DNA of 64,000 nt from the human T2T-CHM13v2.0 reference genome, Homo sapiens (GCF_009914755.1 NC_060947.1); one strand, 5' to 3'. Positions 1 through 64,000 are shown, counted from the first letter of the stretch. Numbers and translations are program-made. The notes: generated from the letters alone by a model not told the origin.

Positions 1-311
1 GAACTTCCAAAGTATTCTCCATAATGGCCGTACTAATTTACATTCCCACCAACAGTGTACAAAAGTTCTCTTTTCTCTACACCCTCACCAGAATTTGTTA
101 TTTCCTGTTTTTGGACATAAGCCATTTTAACTGGGGTGATATGATATCTCATTGTAGTTTTTATTTGCATTTATCTCATTATCAATGATGGTGAACACCT
201 TTTCACATACCTGTTTGCAATTTGTATGTCTTCTTTTGAGAAACAACTATTCTTACCTTTTGCCCATTTAAAAAATTGGATTATTAGATTTTTTTTTCCT
301 ATACAGTTGTT
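1..311 (-). mobile_element. L1 (L1MA/L1PB-type) ORF2 3' region, antisense; continues at 2673-4657
   Basis: Typical antisense L1 text (tactaatttacattcccaccaacagtgtac...ttttaactggggtga...ttgcatt); it resumes after the THE1 with ccttatatattctgg. Confidence 0.9.
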
Positions 312-2993
<2,682 letters not shown>

Positions 2994-3088
2994 TTATTCT
3001 GGTTATTAATCTCTTTTCAGATGGATAGTTTGCAAATACTTTCTCCCATTCTGTGAGTTGTCTCTTCACTTTTTTGATTATATCCTTT

Positions 3089-3102
3089 ATAGATAGATAG
3101 AT

Positions 3103-3159
<57 letters not shown>

Positions 3160-3172
3160 GATAGATAGATAG
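3089..3172 (+). repeat. (GATA)n tetranucleotide microsatellite
   Basis: About 20 imperfect GATA units seen directly. Confidence 0.97.
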
Positions 3173-3270
3173 AGATTTATCATGAGGGATTGGCTCACAT
3201 GATTATTGAGACTGAGACATCCTGTCATTTGCCATCTGCAAGCTGGAAGCCCAGGAATGCCAGTGGTGTA
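3171..3270 (-). mobile_element. MLT2 LTR fragment embedded in L1
   Basis: Reverse complement aligns without gaps to 6224-6323 (87/100 by manual count). Confidence 0.85.
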
Positions 3271-4661
3271 CTTGATGTAATCTCATTTGTCCATTTTTGC
3301 TTTGGCTGCCCGTACTTGTGAGGTATTGCTCAAAAAATTGTTGCCCAGACCAATGTTCTGGAGATTTTCCTCAATATTTTCTTGTAGTCGTTTCATAGCT
3401 TGAGTTTTTAGATCTAAGTATTTAATCCACTTTGATTTAATTTCTATATATGGTAAGAGAGGGGCCTTGTTTCATTATTCTGCATATAGATATCCAGTTT
3501 TCCCAGCACCATTTATTGAAGAGACAGTCTTTTCCCTAGTGTATGTTCTTGATACCTTTGTCAAAAATGTGTTCACTGTAGATGTATGGATTTATTTCTG
3601 GGTTTTCTATTCTGTTCCCCTTGTTTATGTGTCTGTTTTTGTGCCAGCAGCATGCTGTTTTGGTTACTACAGCTCTGTAGTATAATTTGAAGTAGATAAT
3701 GTAATTTTTCCAGTTGTGACCTTTTGCTTAGGATAGCTTTGTCTATTCTGAGTCTTCTTTGTTTTCATACCAACATTAAAATTGTTTTTTCTATTTCTGT
3801 GAAGAATGTCATTGATATTTTGATAGAGGTTTCATTGAATCTGTAGATTGCTTTGGGTAGTATGCACATTTTAACAATATTGATTCTTCTAATCTATGAA
3901 TATGGAGTATCTTTCCATTTTTTGTGTTCTCTCCAATTTCTTACATGAACGTTTTATAGTTTTCATTGTAGAGATCTTTCACTACTTTGGTTAATTCCTA
4001 GATATTTAATTTTATGTGTGGCTATTGTAAATGAAATTGCTTCTTTATTTCTTTTTCAGATTGTTCACTGCTGGCATATAGAAATCCTACTTACTTTTGT
4101 ATATCAATTTTGTATTCTGAAACTTTAAATTATTTATCAGTTCTAATAGTATTTTTGTGGATTCTTTAGGTTTTTCCAAACATAAGATCATATTATCTGC
4201 TAACAATAATAATTTGACTTTTTCTTTTCCACTTTGGATGCCTTTTATTTCTTTCTCTTGTCTGATTGCTCTAGCTAGAATTTCTAGTACTGTGTGGAAT
4301 AACAGTGGTGAAGGTGGGCGTCCTTGTCTTGCTCCAGATCATAGAGGAAAAGCTTTCAGTTTTTCCCTATCCAGGATGATACTATCTGTGAGTTTGTCAT
4401 ATATGGCTTTAGTTATGTTGAGGTATGTTCCTACTATTCCCATTTTTCTGAGGGTTATTATCAGGAAGAGATGTTGAAATTTGTCAAATGCTTCTTCAGC
4501 ATCAATTGAAATGATCATATGGTTTTTGTCCTTCATTCTGTTGATATGATGTATCATATTGATTGATTTGCATATGTTGAACTATCTTTGCATCCCTGGG
4601 ATAAATCCCATTTGGTCCTGATTAATGATCTTTTTAATGTGTTATTGAATTCAGTTCCACT

Positions 4662-5140
4662 GGCCTAGATATGTTAGTTCCAAAAGGAAGGATGCTTCTA
4701 CCAGGAGACACAATGATTCCATTTAATTGGCAAATAAGATTACCACCTTTCTACTTTGGGGTCCTCATGCCTCTGAGTCAACAGGCCAAGAAGGGAGTTA
4801 TGGTGTTGGCTGCAGTGATTGAGTCACAATGTCAAGGGGGAAATTGGACTATGCTCCACAATGGAAGCAAAGAAGAATATGTCTGGAGTAACAGTGATCC
4901 CTTAGGGTGTCTCTTAGTATTATCATACCCTGCGATTAAGGTTAATGGGGAAAAAATCCAGGTAGGACTATGAATGTCCCAGATCCTTCAAGAATGAAGG
5001 TTTGGGTCATCCTGACAGGTAAAGAACCATGACCAGTTGAGGTTGTTGCTGAAGACAAAAGGAATCCAACATGGGTAATAGAAAAAGGGGGTAATAAATA
5101 CCAGCTACTATCATAAGACCAGTTATGGAAACAGGGGCTA
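4662..5140 (+). pseudogene. Decayed ERV-L dUTPase and C-terminal extension
   Basis: LVPKGRMLLPGDTMIPFNWQIRLPPFYFGVLMPLSQQAKKGVMVLAAVI...LHNGSKEEYVW...IKVNG matches recalled HERV-L dUTPase; the GVIDPDY motif is degraded and the frame breaks downstream. Confidence 0.85.
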
Positions 5141-5490
5141 TACTTGTCATGAGTATTTCTTTCTTATTTTACATAAATACATTTGTGTGAATAAATGTAA
5201 ACTTAGTGTGAAAAAAAGAGAATAGGGAAATATTAAGCAAATGTCTTTGTTTTGTTTCCTCTTGTATTCCCTTATCATGTAACATAAGATGTATTGAGTT
5301 TGTATTAGTTTTTAAGTAATGTTAATGTTACTTCATAGTATTTAAGTTAGAGGATATCAGAAGAAGAATAAACGTCACTCAAGGACTTCATCTCCTCTTA
5401 TGGGAAAGGGATAAGTGTGTATTAGTTGCACAGAGAACAGTTGTATCATGTTAGCTGATTATGACTTTGTTATTGTCTTTATTTGGAGAT

Positions 5491-5797
<307 letters not shown>

Positions 5798-5863
5798 TTT
5801 ATTTGGAGATTAAGTGTGGCTTAAGGAGATGCATACAGGTGTGAAGTTGACAAGGAGAGGAAT

Positions 5864-6769
<906 letters not shown>

Positions 6770-6784
6770 TTAATCGGCAAACAG

Positions 6785-7012
6785 TAACCATAGCACTGTT
6801 CTAGATCCTTTACAAAGATTAGGTTATTTAATCATCATCACAATCATTTGCAGTAGATACCATTGCTATTATCATATTATAGGAGAAAAAACTAGGGCAC
6901 AGAAAGGTTAAATAACTTGCCCCAGGTCACACAGTTTGTAAACAGCAGAGCTGGGATTAGAACCCAGGTAATCTAGCTCCAGAATTTGTACTTGCAACCA
7001 GGATGCTATGCT
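6785..7012 (-). mobile_element. MIR
   Basis: Core gcacagaaaggttaaataacttgccccaggtcacacag...gagctgggattagaacccagg. Confidence 0.85.
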
Positions 7013-8419
7013 GAGAAACAGAGGCTGTTTTCAATATCCCTGATTTGCAATTGCTAATAGGCTTGAACTCCACATTCAGTGCTCTTTCCCTTACATGGCA
7101 CTGCCTCTCATATAACTGTATGCTCACTGAAGATCCACTATAGAAAGTTACATCTGGAAGAACCTAAAAATCCTCAAGGCTTCGCTCAGACCAGAGATCA
7201 GTGCTTCTCCAAAGGAGTGTTTGATGTTCCTGTGAAGTTTCACAGGAGACTTGCTTCTGAGGTCCGTGGCATTGATCTTATTCACAGCCTTGTTCTCATT
7301 TATCATGATTCTTTAATCAATAGATACTTCAGCAACTGGAACTTTGGGCTCATATTCATGGAGATGACATTTGGCTGAGGCCAGTCTCCTTTCAGACGAC
7401 CAATACAACTCCCCTACCAGGGAGCAGATCCAAGATTCCTGCAGTTTCTGAGGCATGAGCCTTTTTCTCCACAGAAGGTGAGGCCAATGGTTCAAAGTTG
7501 TCACTTGGCTTTCGTATAATAAATGTCTGTCTTGGGAGATTAACGGACTTCATTTCCTTTTCCTTCATTTTATGTGGCCTACTTGGCTTGCAGGTAATTT
7601 TAACAGCAAGAAAAGGAGATGGAAACACCTTGTTGAAAGCAATACAGTGCTCTGTCGGTTCTCTGTAAGATATTTTCCAGAGGCTTTCTCCCCCTCCACT
7701 TCCCCTTCCGTGAGCAGGACTATAAAAGGCAGAGAGTGCCTTCTGTCAGAATCTGCAGCCTGGAAGATAATTCTCTGGGGAGACACACCAACTAACCAGT
7801 TCAGAGCACTTTCCTACCCCTGAAGCTTTAGAATATATTTCACAGCCTTCTCTGAATTCTCATATCTAAATACATGCAGGTAATAAAACTACTATAAAAC
7901 AACAATGACATAGTTAAACAAAAATGCCTGATGGTTTTATTCTTTTTTTATCCTTCATCTCTGGGAAGGAGAAACATCGTATAGGCACTTTAATGAGAAA
8001 GCCCCACCTTGAAAGTAGATGAGGCAACGTTTCCTGAAGCTTACATCTTGGTCCCACCTTTCAGAACAAATGATTTTAATTCACAATGTCTTCATCACTA
8101 AGGTCATCTTTGTAAGATCCCTCTGACAAGAAGCAAGTCTGCAACATGAAAAATAACTCCTGTGTCATGGTTTTTCCCAGCCTAAAAGAAATTCACACAT
8201 GATTAGAAATTATTCTTTGTGGTAAATGGCAGGAAAAATACCTGGAAAGGTGGAAATGATCACAAATAAAACAGCTGAAAGAAGATGGTTAATTGCTGAT
8301 TAAATTTTGACATTAGCTCTATAGATAAATAGCCCCATCAAGTGCTTTTTAGGAAGTGTCAGTACTGGCTTCTTTATGGTATTTAATCAGAGAAATAAAA
8401 GATGGAAGAAAATCCATTT

Positions 8420-8612
8420 TTATTAAGTTTCTACAGAGCTGAGGGCACAATGCTAAGTGCTTTCCTTCATGCTACCTTATTTAAGCCGCAGAATGCACCT
8501 GTGAGAGTGGTATTACCATTAACGTCAACAGATGAGGAAACCAAGGCTCAGAGAGGTAAGTGGTTTGCCAAAGGTCACGTGACTAGGAAGTGGCAGAGCT
8601 GGGGTTCAAATA
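8420..8612 (-). mobile_element. MIR
   Basis: cagatgaggaaaccaaggctcagagaggtaagtggtttgccaaaggtcac...ggcagagctggggttcaaa. Confidence 0.85.
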
Positions 8613-10053
8613 TCATGTTGCTTTACTTTTTTCTGAGGCAACTATAGAGAAACACCATAGCAAATACAACTAATAATTTTGACCTACAAGAAATCTGGGG
8701 TTTCCCAGAGTCTGATATCCTTCAGCACATACTGTCTCTCCATCTAACACTCTCATTTAATGAGCAGGAAAACCCTTCCTAGGGCCCCCTGTACTTTGAC
8801 TCAGTGACTATTCTTTGTAGGTATCCTTTGAGTTTTAGCTATTTGGTTAGTTTCATGATTCATTCTTCTGGTATTTTCCAGAGGCCACAGAATAGTTGAC
8901 CACCTCCATTACTCAGGAATATTTTGGTTTCAACTGAAAGTAACCAAATTCATTCTAGCCTAAGCATTCCCCCGCAAAAAAAAAAAAAAAAAATTCCAAA
9001 AAGTGTTTTAAAGTAATATTTTAAAATAAAAAGTCCAAGGAAAGTTTGAAAATTCAAGCCCCGGGAAGGGCAAGAATCCTCAAAAACAATAGGAACCAGG
9101 AATTCAAATACCATCAGCTAGCTCACCCATAAGCATATGCACATTTCACTTGTAAATTCTGTGTGTGTGTTTATGTGTGTGTGTGCATGCAAACACACAT
9201 GCACTAAAACCTTACAAGGTGTAGCTACAGGCCTGATTCTTTTGAGGTTAAGTTCAAAACTCTTACAGAAGGGAGTACATCCAGCTTTGGGATAGTGCCT
9301 ACACTACTGAACCAAACAATAGTGGCCAAAGGGCAAGGTCAGAACATGGCCACATCAAAGATAATCATGTAAAAGGAGAGAGGCTTAGGAAAAAGTCATG
9401 ATACAGGCAATCCTATTGAAGCCTGTTTATCAGTTTATAGATGAGCTACCCTTAAAAGTGCCCACCCTAGTCCAATTAGTTACAGTTGAGAATAGTCATG
9501 TTGTACTAAACACATCCCACTAAGGGCTACCCCTTGAGCTGGGGCTGAGCATGGGACAGGCACTCTACTACACATATTCAAAACCTATTCAGAATCTGGG
9601 AGCCACTGAAGCACTTAGATATAGCACTCAACCCCCTGACAGCCACAAGTAAGGGCTAAGACCCAGAAAAGCTGTGTGATACAAAAGTGATAGTACACTC
9701 TTCACCTTGAGCCTCTTTTTTCAAGCAACGTTACTCAGGCCCTGGCCAGCTGACAGTTCTGCCACAACCAACTCAAGGATCACTAAGGAAATACTCTCAC
9801 AGAAAGAATTTGCCACAAAAAGACTATTATGAGCCCTACTCATCAGTCATTTAATTTCCATTCATTTTTCATATCCACAGAGATCATCTCTTGCCCACTT
9901 AAATTTGGCCTCCATTTCTTCTCCCATCACGAACAGGAGTGGAATTGGTATCTATGTTTGTTTTACCTGCGGTGAAGCTCAGAGATCAACTTAGCGCTCA
10001 TTAACATCTCATCTCAGTTTCCTAGAGGAATTTTCTGTTCCATCTCTCATTAT

Positions 10054-10405
10054 CAGAGACTGTAAACCAGTGGCCCATTGGTGACTCTGGTCTGCAGACC
10101 TGCACTGAAAGACACACACAGTATTTTTAAAAATATGAATTACCTGCCAACATTTAGAATTTAGGAAATTTACACAAATGTTAAGTTTCCAGCTTCTCAT
10201 GAAAACATGAATGAAATGGCCCCACTTGACCTCCCTCCACACAGGAGTTCCTCCTGGAAACAATCAGCTAGAGCTCAGTATGGTTACTCACTTCCTTGGG
10301 GCATGTGCTCTTCGCATCACCCTCTGTTGTATTAAATCCACTTCCCTCAGTACCCTTACTTGCTACCTGCCTGGCCCCTGTAGGTGTTTGAGTTTGAAAG
10401 CCCTG
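10054..10405 (+). mobile_element. MER102-like hAT-Charlie DNA transposon
   Basis: cagagactgtaaaccagtggcc...tgccaacattt...aacaatcagctagagct...gagtttgaaagccctg resembles recalled MER102; degenerate CAG...CTG termini. Confidence 0.7.
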
Positions 10406-10529
10406 CCTTCAATGATTTTTGAATTCCAATATTGGTAACAAGGCTGGTGTATCTTTCCATCTCAAATCATTCTTTTTGGAACGATTACTTATACTTTATA
10501 AAATATTATTTTTAAAAATAGATCAATAC

Positions 10530-11300
10530 AGAACTTTTAATGGCTTTATAATACCTTCAGGATAAAGTTCAAACCCTTAGCAAAACATTCCAGAAAACCT
10601 TCATAATCTAACTCTAAACTGTGTTTACAAACCACAGCCCATAATACCCCATCATGTGTGCTCTGCAACAGCCACATTCTGATGATTTCAGCCACTCTTC
10701 ATTTCTTAGGCCCACCATTGTGATTTCCTGTCTCTGTCACAACTCATTCTCCCTCTGCCTAGAATACTCTTTGCCTGGTTGCCTGGCCAGCTAACTTTTA
10801 ATACCATTGTATAGCCCAGACGCAATACCATCTCCTCTCCATCGCCCTTCAAATCATGTGCCTGTCCACGGTCACCCGCTAACCCATACAGTGCCTTAGT
10901 GAGAATTTTTAAAATACATCCCTTCCTTCAGACATGTTCCTTTATCTGCCAGAAAACTGCCCTAATGTAGATATTTTGGGTACCTACACTGTGGGTGGTT
11001 TCTACTTAAATTTGTCACCTTTGCACAGTGCATGATCTGCATGGCTGTACATAGCCATCCTGCTCTTGTCAGGGGCAATTTAGCAACTCTTCTGTGTTCC
11101 TACAGTAATGTTCCACACTTCTGGCATAGAATGAAAAACATCATAGTATAATGAATTTCCCATGTCTGTCATCCCTACAGACATGCATGCCATGAGTTCC
11201 TAGGGGGCAGGAACCACATTCTGATGATTTCAGTTTTCTCAGGACACATGGAGGGCAGTCCATAATGGGCATTGAATCAGTTTGTCAACTATTGAATTGC
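10530..11300 (+). mobile_element. L2 3' region fragments, interrupted at about 10885-11065
   Basis: caggataaagttcaaaccctt...ccctctgcctagaatactct...gagttcctagggggcaggaacca. Confidence 0.6.
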
Positions 11301-12394
11301 ATACACCCAGCAGCTGGATAGACTGAATGGAAAGCAGCAAGATCAGTGTGTCCAAAGACATAACTAGAAAGGAGTGGAGGGTACAGTTCACAAAGGGGCC
11401 CAGAGACCCCCTTAGAAGCAACTAGCTTTGAATTGTGGGGAAAAAAATTAGAGATCTATAATCCTATTAAAAGAAAAACCAAGAAGACTGAACTAAAATG
11501 TGTTGTGTTATTCCATTCTCAAAATGGATTTTTCTTTATATTTTTCTAACTCCTAACACAATAAAATAGCTTCATTCTGACAGTCATCTTACTTAAATGG
11601 AAACATGATTTAACAAAATGATACTTTATGAGCTGTAAACCAAGCAAATATTTGACATAAAATGGAAGAGAGAGACAGAAAGGAGAAGAAGGGTAGGAGT
11701 GGCAAAAGAAAAAGAAAGAAGCCTGCTTCTAGGCGTGCACACGGGCCTGTTTTACAGTCATCACACCTCCAGGTAGGGCTCCTGGCTGGTCCAAGGGATA
11801 AGTGAGGAGAAAGAGGTCAAGCAGGTTTAAAGCAAAACACAGGATAAGCCACAGAGGTCAGTGCTATCAAGGTAGTAATCTTTGCTCAACAAAGACAACA
11901 GCAGGACCAGGGAGACCTCCGTGAGCAGAGACTACTGCTGACCACAGAGAACTTGAGATGGTGGGGCCTTTCTCTCTCAGCAGCCCAAGTATGTGGGCTG
12001 GACTTAGAGGGATCTAGGCCAATCCAGGTAGTATCTTGTCCCTCAAATATCAGGAATTATCCCAAATCAGCCTCATCTGAAGCCAGGGCCGCATCTTCCA
12101 GCTTGACTGGACTCACAGGGTCTTGCTGGGTCTAGCTCTAGAGTAACAATCCAGGCTAAAACTTGCTATTTGAAGAGCTTCCCTTCCTCCTGTGCTGAAA
12201 CTGAGGCTCAATCTACTTATGCTGCAGCCTGTGGTCTACCGTTATTTCTCTTTCCCCTTTGCCCATGCCTAATTGGTAAAGGAGTCAGGAGTTGTTTTCC
12301 TTCACTACTGTGGCAAGTACCTTTAAACTTCCTCTCATCTGTCTTTGGCTGAAAGAGCAGTCTACTACCTTCTTGTGGACTGGAGAGACCATGA

Positions 12395-12787
12395 TGATAT
12401 GGTTAGGCTTTGTGTCCCCACCCAAATCTCATTTTGAATTGTAACCCTTCCCCCACAATCCCAATAATCCCCACGTGTCAAGGGAGAGACCAGGTGGAGG
12501 TAATTAAATCATGGGGTCAGTTACCCTCATGCTGTTCTGGTGATAGAGAGTGAGTTCTCATGAGAGTCGATGGTTTTATAAGGGGCTCTTCCCCCCACCT
12601 TTGCTCTGCACTTCTCCTTGCTGCCACTATGTGAAGAAGGATGTGTTTGCTTCCCCTTCTGCCATGATTGTAAGTTTCCTTAGGCCTCCCCAGCCATGCA
12701 GTACTGTGAGTCAATTAAATCTCTTTCCTTTATGAATCACCCAGTCTCAGACAGTTCTTTATGGCAGCGTGAGAACAGACTAATACA
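12395..12787 (+). mobile_element. THE1D-like solo LTR
   Basis: tgatatggttaggctttgtgtcccc...gagaacagactaataca; TSD catga/catgg. Confidence 0.92.
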
Positions 12788-12837
12788 CATGGGTTCCTTA
12801 GAGCAGGGTCTATTCCTAAAAATCAACCTTCCTTTAA

Positions 12838-13195
<358 letters not shown>

Positions 13196-13339
13196 AGACA
13201 GATATTATTATTACTCCCATTTCGATTTCACAGGTGTGGTCTAGAGTAGTTTGTTAACATACTCAAAGTTACATCATTAAATAAGTTGTGGATCCAGAAT
13301 TTGAAACCAAGACTAAGCAAAAACTGAAGATCAATTGTA

Positions 13340-13460
13340 GTCCCTGTGGGATCTACTTAAAATGCAGATGCTGATTCAATGGGTCTGAGGTGGGCCAAAG
13401 ATTTGGATTTCTGAAAAGCTCTCAGGAGATGCTGATTCTGCAATCCTCAGACCACAGTCA
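13340..13460. mobile_element. MER5A fragment (a short MIR piece lies at about 13200-13315)
   Basis: ttaaaatgcagatgctgattcaatgggtctgaggtgggcc...tttctgaaaagctctcaggagatgctgat. Confidence 0.65.
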
Positions 13461-15317
13461 AGGCTCTGGAGTTTTCTGTATCCCAGAGGAAAAACACAAT
13501 AATTATAGTTCTACTGTCTTAGAATCATAAAGACTTTTAGCCTATAGATCTTCTGTGATCCACCAGTCAGTGATGTCATGTATCAAAAGCTATGATGGGC
13601 AAGAAATGGGCATGATTCCCCCAACTTTCCTAGGAAATAACACAGAGAAGAAGCTAACAGGAAAGGAACCACCTCCAACACCGCCCCCCCACCCCCAATT
13701 TATGGCCATTCAATGTTTCTTTCATCTCCCTCAAGCAAATCTCTTACCTCTGCTCTAAGTCACAGTGAAACCAGGACTAAGAATGAAGTTCTAAGTAATC
13801 CTCTCTTTGAGCTGCAAAGCAAGCACTTGGATAGCTTACTCCTTTCACTCACAGCTGCTTAGATGGCCGCAGAGTACACACCAGAGGAATGTTAGGCTCT
13901 ATATCGTAAAGAGCTCGGACCGACACAAAATTCCACTGAGACAAATCATCTTGCTAGCAAGACCCATTTATACAAGTCTGGAAATCAGTGAATAACCAGA
14001 CAATTGCTATAAATGTGCCTTTCTTGAATGCGGTCTTAGAAAATGTCAGATGAACAAAGTAAGTACTTTCACGGTAGCAGAAGGTCAGGTGAATGTTCAG
14101 CTTCACAAGAGTATTCACCATGACCTTCAATGTTTTCTTAGCTAGTTTACGTACAGGTGAGCCCCAAATCCTTCTTTAAAAAGTATGTCTCTTAACTTCT
14201 AGAGGTCACACTTCCAAACTGGAAGTTAACAATAGAGCCCAGTCATCTTTTTGTGGGTCTTTTTCTTTAGAAAACATAAAATAACCTTTCAAATGTTTCA
14301 GAGACATATGGACAATGAAACACTCCCATTTCTTACCCAGCCATTATGCAAGGAGCAAACCATAGATAAAGGCACTTCAATGTGAAATCTCAATAAACCC
14401 ATTGCTGCCAGCAGAGGCAAGTATGCAAGGGTTTCAGCAGACTTTGATAATTAAGGGTATTTTATTTCCTCTAAACAATGTTTTTGTAATATCTCTAAAG
14501 GAAGGATTCTACAACTTGCCTGAATCTTCCAACGAGTCTCTGAGTTGACAACTAATAATTAACAAACAACGAATAGTGTCTTGCTGTCCATCACAGTGAC
14601 TGGTACTGTCATCTCTGAGAAGAGGAAGATGTGCTAATGTGGCATGCTTCATAATACCCAACTTTTAGCTCAGCACCTGATGTGCTGGGCAGTCCATTCT
14701 CAGGAAAATTTGGCAAGTGGGGGTTGGAGGGACAAGTGACAATTCTCTGGAGCCATTCCAGAGAAGCCACTTGCCAAGAGAACAGAAATTCATGGCCCAG
14801 AAGCTCCTTTAATTCAGTTATTTCATCATCTTTCTTTGCAGTGCTACTCTCACTAACTTGGATCAATTCTACTCATACTTACTGAGCACCTGCATGTGCA
14901 AAGCCAGGAGAACTCTGGAGACTAACAGGCCAAGTGCTTCAAGGGATCTTGGCTGCTGAGCTGGGCTGTGATCAGTGGACACAGAAAACTAGTCCTGTTA
15001 AGTGTCACTAAGCTGTATGGCCCTAGTCCTGGCAGGATCATTTTCTATTCTCCCCTCTTAAGACATTACCCACCTCATTTCAAGATCTATGAGCTCACAT
15101 ATACATACACATGTGGGCAGACCTATTGCAGTCTTTCCAGGTAACTAATATCCAGAGTTATCTACCTACCTGGCATGGAACCTGGCTTTTTTTAGGATGA
15201 GAGGAGAGGGAGCTGGGGAAATTTGCTCAAGTCACTTAGGGGAATCTGTCCAACCATGGGTATAACACAATCATGGATAACAGCAGAGTTAAGACACAAA
15301 TGACTGCTATCTGGGGG

Positions 15318-15440
15318 CCAGGAGCCTTGGGTTCTAGCCTCACCCTGCTATGGATTGTGTGACCTTGAGAAAGCCCCTCCTGTCTTCGAGGAAGCTGAAG
15401 TGCCTATCTGCTAAGAGAGGTAATTAGACTGGATGATGTA
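15318..15440 (+). mobile_element. MIR/MIR3 fragment
   Basis: gggttctagcctcaccctgcta...tgtgtgaccttgagaaag...tagactggatgat. Confidence 0.55.
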
Positions 15441-17936
15441 TGCTCTTCGCTGCATTCCTAACCCTCAGCTCAGTACCTGAAAATGTTTATTGCCTGAATG
15501 ATCTGCCACATGCTCTTCCATTGCTGACATGCCAGAACACTGTGGAATCATCCCCCCTGGTACTCTGAATCTGCCTTCACAGCTAGGCTATCTAATGACA
15601 GAATCTGCACTTGAATGGGGATTTAAAAAAATAATAAAGTGACAATCATCTGAGTTTCTCTTTTACTTTCTAAATCATTCCTCAGCTCACAGTTGCTTCC
15701 TCCCATCACCCAGGAGACAGAAGCTCACACCAATCATGCTCCCTTCACTGGTGGTACGTGCCACTGTACACAGAAATTGGTAAGGTCTGTGAACATAAGG
15801 AAAGCATTAGAGACAAAACCCTGAGTCCCATAATCCCCAGCTCAGACAACACAGCGCATAGCCTTGCTGCCAATTCGTACAAGGAAAGAAGGGAGCAGAC
15901 AGAAGAATATTAACACTGTCAATCTGAATATGAGGGTTTAAAATTAGTAAAGGGAAAAATATGTCATTCATGATTCAGGCGGCATTGCCTATTGCTTTGC
16001 ACATTCAATTCAACCAACAAACCACTTGGAATTCTTCATATCCAAAATGTCTACTGACAAAAATCAGTGCTAAGATCAAGCTTCAGTGAACCAAAAAGCT
16101 CACAGAGAAAATAGGGAGGAGAGGCTGAAAGGAGAAATTGAAATCACAGATTAAATTGGTGATTTCTGTAATTCTGTTTACTGATTACCAGATAATTCTG
16201 GATGTATTGGAAAGTGGCCAAAAACAAAAGGAAGAAAAGAAAAAAGAACCATGGCAAAATATGCCAAGGAGAACACCAAGCAGGCAGATTTTGTGACATT
16301 AAAAATTCTTGAGGCTGCTGTCACCTCTGTTCTGAAAATATAGCTGGAGGCTGGGATATAGCAGCAAGAGAGAAATCCATCACTTACATGACAGCCACCA
16401 CCCCATGCCTTAGTCTTGTTGGGAGTGGAAATGGAACACCTGAGGGAGTCCAGTGAGCAAGACCAGGGCAGGCAGGCTAGTCATCACTCTGGGGGCTATG
16501 GGGAGGGGAAGGAGAAGGGAGAGAGGGGAGCAAGTTCTGGCACTTCACTGGGATGAAAGGATAAGAGTGAAAAGAGCATGCACTTGAAACCTATCCACTC
16601 ACTCTCCTCAATACTCAGAATGTGGCAGGGTGCCAGGGAAGAAACCACAACACTGACCATGAGCAATGGAGCCCCAAAGGCTATAGGAGCTCCCTGACCA
16701 CGTCCCCACGCCCCAAAACACACACATACACATTTTTTACATTAGGTGCAGCACAAATATTTGGAACAGAATCAAGTTTGTGAAGCTCAGTCCTACCTCT
16801 ACCATGTGTTCTTTCTTGAGCAAATACCAGCTCCTCCCTAAATTCAGTGTCCTTAATTAGGGGCTACAGCAGCTGATCTCATAGGACCATCTGGATCTGT
16901 CATGACAAGGCTAAAACAAGCTCGGGGGCATGGGAACACAAGAAGAGCCCCCTAATCCTTGCCTGGGCCAGGTGAAATTGAGGATAAGTACACCAAGCAG
17001 AGGGTCCAGCAAGTATCAGCAGGGTTGTCCTGCAATTGCAGTGGGCATGACAGAAGTTTCTAGTAGTCCTGGCCTTAGAGATACTTGATTAGCCCTGAAC
17101 AAAGTGCGCATTACCCAAGTGACCAAAGGCATTCTTGCCTCAATCATGACAGTAATATCCTAGCTGATGCAGGCTCACTCTGTCATTCCACAGACAGCCT
17201 GTCAGCATCTCATAATTAGGAAAAAATCTGTTTCTCCCATCATCAAGAAGCTTAGTTTTTCAGATAGCTGCCACAAGGGAGACAGTATTTCAAACAAAAA
17301 GGTTTTAAATATCAAAATCCAGACACTCCAGCAAGTCACATCTCAACATCATGGCCTTAGATAACCCAATATTCTTAAACTTCCCCTCTTTGTGCTCAAG
17401 ACAAGAAATTGCCCTTCTTTTTCCAAGATCAGAACCATTCAAACTTTTGAAGTAACACATGTCAATCTGGCTAGAAAGAACATTTTGCATTTAGCAAGAA
17501 ATCCAACATAAAAGGCAAATATCTAATCAAAGTGAATGTCACTGAAATCATGACCAGCTACACACCTGTTCCTATAGGATATGCAGCAAATGGATACAAG
17601 ACTCCTGTGCACAGAAGTGATTACTTCCTCCTGCAAGGACTTGAAGGCAAACAACTAAAGTGCTTCATTTATTTCCTTTCCTTGTCCATGCTTACTATAC
17701 ACAAATGAGGCTTCTGGCTCACTAGTCAAAGGGAAATAAAATGGAGGCCACTTGGTTAGCAAAGATGAATGGGGTTTCCATTGGTGTTCCCATGTTTAAT
17801 AACAAGTCCATTGGCAGTGCTTCTACTCTAAGAGTAACAAATGCTCATTATGAAAAATTTGGAAAATCTAGAGTATTGTACAAAAAGAGAAATAAGTTCT
17901 ATCCCAAAATGACTAATGTAAACATTGATACGGTTC

Positions 17937-18286
17937 TGCTATGGTCTGAATATTCATGTTCCCCAATTATTATGTTGAAGCTTAATCCCCAATGCAATGG
18001 TATTAGGGGATGGGGTCATTTGTCAGGTGATTGGGTCAAGAGGGTGGGGTCCTCATAAACGGAATTACTGTCCTTATGAAAAAGGCCCCAGGGAGTTTGT
18101 CTCTTCCACAGTGTGAGGACACAGCAAGAAGGCATCGTCTATGAGAAAGTGGGACCTCACCAGACATGGAAACTACTGGTGTCTTGATCTTGGACTCCAC
18201 AGCCTCCCAAACTGTGAGAAATACATTTCTGTTGTTAAGTTGCTCAGTGTATAGTATTTTGTTATAGCAGCCCAAGCTGACTAAGA
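17937..18286 (+). mobile_element. MLT1A-type MaLR solo LTR
   Basis: tgctatggtctgaat...aatccccaatgcaatggtattagg...ttgttatagcagcccaagctgactaaga. Confidence 0.88.
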
Positions 18287-18459
18287 GTAACAAATGCTCT
18301 GTCTTTTTGGTTATAAATAAGTCCTGTTTGTTTTATAATGTTGTAATTGAACCGTGTCCACAATTGTATTTAAAAAATACATACAACTTAAGTATCTTTA
18401 CATGTTACAGCCATCATTTTGAGAGCCACACGAAATGGATGTGATAGAGACAAAAAAGT

Positions 18460-18715
18460 GCACCATAGGTGGTTAAGAGCATGTGTTCTGGGATTAGATG
18501 CAGCTGGAGTCAAATTGCAACTCTACTATTTACTGGTTCTGTGGTCTTACATGAGTGACTCAACCTCTGAGCTTCAGCTTCCTTCTCTATAAACTAGGGA
18601 TGACAATAGCAGAGTACCCATTATCAGGTTGTTTTGAGGCTTAATGAGATAATGCCATAAAATACTTAACACGGTGCTGGGAGTAACTCCTTAGTACATG
18701 TAGCTGATATTACTA
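18460..18715 (+). mobile_element. MIR (near full length)
   Basis: ggtggttaagagcatg...ctcaacctctgagcttcagcttcct...ggttgttttgaggcttaatgagataat. Confidence 0.85.
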
Positions 18716-19311
18716 CTCTTACCATTTTTAACTTATCCATTCTCTTACTGTTTACCATTGGATTGCTTCCAAATTTTCCATTTGGATAAATTTGCAATGT
18801 GTACGTACACAGTTTGAATTTTTTTCCTTGGCATATATTTTCCAAAAGTGAAACTCCTGGACATTCTATGGTCATTAATATGTATTTTCAAATTTGTTGG
18901 TTAATGATTTTGTCCTACTGGGAATCAGTGTGAAGATACTGTCAAGGACTGGAGAACAGAGTGAGACTAAGGGACCCTTGAAGTCCTTAAATATCTTAAG
19001 ATTATGAAGGCCCTTGAGGACCACCAAGTGCAATCCTGCTTAGACTACTAATGGGAGACAGCTGCCTGTATCAATGACTTTGGCCTCATTTAAGATAGGC
19101 ATAAACCATCAGAGCAATGTGCATATGAAGCAGCATGCGGTCAGGCACTGCTGAGAGTTTGTATCATCCATGCACACAGGCAACTGAGCATTTAACATTG
19201 AATCCTGTTCCATGGGTTCTAGCCCTATCCTGAAAGTCAGGAGCATCTTCTCACATCATCATCATCTCACCTGTCATCATCAGGAAAATTTATAAGCATG
19301 GTAGTGGGGTA

Positions 19312-19632
19312 ACCTGCCTGAAGTGCTTTTCTCCAACTTCTTGAATAGCCACCTCCTTCTCATCCTTTATGCCTCAACTTCCATGCCATCTCCTCCAAGA
19401 GTTGAGAACACCAAGTTTTGAGTAGCTATCTCACACACAATTCTGTGTAAATTAATTTCCTTCCAAGCATTCATCATGCCTTGTAATCATTTACTTGTTT
19501 GTTCACTTATTCGCAGTGCATCTCCCTAATTTGACTATCTCCTTCAGGAGGGTTGGGACAATATTCAGTCTTGCTACTGTTGTACCCTTATTCCCCGGCT
19601 AGCAAAGGGCCTGGCACAAAGTAGGTACTCCT
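19312..19632 (+). mobile_element. L2 3' fragment
   Basis: cctgcctgaagtgctttt...tccttctcatcctt...gggcctggcacaaagtaggtactc. Confidence 0.65.
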
Positions 19633-22099
19633 GCTCCCATTACCTGTTTGTCTGATGCCCAGGGGCCTCTTGGCAACATAAGCAGCTTGACCTTGAGCTG
19701 GAAAGAGGGAATACAGAAATGAGGTACATATAATCCCTGCCTTTAAGGAGTGCCTATGGCAGGTTTCTTTTCACAGTCATCTTAGAAAGAACCAAGAAGC
19801 CCTTTTACAAGAGCTACATTCTATAATGCTGAGGAGGCAGCTCGAAGCTGGCACTCAACAATCGATACCCAAACATAGGAATTGTTATTCTACCACCCCA
19901 ACATGCGCACTTGGACTTTGCACCTGTGTAGATCTTTTCTGCTTTAGATAGCTCTCAAAAACATATTCCTCAGGAAGCCCTCACAACATCCCATAAGCCA
20001 TGAGCTGAAAGGGCTGGTGAAGCAGAGCAAAAATAAAGAAAAAAATGGGGCAAGAGACACAGGGCCAGAGCCTCAAAACTGGGCTCTAATCCCAGTTGTG
20101 CCCCTTAGGATGAAGGATGGGTCATATCAACCCTGAGCTTCAGTTACCTCCTGAATAGTAGTAGATAGTACACTCTGCCCTGCCTTGTGGAAAGCCTCAA
20201 TGACCATGTGTATGAAAAACAATAGTGCAACAGGGAGGTTAAGAGTTAGTATAGAAAGCTGGAAAGATAAAGAATATGCCAGCCTGGTGACCCTCTGGGC
20301 CCCCTCTGGCACATATCAATGGTGAAAGCAGAGAAAGAACCACATCTTCTGTGCCTAGACCTGAACTTCCCTGGCAGAGGAATTTTTAGGCCTCTTTAAA
20401 TAGCCCACCTGACTTTCATTTTTGGTTGTACCTCCTCCTGAATGAACACCCAACAGCTACTTTGTTCTTCAAGGCAAGTTTTCTAACCAACTAGGCAGTA
20501 TCTCCATAGCAGCCAAAAGAGATCTTTAACTGTTAAATACAAAAGCTCAGACAAACCACAAATGCCCTATTCACCTTGTCAGTCCTACAAAAAGAAGTTG
20601 GGGTTCTGTCAATTTCTCCTGCCACATACAGCTGCAACACTGGCTTATATTATTAGTTACATGCAGTATGTGTGTCTCTGGTTATAACAGATGGTGTTTG
20701 CACTGCACGCGAAAGCTCCAGATAGTCAAATAGTACAGCTATGGAGATTTTCCAAAGAGAAGACAAAACAACAACAGAAAATACTCCCACCAGTGAAAAT
20801 CTGAAAAGTGTTTGTCTTGCTTTCTACTTTGGCAAAATAGAGAACATCCGATTTCTGCAATAGCTTTACTGACTGAGAAAAACCAGCCTAGCACAGAGAG
20901 AGTGATGCCAATAGAAGACTACCTAAGCAGCATGCTGTCACCCTTCTAGAAGGGCTATTAGTTAAAAGAGGTGAAAGTACACAGTCTAGGCCTCCTTGCC
21001 CTGCCAATAGATCTGCAAGCTGCCAAGATTGCCAGCTCCGTGAATGGACTTTTCTAGATGGGAGAAAACTCTGTTTTAGTAGAATTCCCAGGGTTTCTTT
21101 CCTGTTAACTTTTAAACTAGAGCTTAAGGGATGCTGGAAACTCATTTTCTTCAACCTCCTTAATTCCCATTTGAGGCAACTGAGGCTTAATTATGAGAGG
21201 ATATTTAGCCAAGTTTATGGCTGAAAAATGACTTAGCTCTCTAAGCTGGTGCACCTCACCAGGCTCCTTACACACTTGGAAAAAAACAAAAAGAGCCTAT
21301 TCATGTTTTACCAATTTCTCAAGACCCATCTGCTCCCACTTTTTCCTGACCTGCTCTTGTTCCAATACCCTTGTGACTCTTGCCTTCCTTGTGACTATAA
21401 CCTTGGGCCTGTCTCTGGACCTTCGACTGGGGTCTGGATTTTGCCTCAAGCTTTCTGTAAAACACTAAGACTTGCCTCCCCATCATGACCCACCACTTTG
21501 GCTCCACTGACTCCACCCCACAATCCCAGCAATCTCATCTGAACCATGGCCCAGCCAGTTCAAGCCATGGCTGAACAAACTCCAACAAGGAGGAGATTCA
21601 GATAGAGGCAAAACCAAGTCAAAGCCCAGGTCTTCTGACCCTGAAACCAATGAACTTTCTACTACTTTCTACTGCCTACTCCTTGCCTCTGCTTTACTGT
21701 TAGTTTTACATTCTGTATTAGCCAGTAAATCTAGCCCCTCTCCATTATATGAAGACAGTTTTCACGTCCCTGTACCACCCCAACCAATTTTCCTGAGCCT
21801 TCTCTCCTCTACATGAATCATCCACAGCTTCTTAAAACTGACCTCATAATTCATGGTTTCCAGACCTTCAGAGGGCTCATAAACTCAATCATCATCCTCT
21901 TTGAAAGAAAAAGTGATAATACTTTGGATCACCACATCCTTTGCTTTAGACAATCTGCTCATATCAATGCAGCTCTGATCATGGTCACATTTGCATCAGC
22001 TGCAAGTCATATTATACCAAGTTGTGGCCAATTAATACCCCATGTTTACATTCAAAGTCAGAATTCTCCTTGGATATTGTTCAAATCACAATAAGAGAA

Positions 22100-22238
22100 C
22101 AAAGGTGCATTCTCTTTTCTCTGGGGCCTCTATGCTGGGATTTTGTAAATCCAAGGATGCCAGAATCTATGTTTTCCACCAAGTGAAAAAAGCTCAACTG
22201 CAGTAGAAGAGTTTGAAGCCAGGAATAAATGAGCAGAG

Positions 22239-22306
<68 letters not shown>

Positions 22307-22560
22307 ATGTGCGTGTGTGTGTGTGTGTTTGAAAGAGAGAGAGAGAGAACTAGTCCATACTAGCATATAAGCACACAGTCACTGGTGTTATCAAGTCTCC
22401 AATTCCCCAAATCACTGAGGTCTCCTGAGCTGCTTTAGTTCCTGAAGCTCTTCCACTTGTTCTGGGAGCTACACCAGTATTCTGCCAATACATTTTCTTG
22501 CATGCTTAAACAAGAAAGGAAGGTTTCTGTCACTTACAACCAAAAGAAATTTGATCCTGA
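22100..22560 (+). mobile_element. Old MLT1 (J/K-like) LTR containing a microsatellite
   Basis: 3' end gtttctgtcacttacaaccaaaaga is typical of MLT1; boundaries approximate. Confidence 0.5.
22239..22348 (+). repeat. Compound (CT)n(GT)n...(GA)n microsatellite
   Basis: (CT)14 then about 30 GT/GC units, then a short (GA)n. Confidence 0.97.
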
Positions 22561-24937
22561 ATTTCCTAAAATCTTCACATTACAGGCTTCTTCTTGTCCA
22601 TTATTCATTGTTTTATGGCCCCAGTGTGAAGCAGTTCCCTGTTGAATGAAACTTGAGATCAGGAATCTGGACAGCCAGAGGGGTCGAGAGAAGAGGGGGT
22701 ACAGTAATGCTACAGACCAAGTATTCTGCTTACCACTTTGCTGAGCACCAGCCCAAGCCTTCTCTAGGATGCTCCAGTGATCCCTCCCATCCCATAAAGC
22801 TCAGATGAGAATGCGCAGGAGTCTATAATCTTGCTGTTTCCTGAAATCTTTTCTCCAGAAGGTAGGCTTTGCGGAAGATGGGTTCCTGGGATAGACAAGA
22901 AGTTATTGGGAAAATTATAAGTCTGTGACACAGTGTGAATCTGTTTTGTTCCTGGGCCCTTTATGATGCCATTCTACCCATTTGTATTCTGCCATGGAGA
23001 ATCTAAGAAATCTTGAGCTGAAGGTAGCAAAAATCATCATAATCAAGTTGAATCTCAAAACTGCCTTGGACTCCTCCTTTTAGAAAGTGTTCTGCGCACA
23101 CATAAGAAAGGGATTTAGCTTAAGGCCCAGCAGCTAAAAAGTAAAACAAACAAACAAGAAATCCACAAAACTTCCAAGCCAGCTATTTGCTTATATGGGC
23201 AATATTGTACAGGAAGATCATTAATATGATGTTGGTTAGAGAGCAACGTTCCTGGCATTACTCTCCTCAGTGTGGCTAAGAGGCTCTCCAGCATGTACTA
23301 TTAGTATCTGGAGGAACCATGGCCAGTTAATAGCCTTGCAGATGTAAACTCACTCAGAAGGAATTATGTGCTTCTACTAACACAGTACTGTTGGAGCGAG
23401 CTTTGCTTGGTTACGTACTTGGCCACAAGCCTTCAATTCAAGGCATTACAACAGCACCTCACAAATTCACCTACCAGTAAATCTGTGTATTCTCTTATAA
23501 TAATAGTAAAAAACTACTAAAGAAAGATTTTATTGGCTTACTGGTTTCCACTCTCCTGCTTTATTTTAGGAAATAATGATGTTTCTGGAACCACAAAAGT
23601 ATGAAAGCATGGGAACAAAATGTCACCTGTTTAACTATGAAAAACATAGTTCATATATTTAATATATATATAAAATAATATATATGTATTTTATAAATGT
23701 AATAGTGTACATTTATGTAATATGTATGCGTACATATATGTGTATATACACATATATGTACACATTTAGCACAGTAATTGATTACTAATCTTTTGGAGGA
23801 AATGCAAACTGTCCAGATGGCAATAAACTGAAGGAGTGAGAGCTACTAAATGGCTTTCGATTAAGCTGCTAAGTAAGAATGAAGAGGGACTTACAAACAC
23901 ATTTGGGTATACACCTAGAGTGAAAGAAAGAATTTCTCAGTAGATTTTTGGCCACTACCTTCCCCCTAAATAACCTTTGATGAAGCAGCCTGCTCACCTA
24001 GTTACAGATCATCTTAGAGCCCATTCTTAGCCCCTTGAAGCTATTTTAAAAAGCACAGAAAATAAATGGGTAGTGCTTATTAAATTAGCATTGATTTTGG
24101 AATGAGGCATTTTATAACTCCTTCAAAAATGGTGTCCCAAGAAAAGTGTGAGACAGTCACAGATAGGGACTGGGACTTTGACAAGTGTTCTAAGCATTGT
24201 CCTTCATATCATTGGTGCTGTACAACCAAAGCCACTTAAAAAATGGATTTGAAACTGCTTGAGCAAATAAGTTGCAGGAATAGATTAACACTGAGGTCTT
24301 CTGATGCTAGATTGTGTAGTTTGCTTCACATCCAAAAGACAAATTGTAGATCTCTGCTTTCAAGGCAGATAACAACTACCCTTAATAAATGTGCAGTCAT
24401 CCTAGAAACAGAATGCAGCCAAGTAAGTGAGAAAGTGCGTTGGAAGAATGTGAGCCCTTGCTAAATAAGCAGTACAGACACAGCAAATGTCTGTCTCCCT
24501 CTTTCCGGAACTGTCCTGGCCTTAAATACCCTAGTAGATGGTATCCACATAAACCCCTGAAGTGTCCTAGAAATACCAACATTTCAGCAAATAGTGACAA
24601 AATTAAGTCAGTAATTGTAGCAACACCAACTTCAACAGGTTACAGAGATCACATCACAGATCACGTGTCCCTGGTCCTCTATTGATATTGATAACACAGT
24701 ACTACGAATTTAAGAGGCATTTCTATAGTTTGTTGTTTTAGGTGGAGGTCTTTGATTATAAACCACCACAAGGAATTCTTGGTAACTTAAGCAAAAATGA
24801 GAAAGTATTAGATGGCCATGAGGAATTTTTATCAGATCATAGAAAACTGAAGAACTAGACTTGAAACAGACAGGAACCAGGAGCTCCAGAGGGTTTGGGA
24901 ACACCCAGCAGCTTCAATCAAGTATATGCCACCACTG

Positions 24938-25330
24938 GAATTCATTCACTCATCCAACACATATTTGCAAGTACTTATCATGTGCCAGGCACATGATAAC
25001 AGATAGAGGATGCTGTTATATCCTCTACATGGTGAGGATATAGCATTAAACAAAACAGACAACATTCCTCATTCTCAAGGAACATTCCTTCTGGTAGTGG
25101 GAGATATAAAATAGCAAAAACTGATAACAGTAGTAATATCTCCAACTTTTAAGCATCTACTGTGTGACTGGCACTGTGCTAAGTGTTTTACATATTCATA
25201 CATTTATTCAAAAAATATTTACTGAGTCCTAGTATGCAAGAGAACCTATCCTAAGTAAGGGAAATACAACCATGAACAAAACTGATAAGAATCCTTGCCT
25301 TTGTGAAGCTGATATTGTGGTGAAACAAAT
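24938..25330 (-). mobile_element. Two L2 3'-end fragments with an intervening MIR piece
   Basis: attcattcactcatccaacacatatttgcaagtacttatcatgtgccaggcac and catttattcaaaaaatatttactgag. Confidence 0.7.
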
Positions 25331-25714
25331 AAATTCAAAACCCTCAAAGATTAAAATCTTAGGAAACAGCACACAATTGGCCATGCTGAGGTTATGTATC
25401 TGCCCCCAGCTTCATAAGGGCAGTGAGGGGGATGATCTGATAGAAGGAATCTCCATACACCCTGTCCAGCCTTGAAAGTGGGAGAACTGTCCCATATCTA
25501 CTGCCCAACCAAGGCTGAACACGGTGAGAGAAGAGTCCTCAAAAAGAAATCAAGGATCCTGAGCAAAGGAAATGGAATGCAAGGCAGAAAAAACAAACCC
25601 ATTCCTTTGCATAAGGCATGGGACAATGAAGACTACTTCATCTGGGCCTTATTAATGTGTCTTGGTGAAAAAAAAAAACAGAAACTAGATTATATCTAGA
25701 ACACAAAGTGAAAC

Positions 25715-25950
25715 TATGTTTTAGACCACTTGAGCTTAATTTCAGCTCCATTATTTACAAGGCTATTTCTAGGACCATGGGCAATTACTTAACTACTCTG
25801 TATCTCAGTGTCCTCTTCCGTGCAAAGGGGGATGTTATTAGTATTTACCTAATAGTGATGTCATGAGGAATAAATAAGTTAATATTTGTAAAATGCTTAG
25901 AACAATGCCAGAAATACAGTAAGCATTATATACATGACTGTTAAGCAAAT
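25715..25950 (+). mobile_element. MIR
   Basis: gaccatgggcaattacttaactactctgtatctcagtgtcctc...tgaggaataaataagttaatatttgtaaaatgcttagaaca. Confidence 0.85.
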
Positions 25951-26064
25951 AAAGTAGAATGCTTAATTGATAGAAAGACATTCATGGTATATTATGTGAA
26001 AAAGCAGGTTGCTCAATAAGTACACAGCATAATCCCAATTCTTATATTAAAAATTAACAGTTAT

Positions 26065-26814
26065 TAGAAATACCATTTGACCCAGCCATCCCATTACTGG
26101 GTATATACCCAAAGGACTATACATCATGCTGCTATAAAGACACATGCACACGTATGTTTATTGTGGCATTATTCACAATAGCAAAGACTTGGAACCAACC
26201 CAAATGTCCAACAATGATAGAGTGGATTAAGAAAATGTGGCACATATACACCCTGGAATACTATGCAGCCATAAAAAATGATGAGTTCATGTCCTTTGTA
26301 GGGACATGGATGAAATTGGAAATCATCATTCTCAGTAAACTATCACAAGAACAAAAAACCAAACGCCGCATATTCTCACTCATAGGTGGGAATTGAACAA
26401 TGAGAACACATGGACACGGGAAGGGGAACATCACACTCTGGGGACTGTTGTGGGGTGGGGGGAAGGGAGAGGGATAGCATTAGGAGATATACCTAATGCT
26501 AGATGATGAGTTAATGGGTGCAGCACAGCAGCATGGCACATGTATACATATGTAACTAACCTGCACATTGTGCACTTGTACCCTAAACCTTAAAGTATAA
26601 TAATAATAAATTTAAAAAAAAACACAATAAGAAATGAAACTTTCATTTTAGCTAATCCTGTAATACCTGCTACAGTAAAATGCTCTTTGCAGTTTTGTAT
26701 GCATGTGTTTCCATTTATTGAAATTACTTTATATATAAGCATATATGTAAATGTTTACACTTATTTTATTAAAATCAAATCTATCAGGCTGGAAAAAAAT
26801 AAAAATAAAAAAAT
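26065..26814 (+). mobile_element. 5'-truncated L1PA (PA2/PA3-like; 26065-26622) with 3' transduction (26623-26792) and a second A tail
   Basis: Low-divergence L1 3' end; perfect 18-bp TSD aaaaattaacagttatta at 26049-26066 and 26815-26832 encloses the L1 plus the extra sequence. Confidence 0.93.
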
Positions 26815-27339
26815 AAAAATTAACAGTTATTATAGAAGGTTATATATATAAGAAATATGTGTATCAAATAGTTCAAAGTATTTATCTCTGACTGGGGTTG
26901 GGTGATATGAATAATTTGTATTTTCTCATTTTTTCTTGTCTGCTTTTTTCAAATTATTAACTGAATATGTATCACTATTGTAATTTTTAAATTATTAAAA
27001 TATCATATTCAAACATGTATAAACACCTAAATATCACTAAAAGGGGATGTGTTGGCAGAAGGGGAAGTGACCAATTACAAGCATGTCTTAAACTGTTAAA
27101 AAATTAATGTTACGTAGTAAGTCACACTGAAATAATATAAAAGTCAGGAAAATTCCTTCTCAAAAATAATTATAATGAAGACACTGTAGTTATTACTTGG
27201 AGGCGAATATTACATTGGAAGAAAAGCAATCACTAAGAAGAACCACACCTGAGTACTGGGCTCAATTATTCCTTGACAAAAGGCTACTGAAGACTCTCCT
27301 GCTTAAGTGGAAAAAGCCTAACACTCTTTAAAGAAACAC

Positions 27340-29790
27340 AGAGTTCCTGGTAACCTGAGAGAGAATATCAAATGATTCAACATATATGTAATTGGGATCA
27401 CAGAAATAGAAGGGAAGAAATAATTAGACAAATAGATAGATCTATAAAAGAAATAATGTCTGAAAATTTTCCAAATTTGATGAAAACAATAAACAAGAAT
27501 CTAAAATCTCAAACAAAATAAACACACAAAAATTTACACTAATACATACCATAATCAAATTTTAAAATTTAATGATGAAAAAAATCTTAGCAGCCAGAGA
27601 AGCAGACATACAGTTATTACATACAAAAGAACAAACATAAGAATGACAATAACTTCTCATCAGAAGCTATGCAAGCCAGAAGGCAATGGAACAAAATCTT
27701 TAAAGCACTGAAGAAATTGTTTACTTAGAATTTCAATCTTGAGAAAATATCTTTCAGAAATAAAGGCAAAATAAAGAATTCTCCAGTCAAGCAATATCTA
27801 ATATAATTAATTATCATCAGACCTGTGCTACAAGAAATATTAAAGGAATTTCACCAAGCAGGAGGAAAATAATACCAGATGGGAAAATATGGATTTATAC
27901 ACAGAAATAAAGAGAATTGGAAAGTTTAAATATATGGGTAAATATTTTTTAAATGTCTTCACACTTTATTGTTAATTTACTTAAAAGCTAAGTGACTGTT
28001 TAAAGCAACAATAATAACTATGGATTGTGTGGTTAATAACATATGTAGAGGGAAATCTATGAAAATAATAGTGTAAAATAGAAGAGAAAATGGAAAAGTA
28101 TTGTTGTAAGGTTTTTACAGTTTACATGAAGGGATATAATATCTTTTGAGGAAAGACCATGATAAGATAAAGATGCATATTGGAAATATTAGGGCAACTT
28201 GTGATAAGATAAAACAAAGAGGTAGAGCTAATAAGTCAAGAAAAGAGATTAAATGGAATGTTAATGAAATACCTAAATAATGCCAAGAAAGGCAGTAAAG
28301 AAAAAGCTGCACAAAGAACACATGGGGAAAACAGAAAACAAACAACAATGTATTTAATTCCAAACAAATTGAAAATACATTAAATGAAAATGATGTATTA
28401 TAAGATGCTATCACACTGCAAAAATAATTAAATGCTCCATATAAAATATACAATTTAAATATGAAGACAGAGATAGAAGAATGGAAAAAGATGTAGCATT
28501 CAAGCACTGATCATAAGAAAGCTGGATTTTTATATTAACATCAGATAAACAAGACTTCAGAACAAAGAATATTGCTCAGGCTAGTGAGGAACATTTACAT
28601 TTTATAATTATAAAAGAGCCAATTGATCAAAAATATAATTCTAAACATATAAATGTGTATAACAGATCTTCAAAATGCATGAAGCACTGACACAAAGAAA
28701 ATGAAAAATAGGCAATTTCACAATTACATTTACAGATTTTGATATTCTATCTTCTGTAATTGATACAAGTATACCCTAAACATTAGTAAATATATAGAAG
28801 AATGGAACAATGCTGTCAACCAATTTTACCTAAATGGCATTTATAAAGCATTCCATCCATTCCCTAACAGCACAAAGCACATTATTTTAAAAGTCATATT
28901 GGACATTTCACCAAGATAGACCACATATTTGGGCCATAAATCATATCTGCATATATTTAAAAGAATTGAAACCATACAGAGAAGGTTCTGTGATGCTTAA
29001 TATTAGGTGTCAACTTAACTGGATCAAGGGATTTCAAGATGGCTGCTGAAGCATTGTTTCTGGGTGTGTTTGTGAGGGTGTTTCCAGAGGAGACTGACAT
29101 GTGAGTTACTGGACTGAAAGAAGAAGACCTGACCTCCATATGGGCAGGTACCATCTAACTACCGCTGGTGCAGCTACAAAAAAGCACATAGAAGAAGGGG
29201 GGACATTCGGTTTGCTTGCTCTTTTTTCTTTGTTCACTTTCTCTCTTTCTCTATCTTCCAGAGCAATATGCCCTTTTCAACCTTCCACCTTTGGATATCA
29301 GACTCCAGGTTCTTTGGCTTTTGGTCTCTGGGACTGGCACCAGTGGCTCTCAGGCCTTTGGCTTCAGACTGGAGGCTGCACTTTCGGCTTCTCTGGTTTT
29401 GAGGCTTTAGGACTTGGATTGATCCATACTAATACCTTCCCTGGGAGTCATGCTACTGGCTTCTCTAGGAGCCATGCTACCAGCTTCTATATTTCTCTAG
29501 TTTGCAGACAGCCTATTGAGGGACTTAGTCTCTATGATCCTGTGAGCCAATTCTTCCTAGTGAATTCCCATACACACACACACACGTGTGTGTGTGTAAA
29601 TATATATATATAATATACATAAAATGTTTACACACACATGTATTTATCCCCTATTAGCTCTGTCCTTATGGAGAATCCTAACTAAAACAGGTTTCATGGC
29701 CACAGTGGAGTTGAATTAGAAATAAATAACAAAAATACAAAAATATCTGGAAATGTCTCAAATATTTGAAAAATTTTAAAACCTACTAAA
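27340..29790 (+). mobile_element. Old L1M (ORF1 end to ORF2 endonuclease), interrupted by MLT2
   Basis: A-rich sense L1 motifs (gaaataatgtctgaaaattttccaaatttgatgaaaac; catttcaccaagatagaccacatatttgggccataaa). Confidence 0.8.
28989..29689 (+). mobile_element. MLT2B-like solo LTR
   Basis: tgtgatgcttaatattaggtgtcaactt...ggagaatcctaactaaaaca; TSD ggttc/ggttt. Confidence 0.9.
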
Positions 29791-30322
29791 TGTTACTTTT
29801 ACTTCAAATCAAGACAAAGTATCATGGAGAGGAGTTATCCTCCTTTCTAAAACAACTAAAAGGCTAGACTGAACATGCAAATAATGGCACTCAAGACATT
29901 GGACATCAGGCAATGAAAAATAATTATCCTTGAAAAAAATGAAAAACAAATGAAGTGAACCCTAATATTGGCCCAGACTACTATTTGGAGAAAGTTTCAG
30001 AGTGCAACACAGAAAGGGGTAACTTAGGAAGCCTCCTTTAATTAAGTAGACACAGGTGGGAATCTGAGAAAATTAAGGTGGTTAGAGTTCATATGAGAGG
30101 GTACCAAAGAGGAGAGAGATGCACAGAGAAAAATTTCAGAGATCTGCAGTGGTCTCCCTCAAGTAATCAAGAGAGTGCTAATCTGTGTATGCAAGGCTAG
30201 GGAAATAACCACCCACAAGGATTGTAAAGAACAGTGCTCAGAGATCATACATATTCAGAAAAATTATCTACTGTCAATAGTCAATGTGTAACATCTTACA
30301 ATTCAGGCAGCATTGGTTAGAA

Positions 30323-30515
30323 CAGTAGTTCCCAAAGGAAGGCAATTTTGGCCCCAAGGGGACATTTGGCAATGACTGGAGAAATTTTTGGTTGTCACAA
30401 CTGGGAGCATGCTACTGATATCTAGTCTGAAAGTTAAACAATGCACAGGAAATCTCCCACCACTAAAAGTTATCTGTACCAAAATGTCAGTAGTGATGCA
30501 ATTGAGAAGTCCTAG
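30323..30515 (+). mobile_element. MER20 DNA transposon
   Basis: cagtagttccca...aattttggccccaagggggacatttggcaatgactggaga...ttggttgtcacaactggg...aaaatgtcagtagtg. Confidence 0.88.
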
Positions 30516-30567
30516 GTTAAAGTACTAAAAAGGTCTTGCCTCAGTAATAGTCAAAAATTAACCCTAA

Positions 30568-30852
30568 TCCAGGCATGGTGGCTCAGGCCTGTAATTTCAG
30601 CACTTTGGGAGGCTGAGGCAAGAGGATCACTTGAGGCCAGAAGTTCAAAATCAGCCTGGTCAACATAATGAGACCCTATTTCTACAAAAGAAAAGTTAAA
30701 AAAAATAGACAGTCCTGGTGGTGCATGTCTGTTGCCTCACCTACTGGGGAGGCTGAGGCAGGACGATCCCTTGAGTCCAGGAATTTGAGGCTGCCATGAG
30801 CCATGATCTCACCACTGCATTCCAGCCCGGATGACAGAGTGACACCCTGCCT

Positions 30853-30901
<49 letters not shown>
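30568..30901 (+). mobile_element. AluJ with pure A48 tail
   Basis: J-type diagnostics (gaggatcacttgaggcc, gaggctgccatgagccatgatc); TSD aaaaattaaccctaa. Confidence 0.92.
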
Positions 30902-30903
<2 letters not shown>

Positions 30904-32127
30904 AACCCTAAACTAAACTCTGTTCTTGTTCTTGTCCCAACTAAGAAAACTTTTGCTTCTGTAAGACCTGAAAACAAACAAACAAGCAAACCAACAATTT
31001 CCACAGAACTGAATCCCAGAGCAAAGATCAAAAACAAGCTCAATTTGTAGAAATGTAAACATATTAGTAACTAGTAAGGCAAAATATGCAATGCCTGGTA
31101 GCCAATAAAAATTTACCAGACAGGCAAAGAAGCAGAAAGCACAACCTACAAAACCTATTTTTCTTTTCATCAAAAGAAAAATCAATCAAAATTGACAGAA
31201 AAATTAAAAATATGATAGATTGATAGAAAAAGATATTAAACTATTATTATAACTATATTCTATATGTTCAAGAAGCTGGAGGAAAGATTAAACATGTTAA
31301 GTAGCAAAATGGAACATATGAAAAGATCCAAACCAACTTCTAGACATGAACACTAAAATGTCTGAGATTTTTTAAAAAGTTAGTGGACGTGGTTAATGAC
31401 AGATGACTCATTGGAGATGAAAAGATTATGAAGACATACCAATACACACAAATACACACAGAGTAAAAAACACTCTAAAATAAACCATGGAGTGAAAACT
31501 AACTAAAACATAAATAAATAATTAATAAACGATGGTGCAAACTGCCAGCAACAAAATATACATTCAATTGATGTCTACGAAAGACAGAGGAGAGAGGGGA
31601 AGTCCAAAAATATTTGAAGAAAAAATTGGCAAAATTTTTCAAAAGTTGATGTAAACTGTAAACCCACAGATCTATGCAGCTCAACAAACTGCAGCACAAG
31701 GAGCATGAAGAAAGCTATACTAAGACATAATCAAATGGCTTAAAACCAATGATAAAAAGAAAATCTTAGAAGCAGCCAGAAGGGGAAAATTTGACATATA
31801 GAGGAACAAAGACGAAGATAATAGAAAATTTCCTAATAGAAACAGGGAAACTAGAAAAGAGTAAAGCGAGATATTTAAAGTATTGAAATAAAAATAATTC
31901 AACCTAAAATTGTTTATACTATCTTAAACTATCTTTCAGAAATAAAGGCAAAATAAAGCTTTCTCTGACAGAAAAGTTGAACAGCAGATGTGTACTACAA
32001 GGAAGAAAAACAAAACCAGACAGAAACTTAGAATCTAAATAAATGAATAAAGAGTCCTGGAGCTGGTAACTGCATAAGTAAATATAAGTAATTTTTCTCA
32101 TTATTTAAATCTCTTTAAAAGATCACT

Positions 32128-32885
32128 GGAATCATGAGATACCACTTCGTGATCCCCAGGATGGCTACCATCAAAAAGTCAGATACCATCAAGTGTTGGT
32201 GAGGATATGAAAAAAGTCCAAGCTTCATAAACTGCAGGTAAGACTGTAAAGTGGTGCAGCCATGTTGAAAAACACTCTTGCACTTCCTCAAATAATTAAA
32301 CGTGGTTACCACATAATCCAGCAATTCCACTACAAGGTGTATACCCAAAAGAAATGAAAACACATGTCCACCTGTATATAAGTTTATATACAGATTGTTA
32401 TAGCAGCATTATTCATAATAGTAAAAAAAGCTGGAAACAACACAAATGTCAGTCAATGGATGAATAAACAAAATGTTGTAGAGCTAGACAATGGGATATT
32501 AATTCATTCTTAATAAAAAGTGAAGCACTGATATGTGCTACAATATGGATGAACCTTGAAAACATCATGCCAAGTTAAATAAGTCCATCACAAAAGACTA
32601 CATACTGTATGATTCCATTCTTATGAATGTCCAGAATAGGGATCTAAAGAGACAAAAAATAGAATAATTGTTGCTTAGGGCTAGGTATGGGGAATAGGGA
32701 CGGGGACGGGGTATAGAGGGGTGACAGATAAAGGATACAGGTTTTTTCCTTGAAGTGATGAAAACATTTTCAATTGACTGTGGTAATAAGTATATATTTC
32801 TGAATATAGCAAAAAACAGAATTTTACACTTTAAATGAGTGGACTGTGTAGTATATCAAAGACGTCTCAATAAAGTAATTAGAAA
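32128..32885 (+). mobile_element. L1MB-type 3' end
   Basis: atgagataccacttc...ggatgaaccttgaaaacatcatgc...tctcaataaag. Confidence 0.85.
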
Positions 32886-34575
32886 AAGAGAATTGGCTCT
32901 TTTAAAGAAAAAATAAAATGTATCGTAGGATTTATAACATATTGAAATAAAATGAGATCACAAAGGCCAAAAGGGGAGAAATAGAAGTATACTATGTATG
33001 GTTCTCATATTTCATGTGAAACAGTATAATGTCACTTGAAGACAGATTGTGATAAGTTAAAGATGCATATTATAAAACTTACAGGAAATACTAAGTAACA
33101 AAACACTTGTTATAATTAACAAGCCCACAAAGGAGATAAAATAGAATCATAAAAAACTCAGTTAATCCAAAAATGACATGAAAGAGGAACAAAGAACAGA
33201 TGGGACAAATAGAAAACAAATATAAAAATGGTAGATTTAACCTCAGCCATATCAAAAATTAGATGAAATATAAATGTTCTAAACACCACACAAAAGGGCA
33301 GACAAATCAGATTAATAAAGCAGCAAAACCTAAATATATGCTACTTAAAAGAAAGCCACTTTAAATATGAAGACACAAATAGGTTCAAAAATGAAAGAGT
33401 GAAAAATGATATTTCATGCTGACGTCCAGCTGTCCAAAGAAAGCTGGAACAGCTATATTAGTATCAGGCAAAGTGGATTTCAGAGGAAATAATATTGCCA
33501 GAAGTAAAAAACGATCATTTTCTGATGTTAAAGGTATTGATTAATCAATATAATGTAACAATCTAAGAATTTATGAACTTAAAAACAGAGCTTCCAAATA
33601 TATGAAACAAAAACTAATAAAAACTAAAATTAATGAGAAAAATCTGCCATTAAAATAGGAGATTTCAATATTCCTCTACTAATAACTAATAGAAAATATA
33701 AACAGAAAGTCAGCAATGATATAGAAGACTTGAACAACAAAATTAGTCAACTTAATCTAATTGCATTCATAGAACACTCCACCCCACAACATTAGAATAC
33801 ACATTTTTTTTTCAAATGCACATGACACGTTTACCAAAATAGGCCATATTCTGGGTTGTAAACAATTCACATTAAATTTAAAAGGATTCAAGTTATACAA
33901 ACTATGTTCTCTGACACCTATAGAATTAAATTAGAAATTAACAAGAGGTGTGTACTTTTAGAAGCTAGTAAATAATACACCCATGACTAGATATCTCTTT
34001 CAAATAAAAAAATCAAGAAGAGAAAGGTATCTGAAAAAATTCCAAACATTTGTAAACTAATAAAAAAAAATTAAAAATAAGAAAATTTTAAAAAATAAAA
34101 AAATAAAATAAATAACTCATGGATCAAAGAAAAAAAATTAAAAGGGAAATGTAAAAGTATGTTAAACTAAATGAAAAGAAAACACAATATAACAAAATTT
34201 GTGGAACACAAAGTAGAATTTGGAAGAATATTTATAGCATTATAGACCTCTATTAGACAAAAAGAAAAGTCTCTAATCAATGATATTAGCCTATTCCCTA
34301 ACAAACTAGAAAAGAAAGAGAAAATGAAAAATAAGCAGAAAAAACTAACAAAGAACAGAGCAGAATCAATGAAATAGAAAATAGAAAAACAAAACAATAG
34401 AGAAAATCAGTAAAACCAAAATCCAGCTCTTTGGATCAATCAATAAAGTTGATAAACATCTAGTCATGTTGATCAGGGAAAAAAGAGACAAGACACAAAT
34501 TACCAATATCAGGAATGAGAAAGGTGACATCACTAAAGATTCTACAGATATTAAAATACTAATAAGAGGATATCA

Positions 34576-37094
34576 TGTTTCATCATATGTAAATAAATCA
34601 ATGTAATATGCCACATTAACAGAGTGAAGGGAAAATACGTGATCATCTCAATTGATGCAGAAAATTCATTTGACAAAACTCAACACGCTTTCATGATAAA
34701 GACATTCAACAAACTAGGAATAGAAGGAAACTACCTGAATATAATAAAGGTCATAAATAACCCACAGTTAACATCACATTCAGTAATGAAAGACTGAAAG
34801 ATCTTTCTTGAAGATCAAGCACAAGACAAGGATGCACTCTTTTGAAATTTCTAGTCAACATAATACTAGAATTCCTAGCCAGAACAATTAGGCAAGAAAA
34901 AATAAAATAAATCCAAAATGGAGGGGAGGAAGTCGAATTGTCTTTGGTCACAGACAACATGATGTTATATGTAAAAACTCCTAAAGATTCCACAAAATAC
35001 TGTTACAACTAATAAATCTAGCAAAGATGCAAGATACAAAATTAACATGCGAAAATCAGTGCATTTCTCAACACTAACAATGAACAATCTGAAAAGGAAG
35101 GTTAAAAACTAATTCCATTTACAATAGCATGGAAAATAACAGAATACGTAGGAATAAATTTATCCATTGAGCCAAAAGTCTTGTACACTGAAAACTACAA
35201 TACACTGGTGAAAGAAATTAAAGACAGCAAAAATAAATTTTAAAAAATCTCTTGTTCATGGATTAGAAGACTAATATTGTTAAAATATTCATACTGTCCA
35301 AAGCAATCTACAGATTCAATGCAAACCTTATAAAATCCCAACAACACTTTTTGCAGAAATAGAAAAATCCACCATAAAATGCCTATGGAATAGGAAGGAA
35401 CCAAGAATAGCCACAGTAGTCTTGAAAAAGAACAGAATTGAAGGTCTCACACTTCCAGATTTCAAAACTTAGTATAAAACTACAGTAATTGCCAGGCACA
35501 ATGGCTCACACCTATAATCTCAGCACTTTGAGAGGCTGAAATAGGAGGATTACTTGACCCCAGGAGTTTGAGACCAGCCTGAGCAACATAGGGGGACCCC
35601 ATCTCTACAAAATATTTGAAAGTTAATTGGATGTGGTGGCATGCTCCTGTGGTCCCAGCTGGAATCCAGCCTGGGCAACAGAGCAAAACTCAGTCTCAAA
35701 ACAACAACAACAACAAAAAAAAAGCTACAATAATCAAAGCAATGTAGTACTGGTACAAAGACAGACATATAGACCAATGGAATAGAATAGAAATCCCAGA
35801 AACAATTCCTCACATACATAGTCAAATGATTTTCAACAAGGATGCCAAGACCATTGGATGGGGAAGGACGATCTTTTCAACACATGGTACTGGGAAACCT
35901 GAGAAAAAATTAAGTTGAACCCATACCTTACAACATATACAAAAATTACCTCAAAATGGATCAAAGGCCAAAAGAGCTAAAAACCTTTAGGAGTAAACAT
36001 AATGGGAAAATTTCATGACATTGGATTTAACAATAATTCCTTGGATATGACACCAAAGGCACAGGAAACTAAAGGAAAAATAGGCAAATTGAACTACATT
36101 AAATTGTAAAGACTTTTGTGCATCAAAGGACGCTATCATCAGAGAGAAAATATAACCCACAGAATGGGAGGAAATATTTGCAAGCTATATATCGGAGTTA
36201 ATATCCAGAATATATAAAGAACACTTATAACTCAACAACAAAAAATACATAAATAAATAGTAAACACTTTTGCCAATAAAAAATGGGCAAAATATTTGAA
36301 TAAACATTTCTCCATAGGATATATACAAGTGGCCAGCAAGAATATAAAAAGATCCTCAAATCATCAATTATTAAAGAAATGCAAAGCAAGACCACAATGG
36401 GCTATCACTTTGCACACAGTAGGATAGCTATTTTTAACAAAGAAGAAGAAAAGAAAATGCTAAATATTACAGGGTATGTAGAAATTACAGTCCTTGTACA
36501 AGCATTACTGGTAGGAATGTAAAACAGTGCAGTTTCTTTGGAAAATAGTATGACAGCTCCTAAATAATTTAAAAATAGTATTACCTTATGATTCAGCAAT
36601 TTTAATTCTGACTATATTCTAAAAGAATTGAAAGAAGGCACTTAGAAAGATATTTGTGTACCCATGTACATAAAAGCATTATTTACATTAGCCAAAAGTT
36701 GGAAGTAACCCAAGTGCTTCTTGATAGATGAGGAGATATGTGTAATGTGATACTGTATACATAGAATGGGATACTGCTCAGCCTTAAAATGGGAAAAAAT
36801 TCTGACACACTTTAAAACTTGGACAAACTGAAGACATTATGAAATAAGCAAGTCACAGAATGACAAATACAATATGATTTGACTTATATAAGTGACTTAG
36901 AGTAGTCAAATTCATAGAGACAGAAAGTAGAAAGGTTGTTGCCAGAGGCTGGAGAAAGGAGGAGTTGTTTAATGGGTACAGAGTTTCGGTTGTGCAAGAT
37001 AAAAAGATTTCTGGAGATGGATGATGGTGATGGTTGCACAACAATATGAATTTACTGAATCTCACTGAACTTCACACCTATAAATGGTTAAAAT
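34576..37094 (+). mobile_element. L1MB/MA ORF2 3' half and 3' UTR
   Basis: atcatctcaattgatgcagaaaattcatttgacaaa (RT region)...agagacagaaagtagaa...ctggagatggatgatggtgatggttgcac. Confidence 0.88.
35490..35723 (+). mobile_element. AluJ with an internal deletion in the right arm
   Basis: gtcccagct joins directly to ggaatccagcctggg; approximate TSD aaaactacagtaat / aaagctacaataat. Confidence 0.85.
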
Positions 37095-37585
37095 CATTTG
37101 TTTCAAGAAACTTTTTCATTTCCTTCTTAATGTCTTCATTGACCCACTGGTTATTCAGAAGCATATTGTTTAATTTCTGTTTGTTTGTTTGTACAGTTTC
37201 CAAAATTCCTCGTTATTGATTTCTAGTTTTATTCCATTGTGGTCAGAGAAGATGCTTGATGTTATTTCCATTTTTGAATGTTTTAAGACTTGTTTTGTGA
37301 CCTAACATATGGTCTATCCTTGAGAATGACCCATGTGCTGAGGAAAAGAATGTGTATTCTGGAGTTCTTGGATGAAATGTTCTGTAAATATTAGATCCAT
37401 TTAGTCTACAGTGCAGATTAAGTCTGATGTTTCTTTGTTGATTGTCTGTATTAAAGATCTGTTCAATGATGAAAGTGGAGTGTTAAATTATCCAGCTATT
37501 ATTGTATTGGGGTCTATTACTTTAGCTGTTATAATATTTGCTTTATATATCTGGATGCTCCAGTGTTGGGTGCATATATTTTTAC
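37095..37585 (-). mobile_element. L1 ORF2 endonuclease-region fragment, antisense
   Basis: ttcattgacccactggttattcagaagcatattgtttaattt...ccagtgttgggtgcatatat. Confidence 0.85.
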
Positions 37586-38558
37586 AGATATATATTTACA
37601 GATCTGTGGGAGCAAGGTTTTGGAAATGACTGGAAAGAGACAGAAGGTAATCTTGTAGAGTGATGGAAATGTTTTATATCTTGATGGTGGTTGTGGTTAC
37701 ACAGGTGTACACATTTGTCAAAACTCATACAACTGTACAATAAAATGCACTAATGTTTAATTTATGTAAAATACATTTCAATACATTTAAGGGTTTTCAA
37801 AAAAGTACATGTATTAGAATGGCCAAATATTAAAAACTGACAATACCAATTCTTGGTGAGGCTGTAAAACAACAATAACTCTCATCCATTGCTGGTGGGG
37901 AATACAAAATGATACAACCACTTTAGAAAGTTTGGCAGTTGCTTACAAAGCTGAACATAGTTTTACTATACAGTTCAGTAGTCATGCTCCTATGTATTTA
38001 CTCAACTGATTTGAAAACTTGCATCCACACAAAAACCTGCATTTCAATGTCTATAGCAGCTTTACTCATAATCACCCAAAACTGGAAACAAGCAAGATGT
38101 CCTTCAATAGGAGAATGGATAAACATACTGTAATATATCCATACAGGTGGAATATTATTTAGTAATAAAATGAATGAGCCAAGAAACCATGCAAAGATAT
38201 GCATGAATATTAAATAAATATTTCTAACTGAAAGAAGCCAGCCTGAAGGCTATACTGTATGATTCTATTTATGTGACATTCTGAAAAAGGCAAAATTGTA
38301 GAGATAACAAATAAATCATGATTGTCAGGGGCTTGTGATGAGATCGGGGCAGTTGAATAGGTGAATACAGGGGAATTTTCAGGGCAGCAAAACTGTTCTG
38401 AATGATATTGCACTGGTGGATATATGATGCTATTTTTTCAAAATCCACAGAACTTTATATTACAAAGAGTGAGTCTTAATGTACACAAATTTAAAAAATC
38501 ATTTGAGGTCAGTGGATCCCAAGATGAAATACAGAATGTGAAATGAAGAATTGAACTG

Positions 38559-38968
38559 TGATATCGTTTGGCTCTGTTGACCTAAAAGTTATGATACCTC
38601 AGTAGTAAGAAGCACCCAAATCTCATCTCAAATTATAATCCCCATAATCCACACATATTGAGAGAGAAACCAGGTGGGAGGTGATTGTATCATGGGAGTA
38701 GTTTCCCCTATGCTGTTCTCATGATAGTAAGTGGGTTCTTATGAGATCTTATGGATTTATAAGGGGATCTTCCCCCTTGGCTCCTTATTCTTCTCTCTCC
38801 TGCTGCCATGTGAAGAAGGCCCTTGCTTCCCCTTCACCTTCTGCCATATAGTAAGTTTCCTGAGGCCTCCCCTGCCATGCAGGATTGTGAGTAAATTAAA
38901 CCTCTTTTCTTTAAAAATTACCCAGTCTTGGATATTTCTTTATATCAGTGTGAGAATGGACTAATACA
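38559..38968 (+). mobile_element. THE1D/MSTA-like solo LTR
   Basis: tgatatcgtttggctctg...tgagaatggactaataca; TSD aactg/aaccg. Confidence 0.9.
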
Positions 38969-39729
38969 AACCGTATTACAAATGTGTGATGAAAGGAGAT
39001 GGGAGAAAAGTTACCAACCTAAGTAACTTTGGAAATGAGTGTTTTTTGCTTTAGATTGTAGGACTAAAGACAGTAAGAACTGCACATAAGCCTTGTACTC
39101 TAGTTGATACATTTGTTTTCCACAGGGATATGGGTTAGCAAATTTGATACTACCATACATGTTTACTGGAATTCAACAATCAGGTAAATGGAGGCATATG
39201 GTGGGAGCCAGATTTCTCACAATTGGAGTGGGTAGGTACACATATGTAAAAGGACAAGGCTAGAATGACCTATGTGGTAATGAAGACTTGAAGACATCAG
39301 TAGGAGCTTATCTTCAGCTTAAATTATATAAATGTGGTTATATAGAGAAATATGGAAAGATATGTGCATGTAAATACTCAAGTTAGTGTATGTACATATA
39401 TTTTGTTGTTCTGTCGGCCTAAAAGCTATGATACCTCAGTAGTAACAAGTACACTTAGTGCCCAGATCTTGGTCTCTAATACCATTTTTCAATTAAAAGA
39501 ACCAGTGCTCCCTGAAAAAATGTCTGATTCTAGGAATGAGTCAAGATATATTCAAGATGATCCTTGGGCATCCCATAGTACAACAACATAAGAAAGTGCT
39601 AAGAAAAAAACCCACTACATTATAGGGGTATGTCAAAGGGATAGACATGTCAACTGAAAGAGCTTCTGATAGGCAGAGATAGAACAAGTTAAAGAACAAA
39701 ATAAATAACTTATTATTGGATTATAACCT

Positions 39730-40237
39730 TGTAAGATACAATTAATTTTAGCCTACTAACTTCCTTGTCTTTTGTTCTCAAACTCAACTTTCCTGTTCCT
39801 CCTTGCCCCTAGTTACTGTAAAACAGCCTATCCTTTCCCATCAGGTCCAATGAATAACTCACATCTGTTCCCTTGGTTACCTTCCCCCACCCACTGTTCT
39901 CCCGAAACTGCATATCTCACATGCTCCACCTCTGTACCACACATCCCTCTCCCCTTCTATATTTAGAAAAATATGTACAAGTAGCCAATCGGGTCAGCTC
40001 AGATTGTGCAGTCTGACCCCAGCCCATGGGGGAGGGACACAGAAGTAGGGATTGTGTTAAGGATATAAAAAACTCCTAGTCTCCTTTGTTCCGTGTGCTC
40101 TTATGATCTTGACTGACGCAGGTAGCATGCTTCTGCAGAAGTAAATTGCCTTGCTGAGAGAATTAAACTTTTGCCTGAGTGCTGGTTTCACTTTGTGGCA
40201 CCAAGCATTTATTCATAGAGGATTTTTATAGCCAACA
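39730..40237 (+). mobile_element. ERV1-class solo LTR (subfamily not assigned)
   Basis: TG...CA termini, perfect 4-bp TSD acct (39726-39729 and 40238-40241), CCAAT at about 39985, TATAAAA at about 40064, ATTAAA at about 40162. Confidence 0.8.
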
Positions 40238-41334
40238 ACCTGAAGTATAACATACATGTGCATGAGTCCATACTTATGAAATCAAATAAATGTAATAATA
40301 AATAAGAGAAAAGACACAAATCTTTCATGTAGAAGAACTAGAACTGATTCATACAGGTACTTTCCTCTCGATGAAGTGCAGCATAACTCCCCACTCCTTA
40401 AAAGTGACTTCCTTCCAAAGAGTACAGTGTGGAAAAGGAGGAAATAGAGCAACTTTATGGTAGACAAATCTGATAAACACTATTGCAACCATGTCAGCAT
40501 CAAAAATTATGAGTCGTGTTGATAGTATGAACTTTTGATGTGACATGATGAGAATGCCACTTCATCTCTGTAGTCTTCCTCCCCAAACCCATAATCTCAG
40601 TCTAATAATGAGAAAAATATCAGGCAAACTACAATTGAGGGTCATTAAGCAGAATACCTGACAATTATTTTTCAAAACTGTCAAGGTCATGAAAAATAAT
40701 GAAACTGTTAGAAACTGACACAGCCAAGAGGAGCCTAAGGAGACATGTTGACTAAATGTAATGTGTTATCTGTTCTGAATAGGATCCTGACACCCAAAAA
40801 ATGGCATTAGGTAAAAAGTAAGGAAATCTGAATGAAGTATAAACCTGAGTAATAATAACGTATCATATTGATTTATTAATTGTGACAAATGCACCAAACT
40901 AATGTGAGATGTTAATAATAGAGGAAACTGGATATGAAATATATAAGAACTTTGTGGTATCTTTGCAATTTTTCTGTAGTACTAAAAGTATTATAAAATA
41001 AAGTTTATTTTTTAAAAATCTGATAACTGCCCCCATCACCTGAGATTCTGATTTAATTGATCAGTTTTGTGGCCTTAGCATTGGGATTTTTAAAGACTCC
41101 CTAGGTTATACTAGGATAGGCTTGCAGCCAGGTTTGAGAAATAGTGGATGAGTGCCTGAGGCTGAGGACACTGAGCAAGTGCCAGGAACCACTTGCATAT
41201 TGACAATGCTTATTGGCCGTAATTTAATCTCATAAAATCATATTCCCTCAACAGATACCATCTCCCTGCTTCTTAGGATAAGTGAATGGCACCATACAAA
41301 ATACACTGATGTCTTTAATATTGTTTTAGATTAA

Positions 41335-41545
41335 AGAGCACTATTCAAAAGAGCTTTTGTGATGAAAATGTTCTACATATACACTCTCCAATATGGTAAC
41401 CACTAGCTACATGTGGCTATTGAGCGCTTGAAATGTGGCTAGTGTGACTGAAAAAGTGAAGTTTTAATTTTATTTAATGTTAATTAATGCAAATTTAAAT
41501 ATCAACATATGACTAGTGGCTACCATATTGGACAGCATTGCTCTA
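41335..41545. mobile_element. MER3 DNA transposon (a MER5A piece lies at about 41015-41145)
   Basis: ccaatatggtaaccactagctacatgtggctattgagcgcttgaaatgtggctagt...ctagtggctaccatattggacagca. Confidence 0.85.
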
Positions 41546-43824
41546 TAAAAATGCAATCAGGTTCCTAAGAGACTTCTTAATGTTCTTTTTTGGGATATGG
41601 ACTAATTTTTCTCATTCCGACTTTTTTCTTCCTACAAATTGGAGTCTCCTACTTTCTAGGAGACATTTTTACTTTAAAACAGCAGTACAAATGCTATGCC
41701 ACTCCCCCAGATTTGCAATAGAAGGGTCTGGCATCATCCCTGGGTCATCCCCACCTGCAGTGCCTGCTGCTGGCTGCAGAAAGCAACCATTGTGCCCTCG
41801 GAGAAGAACGTTTCTTGTGAGCCCCTGCCCTGCCTCCCTTTCTTGAGTATTTTGGTTCCTTCTAATGCTAATTTTTCAACTGCTCTCTCTAGAGTTAATT
41901 CCAAACTCCTAAAGTTAAAAGGAAAACAGGTTCTCCTGGTGGAGAGATGCAGCTGTTCTATTATTTGTCTTCATTCAAAAAATAGCTATCCCCCAGCCCA
42001 TTACCATATCCATGCATTTCTACTATGCTGCACAGCTAATGACTACATTAAGCATTTGGAAGGTCTGCATTATTGTATTACTGATAGCTCAGTGGCTGAA
42101 TACAATTATACTATGGATTGCTTAGGCTGTTGGGGTGATGGGAAGAAATAAACTTTCTGGAGGGGCAGTGTAGATTCAGTGTTACCACGGTGGTGGGGTG
42201 CCACCGGAACTGCCAGATCTACATCCCTATTATTGAAAGCGAAAACCAAAGATGAGATTTTAGAAATACTGCTTCCATGTTGGGGCTACACGCATTATCA
42301 CTTACACACTATAGAGGAAGTTCAGCTGTCTTTGTTTTTTAGTAGATATGGGGTTGTGTGGTTTTAATGATGCAAAGAAATGGAGGAATTATGGATTTTC
42401 CTAAAATGTAACAGCTTCAGCAGTCGAAGGCTGTCCCAAGGTCATTTCACTGATCAGGAAAAAATCTAGGTTATCATGAACAATTAGCAGACGACAAGAA
42501 ATTGAGATTAGCATTAAAATTAGAAATTCTAAATTGGGAACTGATGGCCAGCAAGGCCTCACTTCCCCAGTTTTGCCGTATCCCTAGAACCAAGTTCAGG
42601 GTCCACAGCTTTAGGATTTTGTGTGTTTGCTTATTTTAACAGCTTCATTGAGATATAATTTACATACTATGAAATTTATTAATTTTAAATGTACAATTCA
42701 ATTGTTTTTATTAAATTCACAGTTGTGCAACCATCACCACCCTCCAGTTTTAGAAGATTTCTTTCACCACAGAGAGATCCCTGGTGTGCCCATTTATAGT
42801 CACTACCTATTTCCCCCAACCTCTCCCAAGACTTAAGCAACCACTAATCTACTTTCTGTCTCTACAGATTTCTCTCTTTTGGATAGTTTATACAAATGGA
42901 ATCACTCAAATGCAGTATGTATAATAGTATTTTGTGACTGGTTTCTTTCACTCAGCATAATGTTTTCAGGGTTCATCCATGTTGTAGCATTTATTGGTAT
43001 TTCATGTCTTTTTATGGATGAGTAATATCCCATTGTATGGATACAACACATTTTGTTTATCTATTAATCAGTTGTTGGATATTTATAGCTTGTTTACATT
43101 TTTTATATGTTATACATAATACTGCTATGAACACTTGTGCTGGGATATTGACAGAGATATGTTGAATCTACAGATCAATTTGGGGAAAATTGTCCCCTTA
43201 CCAATCCATGAACATGGAGTATTTCTCTATTTAATGTTCTTTATTTCCTGTGAACTGTGTTTTGTATTTGCCAGTCCACAAGTCTTGTACTTCTTTTGTT
43301 AAATTTATTTCTAAGTTTTTTATTTTCTGGATGCTATTATCAAGTAGATTATTTTCTTAGTTATTTTTACATTGCTGATTGCTAGTGTTTAGAAATACAA
43401 CTGATATTTTTATACTGATCTCTCATCCTTTAATATTGCTAAACTCATTAATTAGTTCTAATAATTTTATTGTATGTGAATTCAGAGGATTTTTGTAAAA
43501 AGAATTATGTCATCTGTGAATGAACATATTTTTATTTTTTCTTTTCCAAGCTTGAAGCCTTTTATTTCTTTTCCTTGCCTAATTGGACTGGCTAGAACCT
43601 CCAGTATGTTGTTGAATAGAAGTGGGGAGAACAGACATCCTCACCTTGTTTCCAGTCTTTTCCTGACATGCAGACAAAGCATTCAGTCTTCACCTTAAGT
43701 ATAATGTTAGCTGTACGTTTTTCATAGAAGTTCTCTCCTATTCCTAGCTTCTTGAGAATTTCAATCATGAATGGTTTTTGGGTTTTATCAACTTTTTAAT
43801 CCTTCCATTAAGATGATCATGTGA

Positions 43825-45144
43825 TAAAATGGGGAAAGGACACCTGATTCAACAAATAGTGCTGGGATAATTGGCAGGCCACATGTAGAAGAATAAAACT
43901 GGATTCTCATATCTCACCTTATACAAAAATAAACTCAAGAGGGATCAAGGGCTTAAATCTGAGACCTGAAACCATAAACATTCTAGAAGACAACATCATA
44001 AAAACCTTTCTAGACATTGGCTTAGGCGCAGACTTCATGACCAAGAACCCAAAAGCAAATGCAACAAAAACAAAGATAAATAGATGGGACTTAATTAAAC
44101 TCAAAAGCTTCTGCATAGCCAAAAAAAAAAAAAAAAAAACAGCAGAGTAAACAGACAACTCACCAACTCACACAGTGGGAGAAAATCTTCACAATCTGTA
44201 CATCCAGCAAAGGAATAATATCCAGAATCTACAAGGAACTCAAACAAATTAGCAAGAAATAAACAAGTAATTCCATTCAAAAAGTGGGCTAAGGACATGA
44301 ATACACAATTCTCAAAAGAAGATACACAAATGGTCAACAAACATATGAAAAAATGTTCAACATCGCTAATGATCAGGGAAATGCAAATCAAAACCACAAT
44401 GTGATATCACCTTACTCCTGTAAGAATGGCCATAATCAAAAAATAAAAAAAAAAAATAGATGTTGGCATGGATGTAGTGGAAAGGGAACACTTTTACACT
44501 GCTTGTGGGAATCTAAACTAGTACAACCACCAGGAAAAACAGTGTGGAGATTCCTTAAAGAACTAAAAGTAGAACAACCATTTGATCCAGCAATGCCACT
44601 ACTGGGTATCTACCCAGAGGAAAAGAAGTTATTATACGAAAAAAGATACTTGCACATGCATGTTTATAGCAGTAAAATTTGCAATTGCAAAAAAATGAAC
44701 CAAGCCCAAATGCCCATCAATCAATGAGTGAGTGGATAAATAAATTGTGATATATACATTATATATATATACTATACACCATGGAATACTACTCAGCCAT
44801 AAAAAGGAATGAAATAATGGCATTTACAGCGACCTGGATGGAATTGGAGATCATTATTCTGAGGGAAGTAACTCAGGAATAGAAAACCAAACACTGTATT
44901 TCTCACTTATAAGTGGGAGCTAAGCTATGAGGATGCAAAGGCATAAGAATGATACAATGGACTTTGGGGACTTGGGGGAAAGAGTGGGAATGGAGTGAAG
45001 GATAAAAGACTACAAATCGGGTACAGTGTAAACTGCTCAGGTGATGGGTGCACCAAAATCTCAGAAATCACCACTAAAGAACTTATTCATGTAACCAAAC
45101 ACCACCTGTTCCCTCAAAAACCTGTGGATATAAAAAATAAAAAA
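43825..45144 (+). mobile_element. 5'-truncated L1PB (PB1-like)
   Basis: Ends caccacctgttccctcaaaaacctgtggatataaaaaa; TSD aagatgat(c/a)atgtga at 43810-43824 and 45145-45159. Confidence 0.9.
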
Positions 45145-45575
45145 AAGATGATAATGTGAGTTTTGTCCTTCATTCTATTGATACGGTGTATTACTTCAAT
45201 TGATTCTCATATGTTTAACCAACCTTGCATTTCTGGAATAAATCCCACTCATTCATTGTGTTATAATTCTTTCTATATGTTACTGGATTAATTTTGTAAT
45301 ATGTTGAGAATTTTGCATTTATGTTTATAAGGGCTGTTGGTCTGTAGTTTTTTTTCCTTAATATTTCATTGTCTGGCTTTGGTATAAGAATAAAACTGGA
45401 CTTTTAGAATGTGTTGGGAAGTCTTCCCTCAGCTTCTATCTTTTTTTTTTTTTGGAAGAATTTTTATTAACTCATCTTTAAATGTTAGGTTAAATTCACT
45501 AGTGAAGCCTTCTGGGCCTGGGCCTTTGTGTGGGATTTTTTAAAAATGCTAATTTGATCTCTTCACTTATTATAG

Positions 45576-46172
<597 letters not shown>

Positions 46173-46954
46173 CCTTATTTTCGTAAGATCAATATTGATG
46201 TTCCCTTTTTCGTTCCTGATTTTAGTCTTTCTTTTCTCTTTTTATTTGTCAGCCTGTCTAAAGATTTTTCAGTATTGTTGATCTTTTCAGAGAATCAACT
46301 ATTAATTTTGTTGATTTTTTTCTGTTTGTCTATATTCTCATTACTTTCCACTCTAGTCTTTATTATTTCCTCTTGCTGGTTTTGGAATGTTTATGGATTT
46401 TTTTTTTTTTAGTTTTTTTTTTTTAAGATGAAAGGTAGGTTATTGATTTGAGATCTTTCTTGGTTTTTAATATAGGCTTTTAAAGCTATAAATTTCCTTC
46501 TAAGCACTGCTTTATAGCTGCTTCTCACACATTTTTATATGTTATGCCTTCTTTTCACTCATCTTAATTTGTTTTCTAGTTCTTGTGATTTCTTCTTTGA
46601 ATCGTGAGTTGTTTAGGAGTGTGTTGTTTAATATCTGCATATTTAGGGATTTCCAAATTGTTTTCTGTTAATGATTTCTGATTTAATTCCGCTGTTGTCA
46701 GATACTTTGTATGATTTAAATCATCTTAAAATTATTGGGGTTTGTTTTATAGACTAACATACGCCTCTCCTGGAGAACATACCATGTGTAGTTGAGAAAA
46801 ATGTATATTCTCCTGATTTTAGATGGTGTGTTCTATAGATGTCTAAAAGATCTAGTTGGTTTATAGTGTTGTTCAAGTCTTAAATCACATTGTTAGTTTT
46901 CCATCTAGTTGTTCTTAGAGCTTCAGACTTAACTGATGACTATGAGTGACCTCT

Positions 46955-47160
46955 ATTTGCTGTCATGTACACTTTCTCCAAAATTCATCACAACAAACCT
47001 CTATAGTGGGTAGTATTATGACTATTTTTACACATAAGAAAATTGAGGCTAAGAGTTTAAAATGGCTTCTCAAGGACAGTCATGATAAGTGGCAGAGCCA
47101 AGAATCAATCTGACATCTTCTGAACTGACATCCATTGTTCATTCTACTGTATCATGTTGC
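46955..47160 (-). mobile_element. MIR
   Basis: ttttacacataagaaaattgaggctaagag...aagtggcagagccaagaatc. Confidence 0.7.
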
Positions 47161-47564
47161 TCTTCATGCACACCTTCCCTGTTTATGAACTGAGTGGTCT
47201 CCAGTTCTGACTTTCTCCTGACATACTGGGAATCTCACTTGACTCTGGAAGACTGAAATATTCTGTGTAGACAGAGACAATCCTGAGGGCCTGGAGTAGC
47301 CATGAGGACCTCTTCTTGAAGGAAATGAAAGGTAAAACTGGTATAGAGAGTACCACCTTAAAAAAAAAAAATCCCAGCCTGTTTTCCTGAGGTTTTTCAC
47401 AGTGACTATCATTTTTAAAGAAGAGGCCACTTACACTTTCACCAGACATGAGGCTTGGGAAGAATTTAGAAAACTGGTCTGATCTGACAAGACCCTCAGG
47501 CAGAGGAGCATATGGTGGCAGTGAAAGGTGAATCTGCTTAGGTCAGCTCCTAGAATTTGCAGGA

Positions 47565-47936
47565 TGTGACAGTTGATTTTGTGTCAACTTGGCTAGGCTA
47601 TGGTGCCAAGTTGTTGGGTAAAACATCAGTCTATATATTCCTCTGAATGGATCTTTTAGATTTAATATTTATATCAATAGACTTTGAGTAAAGCAGAGTA
47701 CTCTTCATAATGTGGGTGAGCTTCATCCAGTAAGTTGAAGGCCTTTAGAAAAAAAGACTGAGGTCCTCTGTGGAAGAAAGAATTTGCCTTCAGATTGCCT
47801 TAAGATTCAAGCTCCAATATCAACTCTTCTTTACCAACCTACAAGCCTACCCTGCAGATTTCAAACATGCCAGTCCTCACAAGTGCATGAGCTAATTTCT
47901 TAAACTAAACCTCTTGGGAGAAACTTGACTAATCCA
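47565..47936 (+). mobile_element. MLT2D-like solo LTR
   Basis: tgtgacagttgattttgtgtcaacttggctaggcta...gagaaacttgactaatcca; TSD cagga/caggg. Confidence 0.85.
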
Positions 47937-48343
47937 CAGGGCTCCAGATAAGATTATAAATGCAGGCTCAGACACCATATCTAAATATTTAAAATTTGTA
48001 CTAAATATTTAAAATTTGTAAATCAAGCTAACAAACTGTTCTATATTTCTACCTAAACAAATATATGTGTACAACAACCTGGAAAGCCACATTCAAATTT
48101 AAAATCCTTGGATTCCTTAGAGTTCTGTACCAAAATGTGGTGACATGAAGAGGACCAGACCCCAGCAACTGGCCCACCTGTCCCTCTTCTCTTCCTACTC
48201 TGGGTTCACCCTTCATTGTGAGGGGCCTTACACATGTTTATATGGGCCCCTATAGCCCATGCTTCTAAGTTTCATCCACACTCTCCCCAAATAACAAACA
48301 GCTGCCTCCTAGAAACCCCTTAAGCATACAGGTAATCATACAA

Positions 48344-48344
<1 letters not shown>

Positions 48345-48392
<48 letters not shown>
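48345..48392 (+). repeat. (TG)24 microsatellite
   Basis: Perfect dinucleotide run. Confidence 0.98.
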
Positions 48393-48396
<4 letters not shown>

Positions 48397-48872
48397 CAGG
48401 AATACAGAACCAGGAATGGAGTCTGTGAACTCTCTGGAAATAGGAATGGGCTTGCGAACATTTAGGCAGGGAATTCCAGCTTCCCAGGTGCCCACTCAGA
48501 TCTAGAAGGTGAACCAAGGATTCTGTATGGTTACATCTCCTCAGGTCCACTGTCTCCTTTTCAAAGTAAGGTTCTTTAAAGCACAGAGACCATATAGGGG
48601 TTATTTTTGCATGTGTCTAAATGTGGCGCTAAACCTTCAAATCCTCAGGGGAGAAAGATAAGGTAGAGCAAATGGCTAGTGGTTCCAGGGCCTTGCCCAC
48701 AGGAGGCGTTGCTCTTCCAAGGGCTCCTATCCAATCCTGAAAATAGAAATGGGAAGTCTGGGCAGTTTGTGCCAACAGGATAACCAATTAAACCATTTCC
48801 AGTGAGGCAAGGAGGGGAAACAATCTCAGAGGGAATAACTCATTCGTAGGCTTTGCAAACCTAGACTACTAG

Positions 48873-49221
48873 TACTATGATTTGAATATGTCCTCCAATT
48901 TTTATGTGTTTGAAAACTTAATACCCTAATTCACATGTTTATTGGAGGTGAGACATTTGGGAGTTACTTAGGATTACATAAAATCATCATGGTAGCTTTA
49001 TAAGAAGAGCAAGAGAGACCTGGTATGACGTGCATGCTCTTGCCCTCTCACCATGTGATATCCTACACCATGTTTTGACACAGCAAGAAGGCCCTCACAA
49101 GATGCTAGTGCCATGCTCTTGGACTGTTCAGCCTGCAGAACTGTAACAAATAAATTTCTTTTCTTTATAAATTACCCATTCTTGGGTATTCTGATATAGT
49201 TACAGAAAATAAAATGAGACA
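48873..49221 (+). mobile_element. MSTC/D-like MaLR solo LTR
   Basis: tactatgatttgaatatgtcctcc...cagcaagaaggccctcacaagatgc...aaatgagaca; perfect TSD actag. Confidence 0.88.
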
Positions 49222-50337
49222 ACTAGTTACCTCCACTTTCCTGTCTTATTTTCTCCAGTCAGGTTGCAACCTGCATCCCAAAAATTTCATCCATAGACCT
49301 ATGGTTTAATAGGTCTACAGGTCTCCAAGATCCTGTGGCTGGGACAAAAAGAAACCTATTCTGAGTCAAGGACTTCCTGGCTCAAGGATCTCCTCACTGG
49401 TTTATCCAAAGGTAATTCCCATTTAAATGGTTAGTGAACACCAAGACAACTGCTTAGTAGCTGTTCCCCTACTGGTATAGATTACCTAAAGTCTCTCCCA
49501 GAATAGAGTTCCAGCACATTTCCACCTTTCCAATGAGCTGCCAGGTTTGACTGGAGCCAGTAACTGTTTATTCATGCGTGACCAGGCTGCTGATAGAGAA
49601 GTAGTGCAATGCAGAAAGGCATTCAGCACTGGACCACCCATGAATGAGTGTGCTTATGTGTTGTAATTCCCTTGGTGCAGGTGGGCATCTGATACTCATT
49701 CATTCAGCACCAAGGGCTAGGCCAGGGCTCAGGACCAACTCAGCAGCAGCAATCTGTCATCTGTCACACACCTTCTTGTGTTGCCTTTCTCAGGTTGGCT
49801 GCAGCCTCTGAGCCATGACCCCGTAACCATTTCAAAGATAGCCATGGACACTAGAACTCTGTTTCAGAAGCTTTAAGACGTCTCTAGGAGAGGGGTGGCA
49901 ACCAAGTTATTTTATGCATGCTAACACCAGGTAGCACAGTATAAACAGGCACAAATTAGAAATATTTTGAAGAAAGAGAAGGGATTGAGTTAACCTATGA
50001 ACAGTGATGTGGACAGTTGCTTTCATGAAAAAAGAAACATACAGCAAATGAGGCCCCAGCTAACTACCTATTGTATGTGTCTACATTACAAAGAGAGAGA
50101 CAGAAAGGATTGAATTTGAGAGTGTGAAAATAAATAGGGAAGAAATGTGTTGGGCCACAGCCTCCCAGAGAGTGGCTCCCTAGGTCCCATTCACAGCACT
50201 GATTTAACTTCCTTCAGGATTTTTTTCAATGCCTATTTTCCTTTCCACTGCTCTGTTTAAAAAGAAATGTAATAACATTTCTTTTTAATAACAGAAAGGA
50301 GGTTATTTTTGATAAGTTTGGGGCTTTTAAACCACTA

Positions 50338-50870
50338 GTTCATTTAACAAACACTTCCTGAGTTATACTGTGTGCTAATCCATATGCCAGAGGTTGAGAC
50401 TATCTTGCTGAATAGAATAATCATGGCTCCTGCTCTCATAGGGTTTACCTTCTATTGGATGAGAGTGAGAAAAACAAAAATAAACACATAAGTATAATAA
50501 AAATGTTATCAAATAATAATAATGCCTATGAAAACAAAGTGGTAAAATGGCCAGCAACTGTGATGAGGTAGTCAGAGAAGGCTTCTCTCAAAAGATAACC
50601 TGTGATCTGAGAATTGAATGATGAGAAGAAGAAATCTGTGTAAATACCTGGGGGAAAAGCATTGCAGGTAGAGGGAACAGCAGATAAAAATGCCCTGAGG
50701 CATAAATGACCTTAAAGTGTCCAAGGAGATGCAAAAAGAAGAAGGAGAAGAAAGAGAAGAGGATGAAATTGGAGAGGCAGGTGAAAATGGGCCATCTAGG
50801 ACCTAGTAGTCTATGGTAACATATTAGGATTTTATTGTAAGTAAAATTATAATTTACTGGAGGAGTTTAT
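50338..50870 (-). mobile_element. L2 3' region
   Basis: ttcatttaacaaacacttcctgag...gtagtcagagaaggcttctc...gaattgaatgatgagaag...gggaacagcag. Confidence 0.8.
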
Positions 50871-51711
50871 ACATTCGCCCCACCTTCTTTAAATAATAGC
50901 ACCTCAGTTTTTTATTGTAAATATCTTCTTTCCTCCATTGAAAACAGTCCAGTGGGACTAACAGTCTCAATGCTCTGCTAGATCCTAGCCAAAGCAGAAG
51001 CCTAAATCAATATGTATTTTGTCTAGACATGTTTTTCTTTTGATTTTATGACAGCTTTATTGAGATATAACTCACATATCATCCAATTTATTTATTTAAA
51101 ATGGACAACTTCATGGTTTGTAATATGTTCACAGATATGTGCAATCCTCACTCCAGTTAAGAACATTTTAATTACCTCAAAAAAAAACCCTGAACTCTTT
51201 AGTTATCATCCTTCTACTCTCTCTCCTCTCCCTCTCCCATTCTAATCAACAACTAATCTACTTTCTGCCTCTGTAGTCTTGATTTGATGGACATCAAATA
51301 TAAATGGAATCATATGCGATCTTTTTTGACTGGCTTCTTGCACTTACCATAATGCTTTCAAGGCTCATCAACACTGTAGCTTGTATCAGTACATTGTTGC
51401 TTTTATGGCTGAATAATATTCCATTGTATGTATACCACATTTTGTTTATCCATTCTTCAGTTGATGAACATTTGGAATGTTTCTATCTTTTAACTGTTAC
51501 AAATAATGCTTTGTGGACATTTGTGTAGAAGTCTTTGTGTGGCCATGTTTTAAATTATCTTGAGTGAAAACCAGATTTGCTATCATATGGCCACTTTGTG
51601 TTGAACATTTTGAGGAACTACCAAACTGGTTTTCACAGTGGCTGTGTCAATTTAAATTCTCAACAAAAATGCATGAGGACTCCAATTGCTCTATATCCTC
51701 ACCAACACTTG

Positions 51712-52078
51712 TGCAGATGGACTGAATGTTTATGTCTCCCCAGAATTTTTATGTTGAAGCCTAATCATCAATGTGATAGTATTAAAAGTTGGGGCCTTTG
51801 GCAGGTGTTTAGCTGATAAGGGCTCTGCCTTTATGAATGAGATTAGTGCCTTTACAATAATAACTCTGGGGAACTAGCTAGCCCCCTTCCACTATGTGAG
51901 GATACAGTGGGAAGTCATGAACTATGAACCAGAGAGTGAGCCCTCAACAGACACAAAATCTGACAGAGCCTTATTCTTGGACTTCCTAGCCTCCAAAACT
52001 GTGAGCAATAAATTTTTCTTGTTTATAAGTTACCCAATCAAAAGTATTTTGTCATAGCAGACCAAACAGACTAACACA
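51712..52078 (+). mobile_element. MLT1A-type solo LTR
   Basis: tgcagatggactgaatgtttatgtctcccc...catagcagaccaaacagactaacaca; TSD acttg/actta. Confidence 0.88.
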
Positions 52079-52300
52079 ACTTATTTTCCTCTTTTTTCAA
52101 AAATTACAGCCATCCCAGGAGTTGCAAAGTTGTACCTAATTGTGGTTTTGATTTGTGTTTCCCTGATGGCTAATTATGTTGAGCATTCTTTCATGTACTT
52201 ACTGGCCCCTGTGTATTCTTTTTGGAGACATGTCTATTGAAATCCTTTGCCCATTTTTAATTGCCTTGCCTTTTAATTGTTTTTCAATTGTTTACCTGTT

Positions 52301-52680
52301 AAATTCATCAAGTATTGTTTCCAATCATAACAGTATGAAACTACAAATCAATAACAAGAAATTTTGGAAAATTGACAAATATATATAAAGTAAACAGTAT
52401 GCTCCTGAACAACCAATGAATCAAAGAAGAAATTAAAAAGGAAATTTAGAAATATATTGAGACAAATGATAATGAAAACAACATATCAATCCTATGATGT
52501 GCAGCAAAAGCAGTTCTAGGAGGAAAGTTCATATCAATAAATGCCTACATTATAAAAAGAAAGATTACAAATACAGAGCCTAACATTATGCCTCAAGGAG
52601 CTAGAAAGGGAAGGAAAAAACTAAACTCAAATTTAGCAGAAGGAAAGCAATAAAGATAAGAGTAAATATGAAAACAAATA
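52301..52680 (+). mobile_element. Sense L1 ORF2 fragment inserted in an antisense L1; paralog of 63643 onward
   Basis: 52301-52442 aligns to 63643-63779 with 14 mismatches and one 5-bp indel (manual count). Confidence 0.85.
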
Positions 52681-53245
52681 TATTGTGGGTGCTATATTAT
52701 TATCAGATATACAATTTGCAAAAATTTTCTTCAAAGACTTTAATTATGATATGCCAAAGATTTTACTCATGATGAATTCCAATTTACTTTTTTTAGTTGC
52801 TTGTGCTTTTGGTGTCATATACAGGAAACTATTACATAGTTCAAGGTCACAAAGTTGTATACCTTTGTTTTCTTCTAAGAGTTATATAATGTTAGTGCTT
52901 ATATTTAGGTTTTAATATATTTTGAGTTAATTTTTTTATATGGTGTGAGGGAGGAATTCAAATCCTTCTTTGCATGTGGATGTCCAGTTGTCTCAGCACC
53001 ATTCACTGAAAAAAACTAGTTGATAGATCATAGATATAATTTTTACCATAGACTTCTCAATTCAGTTCCATTGATCTATATGTCTATCTTTAAGACAGTA
53101 CCATATCTGTTGATTACTGGAGATTTATAGTAAGTCTTAAAATAAAGAAGGGTGTATCCTTCAACTTCCTTCTCTTCCAAAATGGTTTAAATTATTCTTG
53201 GTTCCTTGCATTTCCATGTGAATTTTAGGATCAGCTTATCCATGT

Positions 53246-54853
53246 CTAGGAGTATCTTTTTCATTCTTTTACTTTCAATGAATTAATGTTTTTGAACCTA
53301 AAGTGTCTCTTATAGACAGCTTATAGCTGGATAAAGTTTTGAACTAAATTCTGCAAATCTCTGCCTTTTAATTGCAATGTTTAATCTGTTTACATTTAAT
53401 GTAATTATTGATAAGGCAAGATTTATGTCTGCTATTTTGCTATTTATTTTCTATATGTAATTTATTTTTGTTTCTCAATTCCTCCATTACTGCTTTGTAT
53501 TGTGTTAAATATATATTTCATAGTGTACAATTTTTATTTGCTGTCATTTCTTTTACTGTGTATTTTTTAGTTATTTTCTTAGTGTTTTTCCTGAGGATTA
53601 CCCTTAACATATCAATTTATAAAATTCTAGTGCAGATTAATTCCAACTTAATTTCAATAGTGTACAAAGACCTTACTCCTTTGTGGAACTTTTCCTTCTT
53701 ATACTAATATAGTCAAAAATTATATCTTTATATTTGTGTGACTCTCAACTAGATTTATAATTATCACATCATGCAGTAGTCTTAAGTCAAATAGAATAGA
53801 AATGGTATTATACTGAAAAATGCACTTATACTGGTTTAGATAACCTACATAGTTATCTTTAACAGTTTTTTAAATTTCTTTATATGGATCTAGGTTGCAA
53901 TCTAGTTTTCTTTTATTTCTGTCTGAAGGTCTGCCAGTTACAAATTCTCTCAACTTTTTGTTTACCTGGGAGTATCTTACTTTCTTGTCTTTTAATGACA
54001 GTTTTTCTGTGTACAGAATTCTTGGTTGACAGTAGTTTTTATTTTTTCTCAGCATTTTGAAAATGTTATCACAGTTTTCTGCCTCCATGGTCTCTAATAA
54101 GAAATCAGCTGTTGATCTCATTAAAGCTCACTTGTAAGTGATGAGTCACTTCTCTCCTGCTGTTTTCAAGGTTCTTTCTTTGTCTTTGGATAATTTTATT
54201 ATGCTGTGTACTGGTGAAGATCTATTTGTGTTTCTCATATTTGGAGTTCATTGAGCTTCTTGGATGGGCAGATTAATTTCATCAAATTTGGGATGTTTTT
54301 TCATTGTATCTTCAAATACTATATTAACATCTTTCTTTCACTCCTTTTCTGGGACTTCCATTATGCATATTTTGGCACACTTGCTATTATTGCACAAGTC
54401 ACTGAAGCCTTGTTCATTTTTCTTCATCTTTTTTCTTTCTGTTCCTCAGACTAGAAAATCTCAATTGAACTAATTTCAGGTTACTTATTCTTCTGCCCAC
54501 TCATATGTGCTGTTGAGCCTTCCTTATGAATTTTTCATTTCAATTATTTCAATTCAATTATTTCACACCCCAGAATTTTTATTTGGCTCTTTTTAACTTA
54601 TATTTCTTTACTGATGGTCTCTATTTGTTGTGACATTGTTCTTATACTGCTCTTTAGTGATTTAGACATGGCGAAGTTTAGCTTTATGAATATATGTAAA
54701 TAGGAGATCTAAAGCTTTTGCCTAGTAAGTCCAATTTTAGGGCTTCTTCAAGGATTATTTCCATTGATTGCTTTTATACTTGTATATGGGTCATACATTC
54801 TTATTTCTTTTATGTCACATAACTTTTTGTTGAAAACACAAGAGTTCAAGTAA
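53246..54853 (-). mobile_element. Old L1M ORF1/ORF2-start region, antisense; resumes at about 57692-57900
   Basis: ORF 53870-54121 gives TADFLLETMEA...IFKMLR...CQPRILY...KLREFVTGRP, an L1 ORF1p remnant. Confidence 0.8.
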
Positions 54854-57691
54854 TAATATAGTTTAGATATTTGCTCTGCTCAAATCTCATGTTGAAATTT
54901 AATCCCCAGTGTTAGAGATTGAGTCTTGTGGGAGTTGTTTGGATCAAAGGGGCGAATCCTTAATTAATGGTTTGGGCTATCCCCTTGGTGATAAGTGAGC
55001 TCTCTCTCTGAGTTCACACAAAATCTAGTCACTTAAGAGTTTGTGGCACCTCCTCCTCAACTCTCTGTCTTTCACTCTTGCTTTCACCATGTATGATGCC
55101 TGCTCCCCCTTCATTGTCTACCAGGATTGTAAGCTTCTTGAGGCCCCCCTAGAAGCTGAGCTGATGCCAGCACCATGCTTTGTGTAAAGCTTGATGGGCT
55201 GTGACTCAATTAAGCCTCCTTCCTTTGTAAATTATCCAGTCTCAGTTATTTCTTTATAGCGATGTAAGAACAGCCTAACACATACAAAAAGTTGGTAATG
55301 AGGAGTAGGGCATTGCTACAAAGATACCTGAAAATGTGGACACTACTTTGGAACTGGATAAAAAAACAGAGGTTTGAAGAGTTTGGAGGGCTCAGAAGCA
55401 GACAGGAAGATGATGGAAAGTTTGAGACTTATTAAAGACTGATTAAATAGTTATGACTAAAATGCTGATAGAGATACAGACAGTGAAGGACAGGCTTATG
55501 ATGTCTTAGGAGGAAATGAGAAATTTATTGGGAACTGGAGCAAAGGTCAAGCATGTTATGCTTTAGTAAAGAGCTTGGCTGGATTTTTCCCATGGCCTGT
55601 GGACTATGAAAGTTTAAACTTGAAAGCAATGACCTACAGGATCTAGTGGAAGAAATTTCTAAGTGGCAAAGTGTTCAAGATGTGGCCTGGGTGCTTCTAA
55701 CAACCTATGCTCAAATGTGGGAGCAAAGAAAAGACTTAAAATTGGAACTTATATTTAACAGGGAAGCAGAGCATAAAAGTTTGAAAAATTTGCAGCCTAG
55801 TCATGTGCTAAAGAAAAAGCTTTTTCAGGAGAGGAATTGAAGCAGGCTGAGGAGCAACCACTTGATAGAGAAATTTGCATAACTAAAAAGGAGCCAAGTG
55901 TTAATAACTAAGACAATGGGGAAAAAGCCTCTAAGGCATTCAGAAATCTTTCAGGCAGCCCCTCTTATCACAGGCTCTGAAGCCTCGGAGGACTGAATAG
56001 TTTCATGGGCCAGACCCAGGTTCCTGCTACACTGCACAGCCTTGGACACTGCTACTTGCATCCAGGCTGCTCTAGCTCCAGCCATAGCTCAAAGGGACCC
56101 AGATACAGCTCAGGCTGCCACTTTGGAGAATGCAAGCCACAGGCCTTTGTGGTTTCCACATGGTGTTAATCCTGACGGTGCACAGAGGGCTAGAGTGAAT
56201 GAAGCTTGGGAACCTCTGCCTAGATTTCAGGAAATGTATGAGTAATCCTGGGTGCCCATGCAGAAGTCTGCTGCAGGAGTGGAACCCCAGAGAGAACCTC
56301 TACTAGGGGAGTGTAAAGGGAAAATATGAGGTTGAAACATCCACACAGAGTCCTCAATGGGGCCCTGCCTTGTGAAGCTGTGGGAAGGGTGCCAACTGCT
56401 CTTTAGACCCAAGAATTGTAAGTCTTCTGGGAGCTTGTACCCTCAGCATGGAAAAGCTATAGTCAGTCAACTCCAGGCCTTGAAAGCTGCCTCAGGGACT
56501 GAACCCTACAAAGCCATGGGGCAGAGCTGCCCAAGTCCTTGGGAGCCCACTCTTTGCACTAGTGTGCCCTATATGTGGAACATGGAGTCAAAGACAATTA
56601 TTTTGGAACATTAAGGTTTAATGACTGCCCTGCTGAGTTTTGAACTTGCATAGGGCCTGCAGCTTTTCTTTTGGCTTATTTCTTCATTTTGGAACAGGAA
56701 TGCTTACCCGATGCTTGTACTTCCATTGTATCTTGGAAGTAAAGAGCTTGTTTTTGATTTTACAAGCTCATAGGTGGAAGGGACTTGCCTTCTCTCAGAT
56801 GACATTTTGGACTTTGGATTTTTGAGTTAATGCTGGAATTAGTTAAGACATTGGGGGGACTATTTCTCAATAGCTAAGTATACTTTAAAATGTGAGAATG
56901 ACATGAGATTTAGGACGAGCTGGGGTGAAATGATATAGTCTAGATATTCTACCCACCCAAATCTCAAGTTGAAATATAATCCCCAATGTTGGAGGTGGTG
57001 CCTGGTGGGAGGTGTTTGGATCACGGAAGCAGATCCCTCATGAATGGCTTGGGCTATCCCTTTGCTGATAAATGAGCTCTCATTCTGAGTTCACACAAGA
57101 TCTGGTCTGTGGCCTCACATGTGACATTAAAAGTGTGTGGAGGCCTGCACGGTAGCTCATGCCTGTAATCCCAGCACTTTGGGAGGCCGAGGCAAGAGGA
57201 TCACCTGAGGTCAGGAGTTCGAGACCAGCCTGGCCAATGTGGTGAAACCCCATCTCTACTAAAAATGCAAAAATTAGCTGGGCATGGTGGTGGGTGCCTG
57301 TAATCCTAGCTACCTACTCAGGAGGCTGAGGTAGGAGAATTGCTTAAACCCAGGAGATGGAGGTTGCAGTGAGCCAAGATCGCACCACTGCATTCCACCC
57401 TGGGTGACAGAGCGAGATTCCGTCTCAAAAAAAAACAAAAAAAGTGTGTGGCATCTGTTCCTCCCCCTACTCTCTCTCTCTCGCTCCTGCTTTCACCATA
57501 TGTCTTCCTTGCCCCCCACTTCACCTTCCGCCATGATTGTAAGATTCCTGAGGCCTTCCTAGAAGCCAAGCAGATGCCAGCACCATGCTTTCTGTGAAGC
57601 TTGCAGAACTGTGAGCCAACTAAAGCCCCTCTTCTTTATAAATTACCCAGTCTCAGTTATTTTTATAGCATTTCAAGAATGGCCTAACACA
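54854..57691 (+). mobile_element. Full-length MSTA/MSTB MaLR element: 5' LTR 54854-55282, internal 55283-56930, 3' LTR 56931-57691
   Basis: Paired LTRs (t(a/g)atatagt...cctaacaca) flank MaLR internal sequence homologous to the THE1-int at 678-2310. Confidence 0.92.
57142..57443 (+). mobile_element. AluSx-like inside the MST 3' LTR
   Basis: Full Alu dimer; TSD aaaagtgtgtgg at 57129-57140 and 57440-57451. Confidence 0.93.
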
Positions 57692-58544
57692 AATGATATA
57701 ATGTGGCAATTCTCGAAATCAAATTATCCCTATTTCCTTGGCGGTTTTTGGTGTTGCTTAATGTTTGTTTGCTTGTTTAGTGACTTTTCTGAACTATTTC
57801 TATAGTCAGTAGTTTTTCTTGTATGTAGCCACCACAAAAGTATCTATTCTTTTAGTTTAACAGTTGGCTAGTGATTGGACAGATATTTTCTTAACCATAG
57901 TAAGATACTGCTGCATCCCAAATTTTCTTAGCAAAAAATATGGCATATTCCATATTGGGGCTGTGGCATTTAAACACCATTATTTCAGTGTTTGGAAGTT
58001 TTGTCAAATTTTATTAGGGTTAGTTTTGGGTCCTTTCTTAGATCATTTAATTGCTTGTTACATAGTCTGAAGGAAAGCAAACACCACTATGAAATAGGTG
58101 GCCTGGAGATGGTTTCTTTGTCCACCTTTTATAGGAAGTGATACTGTCACCCAACACACATTACACTTCTCCCCATTTGTGTTCTGGCAACCTAAACCCT
58201 AATGTTATCCCCATGCACATATGCACAAATAGAAACACCAAGCCCATTTCTCTTCTTGCCTATGGGTTATAATGTTAAGAATGGAAATTTTTCTTCAGTG
58301 CTCAATCCTCACCTAGTCCTTATCCCCAATGTTTGGCTCATGGTAGGCCTGCAAATATGTCTACCTGTCAGTATATAAACCTACTGGCAGGTCAACCCCC
58401 TCCAATTCTCCTGGACCTCACTTTGCTTCTGTCTCACAAACTTGCCTCTTCCCTTCCTTCTCTCTTTTCCCACAATCAGATAACTTACAGAAATACATAC
58501 ACATGTTCTGAAATAAAGGGTTTTTCATAACATGTTGATTTTGT

Positions 58545-58550
58545 TTTAAT
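58545..58550 (-). terminator. Candidate ATTAAA polyadenylation signal of the basic-protein gene
   Basis: ATTAAA on the minus strand 92 nt after the stop, followed by U/GU-rich sequence (tttatttc...tgtgtatgtattt). Confidence 0.55.
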
Positions 58551-58642
58551 TACCACCATCGCTGTTTCATTATGCTGTTGTATCTTGTAGGAGTGTCATT
58601 TTTTTTTACAGCATCTTGGGCCTGGCCTGAGTGCTTTGGCTC

Positions 58643-58783
58643 CTACTCAATCTTTGCTAGTGGCCGATTCTTGGCTCTTTTCACTCTTTTTACCTTTTGT
58701 GGAATTTCTGTACTAGTACTAGACGATTTTTTTCTTGAACTCCCATGAAGCAGTCGTTTTATCACCCTCTGTATCTTCTTCAC
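58643..58783 (-). CDS. Exon 2 of a TP3/TP4/CXorf51-like basic protein: VKKIQRVIKRLLHGSSRKKSSSTSTEIPQKVKRVKRAKNRPLAKIE*
   Basis: Acceptor ctctattgccctttcag|GTG; phase 0, in frame with exon 1; 141 nt to TAG. Confidence 0.8.
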   Translation of the reverse strand: MKKIQRVIKRLLHGSSRKKSSSTSTEIPQKVKRVKRAKNRPLAKIE

Positions 58784-58970
58784 CTGAAAGGGCAATAGAG
58801 TGATCACAAAAGGACCTTGTGTTCGAGGAAGGAGATAGGCACTGAATGAGAAGAGGAGCTTTGTAAAAAGGGACATGGGCTAATGAGGGGGTTTGTGCCA
58901 GGCAGGTAAAGCGTAGGAGACATAGGGGAGGGTGGATCAAGAGAAAAGAGCTTGAGTGAGGTGGTCTCAC

Positions 58971-59114
58971 CTTGCCCCCTTTTCTGGCCCTGGGTTGACA
59001 GGATTTCTTCATCTTGTTCTTCCCTTTTGTGCTTGAGATTAATTGTTCTGTGCTTGGGTTTGATTGCTCCATAACTTTGCTAGATCCCTTCAACTTTCTG
59101 GTAACTTTAGCCAT
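58971..59114 (-). CDS. Exon 1 of a TP3/TP4/CXorf51-like basic protein: MAKVTRKLKGSSKVMEQSNPSTEQLISSTKGKNKMKKSCQPRARKGGK
   Basis: Strong Kozak (tcaacATGG), 144 nt, donor AAG|gtgaga, 187-nt intron; non-repetitive island. Confidence 0.8.
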
Positions 59115-59139
59115 GTTGAAACCCCACAGTAGTCTTCTC

Positions 59140-59260
59140 TACCAGCATATAAAATGCCCATCATCAGGACAATGAGGAGCCACACCCTTTAGCTTTATTT
59201 GTTCATCTAGGCACTTCCCCTGGCCAGTAGGGGTTAAAGGAGCTGTAGACATCACAAAGC
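59140..59260 (-). promoter_or_regulatory. Putative proximal promoter of the basic-protein gene
   Basis: TATA-like AAATAAA (59194-59200) or TTTTATAT (59147-59154); CRE-like TGATGTCT (59247-59254); motif matches only. Confidence 0.35.
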
Positions 59261-59724
59261 ACTCTTGGCTTCTGCCTAATGGTGGGGATGCTGGGGAGAT
59301 CCATGTGCTCTGGTTGGAGACAGGGGCATATCCTTAACATCCCACTAAAAAGCCTTCCCAAAATGACCTGTAATCCCTTCTCATCACTTGTACAGATGGC
59401 AAGAAAAAAGTGATGCCTCCAAGTCTTTCTCCATAGCCACTCCCATTCCATTTTTATTTTGTTCTCTCCCATCCTTCATCATGACCTAATATTTTGGATA
59501 TCTTACCTAAAATCTCTCCAAGAAAATGTGATTATATTTAAGTTTCTGTGTAGATATAAATCACCTCATTCCCCTTCAAAAGATTTATCTTATGCACCTT
59601 GAAGACAATTTCATTCTTGGCTACTACACAAAACTTCCCATCTCACCTTCTTTTTCCAATGTCTGTATAGACCTCTTCAGTTTTCTAGTTTCAGATTGAC
59701 ATAGCAGCTCTTATCAGTCATGAA

Positions 59725-61220
59725 AATATTGTGATACTGGCATAAGGACAGACATATAGACTAAGAGAATAGAAGTAAGAGGCCAGAAATAATCCCACAT
59801 ATCTATGAAAAATTGATTTCTAACAAGGGTTCAAAGACAAGTCAGTGGAGAAAGAATAGTTATTTCAACAAATGATATTGTGGCAACTGGATATTCACAT
59901 GCAAAATAGTGAATTTGGACCCTAAATCACATCATACACACAAATTAATTTAAACTGGATCAAAGAGCTTAATATAAGACCTAAAACTATAAAATTATTT
60001 GAAGAAAACATAGGCTAAATTCTTCATGACCCTTCATTCAGCAATAGTGTCTTATAGTATAACACCAAAGGCACAAGTAACAAAAGAAAAATTTGATAAG
60101 TTGACATCATCAAAATCAAAACCTTGTGATTCAACAGTTAAAATTAAGAAAGTGATAGACAATGCACAGAATGGGAAAAAAATTTTGCAGATCATACATC
60201 AGTAAGTGAAATTCATGTAAAATATATAATATAAAGAACTCTTACAACTCAATAATAATAATGTTACCCAACTTAAAAAGTGGACAAGGGGTAGGAAAAA
60301 CATATCTCAAATGGCCAATAAGCAGATAACGATATAGTCAGCATCAGTAGCCATCATGAAAATGCAAATCAAAACCACAATGAGATACTGCTTTACATGC
60401 ACTAGGATGGTAATAATAAAAAACGGCAGATAATAAGATTTGGTAAAGTTGTGAAAAACATTAGCCCTCATATCTTGTTTGTGGGAACATAAAGTGGTAC
60501 AGAAGTTTTAAAATATAGTCAGCCAGGTACCCAAAAAAAGCTAAACATAGAATTATCATATGATCCTGAATTCCCACTCCTAGGTATGTACCAAGAAAAA
60601 TGAAAATTATATTCTCACAAAAACTTGTACAGGAATGGTCACAGCAGCATTATTCCTAATGGCCAAAAGGTGGAAACAACCCAAATGCCCATCAACTTGA
60701 AAAATGGATAAATAAAATGTGGTATAGGAATATAACAGAATATTGTTCGGTCATAGAAAAAATGAAATACAGATATATGCTGCAACATGCATAAATGTGA
60801 AAATATTATGCTAAGTGAAAGAAGCCAGTCACAAAGGATTACATATTGTATGTTTCCATGGGTGCAGCACATCAACATGGCACATGCATACATATGTAAC
60901 AAACCTGCATGTGGTGCACATGTACCCTAGAATTTAAAGTATAATTAAAAAGTATATCTATAAAAGAAATATTCACAATAGGCAAATTTATAGACAGAAA
61001 AGAGATTAGTAGTGCCTTAAGGTGACCAAGTAATGAGGAAATTTAGAGGTGACAACAAAGGGATGAAGTGGTGTTGTTTGGAATTATGAAAATATTCTAA
61101 AATTGATTGAAGAGATGGCTGCCTAACTCTGTGCATATATTAAAAGCCATTGAATTGTCCACTTTAAATGATTGAATTGTATAATATGTAAATTATATTT
61201 TAACAAAGCTGTTAAAATTA
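59725..61220 (+). mobile_element. L1MB-type ORF2 end and 3' UTR
   Basis: tgtgatactggcataaggacagacatataga...atgctaagtgaaagaagccagtcacaaa...aacaaagctgtt. Confidence 0.88.
60858..60952 (+). mobile_element. Tiny L1PA 3'-terminal fragment
   Basis: atgggtgcagcacatcaacatggcacatg...gtaacaaacctgca...gtaccctagaatttaaagtataat. Confidence 0.85.
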
Positions 61221-61249
61221 ATATGAATTTTCCTCATGAAAGGAATTCA

Positions 61250-61710
<461 letters not shown>

Positions 61711-62123
61711 ACATGAAAATATGAAGACCCTAAAAATAAATCTGTGGACTCTTGAGAACATGTCTTTTGGACTCAAGTTTGAAAAACACTGCCACTTTAG
61801 TTCATAACGATCACAAATACCAGTGGTAAAGCAGACGCTGAAGTCATGTGTCACAATTCATTTATGAAGTGGTGCCCCAAATAATCCAGAACCCATGTAT
61901 GCATTAAAATGTAAATAGAACATTTTATACTTACCACAGAGAACTCACTGACCCTAACATTCCCCTTAAGAATATATGCACAACAATTGAAATTTTTATA
62001 TACTGCTGGAGGAGGGAGTGTAATGTGTTATAATTACTTTGGACAACTGGTTGAGCCAGTATCTACTAAAGTTAAAAATATCCATGCATTGTTATCAAAT
62101 AATTCCACTCCTAGGGGGAAGAC

Positions 62124-62441
62124 ATATATATATATCATATATATAATATATATTATATTATATATATATCATATATATAATATATATTATATTATATATA
62201 TATCATATATATAATATATATTATATTATATATATATCATATATATAATATATATTATATTATATATATATAATATAATATATTATATATATTATATTAT
62301 TATATATTAAATATATTATTATATATAACATGTTATATATGTTATATAATAACATATATATTATTATAATAATATATTATATATTATATATGTCTTATAT
62401 ATTATATATTATATTATATATTATATATGTCTTATATATAT
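62124..62441. repeat. AT-rich tandem/low-complexity array including a 34-bp unit repeated about 4 times
   Basis: Unit catatatataatatatattatattatatatatat; its C recurs at 62136, 62170, 62204 and 62238. Confidence 0.92.
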
Positions 62442-63029
62442 CAGAATAATAGATACATATTAACCTGAAAATGTATGAAGACAAAAGTATAAAAGTGCAT
62501 AAATCATAAGTCAACACTCGTATGTAACCATGACCCTGGTTGACACTGCCAGCATCCCAGAAACCACCCTCACACCCTCAGATGTCTCCAAATCACTACT
62601 TCTCCTTCCTCCCCCAAAAAAACCAATCTTAACTTCTACAACATAGAGTAGTTGTGCTTTCTTTTAAACTTTATATATATGGAATTGTACAGCATATATA
62701 TTTTTTATGCTTGGCTTCCTTTGTGCAATACAATGTCTATGAGGTTGATTGATACTGTGTGTATACTGGAGTTCAGTTTTGTCATTGCTGAATAGAATTA
62801 ATTTTCATGTGACTGTATATGCATTTATTTATTCTACTATTGATGAACATTGAGTTTGTTTTCAAACGTCATGCAAAAACAAAATTGAAAAAAAGACATG
62901 TGCTGATAAAAGACCATAAAAATACTTCATTGCCAACAAATCAGCACTACAAAAACTACTTTTGAAAAAGTTCTCATCATTAATCATTAGAAAAATGCTT
63001 AAATCAAAACCACAATAAGATATCACCTC

Positions 63030-63779
63030 AATTAAGTGGATTAAATTATCTAATCAAAAGATAGAGTGTTTAAATGGACCCCCCAAAAAAAAAGAGCCAA
63101 TTATATGCTCCCTGCAAGAGACCCACTCTACCTCAAGGACACATATAGGTGAAGGAATGGACAAAGGTATTCCATGCAAATGGTAACCAAAATAGAGCAT
63201 AGGTGGCTATACTTATGTCCAATAAAATATACTTCAAGTCAAAAACTGTCACAAGTGACAGATAAAATCATTATTTAATGATAAAGGGCTCAATTCATCA
63301 AGAGGACATAATAATTATAAATACATATGCACAGAACATTGGAGCACCAGCACCTAAATATATAAAGCAAATATTAATGAACATTAATTAATAGATAACA
63401 ATACAATAATAGTAGGGGATTTTGGTACCCAACTTTCAACAATGGACAGAAAAACTAGACAAAAAATTAATAAGAAAATACTGGAATTGAACTGCACTTT
63501 AGACAAAATAAACCTAACAGATATATACAGAACTTTCCATCCAATGGCAGCAGAATACACCTTCTTCTCTAGTCCACATGGATCATTCTTCAGGATAGAA
63601 CACATGTGAGGCCACAAAATAAGTCTTAACAAATTTAAGATCAAATTCATCAAGTATTGTTTCCAACCATAATGGTATGAAACTAGCAATCAATAACATA
63701 AAATTTTAGAAATTTGACAAATATGTATAAACAGTATGCTCCTGAACAGCCAATGAGTCAAAGAAGAAATCAAAAGGGA
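63030..63779 (+). mobile_element. L1MA-type ORF2 endonuclease region
   Basis: attccatgcaaatggtaaccaaa...ggcagcagaatacaccttcttctc...gtcaaagaagaaatcaaaaggga. Confidence 0.88.
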
Positions 63780-64000
63780 GTGTGTAGAAGTGTCAGAGTA
63801 CAGCTCCCTCTCCCTCTCCCTCTCCCTCTCCCTCTCCCCTCTCCCCTCTCCCCTCTGCCTCTCCCTCTCCCTCTCCCCACAGTCTCCCTCTCCCTCTCTT
63901 TCCACGGTCTCCCTCTCATGCTGAGCCGAAGCTGGACTGTACTGCTGCCATCTCGGCTCACTGCAACCTCCCTGCCTGATTCTCCTGACTCAGCCTGCCA
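63780..64000 (+). mobile_element. SVA (C/D-like) 5' end: 24-nt extra leader, (CCCTCT)n hexamers, Alu-like region; runs off the window
   Basis: ctccctctccc...ccacggtctccctctcatgctgagccgaagctggactgtactgctgccatctcggctcactgcaacctccctgcctgattctcc. Confidence 0.95.

What the first reader, a model, noticed from the sequence alone, without database searches (positions are those of the whole stretch)
58545..59260. Hidden two-exon gene for a 94-aa transition-protein-like (TP3/TP4/CXorf51-type) basic protein
Seen in sequence: an ATG at 59114 (minus strand) in strong Kozak context, a 48-codon exon ending AAG|gtgaga, a 187-nt intron ending ttgccctttcag, a phase-0 46-codon exon 2, and ATTAAA downstream. 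The product is MAKVTRKLKGSSKVMEQSNPSTEQLISSTKGKNKMKKSCQPRARKGGKVKKIQRVIKRLLHGSSRKKSSSTSTEIPQKVKRVKRAKNRPLAKIE, with 30/94 Lys+Arg, 18 Ser+Thr and only 4 acidic residues. The ORF track splits it into 58719-59114 and 58643-58876, and the basic character stops exactly at the splice sites. Recalled knowledge: boar/ram spermatid transition proteins TP3/TP4 and human CXorf51A/B begin MAKV(T/S), and boar TP3 has a block like QPRSRGKVRKI..VKRPLH..SRKK. One short intron is also the layout of TNP/PRM genes. Inference: an intact, possibly unannotated hominoid TP3-like sperm chromatin gene.
Basis: partly seen in the sequence, partly recalled or inferred. Interest (0 to 1): 0.92.

Follow-up and report, generated by a model that had tools for sequence, protein, structure and literature searches.

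The report
Human TP3-type spermatid basic protein gene
This is a real, already annotated two-exon X-chromosome gene for a small, very basic protein whose counterparts in other mammals are named spermatid nuclear transition protein 3, so it is probably a sperm-chromatin packaging protein rather than a new discovery.

Summary
It is a minus-strand ATG at 59114, a 48-codon exon, a 187-nt GT..AG phase-0 intron, a 46-codon exon, a TAG stop and ATTAAA. The product is 94 aa, pI 11.8, with 30 K+R.

It is not hidden. It is RefSeq LOC122319696 / NM_001395872.1 ("uncharacterized", hub table).

A profile search found 26 relatives. [quoted passage not shown] The human protein is 95% identical to orangutan, 91% to macaque and 52-74% to other eutherians. 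It nests in a supported TP3-type clade.

CXorf51A/B, 2.6 Mb away, are true paralogues. hhalign gives 99.4%, the intron site and phase are the same, and a promoter module is shared.

Extra finding: the same promoter module, and a profile match at 93% probability, link the family to SPANX genes. Many stop-riddled copies lie along the X.

Function in spermatid chromatin is inferred, not shown. No boar TP3 sequence, RNA-seq or structure prediction was available. The human protein has lost a Lys-Phe pair found in 18 and 17 of 18 orthologues.

The parts
59247..59262 (-). Upstream conserved motif GTGCTTTGTGATGTCT (-148..-133 from the ATG). The CXorf51 copies read TGACGTCT here, which is CRE-like.
   Evidence: TTTGT is invariant in all 8 aligned family promoters.
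59167..59189 (-). Conserved promoter block AAGGGTGTGGCTCCTCATTGTCC (-75..-53).
   Evidence: The block is shared with CXorf51, a SPANX-N locus and X-linked relics. The genome-wide DNA hits that cover it have E 5.8e-8 and 8.6e-6.
59196..59230 (-). Positions where the other family copies carry an inverted CCAAT box (CCATTGGCT) and a CCAAT box (GACCAATCA). The human gene reads CTACTGGCC and GAACAAATA.
59146..59154 (-). TATA-like TTTTATATG (-40..-32), aligned with TATATATAG of the family consensus.
58971..59143 (-). Exon 1 (RefSeq). The coding part is 58971-59114: 48 codons from the ATG at 59114 to AAG|GT.
   Evidence: hub table.
58784..58970 (-). Phase-0 intron of 187 nt, GTGAGA...TTTCAG, at the same position as the intron of CXorf51A/B.
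58514..58783 (-). Exon 2 (RefSeq). The coding part is 58643-58783: 46 codons plus TAG. It includes the most conserved block, KVKKIQRxIKRLLHGSSRKKSS.
   Evidence: hub table.
58667..58669 (-). Codon AAT (Asn87), where 18 of 18 orthologues have Lys and 17 of 18 have a following Phe. This is an in-frame loss of one codon on the human line.
58545..58550 (-). Polyadenylation signal ATTAAA, 31 nt upstream of the annotated 3' end.
   Evidence: hub table.

Best explanation
Shown:
- LOC122319696 is a real two-exon protein-coding gene.
- It is the human orthologue of the eutherian X-linked gene that NCBI names 'spermatid nuclear transition protein 3' in other mammals (precomputed Pfam PF27987).
- It is an old paralogue of CXorf51A/B.
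- It encodes a 94-aa Lys/Arg/Ser-rich protein of pI about 11.8.

Inferred:
- It is transcribed after meiosis from a compact TATA-type promoter module. That module is shared with CXorf51 and SPANX, which are testis or spermatid-expressed genes.
- The protein is largely disordered and enters the nucleus through its basic clusters.
- It binds DNA by charge during the replacement of histones by protamines.
- The one strongly conserved amphipathic stretch (residues 48-62) serves as a contact surface.
- The adjacent SSRKKSSSTST patch serves as a phosphorylation switch that loosens binding.
- In humans the gene may be under weak constraint.
For: Gene anatomy: plus RefSeq NM_001395872.1 (hub table).

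Orthology:
- human exon 1 is 90-94% identical to 93-95-aa macaque and orangutan proteins.
- 26 hits, all with precomputed PF27987.1. Eight are named spermatid nuclear transition protein 3 and two '-like'.
- identity is 95% (Pongo), 91% (Macaca) and 52-74% in 16 other eutherians.
- the TP3-type clade of 20 rows has support 96/94, and human sits beside Pongo.
- in water buffalo a 'STP3-like' gene lies about 5 Mb from CXorf40A-like on chromosome 25 (read here as the X). CXorf40A is recalled to lie near IDS in human.

Paralogy with CXorf51:
- BLASTP 42% over 73 aa, E 2e-11.
- hhalign probability 99.4%, E 8.9e-22.
- the human exons compared pairwise give E 1e-6 and 2e-4.
- same intron site and phase. 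The upstream region is 65% identical (114 matches against a shuffle mean of 70, maximum 86).

Testis context of relatives:
- CXorf51 is described as testis-expressed (passages of 10.1101/2020.12.29.424738).
- CXorf51 is listed among round-spermatid and sperm RNAs (PMC3627604).
- CXorf51A is disordered by NMR (PMC8481210).

Protein features:
- pI 11.77 and K+R 30 of 94.
- The highest helical hydrophobic moment, 1.04 against a median of 0.38, falls at residues 49-59, inside the most conserved block.
Against: - No expression, translation or localisation data for this human gene could be examined.
- No paper in the library names LOC122319696.
The TP3 label therefore rests on NCBI's names for orthologues.
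- Human differs from 18 of 18 orthologues at Lys87 and lacks the Phe present in 17 of 18.
- The human promoter lacks the two CCAAT-type motifs seen in most other family copies.
- Protein divergence from orangutan (5 of 92 aligned positions differ, plus indels) and macaque (8 of 94) is close to what I estimate for neutral change. That estimate is my own inference, and no dN/dS was computed.
- Most other human copies of the wider family are pseudogenes.
- CXorf51 deletions are common and were not associated with azoospermia.
- The local Pfam copy gives no hit.
Confidence: 0.7

Rival explanations
1. The human copy is a decaying or dispensable gene. It is still transcribed and has an open frame, but it no longer works as a chromatin protein in man and is on the way to joining the many X-linked relics of its family.
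For: - Loss of the otherwise invariant Lys-Phe pair near the C-terminus.
- CCAAT-type promoter motifs are absent where most other family copies have them.
- Amino-acid divergence among catarrhines is near neutral (my estimate).
- In the P0028 search, 10 of the 12 matches at E <= 0.01 carry stops.
- Common CXorf51 deletions show no fertility association.
Against: - The frame, both splice sites, the Kozak context and the poly(A) signal are all intact.
- RefSeq curators keep it as protein-coding (hub table).
- All 18 aligned orthologues keep the frame.
- A single-codon in-frame loss is mild.
Confidence: 0.2
2. The gene is real and functional, but it is not a DNA-packaging protein. It could be an acrosomal, perinuclear or nucleolar/RNA-binding spermatid protein, as reported for its distant SPANX relatives.
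For: - The family link to SPANX.
- SPANX-N proteins are reported in the acrosome, not in chromatin (abstract passage of PMC1831492).
- Lys-rich disordered proteins are also typical of nucleolar and RNA-binding factors (general knowledge).
- The NMR paper cites Human Protein Atlas expression of CXorf51A in prostate and T cells (PMC8481210).
Against: - Orthologues take their name from a protein purified from late spermatid nuclei (recalled knowledge about boar TP3, not checked here).
- The charge (pI 11.8) is far higher than in the SPANX core, which carries acidic tails.
Confidence: 0.1

Closest known systems
Spermatid nuclear transition protein 3 (TP3; NCBI-named genes in Microcebus, Nycticebus, Eptesicus, Pipistrellus, Myotis, Saccopteryx, Equus quagga and Manis javanica)
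   Same: - Same length class (88-95 aa for intact models).
- Same start, MAKVTRK.
- Same conserved core KVKKIQRxIKRLLHGSSRKKSS and the same C-terminal ..RPLAKIE.
- Identity to human is 62% (Nycticebus), 68% (Saccopteryx) and 70-71% (Microcebus and three bats) for the six named ones in the alignment.
- One supported clade.
   Different: - Human has Asn in place of Lys-Phe near the C-terminus.
- The human gene is labelled 'uncharacterized'.
- The link from these names to the purified boar protein is recalled, not tested.
CXorf51A/B (human, palindrome P17, Xq27.3; 108 aa; disordered by NMR)
   Same: - Two exons, with a phase-0 intron at the same site and of similar length (187 against about 190 nt).
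- Shared start MAKVT, the ..STKG(K/R).K basic cluster and the KR(L/P)L(H/R)GSS motif.
- Shared promoter blocks.
- X-linked, 2.6 Mb apart.
   Different: - It is a paralogue, not an orthologue. The groups are separate in the tree (96/94).
- CXorf51 has a longer C-terminal part with a YH(R)L motif and an acidic end.
- It is duplicated in a palindrome, with 858 of 860 aligned bases identical between copies.
- Identity to the macaque TP3-type protein is only 42% over 73 aa.
SPANX-N / SPANX-A-D (Pfam SPAN-X PF07458)
   Same: - X-linked two-exon spermatid genes with a phase-0 intron after the Cys-containing basic cluster.
- Same promoter module (genome-wide DNA hit E 8.6e-6).
- Collinear profile match to the CXorf51-like group: probability 93%, E 3.5e-7, and 0 of 60 shuffles as good.
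   Different: - TP3-type proteins do not reach the SPAN-X Pfam cut-off. The one with any listed match (P0006) has E 5.4.
- The direct hhalign of TP3-type against SPANX gives only 29%.
- In the Xp11 SPANX-N locus L016 the family ATG is lost (ATA) and translation starts 63 nt downstream.
- SPANX proteins are much less basic.
TNP1 and TNP2 (the two named human transition protein genes) and protamine P1
   Same: They are small, basic spermatid nuclear proteins encoded by short genes with one intron. They are the functional analogy for the proposed mechanism (established knowledge).
   Different: - No sequence relationship. Scans of the whole Pfam-A library at E <= 10 gave no TP1 or TP2 match in any of the 19 family proteins and exon peptides scanned, and no protamine match for the exon peptides or TP3-type orthologues. 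The one weak Protamine_P1 match (E 2.5) came from long-group protein P0037.
- Those genes are autosomal (recalled), whereas this one is X-linked.

Membership tests
TP3-type family (NCBI 'spermatid nuclear transition protein 3'; Pfam PF27987) | Full-length sequence similarity to proteins carrying that name | tested here: met
   - 10 of 26 hits are named STP3 or STP3-like.
- 59-91% identity to the eight named members in the alignment.
- a single clade, support 96/94.
TP3-type family (NCBI 'spermatid nuclear transition protein 3'; Pfam PF27987) | Match to the Pfam model PF27987 | tested here: inconclusive
   - All 26 hits carry a precomputed PF27987.1 label. One of them is P0003, the read-through ORF that holds human exon 1.
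- The model is absent from the local Pfam copy.
- The local scan gave no hit. I could not score the spliced human protein myself.
TP3-type family (NCBI 'spermatid nuclear transition protein 3'; Pfam PF27987) | Similarity to the protein purified from boar (and ram) late spermatid nuclei | not testable with these tools
   - No boar or ram sequence was returned by any search.
- Papers on it are not in the library.
TP3-type family (NCBI 'spermatid nuclear transition protein 3'; Pfam PF27987) | Expression in elongating spermatids and presence in condensing chromatin | not testable with these tools
   No expression or proteomic data were accessible. Only relatives (CXorf51, SPANX) are documented as testis or spermatid transcripts.
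CXorf51 family | Orthology to CXorf51A/B (108-aa form with the C-terminal YHRL-type motif and acidic tail) | tested here: not met
   It is homologous, but it falls in the other clade and lacks the C-terminal extension. It is a paralogue.
SPAN-X (PF07458) | Score over the Pfam gathering cut-off (22 bits) | tested here: not met
   - P0006, the only TP3-type protein with a listed match, scores 8.2 bits, E 5.4.
- The best CXorf51-like protein scores 18.8 bits, E 0.0025.
- the human exon peptides give no hit.
- Distant homology remains likely.
TNP1 / TNP2 / protamine families | Match to their Pfam models | tested here: not met
   Searches gave no match at E <= 10 for the human exons or the orthologues. 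The presence of TP1 and TP2 models in Pfam-A is recalled. Protamine_P1 appears only as an E 2.5 match to long-group protein P0037.

The most novel reading that the evidence does not exclude
TP3-type genes (this locus), CXorf51-like genes and the SPANX cancer/testis genes are one ancient X-linked superfamily of two-exon spermatid genes.

- All three descend from a single gene with one compact promoter module (inverted CCAAT, CCAAT, GGGTGTGGC, TATA).
- SPANX arose from a basic, transition-protein-like ancestor by losing the first ATG and becoming acidic.
- The human X carries one intact TP3 orthologue, two CXorf51 copies, the SPANX genes and at least ten decayed copies.
- This would also give genes to the long-orphaned 'TP3/TP4' spermatid proteins reported for humans in reviews.
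Probability: 0.55. Interest if true: 0.55.

Novelty: already known. Interest (0 to 1): 0.3.

Why it matters
[quoted passage not shown] To my recollection, only TNP1 and TNP2 are named human genes.

This locus is the best candidate for the human TP3 gene. The human record still reads 'uncharacterized', and no paper in the searched library mentions it. Giving it that identity makes several simple tests possible: spermatid expression, chromatin localisation and infertility variants.

It also ties two poorly understood X-linked testis gene families, CXorf51 and SPANX, to a protein class with a known role.

The gene itself is not a discovery. It is curated in RefSeq, and its orthologues already carry the TP3 name.

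Tried and rejected
- Local Pfam scans of the two exon peptides and of orthologues gave nothing useful at E <= 10. PF27987 is not in the local copy.
- Six-frame search of the window's own genome with each exon peptide found only the gene itself, plus one E 4.6 chance match on contig 18. This was insensitivity, not absence. Paralogues appeared with the more distant protein P0028 and with DNA.
- An alignment cannot be used on this genome.
- The PDB profile search gave only a designed protein at E 0.29.
The disorder and helix statements therefore rest on composition, a hydrophobic-moment calculation and the NMR paper on CXorf51A.
- hhalign of single SPANX-N exon peptides against the family profiles was weak (22%, 16% and 2.7%). 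Only the full-length SPANX alignment gave 93%.
- Literature searches for LOC122319696 (0 papers), for TP3 and TP4 in spermatids, for TNP3/TNP4/PF27987 and for 'nuclear transition protein 3/4' gave only two incidental gene-list mentions. Supplements were not read.
- I first thought the intron similarity to CXorf51 (61-64%) needed a special explanation. I dropped this, because that level fits neutral decay of an old duplicate (my estimate).
- A chance ORF or non-coding transcript is rejected by the conserved spliced frame in 18 species.

Full report
**1. The observation**

- The ATG at 59114 sits in CAACATGG, with A at -3 and G at +4.
- The frame runs for 48 codons and ends AAG|GTGAGA.
- The intron is 187 nt and ends TTGCCCTTTCAG.
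- Exon 2 has 46 codons in phase 0 and ends in TAG.
- ATTAAA lies at 58550-58545.

The mechanical ORF list splits the gene into 58719-59114 and 58643-58876. The read-through pieces are not basic. With the exons joined in a script, the product is 94 aa, pI 11.77, K+R 30, D+E 4, S+T 18, with no aromatic residue. The exon coordinates equal those of RefSeq NM_001395872.1, gene LOC122319696, 'uncharacterized' (hub table). The gene is therefore real but not hidden.

**2. Orthologues**

I could not type the spliced protein. I therefore searched with the read-through ORF, restricted to exon 1. [quoted passage not shown]

I then searched with the macaque protein and with a 14-sequence profile.
- The profile search gave 26 proteins at E <= 1, among the 8000 best-ranked candidates scored.
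- All 26 carry the precomputed Pfam label PF27987.1.
- Eight are named spermatid nuclear transition protein 3: Microcebus, Nycticebus, Eptesicus, Pipistrellus, Myotis, Saccopteryx, Equus quagga and Manis.
- Two are named '-like' (Macaca, Fukomys) and one is named CXorf51A (Eulemur).
- The rest are uncharacterized or unnamed.
- The species cover primates, colugo, bats, carnivores, pangolin, horse, a rodent, tenrec and armadillo.

I aligned human with 18 of these. I left out P0014 (low quality), P0017 (partial), P0018 (a model with retained intron), P0024 (truncated) and P0026. Human is 95% identical to Pongo, 91% to Macaca and 52-74% to the others.

I built a maximum-likelihood tree of 31 rows. 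I left out those same rows except P0026, plus the read-through ORFs P0003, P0027 and P0029, the 822-aa P0036 and P0040. The tree puts human beside Pongo inside a TP3-type clade of 20 rows with support 96/94.

[quoted passage not shown] I recall that CXorf40A lies near IDS in human, so this fits conserved synteny.

**3. Paralogue CXorf51**

An exhaustive profile search of 1.84 billion representatives found 20 proteins at E <= 0.001. They include a second group of 108-156 aa.

One of that group (P0028) located an intact inverted pair at C23:145.07 Mb in the window's own genome. I fetched it as L012. Its reading frames show a two-exon 108-aa gene in each arm. The place fits CXorf51A/B at Xq27.3 as described in PMC8481210 and in the palindrome preprint.

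The evidence for homology is as follows.
- BLASTP of the macaque orthologue against P0033 gives 42% identity over 73 aa, E 2e-11.
- hhalign of the two group alignments gives probability 99.4%, E 8.9e-22.
- Human exon against human exon gives E 1e-6 and E 2e-4.
- The DNA alignment shows the same intron position and phase.

Identity by segment is:

| Segment | Identical / aligned | Identity |
|---|---|---|
| Upstream | 117 / 180 | 65.0% |
| Exon 1 CDS | 88 / 132 | 66.7% |
| Intron | 111 / 183 | 60.7% |
| Exon 2 CDS | 76 / 141 | 53.9% |
| 3' UTR | 48 / 116 | 41.4% |

I re-aligned three segments against 100 shuffles each.
- Upstream gave 114 matches against a shuffle mean of 70.0, maximum 86.
- The intron gave 112 against 73.4, maximum 90.
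- The 3' UTR gave 50 against 46.1, maximum 60.

The upstream region and the intron therefore exceed every shuffle, and the 3' UTR does not.

**4. The wider family**

*Relics.* The P0028 search gave 26 matches at E <= 10, and 17 of them lie on the X.
- Twelve matches have E <= 0.01. Eleven are on the X and one is on contig 12.
- Only the two CXorf51 copies among these twelve are free of stops.

*DNA search.* A search with the gene itself found four further X-linked places, at 119.8, 138.8, 143.6 and 52.08 Mb. Script BLAST showed that the promoter block, exon 1 and the intron also align to the Xq28 relics.

*SPANX.* The 52.08 Mb place is an intact SPANX-N-type gene.
- Pfam SPAN-X scores E 6.5e-18 and 6.2e-8 on its exons.
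- The whole-genome SPAN-X scan lists the same site.

*Shared promoter.* Aligning eight promoters shows one module:
- TTTGTGA(T/C)GTCT
- an inverted CCAAT box (CCATTGGCT)
- a CCAAT box (GACCAATCA)
- AAGGGTGTGGC..TCATTGT
- TATATATAG
- about 40 nt further on, TTCAACATGGC with the start codon.

In the SPANX-N locus that ATG reads ATA. Translation starts 63 nt downstream, at the equivalent of Met15 of TP3-type proteins.

*Profile comparison.* I built SPANX proteins from eight exon pairs in a script and compared their alignment with the family.
- Against the CXorf51-like group, hhalign gives probability 93%, E 3.5e-7, over 72 collinear columns.
- Against the TP3-type group it gives 29%, E 5.8e-4.
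- None of 60 column shuffles came near these scores. The best shuffle scores were 15.5 and 16.1, against 42.3 and 24.7.
- The Pfam SPAN-X model gives sub-threshold hits to P0039 (E 0.0025), P0028 (0.44) and P0006 (5.4).

*Regulation.* The SPANX-N paper reports in-vitro CTCF binding to the -195..-43 promoter fragment (passages of PMC1831492). By my alignment that fragment overlaps this module.

*Prior print.* I found no paper that links SPANX with CXorf51 or TP3. Three of those listed hold both SPANX and CXorf51, and their titles point to incidental mentions. That search does not exclude prior print.

**5. How it probably works**

Shown:
- The charge and composition of the protein.
- A conserved core, KVKKIQRxIKRLLHGSSRKKSS, and a conserved C-terminus.
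- The highest helical hydrophobic moment of the protein falls at residues 49-59 (1.04 against a median of 0.38).

From relatives:
- CXorf51A is intrinsically disordered by NMR (PMC8481210).
- CXorf51 is testis-expressed and is listed among round-spermatid and sperm RNAs.

Inferred:
- Transcription is post-meiotic, from the shared promoter. The promoter is CpG-poor (6 CpG in 1 kb, observed/expected 0.12).
- The protein enters the nucleus through its K/R clusters.
- It binds DNA by charge during the histone-to-protamine transition.
- The amphipathic stretch is the one structured contact.
- The Ser/Thr patch next to RKK is a phosphorylation switch.

**6. Signs of weak constraint in man**

- Human has Asn87 where 18 of 18 orthologues have Lys, and it lacks the Phe present in 17 of 18.
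- The two CCAAT-type motifs are altered in the human promoter.
- Differences from orangutan (5 of 92) and macaque (8 of 94) are close to my rough neutral expectation. No dN/dS could be computed, because no orthologous DNA was available.
- Between the paralogues, the exon 2 coding sequence is less conserved than the intron.

**7. Comparison with what is known, and novelty**

The gene is a member of the TP3-type family by similarity to named orthologues. It is a paralogue of CXorf51, a probable distant relative of SPANX, and unrelated in sequence to TNP1, TNP2 and protamines.

'TP4' is ambiguous, because rat TP4 is an HMGB4-like protein (abstract of PMC5036535 in the listing).

The gene is curated in RefSeq and its orthologues already bear the TP3 name, so I rate it already known.
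- the explicit orthology call for the human record;
- the human-line codon loss;
- the shared promoter module;
- the SPANX link and the map of relics.

**8. Limits**

- No boar or ram TP3 sequence was available.
- No expression or proteomic data were available.
- No structure prediction could be run.
- The PF27987 model was not in the local library.
- Paper supplements were not read.

Noticed in passing
window 58667-58669 (minus strand): Human reads Lys-Asn-Arg where 17 of 18 orthologues read Lys-Lys-Phe-x. This is an in-frame loss of one codon that removes the only aromatic residue of the protein. It happened after the split from orangutan, or it is polymorphic.
   Followed up: partly
G000:C23, about 119.8, 138.8, 143.6, 147.3, 147.94/148.00, 149.77/149.78, 150.2, 150.4, 151.0-151.5 Mb; also C12:273 kb (L004-L011, L013-L015): Many stop-riddled copies of the CXorf51/TP3-type family lie along the long arm of the X. 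Some are inverted pairs. One apparently intron-less copy lies on contig 12. Several still keep the promoter block, exon 1 and the intron.
   Followed up: partly
L016:1677-2005 (minus) = G000:C23 about 52.082 Mb; also L017-L034: SPANX genes share the promoter module of this family. In the Xp11 SPANX-N locus the family start codon reads ATA, and translation starts 63 nt downstream. The profile match of SPANX to the CXorf51-like group has probability 93%.
   Followed up: yes
L031:1570-1575 (+) against L032 mirror copy (G000:C23 about 139.8985 and 139.8933 Mb): One arm of a SPANX-A/D-type inverted pair reads ATG|TTAAGA at the exon 1 donor, where the other arm reads ATG|GTAAGA. In this assembly that copy lacks the GT donor.
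   Followed up: partly
L012:2524-2655 (+) and L012:7934-8065 (-): The two CXorf51 copies are identical at 858 of 860 aligned bases. They differ by one residue (Ile/Val) at the end of exon 1. The spacer between them holds a long pyrimidine/purine-type simple repeat that reads open in several frames.
   Followed up: no
window 59196-59230 (minus): The human TP3-type promoter has CTACTGGCC and GAACAAATA where most other family copies keep an inverted CCAAT box and a CCAAT box. The CRE-like TGACGTCT of CXorf51 reads TGATGTCT here.
   Followed up: partly
window 58643-58970 against L012: Between the paralogues, the exon 2 coding sequence (53.9% identity) is less conserved than the intron (60.7%). This hints at fast divergence of the C-terminal half.
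   Followed up: no
P0018 (Equus quagga model, 106 aa): This annotated 'STP3' model carries about 20 extra residues ending LLPFQ. That is the translation of the polypyrimidine tract and AG of the intron, so it looks like a mis-predicted acceptor.
   Followed up: no
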